Shown: in pieces, positions 1 through 15,907 of the stretch | How the letters are laid out: each line of letters starts with the position of its first letter | How positions within the stretch are numbered: the first letter of the stretch is position 1 | Assembly (NCBI GenBank): GCA_008080735.1 | Contig: SHMW01000013.1 | Location: 1 to 15,907 of the forward strand | Length of the DNA: 15,907 nucleotides | Reading direction: 5' to 3' | Source: Promethearchaeota archaeon | GTDB lineage: Archaea > Asgardarchaeota > Lokiarchaeia > Sigyniarchaeales > SOKP01 | Translations under genes and position numbers: made by a program | Notes under the pieces: model-generated | Told to the model about the DNA's origin: nothing | Seen by the model: the letters and a program-made list of their open reading frames with translations, nothing else | The model's database searches: none

Positions 1-387
1 ATAAATAATAAATATCATGTGGCAATATGGATTAGATTTAACGATACAGTTCGTTTAGGATATAATTTTGAACCCTGGTCCACAGATGAGAGCGATAGAG
101 AAAAACAAAAAGATATGTTTAAAGTAGAAGTGGGAGATTGGGTGGATAAAGGTGAAGTGATAGCAGAATTTCTTGAATGTAATATCTCCGCACACATCCA
201 TTTTGATGTTGTGGAAAATGGAAATTGGTATTGTCCTAAGCAGTATTTTTCCACGACAGGATATAACGAAATTATGGATCTAATTGAATATTATCATCCC
301 GGAGATAATTGTGAACTCCTAAAGAGTGAACTTCAAAATTTCATTATGCAGGAGGCCGCCATGCAAAAAAGGCAATCTCATTCATAA
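1..387 (+). CDS. M23-family-like metallopeptidase, C-terminal part (5'-truncated at window edge)
   Basis: Frame is open from base 1 (INNKYHVAIW...), so the GTG at 19 is probably internal. Contains M23-type signatures 'KVEVGDWVDKGEVIA' and HxH 'AHIHFDV' (His codon at 193), followed by 'GNWYCPKQYF'. Confidence 0.65.
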   Translation: MNNKYHVAIWIRFNDTVRLGYNFEPWSTDESDREKQKDMFKVEVGDWVDKGEVIAEFLECNISAHIHFDVVENGNWYCPKQYFSTTGYNEIMDLIEYYHPGDNCELLKSELQNFIMQEAAMQKRQSHS

Positions 388-709
388 AGATATACCATAG
401 AACCATAAAAGTTATTATAAGAAGCACAGCTCCTACTCCAAATCCTTTCACACCTTTCGGGATGCCGAGATCTTCACTTTTTCTTTGGACAATTGCCCTT
501 GCAGAAGCGACAAAATAGATCACGGCGATAAGAAGACAGACAATCCAGAGAAAAAGCATAAATAGCGAGAGCGTATAGATTGGCTCACCGTTGAGGGTTA
601 AACTATTTAGCCACTGCCAAAATACCACAATTAAAAACGTAGGAATTACGCTAAAAATAATTCCGGATAATAAAAACACAAAACTCCACGCAAAACCTTT
701 CCACGCCAT
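344..709 (-). CDS. Small integral membrane protein of unknown function (3 predicted TM helices)
   Basis: 121-aa ATG-TAA ORF with three long hydrophobic segments separated by short polar loops, preceded by an AT-rich intergenic region. Confidence 0.75.
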   Translation of the reverse strand: MAWKGFAWSFVFLLSGIIFSVIPTFLIVVFWQWLNSLTLNGEPIYTLSLFMLFLWIVCLLIAVIYFVASARAIVQRKSEDLGIPKGVKGFGVGAVLLIITFMVLWYIFMNEIAFFAWRPPA

Positions 710-848
710 TTTTATCTTGTTCTCTAAACTTATCTAAATTTGTGAAATACCTTATTCTTATTTATATTTTCTATTCTTTAAAAGATTTGTATCAATATTT
801 TTGAACTACCCCAATATACTTTTTGAGCATAAAAGCATATTACTGAGA

Positions 849-1979
849 TTAATCTTCAGAAATGTGTAATTTGTTGATTATCATTTCATAATTAGACTTA
901 GATAAATAATAATCGGTCCATGCGGGCACTGCTTCTTTAATCTCTTCGAATAAATCTTTCCCTTTCTTAAGTACTATTGGATCATTAGACTGAGCACAAA
1001 TTGAAGCGATTAAATTTTTGGCACAATAAAGAATCTTTTGATTATTCTTATCCTTTCCAAATTTCATTAAAAAATCACCTATTAATTGAGCTTCTTGAAA
1101 TTTTACGTTATCGATGCAATGAAATCCGATTCGATATATCCACCACCACACATTGTCAGAACCTAATAAGTCCCCGAACCCAAATTGTTTATAATCCTCA
1201 AGTAATCCTTCTAAAAAAGTGTCGATTTTTTTATCTTGATTCAGAAGGTCTTGAAGTGCGCAATATCGCACATAATGCATCGGTGTGAAACCAATAGGAG
1301 CATATCCATCTTCATCAACCTCCCCTAAAAGTATCCTCTCTTTCGAAATAGCATCATTTTTACGCAAATTAAGACTTTCCAATTTAGAAAGGTTTTGTAG
1401 TCCTTTCAGTTTAATTATACGATTGTCCTCCAAGTCAAGATCTTTTAAGTTTTCTAACTTTTCTAAACCACTAATTTCAAAAATATTATTATGAGACAAG
1501 TTTAGGGATTTCAGGGCCATTAAGTTATCCAAATTTTCTATATATCTGATTCGGTTGTTTGAGAGATTTAATTCCTCCAATTTATTATTACTTTCTATAC
1601 CGCTTACTCTTTTAATATGATTCTTGGAGAGGTCCAAGATTTTCAACTCTGAGAGTTCTTCTAAGCCTTGGATTTCAATAATTCGGTTCTCGGATAAGTT
1701 TAAATTTTTTAATCTCCCCATTTCTGATAATCCATGAATGTCGGCTATATTATTGATAATATTGCCTCTTAAATTGAGATAAATTAGGTTTTTAAGCTTT
1801 TCAAGTCCTTTAATAACTGAAAGTCTATTAAAACTCAAATTGAGAATATCCAATTGATCTAAATTTTCTAATCTTTCAATTTCATTTAATTGGCTAATAC
1901 CAATGCCTCTAAGATAAAGACAGTTCTTTCCTTCATATTTGTATGTTTCGTACTCCTTTCCTTTGATGCGTACCGACAT
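849..1979 (-). CDS. Leucine-rich repeat protein (SDS22-like LRRs) with C-terminal TPR-like helical domain
   Basis: About 8-9 tandem ~22-aa repeats fitting LxxLxxLxLxxNxIxxIxxL (e.g. LKSLNLSHNNIFEISGLEKL), a cap 'GYAP...YVRYC', then ~130 aa of amphipathic helix pairs. Confidence 0.92.
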   Translation of the reverse strand: MSVRIKGKEYETYKYEGKNCLYLRGIGISQLNEIERLENLDQLDILNLSFNRLSVIKGLEKLKNLIYLNLRGNIINNIADIHGLSEMGRLKNLNLSENRIIEIQGLEELSELKILDLSKNHIKRVSGIESNNKLEELNLSNNRIRYIENLDNLMALKSLNLSHNNIFEISGLEKLENLKDLDLEDNRIIKLKGLQNLSKLESLNLRKNDAISKERILLGEVDEDGYAPIGFTPMHYVRYCALQDLLNQDKKIDTFLEGLLEDYKQFGFGDLLGSDNVWWWIYRIGFHCIDNVKFQEAQLIGDFLMKFGKDKNNQKILYCAKNLIASICAQSNDPIVLKKGKDLFEEIKEAVPAWTDYYLSKSNYEMIINKLHISED

Positions 1980-2040
1980 TTCAATGGGATTATAAAAATA
2001 TTGATGATATGAGTATCTTTAGTTTTATACATCAAAATAT

Positions 2041-2062
2041 ACATTTTAAAAATTTATAAGTC
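2041..2062. promoter_or_regulatory. Candidate TATA element(s) in the divergent LRR / acyl-CoA dehydrogenase intergenic region
   Basis: ACATTTTAAAAATTTATAAG contains TTTATAA and TTTAAA boxes readable on either strand between divergent genes; transcription start unknown. Confidence 0.3.
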
Positions 2063-2202
2063 TTTATCCTATCAATTATATCTCTCAGCTTCTTACCTAA
2101 ATCAGAACACACATCATCAAAAGTAATCATAAAATATAATTTCTTTATTTGCTTCTTTAAAGTAATAATTCAATAGTTTAAGAAATAAAATAGGTTTTCT
2201 AA

Positions 2203-3351
2203 TTGGATTTTGAACTTACAGAAAAACAAGAACTTGTAAGAAGAAAAGTTAGAGCGTTTGCAGAAGATATTCTGGCGCCAGTTGCCCCAATCGTAGATCG
2301 AGAGTTGAGGTTTAGTTGGGAAACTGCCAAAGAACTAAGAAAAATAAATGCATGGGGTATCCAGCTGCCAGAGAAATACGGAGGAGCTGGGTTGGATTCG
2401 GTAAGTTATAGTGTAACAATTGAAGAGATTTCTCGTGTCTGCGCGTCTACGGGGTTAAATGTGACTGTACATAATTCTGTAGGAGCTTACCCTATTCTTG
2501 AATGGGGTACAGAGGAACAAAAAGAAAAATATCTCTATGATCTTGCTTCTGGAGAGAAAATCGCAGCCTTCACTTGGACAGAGCCTAATGCGGGCTCAGA
2601 TGCCGCGGGAATAGAAAGTAAAGCAGTTGAGAACGGAGATAATTTTATCTTAAATGGATCCAAGATATTTGTAACCAACGGTGGAGTTGCATCAGTATTT
2701 TTAGTGGGGGCAAAATATGAAAAAGAAAATGGCGAAAAAGGCAGCGCGGTCTTTATTCTCGAGAAAGATATGGAGGGGTTAGAAATCGGAAATGTTGAGG
2801 ATAAACTAGGAATGCGCGGTTCCAGCACCACAAGCTTATATTTTCACGATATTAAAATTCCCAAGAAGAATATTTTAGGAGAATTGCCAATGGGCTTCAA
2901 GATTGCGATGAAAACCTTGGATGTGGGAAGAATTGGAATTGCCGCCCAGTCTTTAGGGGTCGCTCAAGCTGCTTATGAACATTCGGTTGAATATTCGAAG
3001 GGAAGAATCCAATTTAATAAACCTATCTCGCAATTTGAAGGAGTTTCTTTCAAGCTTGCAGAAATGGCAACCAAGATCGAGGCCGCACGTATGTTAGTAT
3101 ATAAAGCTGCGAATTTAAAGGATAAAGGCACCAAATTTTCCAAAGAATCCGCGATGTGTAAGTATTTCGCAAGCCAAATCGCAAAAGAAACTACCGAAGC
3201 GGCGATTCAAATCCACGGAGGATATGGATATATGAAAGATTTACCTATTGAACGATTTTATCGAGATGCTCCTGTGTTATCGATTTATGAAGGGACGAAT
3301 GAAGTAATGAAATTAATTATTGCCAGAGAAATATTAAAGGGGAATTTGTAA
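2203..3351 (+). CDS. Acyl-CoA dehydrogenase (short-chain/butyryl-CoA dehydrogenase-like)
   Basis: TTG start, 'MDFELTEKQ' N-terminus, 'TEPNAGSDA', 'LNGSKIFVTNG', 'DKLGMRGS', 'GRIGIAAQ', 'RIQFNKPI', 'QIHGGYGY', catalytic 'IYEGTNE'. Confidence 0.97.
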   Translation: MDFELTEKQELVRRKVRAFAEDILAPVAPIVDRELRFSWETAKELRKINAWGIQLPEKYGGAGLDSVSYSVTIEEISRVCASTGLNVTVHNSVGAYPILEWGTEEQKEKYLYDLASGEKIAAFTWTEPNAGSDAAGIESKAVENGDNFILNGSKIFVTNGGVASVFLVGAKYEKENGEKGSAVFILEKDMEGLEIGNVEDKLGMRGSSTTSLYFHDIKIPKKNILGELPMGFKIAMKTLDVGRIGIAAQSLGVAQAAYEHSVEYSKGRIQFNKPISQFEGVSFKLAEMATKIEAARMLVYKAANLKDKGTKFSKESAMCKYFASQIAKETTEAAIQIHGGYGYMKDLPIERFYRDAPVLSIYEGTNEVMKLIIAREILKGNL

Positions 3352-4172
3352 TGCTTAAAATCTTTGTCTTGTTAAAACAAGTTCCAAAATCCCATAATCT
3401 CGAAATCAACAAAGAAACGGGAACTTTAATACGAGAAAATATAAAAAACATCATCAATCCGGATGATGTCAATGGATTAGAATTGGGATTACAAATCAAA
3501 GGTGTCTATGGGGGAGAGGTCACGGCGATGACGATGGGACCACCCCAAGCAAAACTTGCTCTCCGAGAAGCGTTAGCAATGGGGGTGGATCATGCCATTT
3601 TAATTAGTGATCCACAGTTCGCATATTCTGACACTCTTCAAACCACTTTAGTCTTAGAAGAAGCATTCGAGCGGATTAACAATTATGATGTAATTATTAC
3701 TGGTAGAGAAACTTCGGACTCAAGTACCGGACAAGTTCCATATCAATTATCCGAAGCTTTGAATGTCCCTCTAATTACCGATATATTTACCTATGAATTT
3801 GATGGGGATATTTTCAAATGTCAAAGAAACTTTGGTCATGAAAGTCAGAATATTGAAGTGAAATTGCCCGTGCTTTTGAGAGTTGGGAAAAATTTTAATA
3901 CACCAAGACACGTCCCTCTGGTTGGGATAAATGAGGCGTTTGAAAAAAAAATTGATATTATCAATTTCGATACGTTAAATTGCCCCGTTCATCTTGATGG
4001 GTGTAATAAATCACCAACTCAAGTCGTTAAGACAGAAAAATTCTTTCCAAAAAGGAAAAATGAATTTATTAAAGGCACTCTTAGAGATAAAATGGATGCG
4101 ATAATCGAACTAATGAAAGAAAACGGCATAGAACGGATTTGGACAGGAAAATATGATTATACGGAGGAATAA
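3351..4172 (+). CDS. etfB: Electron transfer flavoprotein beta subunit (FixA/EtfB family)
   Basis: 'KQVP', 'NPDDVNGLE', 'TMGPPQA', 'EALAMGVD', 'SDTLQT', 'SPTQV'; TAATG stop/start overlap with the dehydrogenase (3349-3353). Confidence 0.95.
   Translation: MLKIFVLLKQVPKSHNLEINKETGTLIRENIKNIINPDDVNGLELGLQIKGVYGGEVTAMTMGPPQAKLALREALAMGVDHAILISDPQFAYSDTLQTTLVLEEAFERINNYDVIITGRETSDSSTGQVPYQLSEALNVPLITDIFTYEFDGDIFKCQRNFGHESQNIEVKLPVLLRVGKNFNTPRHVPLVGINEAFEKKIDIINFDTLNCPVHLDGCNKSPTQVVKTEKFFPKRKNEFIKGTLRDKMDAIIELMKENGIERIWTGKYDYTEE
4163..4167 (+). promoter_or_regulatory. Shine-Dalgarno-like site for etfA
   Basis: GGAGG ending 11 nt before the ATG at 4179. Confidence 0.5.
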
Positions 4173-4178
4173 AGAAAA

Positions 4179-5192
4179 ATGAACGAAAAGAAAGAGTATA
4201 ATGATGTATGGGTGTTTGCTGAGATAAAGGATCACGAGCGAGTCCATCCTTGTGCATTGGAAATCTTGGGAAAAGCACGAGAGATTGCGGATGATCTAAA
4301 CCAAAATCTCGTCGCAGTTGTACTATCTCTTGAGGCAGAGCAATATCTACCCGTCATCAAAAAGCACGGTGTAGATAAAATCATCTACCTAAGCCACCAA
4401 AATCTTAAGCATTATCACGAAAGAATTTTTACTGACCTTGTCCATGAATTAATCGAAAAATATAAACCCTCGATTTTTTTATTCCCGTCGACTGAGGTTG
4501 GGAATGCACTTTCAGCTCGATTAGCATATCGTTGTCGTACCGGATTGGTAAGCGATGTTTTAGATTTAGAATTAGAAGAAGGATATGCTGACGACCTATT
4601 GCTAACGGATAAACCAGCATACGGCGGAAATATTCATGTAAAAATCATTTGCCCAAAAACTCGTCCCCAAATGTGTACAATTACTCCTGGAACATTTAAA
4701 AAAAAGAAATTAGAAAAAGAAAATATTGAATTAATTGAAGAAAATTATCATTTTGATGAGGAAAAAATACGAATAAAGATAATTGGGGCGCCTACAAGAA
4801 AAGACAAACCATCAGCACCACTTTCAGAAGCTAAATTTGTCATTGGCGGAGGTCAAGGTATCGGTTCTGAAACCAATTTTAAAAAATTGTATAAATTAGC
4901 TAAATTTACCAACGGGCAAGTCGGAGGTACTCGCCGACCTATTTTTAATGATTGGATGCCAGAACATTTACAAATAGGGATAAGCGGAGAAACTATAAAC
5001 CCTAATTTATATCTCGCCTTAGGCATTTCGGGGGCGATACAGCATGTCGTGGGTATCACCGAATCAGATACAATAATTGCCGTGAATACCGATCCTAATG
5101 CCCCAATATTTAAGACTGCTGACTATTGTATTGTAGCAGATGCGAATGAGATTCTTAATGGATTATTGGAACACTACAAAGTGGACGATTAA
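4179..5192 (+). CDS. etfA: Electron transfer flavoprotein alpha subunit (FixB/EtfA family)
   Basis: 'VWVFAE', 'PAYGGN', 'RPQMCT', FAD-binding 'QIGISGETINPNLYLALGISGAIQH', 'AVNTDPNAPIF'; 6 nt downstream of etfB. Confidence 0.96.
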   Translation: MNEKKEYNDVWVFAEIKDHERVHPCALEILGKAREIADDLNQNLVAVVLSLEAEQYLPVIKKHGVDKIIYLSHQNLKHYHERIFTDLVHELIEKYKPSIFLFPSTEVGNALSARLAYRCRTGLVSDVLDLELEEGYADDLLLTDKPAYGGNIHVKIICPKTRPQMCTITPGTFKKKKLEKENIELIEENYHFDEEKIRIKIIGAPTRKDKPSAPLSEAKFVIGGGQGIGSETNFKKLYKLAKFTNGQVGGTRRPIFNDWMPEHLQIGISGETINPNLYLALGISGAIQHVVGITESDTIIAVNTDPNAPIFKTADYCIVADANEILNGLLEHYKVDD

Positions 5193-5277
5193 AATCGGCT
5201 CTCTTCAATATATTCCTATATTAAAAAATTACCGAATAAGTTTAGCAGACTCTATCATCTGATTTTAATAGTTTAGT

Positions 5278-5291
5278 AAAAAAAAAGAAAA
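5278..5291 (-). terminator. Oligo-T archaeal terminator candidate for the hydrolase gene
   Basis: Plus-strand A9-G-A4 run reads as a T-tract on the minus strand just after the stop at 5304. Confidence 0.45.
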
Positions 5292-5303
5292 TAATAATTT
5301 TTT

Positions 5304-6995
5304 TTAGAGAAAACCGGATAAAAATCCAAGAAATCCTTGATATGGAGCAAGCGTGCTGACAATCATGACAAATAAAATAGCCGCGATTAATGTTCCTGCG
5401 ATGATATTACCCGTTTTCTCATAAGTATATACGGAAACACCAGCAATCATTAAATTAAGGCAAATAGCAACTGGCATCGTTGTTCCAAAGAAGAAAAAAC
5501 TCCCTGTCAAAAATCCTAAAAATAGAAGGAAGAACGTCATGTAGCTTAACAAAATACCAAAATGGATAAGAATTGCTTTCAAGGTGCCTTTTTTAGTCCA
5601 TGGAATCATCGGGCGAATAATGAATTGAAAGAAAATGCCGAATATTATAAACATCAAGAACGTGATGATAATAAAAATTGCAACGGCCCATGCTTTCGTT
5701 ATGGAGGGAACCATTCCAATATAATTTAATCCTATTGAAGAATACAAAATTAGGTATAAAATTGTAATTAGAACGAATCCATATATAATCGATTTCCCCA
5801 AATCATTAATCTGTCGTGTGAAAGGGGTTTTTAGAATCTGTTTTAGCGAGAGATCATTCTTTTTGGCTAGTCTCCAGAGTAAAACTAAGATTCCAAAAAC
5901 TTGTCCAAAAAGGAGACTTAGAAAAAAACCTTCAATAGCTAGTGGTAGAGGGATGAATATCCAAATTATAATAAATATTCCTACTATTGACAAGGGAATC
6001 GAGTATAATAAAGATGTGATGGATAATTTCCCGGCAGAAGTATCTCGAATTTCAATTTTCAACCTTTCTTCAGAGTTTTCTTGTTTATGTTTAAGAAGTG
6101 TTGAGATGGGGTCGATTAGCATAATAAATAGTCCAATTCCACCAATTATCTGAATAATTAATAAAAGGAGTCGAAGATTGCCGTAAAAATTCTCATCTGG
6201 AGTATTCGTCTCTGGAAATGTGTTTATAATCCAGTCACGGGCTTCGCGAGTGAAATCTGTGTCCCATGCGACTGCTAAATGGTTACTATTATCATCTAAG
6301 TATATTTGAGTGGCATTCCCATTATCAAAACTGCCATATAATTGATTAGTATCAATTGCAGCAGTACTTACCCCTACTCGGGTTGCCACTGAATCGACAA
6401 GAGAACTCAATTGAAAAGCTTCATCAAACTTAGCGTAGATCATCAGCACATTTAGCGGATTGCTAGAATCTCCCGATCTGATATTTCCTAGTCCCGTGCC
6501 AACTCCAATGAATGCTTTAAAATTTAAGCTTTCATTTACAATTTGATTTCCAGGACCACCCCCCATAGAGTATCCGATGTACGCCAAATTATCCATGTCT
6601 ATATCGCTTCGAGTAGTATTAAGGTAATTTATAATTGCTTGAACATCTAAAATCAGATTTCCTCTATCCAAACTCCCCGTACTCATTCCATGACCACGAA
6701 AATCGAAAGGTACTGCGACAAAACCTGCAGCGGCCAGTTCAATTGCATATCCCTTCATAAATTCTTTATTCGCCATAAATCCATGTCCAATTAAAACTGC
6801 CTTTTTAGGGTCCTCGCTCTGAACAGGTTCAAAAACATTAAATGATATCGTTTCTCCGTCGGAAGTTTGCGTCGTAAGATAATAGGATGATTTAATGCTA
6901 AATGGTGTAATAAACATAAAGATTGTACCTATAATAAAGAGCGAGAGAAAGGAAAGAATTAATATTGTTTTTCTATTAAAATATCTATTCATCAT
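5304..6995 (-). CDS. Membrane-anchored alpha/beta-fold serine hydrolase with multi-TM C-terminal domain
   Basis: N-terminal TM/signal segment; oxyanion 'HGF', 'DFRGHG', nucleophile elbow 'GYSMGG', candidate acid 'FDE' and His 'SNH'; C-terminal half has ~8 hydrophobic helices. Confidence 0.92.
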   Translation of the reverse strand: MMNRYFNRKTILILSFLSLFIIGTIFMFITPFSIKSSYYLTTQTSDGETISFNVFEPVQSEDPKKAVLIGHGFMANKEFMKGYAIELAAAGFVAVPFDFRGHGMSTGSLDRGNLILDVQAIINYLNTTRSDIDMDNLAYIGYSMGGGPGNQIVNESLNFKAFIGVGTGLGNIRSGDSSNPLNVLMIYAKFDEAFQLSSLVDSVATRVGVSTAAIDTNQLYGSFDNGNATQIYLDDNSNHLAVAWDTDFTREARDWIINTFPETNTPDENFYGNLRLLLLIIQIIGGIGLFIMLIDPISTLLKHKQENSEERLKIEIRDTSAGKLSITSLLYSIPLSIVGIFIIIWIFIPLPLAIEGFFLSLLFGQVFGILVLLWRLAKKNDLSLKQILKTPFTRQINDLGKSIIYGFVLITILYLILYSSIGLNYIGMVPSITKAWAVAIFIIITFLMFIIFGIFFQFIIRPMIPWTKKGTLKAILIHFGILLSYMTFFLLFLGFLTGSFFFFGTTMPVAICLNLMIAGVSVYTYEKTGNIIAGTLIAAILFVMIVSTLAPYQGFLGFLSGFL

Positions 6996-7307
6996 TTTTT
7001 TAAAGATTATTAGTTAATTCAAATATTAGATATTTTGATTTATGAACTTTAATTTTTTTTGAACTACATTTGATGATAAAAATATTAATTAGTGCAATTT
7101 ATGGGTAGTATTTTAATAATCAATAAAAAATAGAAAATATGTGTTCAATTTCCTACATTTTTTGAATTATGCTCATAATTATCAGATAAAAAAATAAGAT
7201 TTGGAAAAATATAAAATCATATCTATTGAAAAGGTCTACAATTATCGTATTTTTTTTGTTCCAATCATTAAATTTGCGCAATCAATCCATCAAATATACT
7301 TTTTGCT

Positions 7308-7321
7308 AAAAGGTTTTTATC
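7308..7321 (+). promoter_or_regulatory. BRE-TATA promoter candidate for the MFS gene
   Basis: AAAAGG followed by TTTTTAT about 50 nt upstream of ATG 7372, matching the archaeal purine-rich BRE plus TATA layout. Confidence 0.5.
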
Positions 7322-7371
7322 TTTTGAACAATTGTAATTCCCATATTACTAATTAATAAAATTGTAAAAAA

Positions 7372-8610
7372 ATGTCTGATAATACAAAAATTATAAATCG
7401 ATGGTTAGTCGTCCTCGGTGCAGTATTAATTCAATTATCGTTAGGCTCTCTGTATTCTTGGGGTGTTATGACTAAACAAGTGAGTGGAGGAGGATTTTTG
7501 ACTGAGCCGGTTGAAGTAACTGCTTATATTTTTGGAATTTCCTTAGCAGCTTTTGCTATCACGATGATTTTTGCAGGAAAACTTCAGCAAAAATATGGCC
7601 CACGAAATATTTCAATTTTAGGAGCTATTTTCATAGGTGCGGGAACAATAGCTTCCGCATTTATGCAAGGAAATTTCTGGGGATTATTCATATCTTATGG
7701 TGTACTTTATGGGATGGGTATCGGCTTTGCCTATGTATGCCCGATCGCAACCGCAACCGCATGGTTTCCTGATAAAAAAGGTTTAATAAGTGGGATAGCA
7801 GTCGCGGGATTTGGAGCGGGTTCGTTTATTTTTAACTTCTTGGTGGATCTATTCGCAGCTATAAGTATTCCTGTTATGTACATCTCTCTGGGAATCATAT
7901 ATGTGATAATTATTGTTGTGGGTGCGTTATTTATGATCAGGCCACCTGAAGGATGGGTGCCAGATGGTTTTGTACCTCCAAAAGTTACAGAAATTAGCAC
8001 AGGAGGTATGGTTGAATTTACGCGAAAAGAGATGATTAGCACTAAACAATTTTGGTTGTTATGGATTTCTTATATTCTGGGATGCATGCCTGGACTTTTA
8101 GTGATTGCAACTTATAAAGATTTTGGAGAAACTGTTGGAATTGATCCATTATTTAGTCTATCTATATTACTTACCTTAGTCGGGAGTATCGCAGCACTCT
8201 TAAACGGACTTGGTCGAATTTCTTGGGGCAAGGTTGCAGATCTGGCCACCTATAAGAAAGCGCTTATGTTATTATTTGTAGTTCAAGCAATAGTGATATT
8301 CTTACTATATACAACCAGTATCAATTTTGGATATTATCTTGTAATTGTTTGTACAATATATTTCTGCTTTGGAGGTAATCTAAGTTTATATCCGACAGCT
8401 ACCGCAGAGTTGTTCGGCAATAAAAATTTAGGACAAAACTATGGTATCATGTTCACAGCCTATGGAATTGCGGGTTTTATTCAAGCTGTTGCTACCCAAA
8501 ACATCGTGCTTGCTATTGGATACCCACCACTATATATTTTAGTTGGAATATTTACTTTAGGTTCCTTAGCACTCGTATTTTTAATAACTACCCCAAAGAA
8601 AAAGGAATAA
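7372..8610 (+). CDS. OFA-family MFS transporter (oxalate:formate antiporter / YhjX-like monocarboxylate transporter)
   Basis: About 12 TM segments; family motifs 'NRWLVVLGAVLIQLSLGSLYSW', 'GIGFAYVCPI', 'WFPDKKGLISGIAVAGFGAG', 'NGLGRISWG', 'FGNKNLGQNYG'. Confidence 0.93.
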   Translation: MSDNTKIINRWLVVLGAVLIQLSLGSLYSWGVMTKQVSGGGFLTEPVEVTAYIFGISLAAFAITMIFAGKLQQKYGPRNISILGAIFIGAGTIASAFMQGNFWGLFISYGVLYGMGIGFAYVCPIATATAWFPDKKGLISGIAVAGFGAGSFIFNFLVDLFAAISIPVMYISLGIIYVIIIVVGALFMIRPPEGWVPDGFVPPKVTEISTGGMVEFTRKEMISTKQFWLLWISYILGCMPGLLVIATYKDFGETVGIDPLFSLSILLTLVGSIAALLNGLGRISWGKVADLATYKKALMLLFVVQAIVIFLLYTTSINFGYYLVIVCTIYFCFGGNLSLYPTATAELFGNKNLGQNYGIMFTAYGIAGFIQAVATQNIVLAIGYPPLYILVGIFTLGSLALVFLITTPKKKE

Positions 8611-8629
8611 AAGATAATAGAACCATTCA

Positions 8630-8648
8630 TTTCTATTTTTTTTCTTTA
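8630..8648 (+). terminator. Oligo-T terminator candidate after the MFS gene
   Basis: T-rich tract (TTTCTATTTTTTTCTTT) ~20 nt after TAA 8610 in a convergent gap. Confidence 0.45.
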
Positions 8649-8689
8649 TATTTATCTAAAACAATTAAAGGCCGAACATTTCCAAAGAT

Positions 8690-9763
8690 TCACTGAAATT
8701 TTGCTGGGTTTTTTAGAAATGCTTTAATTAGTTTAATGGAATTCAAAATATCGTCTAGTTTCAATAAAGAGACTGGGGAATGAATATAGCGACAAGGAAC
8801 GGAGACTACTGAGCTTGGAACACCACCTTTAGTTAAGTGAATTTTTCCCGCATCGGTACCCCCATAGAGTGGTTTTTTAATTTGAAAGGGAATGTTTTCT
8901 ATTTTCGCGTTCTCCATTAATCTCTTATTCACTTTTGGGCTTGAAATTAGAGATTTATCAGCGAGAGTTATTGCGGGCCCCTTTCCTAAATAAGCAGGAC
9001 ATTCTGAATCACTTACTCCAGGAACATCCGCAGCCGTGGTATTCTCGATTGCTAAAGCCATCGTTGGCTCTAAACTATATGCGGCGGGTTGTGCCCCTCG
9101 ACCGCCAATTTCTTCTTGGACTGAGAAACTGAATACGACAGTCTCATCTAACTTGTCGGATGTTTTTAATAATTTCATAATATGTAATAAAACATTGCAT
9201 CCAGTTCTGTCATCAAAAGCCTTTCCTCGCACCATATTATTCGGAAAAAGTTCATAGGGGCTATATAATATCCCCACGGAGCCTATATTTATACCGTTGT
9301 CTAAAACTTCTTGTTTTGAGAAAAATCCTAAATCAATATATAATTTTGAAACTTTAATTTTCTCTTCTCTTTCCTTTGAAGTTGTCAAATGAGGAGGTTT
9401 AGTTCCAATAATTCCAGGATGCATTTTATTTTCATTTGATTTAATCACTACTGGTTGCCCCAGCAATATCCTTTCGTCCCATCCCCCGATTAAAACGAAT
9501 CTGAGAAAACCTTTTTCTTCGATATGAGACACCATAAAGCCGATTTCATCCATATGCGCATCCAAAAGAATTTTCTTTTCTTCATTATTCCCGTATATGA
9601 TTGCCAATACATTTCCTAATTTATCCGTCCATACCCTGTCTGCCAGTTGGCCCTCTTTTATTTCTTGAAGGATAAATTCTCTAATATCTTCTTCATATCC
9701 GGATACCCCCACAAGGGTGGACAGCTTTTCTTGATATTCTTTAATGCTATTAAAATCTTTCAT
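8690..9763 (-). CDS. M42-family metallo-aminopeptidase (TET-like)
   Basis: Metal-ligand and catalytic motifs 'DAHMDEIG', 'KAFDDR', 'QEEIG', 'AIE', 'GGTDAG', 'RYIHS'. ATG at 9763 preferred; in-frame TTG at 9772 is the alternative. Confidence 0.96.
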   Translation of the reverse strand: MKDFNSIKEYQEKLSTLVGVSGYEEDIREFILQEIKEGQLADRVWTDKLGNVLAIIYGNNEEKKILLDAHMDEIGFMVSHIEEKGFLRFVLIGGWDERILLGQPVVIKSNENKMHPGIIGTKPPHLTTSKEREEKIKVSKLYIDLGFFSKQEVLDNGINIGSVGILYSPYELFPNNMVRGKAFDDRTGCNVLLHIMKLLKTSDKLDETVVFSFSVQEEIGGRGAQPAAYSLEPTMALAIENTTAADVPGVSDSECPAYLGKGPAITLADKSLISSPKVNKRLMENAKIENIPFQIKKPLYGGTDAGKIHLTKGGVPSSVVSVPCRYIHSPVSLLKLDDILNSIKLIKAFLKNPAKFQ

Positions 9764-9959
9764 TTTTATCAATTAAATCTTTGGTGAAGGGAATTCTTAA
9801 ATAATTGAGTTTGATTATTTTCAAATCCACAGATTATAATAAAATGTTTCAGATAATTTTTAAGATTCATCTAAATCTAAAAAAGATGTGGGTATTAGTA
9901 ATAAAATGAAAACAGTACAACCTTGAAAATCAAAAATAAAGATAAGAACTGAAGAATTA

Positions 9960-11681
9960 CTATCTAGATGTTTTTTTCAATTCTCTAATTGATTTTTCTG
10001 CGAGATTTAGTGCCTCTCCTTTTTCTTTCTTCAGTTGTTCGATTTCCATTTCAAGCTCTTTTGTATATTTTTCTAACTGTTCGAGAGTCTGGGCTGTTTT
10101 TTGGTCCATACCAGCACCACCTTCAGCAGATTCTACTCGCTCTTTTAAAGAATTATATTTTTCTTCCCATACTTTTACTTCGGTTTGGAGCTCCTTTACT
10201 CTCTCATCCACGGGCATATCACTTGGCACACCACCTTCCCCAGATTGGAGTTGTTCATATTTTTCTTTCCACTTAGTAATCCCCTCCTCTAATTCCTTTA
10301 TTTTCACTTTCATCTCCGAGATCATATCTAATAGGTCATCTTTCGTTTTATCTCCTAATATTTCCTTGAACATTTCTTTTCCAGCTTCTATCTGCTCTTC
10401 TGATTTCTCTCCTAAAATACGTTGTTTCCGCTTTTGTGTTTCTTCCACTGTTTCTTGGGAAAGAAAATCAAGTGCGTTAAATCCTATACCTCCATGCTGG
10501 GTTATTCTCTGCCGAACTTTTACAAAAATTGGTACCCCGCGAACTGCTTCTCCACTAATAATACCTTCTCCTCTATCTAATCCGCTGATATCATCCTTAT
10601 TGTCGCGGCTTAAATCTTCTGCACTTGAAATTGTGATATTAATGTCATTCACATCTGAGAGACTGTGGACAACCCAGGTTCCAGCCTGTGCTCTGATTGT
10701 AGTGTCCAATAATTGAGGTCTTTGGGTCCCGATTACTAAGTTGGAACCAAATTTCCGCCCCTCTTGGGAGAATAATTTTACAGTTTCACATGTAGAAGTT
10801 TTCTTCTTTCCAGCAAAAAGATGTGCTTCATCTAAAAACAAATAGAAAGGAGGGATTTTTCTCGAAGTACTGGCTTGATATAATTTCTTTAATAATCTTC
10901 CCGCAATGGTCTCTTGAGCTTCTAGGGAAATACCTCTCATATTAATAATACTACAAAGATTAGGTGCTACGATATCCGTCTCATCCAGGGAAAATAGATA
11001 TTCGATATCGATATCCGCACCCTTATTTATAGTTAAATCGGAAAATTCAATAATATTGTCTATGAATTCGCTCTCGCCACCACCTTCCTCCTCACTTGCA
11101 ATTTTCAGACTGCCATATTCACCATGTCTGTCGAGAATTACGACGGGGATCCCTTTTTTCATAAATTCTTCACATAACACTCCCATCGTATAGGACTTTC
11201 CGCTACCAGATCGTCCGGTAATAAATACTCGTCCAAAATCTTTAATGAGTAAATTCACATCGAAATCATATCCAAGTAGTTTTCCAAGAGCTACAGACTT
11301 TTCAGGAGGATTATCGATTCCCAATAAATCTCTAATTTGATCCTCTTTAGCTAAAAAGACTTTAGAACCGACCTCGAATGGCCTTCTTGGTCGATCACCG
11401 ACTACGCTCAATTCGGCTTTCATTCCCTCACTATCGTTCCATATTTTACTAATTGAGAGGATATAATAATCGCGCTCCCCTTTTTTCTTTTTCTCCTTCT
11501 CGTCCCTATATACAGTGAGATAACTAGTGCGTTCTACTTCCTTGCTTTCAATTAGAAGGGTAGCTGAACTGAGTTCGGTCTTACCAGTTAGCCGCCCGAC
11601 CGATTTCTCTTCGGGCTTGCCACCTTGGTTATCAGCGGCAGGAGCATTATCATCATTTTCGGGTCCATTATCATCTGACAT
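9960..11681 (-). CDS. HerA/DUF87-like ATPase (FtsK-HerA superfamily) with N-terminal HAS-barrel-like domain and C-terminal coiled coil
   Basis: Walker A GRSGSGKS (aa156-163), 'DRHGEY', Walker B 'LFLDEAH', Arg finger 'EGRKFG', 'TQRP', terminal 'HGG'; aa ~27-112 resemble a HAS barrel ('VGRLTG...RPFEVGSKVFLA'); aa ~405-573 are E/K-rich heptads. GAGTGA SD-like site upstream. Confidence 0.92.
   Translation of the reverse strand: MSDDNGPENDDNAPAADNQGGKPEEKSVGRLTGKTELSSATLLIESKEVERTSYLTVYRDEKEKKKKGERDYYILSISKIWNDSEGMKAELSVVGDRPRRPFEVGSKVFLAKEDQIRDLLGIDNPPEKSVALGKLLGYDFDVNLLIKDFGRVFITGRSGSGKSYTMGVLCEEFMKKGIPVVILDRHGEYGSLKIASEEEGGGESEFIDNIIEFSDLTINKGADIDIEYLFSLDETDIVAPNLCSIINMRGISLEAQETIAGRLLKKLYQASTSRKIPPFYLFLDEAHLFAGKKKTSTCETVKLFSQEGRKFGSNLVIGTQRPQLLDTTIRAQAGTWVVHSLSDVNDINITISSAEDLSRDNKDDISGLDRGEGIISGEAVRGVPIFVKVRQRITQHGGIGFNALDFLSQETVEETQKRKQRILGEKSEEQIEAGKEMFKEILGDKTKDDLLDMISEMKVKIKELEEGITKWKEKYEQLQSGEGGVPSDMPVDERVKELQTEVKVWEEKYNSLKERVESAEGGAGMDQKTAQTLEQLEKYTKELEMEIEQLKKEKGEALNLAEKSIRELKKTSR
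10116..10298 (-). repeat. Protein-level tandem duplication (34-aa period) in the ATPase coiled coil
   Basis: KELEEGITKWKEKYEQLQSGEGG versus KELQTEVKVWEEKYNSLKERVESAEGG; the Trp codons at 10269-10271 and 10167-10169 are 102 nt apart. Confidence 0.7.
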
Positions 11682-11800
11682 AATTTAATCACTCTGATTA
11701 TTACTAAATAATATGGATTATAAAATAAATCAAATTATATTATGAAAATAAAAGAAAATTAAGAAATATAAATGTTAAGAATTTATCGATTTTGTGGATT

Positions 11801-12733
11801 CTAAGCTTGTTTTTGATAGACTATATATTTTTTGACCATATATTTTGGATGATAGGATTCTTTTGCTTTTCGCAGTCCGGGAACTCCTAGATCTTGTTCT
11901 CGATTCACGAATTTCGCATTTTCATCGCAGCAATTTTTTAGAAACATATTATTGATTGCTTGGTACGATCCTTCATAATATGTATGTGCTTTTTCGATAT
12001 GAATCACATTGGTGTCCTCGTTGAGCATCTCCCCAAAAGTATATCCCGCGGGTTTTCCATCCACTAACAAAAGCCCGCCATTATAATCGAGATCAGTATA
12101 ATGGTCCAAAAATCGGTCAATTGCTATTTGTTCCTGTTCTAAATCTTCATTAGATTGGCATTCATTGATAATACACCACTTATTTTGGAGACTTCGACAT
12201 TTTTCGAGCCAGTCTTCAGTAACAAGATGAAACTCATAGTCGTATTGCTCCAAAAACCTTTCTAAGAGCCGCCTTTTCGAACGGTATTTGTTCCCCTCCA
12301 GCGCGATAAGGTCTTCTTTATCATACATATAATCCCAATTGGCTCTATCTTCTTCGATTGCTAAGTTAAGTTTCTTAAATTCTTCCATATCTTGTAGTAT
12401 TGATATTAATGACTCTGGGACGCGGTGTATTTCACACTTAGGTAGTTTTGTAAATAGATCCAAGATCACTTGCTCGGGGTTTTTTCCAATGGGTGGAAAG
12501 AAGAAAAGAACATCGTCGGAATTCTTTTTGGAAGATTTCCACTTTCCTAAGAAATCATTTGAAAAAACAATCAAATGGTCTTCATTTTCTATATATAGAG
12601 AATGGTAATAATTTTGCCATGCAAAGAGATTCGTGAAGGTAAATTCGGAAATTTCTGGGGGGTATTTCTGAAAATAAGAATCAAATTTTTCTTTATCGGA
12701 GAGTTCAATCTTCTTAGCGCGTTCTAAATCCAT
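11801..12733 (-). CDS. Stand-alone DUF2156 protein (MprF/LPG-synthase C-terminal-like, aminoacyl-tRNA-dependent GNAT-fold transferase)
   Basis: 'SEFTFTNLFAW', 'FFPPIG', 'DYMY...LIALEGNKYRSKR', 'HIEKA', 'VNREQDLGVPGLRKAKESYHP'; no TM segments. Confidence 0.9.
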   Translation of the reverse strand: MDLERAKKIELSDKEKFDSYFQKYPPEISEFTFTNLFAWQNYYHSLYIENEDHLIVFSNDFLGKWKSSKKNSDDVLFFFPPIGKNPEQVILDLFTKLPKCEIHRVPESLISILQDMEEFKKLNLAIEEDRANWDYMYDKEDLIALEGNKYRSKRRLLERFLEQYDYEFHLVTEDWLEKCRSLQNKWCIINECQSNEDLEQEQIAIDRFLDHYTDLDYNGGLLLVDGKPAGYTFGEMLNEDTNVIHIEKAHTYYEGSYQAINNMFLKNCCDENAKFVNREQDLGVPGLRKAKESYHPKYMVKKYIVYQKQA

Positions 12734-12802
12734 GTAAAATGGTAAATCGAACTGGTTTAAAAAAATTTTTCTTGGAAAATATAAACTTTCTAATACTAAA
12801 AA

Positions 12803-15601
12803 CTAAATCTGTCTCAAAAAATTTTCGATTTTCTCTCTTTTTTTCTCTTTTATATGTTTTGGAATAGTAAAGCTGAATATCGTCCCGTTCCCTAATACAC
12901 TTTTGAACCATATCTCTCCGCCATGTAAATTTATTAATCGTTTCGCTAATGGCAAGCCTAAGCCCGTTCCAGTGGTATTGCGCACCCTCTCGCTCCTCGA
13001 CCTTTTAAACTCCTCAAATATTATATCTCTTTCTTCTTCAGAGATTCCAATTCCTTCATCTTCTATCCTAAATAACCAAAAGTCTTTATTCTCCTCGATT
13101 TCTATAGAAATTTTTCCATCAATCGAGAATTTAATTGCATTACTAATAATATTGTATAAAATAGATTTGAGTTTTATAGGATCAGCATACATTTGTTGTG
13201 AATTTTTTAATCCTTGAATCTCAATATCAAGAGATTTTTCCTTTAATAATGCTCTAAATTCTGAAATGGTCTGATTGATAACTTTTTCTAAGGAAAAATG
13301 TTTTAGCTTTAACTCCATTACCCCCGAATCAATTTTAGATATATCTAAAATCTCCTTAATCATATTTAATAAATGCTCAGCGCTTGACAAAATATCTTTA
13401 AGATATTCCTCTTGAAGTGGAGAGAGTTCATTAATTTCACCCTCCAAAAGTAATTCTGAAAACCCAATTATTACATTTAATGGAGTTCGAAATTCATGGC
13501 TCATTGTCGCCATGAACTGACTTTTGAACTGCGATGCCTTCGTAATTTCCTTCATGTATAATTGTTGTTCTGCAAGAGCTTCCTCTAATTTCTTCGTCCG
13601 TTTATTGACTTTTTCCTCTAATTTCTTATTAAATTCTTTTTGTAATTCTTCTCGCTTCTTTTGTTCTGTGATATCATTTAATATTGTTTGTATATAGGTT
13701 TGATTATTTCTCTGAAAGACAATTGAAGTAGTCTTCACCCAGATTTTTTTTCCGTCTTTTCTTCTAATCTCGAAATTCATGGGTTTCTGGGTTTTTCCTT
13801 CAGATAATTGTGTGAACTTTCTAACAAGTTCTTTTAATTGACTCTGGTTGGGAAAGATATCTAAACGAAAAAATTCCCTCCCAATAAGTTCATCCTTATT
13901 GTAGTGAATAATTTCAAAGGTTGCGGGATTACAATCTAAAATAATTCCCTCTTTTGAAAATAAGATAATTGAGTATGGTGATTTCTCGACTAGTAACCGA
14001 TATTTCTCTTCTGATTTTTTCAACTCTTTTTGTCTGCTTTTTCTCTCATCAATATCAAGCGTTAGAATCAAATCAGCAGTGCGCCCATTGTATGTTACGG
14101 GTTTACTGTATATTTCGCACCAATAACTCTCTCCCGTCTTTCTTAATCCAAGGAACTCATAGTTTTCCATATACCCCTGTATTCCCATTTGTTTTTTATT
14201 TGCTTGTTCTCTTACAAATTCCCTGTCTTTGGGGTGAATTGTTTTAAGATAATCGCCTGGTTTCCACTTTCCAACCTCTTCATTTGAATATCCAGTTTGT
14301 TTTATAAACTCCCGATTCCAAAACTTCAGCTTATCATCTTGAAGGATTGTCATTGCAATAAAAGATTGATTTGCAATTGATTGGAATATTTCTTGGGATT
14401 CTTTTAGTTTTTCTTCGGCTCGCTTCTTTTGAGTGATATCAGTAAGGATTGTTACTAAATAATTCTTCATGGGAGAATATGCTAAAACATCATACCACTT
14501 CTGTAGAGGCTTTGAATATGTTTCAAACCGAGCTGGTTTTCTGGTTACTGCAACATGATTATATTGATTAATCCAGTCCGTGGGCTCATTTTCAATATCA
14601 GACCATAAATTTCCTATTTTCTTTCCGAGTATTTTCTTTTTATCTAATCCCGTTATATTTTCGAATGCAGAGTTAATTTCTAAAACTACATAATCAATCG
14701 GATTATTTTCTTCATCATAAAGTATTTTATGAAACGCAAACCCATCGGGAATATTTTGGAATAGAGTACGGTATTTTTCTTCAGACTTTTTTAACATTTT
14801 TTCTGCTTCTTTACGTTCGCGTATATCCCGAGAAATTATAAGAGATTTTTTTTCCCCATCAATTGTTTCGAAGAATTTTCCTTTTAATTCAAACCAGAAT
14901 AGATCTCCATTTTTTGCAACGTATCGCAGTTCTGTTCTCGCTTCCTCCCCATTTAAACCTCTAAGGGTTGTCTTTCGTGCTTTTCCATAGTCTTTCGGAT
15001 ATACATATAACGTAGGATGTTGCCCAATTAATTCTTTCTGAGTATATCCTAAAATTTCCTCATAATGCTTATTTACATATTCATGTTTAAAATCAGCGTC
15101 TAAAATTGCGATCAAATCATTAGCATATTCAAAAATATTGTTATAATAGATTTCTTTAGATCTAAGTGCTTTTTCCTTAGAAGATACTAACTTTTTCAAT
15201 TTTTTGTTTAGGAGTTTTCGCTCTGTAATATCTTTAGCAATACCCAATACCGCATATATCTCCTCATCTTTTTTCACGGGAATTCCATATGCATCCACAT
15301 AAATAAATCCGTTCTCCTTTTTCTTCACTTTATAATCGGAAGTTTCTATCTGTTCTCCCGTTTTTAATAAGGTACGGATACTTTTGTAGGCTCTTTTCAG
15401 ACTCTTTTTGTCCAGAATATCGATTAGATTAAGATTCTGAATCTCCCCACGATTATATCCCATTTTCTCTAGAGCAATATCATTAGCATCGATAAAATCT
15501 CCTTTTAAATTATATACATAAATCAAGTCAAGCGAATATTGAAATAGTCCCTTAAATTGTTCCCGCACTAGTTCCTTAATATCGTTTATATCACTATTCA
15601 A
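12803..15601 (-). CDS. Soluble sensor histidine kinase with five PAS domains (HisKA + HATPase_c)
   Basis: Five PAS/PAC units ending DITERK, DIRERK, DITQKK, DIDERK, DITEQK; H-box 'MSHEFRTPLN' (His at 13496-13498), N-box 'NIISNAIKF', 'DEGIGI', 'GTGLGL', 'HGG'; TTG start; no TM or receiver domain. Confidence 0.96.
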   Translation of the reverse strand: MNSDINDIKELVREQFKGLFQYSLDLIYVYNLKGDFIDANDIALEKMGYNRGEIQNLNLIDILDKKSLKRAYKSIRTLLKTGEQIETSDYKVKKKENGFIYVDAYGIPVKKDEEIYAVLGIAKDITERKLLNKKLKKLVSSKEKALRSKEIYYNNIFEYANDLIAILDADFKHEYVNKHYEEILGYTQKELIGQHPTLYVYPKDYGKARKTTLRGLNGEEARTELRYVAKNGDLFWFELKGKFFETIDGEKKSLIISRDIRERKEAEKMLKKSEEKYRTLFQNIPDGFAFHKILYDEENNPIDYVVLEINSAFENITGLDKKKILGKKIGNLWSDIENEPTDWINQYNHVAVTRKPARFETYSKPLQKWYDVLAYSPMKNYLVTILTDITQKKRAEEKLKESQEIFQSIANQSFIAMTILQDDKLKFWNREFIKQTGYSNEEVGKWKPGDYLKTIHPKDREFVREQANKKQMGIQGYMENYEFLGLRKTGESYWCEIYSKPVTYNGRTADLILTLDIDERKSRQKELKKSEEKYRLLVEKSPYSIILFSKEGIILDCNPATFEIIHYNKDELIGREFFRLDIFPNQSQLKELVRKFTQLSEGKTQKPMNFEIRRKDGKKIWVKTTSIVFQRNNQTYIQTILNDITEQKKREELQKEFNKKLEEKVNKRTKKLEEALAEQQLYMKEITKASQFKSQFMATMSHEFRTPLNVIIGFSELLLEGEINELSPLQEEYLKDILSSAEHLLNMIKEILDISKIDSGVMELKLKHFSLEKVINQTISEFRALLKEKSLDIEIQGLKNSQQMYADPIKLKSILYNIISNAIKFSIDGKISIEIEENKDFWLFRIEDEGIGISEEERDIIFEEFKRSRSERVRNTTGTGLGLPLAKRLINLHGGEIWFKSVLGNGTIFSFTIPKHIKEKKREKIENFLRQI

Positions 15602-15907
15602 TGCTTACAGTTAACCCGTTGTTTAGAGAGCTTTTAAAATGTGTTTAAGTATAATCAATTAGGGGTGCCTTAGTTCATAATGAGAACTTGAAACGACATT
15701 TCCCACATAATTAATAAACTACACTATTAAAAATGTTTAGAATACCCTACAAAAATGTATGATTTATGAAAAAAACACATTTTTTTTAGACATTCCTAAA
15801 TCTAACAATAAGACCCATCTTTTCTTGGTTATGCTTGAAATTTCGGTTGCAATTAGTAAATTTGTTCTCGATTGTTCCATATGGCGGTATATCTCTCACG
15901 AAAGAAA

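What the first reader, a model, noticed from the sequence alone, without database searches (positions are those of the whole stretch)
9960..11681. Partner-less, re-architected HerA-like ATPase: short core plus long coiled-coil tail
Seen: all FtsK-HerA catalytic motifs are intact, but only ~55 aa (including a low-complexity EEEGGGES linker) separate DRHGEY (aa189) from the next core strand (IINMRG, ~aa245). There is an acidic, likely disordered N-terminus, and a ~170-aa coiled coil follows the usual 'HGG' end of the domain. Known: canonical archaeal HerA has a much larger helical insertion at this position, ends soon after HGG, and is encoded with nurA/mre11/rad50; defence HerAs sit by Sir2 or nuclease genes. 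None of these is in the window. Inference: a distinct subfamily whose tails project from a hexameric ring to tether the motor to a scaffold or substrate (chromosome segregation, division, secretion or protein handling) rather than doing end resection.
Basis: partly seen in the sequence, partly recalled or inferred. Interest (0 to 1): 0.7.

Follow-up and report, generated by a model that had tools for sequence, protein, structure and literature searches.

The report
Tailed compact HerA-like ATPase of Asgard archaea
This gene encodes an uncharacterised, strongly conserved branch of the HerA/FtsK ring-motor family that lacks HerA's helical insert and carries a conserved helical tail. In one related archaeal lineage it sits inside the ESCRT gene cluster, which makes it a candidate, so far unproven, for a DNA pump working with that membrane-cutting machinery.

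Summary
The 573-aa ORF lies on the minus strand (9960-11681). It has a 27-aa acidic disordered N-terminus, a HAS barrel, a compact HerA-type ATPase core with all motifs, and a 173-aa tail.

Two corrections. The tail is not one long coiled coil: it is linker helices plus three short heptad blocks separated by Gly-rich linkers, ending in a conserved basic helix. The N-terminus is mostly a folded HAS barrel.

The gene is a paralogue of canonical HerA, because the same genome has a separate nurA-herA operon. Orthologues all carry a tail. They occur in every sampled genome of several Asgard families and, as ~1000-aa forms, in Bathyarchaeia, Nezhaarchaeales and Methanomethylicales. Together they form one well-supported clade (SH-aLRT 99).

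No gene partner is conserved across lineages. In one Helarchaeota MAG, however, the orthologue lies between ESCRT-III genes and upstream of Vps4. Five sister genomes carry a different HerA-family ATPase in that same slot.

Best reading (inferred): a housekeeping hexameric translocase, probably of DNA, docked by its tail to a cellular scaffold, possibly ESCRT. A new variant of a known kind.

Earlier notes of this scan found the same family on other DNA.

The parts
9960..11681 (-). Whole CDS, 573 aa plus stop: tailed compact HerA-like ATPase
   Evidence: ORF list and translation. Pfam DUF87 scores 58.1 bits against a cut-off of 23.2. Hundreds of orthologues at 60-98% identity.
11601..11681 (-). 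Acidic, poorly conserved N-terminal stretch (residues 1-27)
   Evidence: pLDDT below 50 for residues 1-23. Orthologue matches start at about residues 16-28.
11307..11600 (-). HAS barrel (residues 28-125)
   Evidence: AF2 beta strands 29-110 with pLDDT above 90. VIA alignment starts at model residue 26 = HerA 4d2i residue 1.
10482..11306 (-). Compact RecA-like ATPase core (residues 126-400)
   Evidence: VIA Z 31.2, rmsd 2.3, 337 aligned to Sulfolobus HerA. Foldseek E 1e-25.
11190..11213 (-). Walker A (RSGSGKSY, residues 157-164)
   Evidence: Translation. G161, K162 and S163 invariant in 62 sequences.
11115..11132 (-). DRHGEY motif (residues 184-189)
   Evidence: D184, H186, G187 and E188 invariant.
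10956..11114 (-). Short replacement of HerA's helical insertion (residues 190-242), including the EEEGGGES linker
   Evidence: About 80 aa against 159/208 aa between aligned blocks. The linker is the site of 50-130-aa Zn-ribbon/acidic insertions in some orthologues.
10821..10841 (-). Walker B (LFLDEAH, residues 281-287)
   Evidence: E285 and H287 invariant.
10746..10763 (-). EGRKFG motif (residues 307-312)
   Evidence: E307, G308, R309, K310 and F311 invariant.
10488..10514 (-). RQRITQHGG, end of the core (residues 390-398)
   Evidence: R390 and R392 invariant; H396 and G397 at least 90% conserved.
9963..10481 (-). C-terminal helical tail (residues 401-573)
   Evidence: Present in 128/128 Asgard orthologues, 122-196 aa long. 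Five helices in AF2. Tail-only pTM 0.32, so no confident globular packing.
10245..10343 (-). Heptad block 1 (residues 447-479, carries WKEKY)
   Evidence: 9/10 a/d positions hydrophobic; 0/2000 shuffles as good.
10128..10211 (-). Heptad block 2 (residues 491-518, carries WEEKY; W505 nearly invariant)
   Evidence: 8/8 a/d positions hydrophobic, 0/2000 shuffles. W505 at least 90% conserved.
9966..10103 (-). Last helix (residues 527-572); AF2 pairs it with block 2 as a helical hairpin
   Evidence: AF2. Only generic hairpin matches, Z up to 9.3.
9972..10019 (-). Conserved terminal motif GEALNLAEKSIRELKK (residues 555-570): A..LAE..I..LKK followed by a basic end
   Evidence: A557 and A561 invariant; E562, E567 and K569 at least 90% conserved across Asgard lineages. 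A loose pattern matches 118/128 orthologues and a stricter one 85/128. Also present in the ESCRT-embedded Helarchaeota orthologue.

Best explanation
SHOWN. The gene encodes a full-length, apparently catalytically competent member of the HerA branch of the FtsK-HerA ATPases. It has a HAS barrel and a RecA-like core in which HerA's helical insertion is reduced to about 50 residues. A 173-aa tail follows: linker helices, three short heptad blocks separated by flexible Gly-rich linkers, and a conserved basic terminal helix. It is a paralogue of the genome's NurA-linked HerA. It belongs to a well-supported clade, found in every sampled genome of several Asgard families, that also includes ~1000-aa forms in some Thermoproteota.

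INFERRED. Like solved HerAs, it assembles into a hexameric ring that uses ATP to pump a polymer, most likely double-stranded DNA, through its pore. It has no fixed nuclease partner, so it acts as a translocase rather than an end-resection engine. Its six flexible tails act as adaptors: the heptad blocks pair with each other or with a partner, and the invariant terminal helix docks the ring onto a cellular scaffold.

The best candidate scaffold is the ESCRT-III/Vps4 machinery. The motor would then move or clear DNA at sites of membrane constriction, in an FtsK-like role.
For: Fold and motifs:
- VIA Z 31.2 to HerA 4d2i, against 23.1 for VirB4 and 17.9 for FtsK.
- Motor residues are invariant in 62 sequences.

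Paralogy: the genome has a nurA-herA operon elsewhere.

Housekeeping-type distribution:
- Orthologue found in 25/25, 19/19, 4/4 and 2/2 genomes of four Asgard families.
- Core identity is 88% with the closest relative in the tree; whole-protein identity is 60-98% among the listed Asgard orthologues.
- Synteny with metabolic genes is conserved within the family.

One clade, SH-aLRT 99.

Tail under selection: present in 128/128 orthologues, with invariant A557 and A561 and nearly invariant W505, E562 and K569.

ESCRT link:
- In Helarchaeota MAG L078 the gene order is Snf7 | orthologue, Snf7, Snf7, Vps4, Vps25 | UEV, RING, E1.
- That orthologue falls inside the Asgard clade and keeps the terminal motif.
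- Five of the six other genomes of that order lack the orthologue. They carry a different DUF87 ATPase of 907-955 aa (up to 1169 aa open frame) in the same slot beside the Snf7 genes.

Side support: a haloarchaeal 'DUF87 domain protein', HVO_1301, is a CdpB1 interactor that localises to midcell (bioRxiv 10.64898/2026.07.16.738847). A compact-core, coiled-coil-tailed DUF87 family is present in 377/401 Halobacteria genomes.
Against: - No biochemical, localisation or expression data exist for this family; no RNA-holding run was listed.
- The ESCRT adjacency of this family rests on a single MAG. In 11 other genomes tested, including the window's own, ESCRT-III, Vps4 and the true EAP30 gene lie on other contigs.
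- The family was not found in 84 of 151 sampled Asgard genomes, including families f7 (0/26) and f5 (0/13). It is therefore not a universal ESCRT companion; the ESCRT content of those families was not checked here.
- The terminal motif shows no specific similarity to ESCRT-III C-termini: these rank 107th and 442nd of 3885 ORFs.
- The tail as a whole is net acidic.
- Whether HVO_1301 belongs to the widespread haloarchaeal compact family was not verified by sequence. That family sits on a very long branch, and its deletion had only minor effects.
- The substrate (DNA or protein) is not determined by anything here.
Confidence: 0.4

Rival explanations
1. A NurA-independent DNA repair or recombination motor. 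The ring works in trans with a nuclease or recombination factor encoded elsewhere, for example the orphan NurA on contig 91, and the tail recruits that partner or Rad50/SMC-like proteins.
For: - The closest solved relatives are repair HerAs.
- The genome has an orphan NurA with no adjacent HerA.
- A sister relation to NurA-linked HerAs is not rejected (p-AU 0.08).
- In one Helarchaeota genome a Hef/ERCC4 helicase-nuclease follows the Snf7 pair, so repair genes do occur in that neighbourhood.
Against: - NurA copy number does not track the family. Fifteen of the 25 other f1 genomes have a single NurA hit yet all 25 have the orthologue, and f7 genomes have NurA but no orthologue.
- No nuclease neighbour was found in any lineage examined.
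- HerA's insertion domain is missing.
Confidence: 0.2
2. A protein-handling or polymer-remodelling ATPase rather than a DNA pump. Either it threads or extracts proteins, for example ESCRT-III subunits or substrates of the neighbouring DUF2156 aminoacyl-transferase-like protein and M42/TET peptidase. Or it is a secretion-type ATPase like EssC/VirB4.
For: - The order DUF2156 gene - ATPase - M42 peptidase is conserved in most Loki-family loci, and the DUF2156 adjacency also appears in a Hermodarchaeota contig.
- Another first-stage note, e1-5636484, read this run as a tag-and-process module.
- FtsK-HerA relatives include protein-secretion ATPases.
- The ESCRT context would also fit a polymer remodeller.
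Against: - The DUF2156/M42 synteny is confined to one order-level group. It is absent from the Thor-like, Baldr, Hel and Thermoproteota loci.
- Intergenic gaps are 120 and 188 bp.
- No membrane or secretion partners were found.
- Structural similarity to HerA (Z 31) far exceeds that to EssC/EccC (Z 16-17).
- Vps4 already fills the ESCRT-III remodelling role.
Confidence: 0.12
3. An anti-virus defence or mobile-element ATPase, like Sir2-HerA, DUF4297-HerA or Mad8, whose effector was missed.
For: - PADLOC HerA and mad8 profiles hit at 75-97 bits. mad8 aligns in one stretch over residues 142-397, so compact HerA-like cores exist in defence systems.
- The Halovenus-type relatives are 85-92% identical between different haloarchaeal genera, which suggests mobility.
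Against: - Present in every sampled genome of several families, at conserved chromosomal positions next to housekeeping genes.
- No effector or defence hit among the neighbours.
- High sequence conservation.
- NCBIfam anti-phage HerA cut-offs are missed by about tenfold.
Confidence: 0.05

Closest known systems
Archaeal HerA of the HerA-NurA / Mre11-Rad50 end-resection system (Sulfolobus solfataricus 4d2i; Thermococcus kodakarensis 9x1l)
   Same: HAS barrel plus RecA-like core. All ATPase motifs are shared. VIA Z 31.2 with 337 aligned residues, 26% identity. A hexameric dsDNA translocase mechanism is therefore the default expectation.
   Different: - The helical insertion is reduced by about 80-125 aa.
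- There is a 173-aa conserved tail.
- No nurA neighbour; the genome keeps a separate nurA-herA operon.
- NCBIfam equivalog scores are 96 and 89 bits against cut-offs of 800 and 970.
- It forms a separate clade.
Bacterial FtsK/SpoIIIE (E. coli motor domain 2ius)
   Same: Same superfamily and fold (Z 17.9). The proposed role is the same: a ring DNA pump tethered to the division machinery by a long non-catalytic region.
   Different: - No membrane domain and no gamma (KOPS-reading) domain.
- No Pfam FtsK_SpoIIIE hit.
- The tether is a C-terminal helical tail, not an N-terminal membrane anchor plus linker.
- The functional analogy is inferred only.
Haloarchaeal compact DUF87 proteins (e.g. Natrinema P0416; probably HVO_1301 of Haloferax volcanii, a midcell-localised CdpB1 interactor)
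   Same: Compact core without the big insertion, followed by a coiled coil. It lies on the same side of the tree as the window's family. It is nearly universal in its class (377/401 genomes). HVO_1301 is at midcell.
   Different: - No HAS barrel.
- An acidic linker and a different C-terminal domain, with only weak HTH hits.
- About 26% identity, E around 1e-13.
- Very long branch.
- The identity of HVO_1301 with this family was not verified by sequence.
Anti-phage HerA partners (Sir2-HerA/Nezha 8j4u, DUF4297-HerA 9c1m, TdpAB) and Mad8
   Same: HerA fold (Z 22-30). Mad8 also has a compact core.
   Different: No effector partner. Housekeeping-type distribution and synteny. NCBIfam cut-offs not reached.
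The 907-955-aa DUF87 ATPase between the ESCRT-III genes of Helarchaeales (L163, L164, L166)
   Same: HerA-family motor occupying the same genomic slot as the family's orthologue in a sister genome. The two are mutually exclusive across 7 genomes.
   Different: - A separate long branch.
- A ~300-aa helical N-domain instead of a recognisable HAS barrel.
- A large insertion.
- A Pro-rich linker and a C-terminal alpha/beta domain.
- Also uncharacterised.

Membership tests
FtsK-HerA superfamily, HerA/DUF87 branch (Pfam PF01935) | DUF87 profile match above the gathering score | tested here: met
   58.1 bits against 23.2. Only profile positions 3-96 of 220 match, because the insertion is missing.
FtsK-HerA superfamily, HerA/DUF87 branch (Pfam PF01935) | Walker A, Walker B (DEAH), and conserved Arg/Lys motifs intact | tested here: met
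   RSGSGKSY, LFLDEAH, EGRKFG and RQRITQHGG are present. Their key residues are invariant in 62 sequences.
FtsK-HerA superfamily, HerA/DUF87 branch (Pfam PF01935) | HAS barrel plus RecA-like fold superposable on solved HerA | tested here: met
   AF2 pLDDT above 90 over residues 28-400. VIA Z 31.2, rmsd 2.3, 337 aligned to 4d2i. Foldseek E 1e-25.
FtsK-HerA superfamily, HerA/DUF87 branch (Pfam PF01935) | Hexameric ring with a central pore | not testable with these tools
   Only monomer prediction was available.
Canonical DSB-repair HerA (NCBIfam NF040937, NF040819) | Equivalog score cut-off | tested here: not met
   96.1 against 800, and 88.6 against 970.
Canonical DSB-repair HerA (NCBIfam NF040937, NF040819) | Helical insertion domain between Walker A and B | tested here: not met
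   About 80 aa against 159 aa (4d2i) and 208 aa (9x1l) between aligned blocks.
Canonical DSB-repair HerA (NCBIfam NF040937, NF040819) | Operon with nurA (often also mre11 and rad50) | tested here: not met
   No NurA or nuclease domain in the window or in 40 related loci clustered. The genome's nurA-herA operon is on contig 58.
Canonical DSB-repair HerA (NCBIfam NF040937, NF040819) | Phylogenetic placement with NurA-linked HerAs | tested here: inconclusive
   The family is its own clade (SH-aLRT 99) and lies apart from them in both trees. A tree forcing the two to be sister groups is not rejected (p-AU 0.082).
Anti-phage HerA (NF042943, NF042944; Sir2-HerA, DUF4297-HerA) | Equivalog score cut-off | tested here: not met
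   76.4 against 800, and 37.8 against 850.
Anti-phage HerA (NF042943, NF042944; Sir2-HerA, DUF4297-HerA) | Adjacent effector (Sir2, DUF4297 or another nuclease) | tested here: not met
   The neighbours are a DUF2156-family protein and an M42 peptidase. Neither has a PADLOC hit.
FtsK/SpoIIIE | FtsK_SpoIIIE profile, N-terminal membrane anchor, gamma domain | tested here: not met
   No such Pfam hit at E <= 0.01. The translation shows no hydrophobic N-terminus. Fold similarity is Z 17.9, well below that to HerA.
Ced DNA-import ATPase CedD (NF053655) | Equivalog score cut-off | tested here: not met
   57.4 against 600.

The most novel reading that the evidence does not exclude
This family is the long-missing archaeal counterpart of FtsK. 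It would be a HerA-derived DNA pump that its conserved tail recruits to ESCRT-III/Vps4 (or to the divisome). It would clear or segregate chromosomal DNA during membrane scission in Asgard archaea and some Thermoproteota. On this reading a DNA-handling motor was part of the ESCRT module in the archaeal relatives of eukaryotes.
Probability: 0.2. Interest if true: 0.85.

Novelty: new variant of a known kind. Interest (0 to 1): 0.6.

Why it matters
How archaea keep DNA out of the closing division site is an open question. No FtsK equivalent is established for ESCRT-based or FtsZ-based archaeal division.

This is a strongly conserved, single-copy HerA-type motor with no nuclease partner and a selected docking tail. 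In one Asgard lineage it, or a different HerA-family ATPase, sits between the ESCRT-III genes. That gives a concrete candidate that can be expressed, imaged in the cultured Lokiarchaeia and tested for binding to ESCRT or divisome proteins.

Independently of function, it defines a compact-core, tail-bearing branch of the HerA family. That branch spans Asgard archaea and several Thermoproteota, with haloarchaeal relatives, and current family libraries name it only 'DUF87 / HerA domain protein'.

Tried and rejected
Neighbourhoods were taken instead from the genome search, the fetch from genomes and the search for related loci.
- **MIM-like terminal helix.** The C-termini of Helarchaeota ESCRT-III proteins look superficially similar. 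A PSSM of the family's last 16-mer ranks the own genome's ESCRT-III C-termini only 107th and 442nd of 3885 ORFs, with no other protein scoring well. The idea is not supported and remains speculation.
- **Tail fold.** The tail-only AF2 model has pTM 0.32, and only generic helical-hairpin matches appear (Z up to 9.3, below the level meaningful for helical models). No known domain is assigned.
- **Winged-helix reading of the Halovenus-type C-terminal domain.** No Pfam or PDB sequence hit. The widespread haloarchaeal family has only weak HTH hits.
- **HVO_1301.** It could not be linked by sequence to the haloarchaeal compact family. Named hits were all Natrialbaceae, genome handles are anonymous, and canonical haloarchaeal HerAs have similar lengths.
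- **EAP30 neighbour in the Thor-like family.** A 32-bit EAP30-like gene lies 2.5 kb downstream. The true ESCRT-II EAP30 (86-97 bits) sits beside Vps4 on another contig, so this is not an ESCRT-cluster link.
- **Metagenome scan** for more Helarchaeota-type orthologues found only Thermoproteota-type ~1000-aa relatives.
- **Orphan NurA as hidden partner.** NurA copy number does not track the family.
- **Literature.** Searches for HerA together with Asgard, ESCRT or coiled-coil terms found no description of this family.
Full report
**The gene.** The finding's coordinates hold one ORF on the minus strand (ATG at 11681, stop at 9960-9962, 573 aa).
- DRHGEY at residues 184-189.
- The EEEGGGES linker at 197-204.
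- IINMRG at 245-250.
- HGG at 396-398.
- A 173-aa extension after that.

Pfam finds DUF87 (58 bits, but only profile positions 3-96 of 220) and a weak HerA_C match. NCBIfam's HerA equivalogs score 76-96 bits against cut-offs of 800-970.

Against solved structures the best sequence match is Sulfolobus HerA 4d2i (E 2.6e-21), in two blocks. Between those blocks the query has about 80 residues, where 4d2i has 159 and the Thermococcus HerA 9x1l has 208.

**Structure.** An AlphaFold2 model built on a 62-sequence alignment has mean pLDDT 83.8, and above 90 for residues 28-400.
- Residues 1-23 are below pLDDT 50.
- Residues 28-125 form a beta barrel.
- Residues 126-400 form the RecA-like core.
- The tail is five helices (409-424, 428-442, 447-479, 491-518, 527-572) interrupted at Gly-rich linkers.

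Comparison with about 48,000 PDB representatives puts HerA first (4d2i: Z 31.2, rmsd 2.3, 337 aligned; model residues 26-401 against chain residues 1-472). Anti-phage HerAs score Z 22-30, VirB4 23, TrwB 18 and FtsK 17.9. Foldseek agrees. The N-terminus is therefore a short acidic stretch followed by a proper HAS barrel.

The 'coiled coil' is segmented. Blocks 447-479 and 491-518 have 9/10 and 8/8 hydrophobic a/d positions, and none of 2000 shuffles reach that. The last helix does not keep one register. A tail-only model has pTM 0.32. It pairs the last two helices as a hairpin and finds only generic hairpin matches.

**Paralogy and distribution.** The window's genome (4.1 Mb, 93% complete) has two other DUF87 genes. 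One overlaps the end of a nurA gene on contig 58, in a classic nurA-herA operon. A second NurA, on contig 91, stands alone. The window gene is therefore an extra paralogue.

A search of 5.8 billion proteins returns hundreds of orthologues of 552-578 aa at 60-98% identity. They come from MAGs labelled Loki-, Thor-, Hod- and Heimdallarchaeota.

In 151 genomes sampled from the phylum:
- An orthologue (E below 1e-100) is present in 25/25, 19/19, 4/4, 2/2 and 1/1 genomes of five families.
- It was not found in others, for example 0/26 and 0/13.

A library-wide HMMER search and a scan of named genomes add several groups:
- Baldr-/Odinarchaeota proteins of 495 aa.
- Hel- and Hermodarchaeota members.
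- ~1000-aa forms in Bathyarchaeia, Nezhaarchaeales and Methanomethylicales, at 42-47% identity over the first 400 residues. In these the core is followed by a middle region, a coiled coil and many CxxC zinc ribbons.
- A sparser haloarchaeal 'Halovenus type' (31% identity, E 7e-57), with a core, a coiled coil and an unassigned C-terminal domain. It is 85-92% identical between different genera, which hints at mobility.

**Phylogeny.** IQ-TREE (LG+C20, SH-aLRT) was run on the whole alignment and on the ATPase core alone (residues 128-400, 281 columns).
- The Asgard proteins and the long Thermoproteota forms join in one clade with support 99.
- The Halovenus type is the next neighbour (88).
- Canonical HerAs lie across a branch with support 99 (full alignment) or 89-90 (core only). 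These include the genome's own NurA-linked copy.
- A tree forcing the family to be sister to the NurA-linked HerAs is 20.8 log-likelihood units worse but is not rejected (p-AU 0.082). The family is distinct; its sister group is unresolved.

**The tail is conserved.**
- All 128 Asgard orthologues examined have 122-196 residues after the HGG motif, median 173.
- A W-x-x-K-Y motif occurs at least once in 123 of them.
- The terminal A..LAE..I..LKK helix is found in 85 with a strict pattern and in 118 with a looser one.
- Across Asgard lineages N402, A557 and A561 are invariant. F401, L404, D405, L407, W505, K508, E562, E567 and K569 are at least 90% conserved.

That pattern fits specific contacts, not a generic spacer.

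The EEEGGGES linker is a hot spot. Some Loki genera carry 50-130-aa acidic insertions there, with a zinc ribbon.

**Gene neighbourhood.** I clustered the ORFs of 40 related loci plus the window and annotated the recurrent neighbours.
- Within the window's family, a DUF2156/LPG_synthase_C gene lies directly upstream in 9 of 13 loci including the window, and an M42 peptidase directly downstream in 7 of 13. The DUF2156 adjacency also appears in a Hermodarchaeota contig.
- The Thor-like, Baldr and Thermoproteota loci have entirely different neighbours: GluRS, an NfeD-family protein, TrmI and homocitrate synthase-like genes.
- No nuclease, Sir2 or defence hit occurs anywhere.
- NurA copy number does not follow the family.

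**The ESCRT exception.** In Helarchaeota MAG contig JAHPZH010000009.1 (L078) the 491-aa orthologue is 50% identical to the window protein. It falls inside the Asgard clade and ends ...KAIRIAEEAIAESKKRGRY. Its neighbourhood reads:
- One Snf7 gene upstream, on the opposite strand.
- Then, co-directional with it: two more Snf7 genes, Vps4 (MIT + AAA + Vps4_C) and an ESCRT-II/Vps25 gene.
- Beyond these: UEV/E2, RING and E1 genes.

Across the seven genomes of that order:
- Five lack the orthologue. They have a different DUF87 protein of 907-955 aa (up to 1169 aa open frame) between or beside the Snf7 genes. It forms a separate long branch.
- One has neither; there a Hef/ERCC4 helicase-nuclease follows the Snf7 pair.

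So six of the seven have a HerA-family ATPase in that slot, of two mutually exclusive kinds. This is the strongest functional hint.

It is also limited. For the window's family the adjacency rests on one MAG. In eleven other genomes the ESCRT-III, Vps4 and true EAP30 genes lie on other contigs than the orthologue. These include the window's own genome.

The ESCRT papers I could read do not mention such an ATPase.

**Haloarchaeal lead.** A compact DUF87 family occurs in 377 of 401 sampled Halobacteria genomes. It has no HAS barrel, about 40 aa in place of the insertion, a coiled coil, an acidic linker and a small C-terminal domain. It matches the window protein collinearly over residues 140-555 (E about 1e-13).

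A 2026 preprint reports that HVO_1301 ('DUF87 domain protein', 588 aa) is a CdpB1 interactor localised at midcell, and that its deletion has minor effects. I could not verify by sequence that HVO_1301 belongs to this family, and the family's branch is very long. It counts as a lead only.

**Reading.**
- Shown: a real, intact, conserved HerA-family paralogue with a compact core and a selected tail. It has no fixed partner and forms its own clade.
- Inferred: a hexameric translocase, most likely of dsDNA, whose tails dock it to a scaffold. ESCRT-III/Vps4 is the best candidate, giving an FtsK-like role.

Rivals are a repair motor working in trans, a protein or polymer remodeller (possibly tied to the DUF2156/M42 neighbours), and a defence ATPase. 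My test of a MIM-like terminal motif was negative.

The same family was flagged on other DNA by several earlier notes of this scan.

Noticed in passing
window 11801-12733 (-): A stand-alone cytosolic DUF2156/LPG_synthase_C protein (the aminoacyl-tRNA transferase-like domain of MprF, 148 bits) lies directly upstream of the ATPase. The adjacency is kept in 9 of 13 Loki-family loci including the window, and in a Hermodarchaeota contig. Its function in archaea is unknown.
   Followed up: partly
window 12803-15601 (-): A 932-aa soluble histidine kinase with five PAS domains, co-directional with the DUF2156 gene (70-bp gap).
   Followed up: no
window 849-1979 (-): A 376-aa leucine-rich-repeat protein with a non-LRR C-terminal half that has no Pfam match.
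   Followed up: no
window 2203-5192 (+): An acyl-CoA dehydrogenase followed by ETF beta and ETF alpha, tightly packed (shared or adjacent start and stop). This is a conserved block in several Loki-family loci.
   Followed up: no
L163:4634-7357, L164:5170-7941, L166:1698-4565: Helarchaeales carry an uncharacterised 907-955-aa DUF87 ATPase between their two ESCRT-III genes. It has a ~300-aa helical N-domain, a large insertion, a Pro-rich linker and a C-terminal alpha/beta domain. It is present in 5 of 7 genomes of the order.
   Followed up: partly
L165:6972-9248: In the one Helarchaeales genome without any HerA-family gene at the ESCRT-III pair, a Hef-type helicase-ERCC4 nuclease directly follows the two Snf7 genes.
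   Followed up: no
P0122; G144:C8:53267-55024; G147:C10:360100-361605: Some Loki genera have a 50-130-aa acidic insertion with a CPWC...C..C zinc ribbon exactly at the EEEGGGES linker of the ATPase core. Earlier notes e1-5542335 and e1-4885776 saw the same.
   Followed up: partly
P0129, P0127, P0136; L082-L086, L091: The Thermoproteota members of the clade are ~1000 aa long. The core is followed by a ~200-aa middle region, a coiled coil and a ~250-aa C-terminus packed with about 20 CxxC pairs (tandem zinc ribbons).
   Followed up: no
P0301-P0322 (Halovenus, Halorubrum, Salinigranum): The Halovenus-type relative is 85-92% identical between different haloarchaeal genera and was found in only 2 of 151 sampled Halobacteria genomes. 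This suggests recent horizontal spread.
   Followed up: no
G000:C91:8805-9686 (L055:1210-2487): The window's genome has a second NurA-like gene of 425 aa with no HerA next to it.
   Followed up: partly
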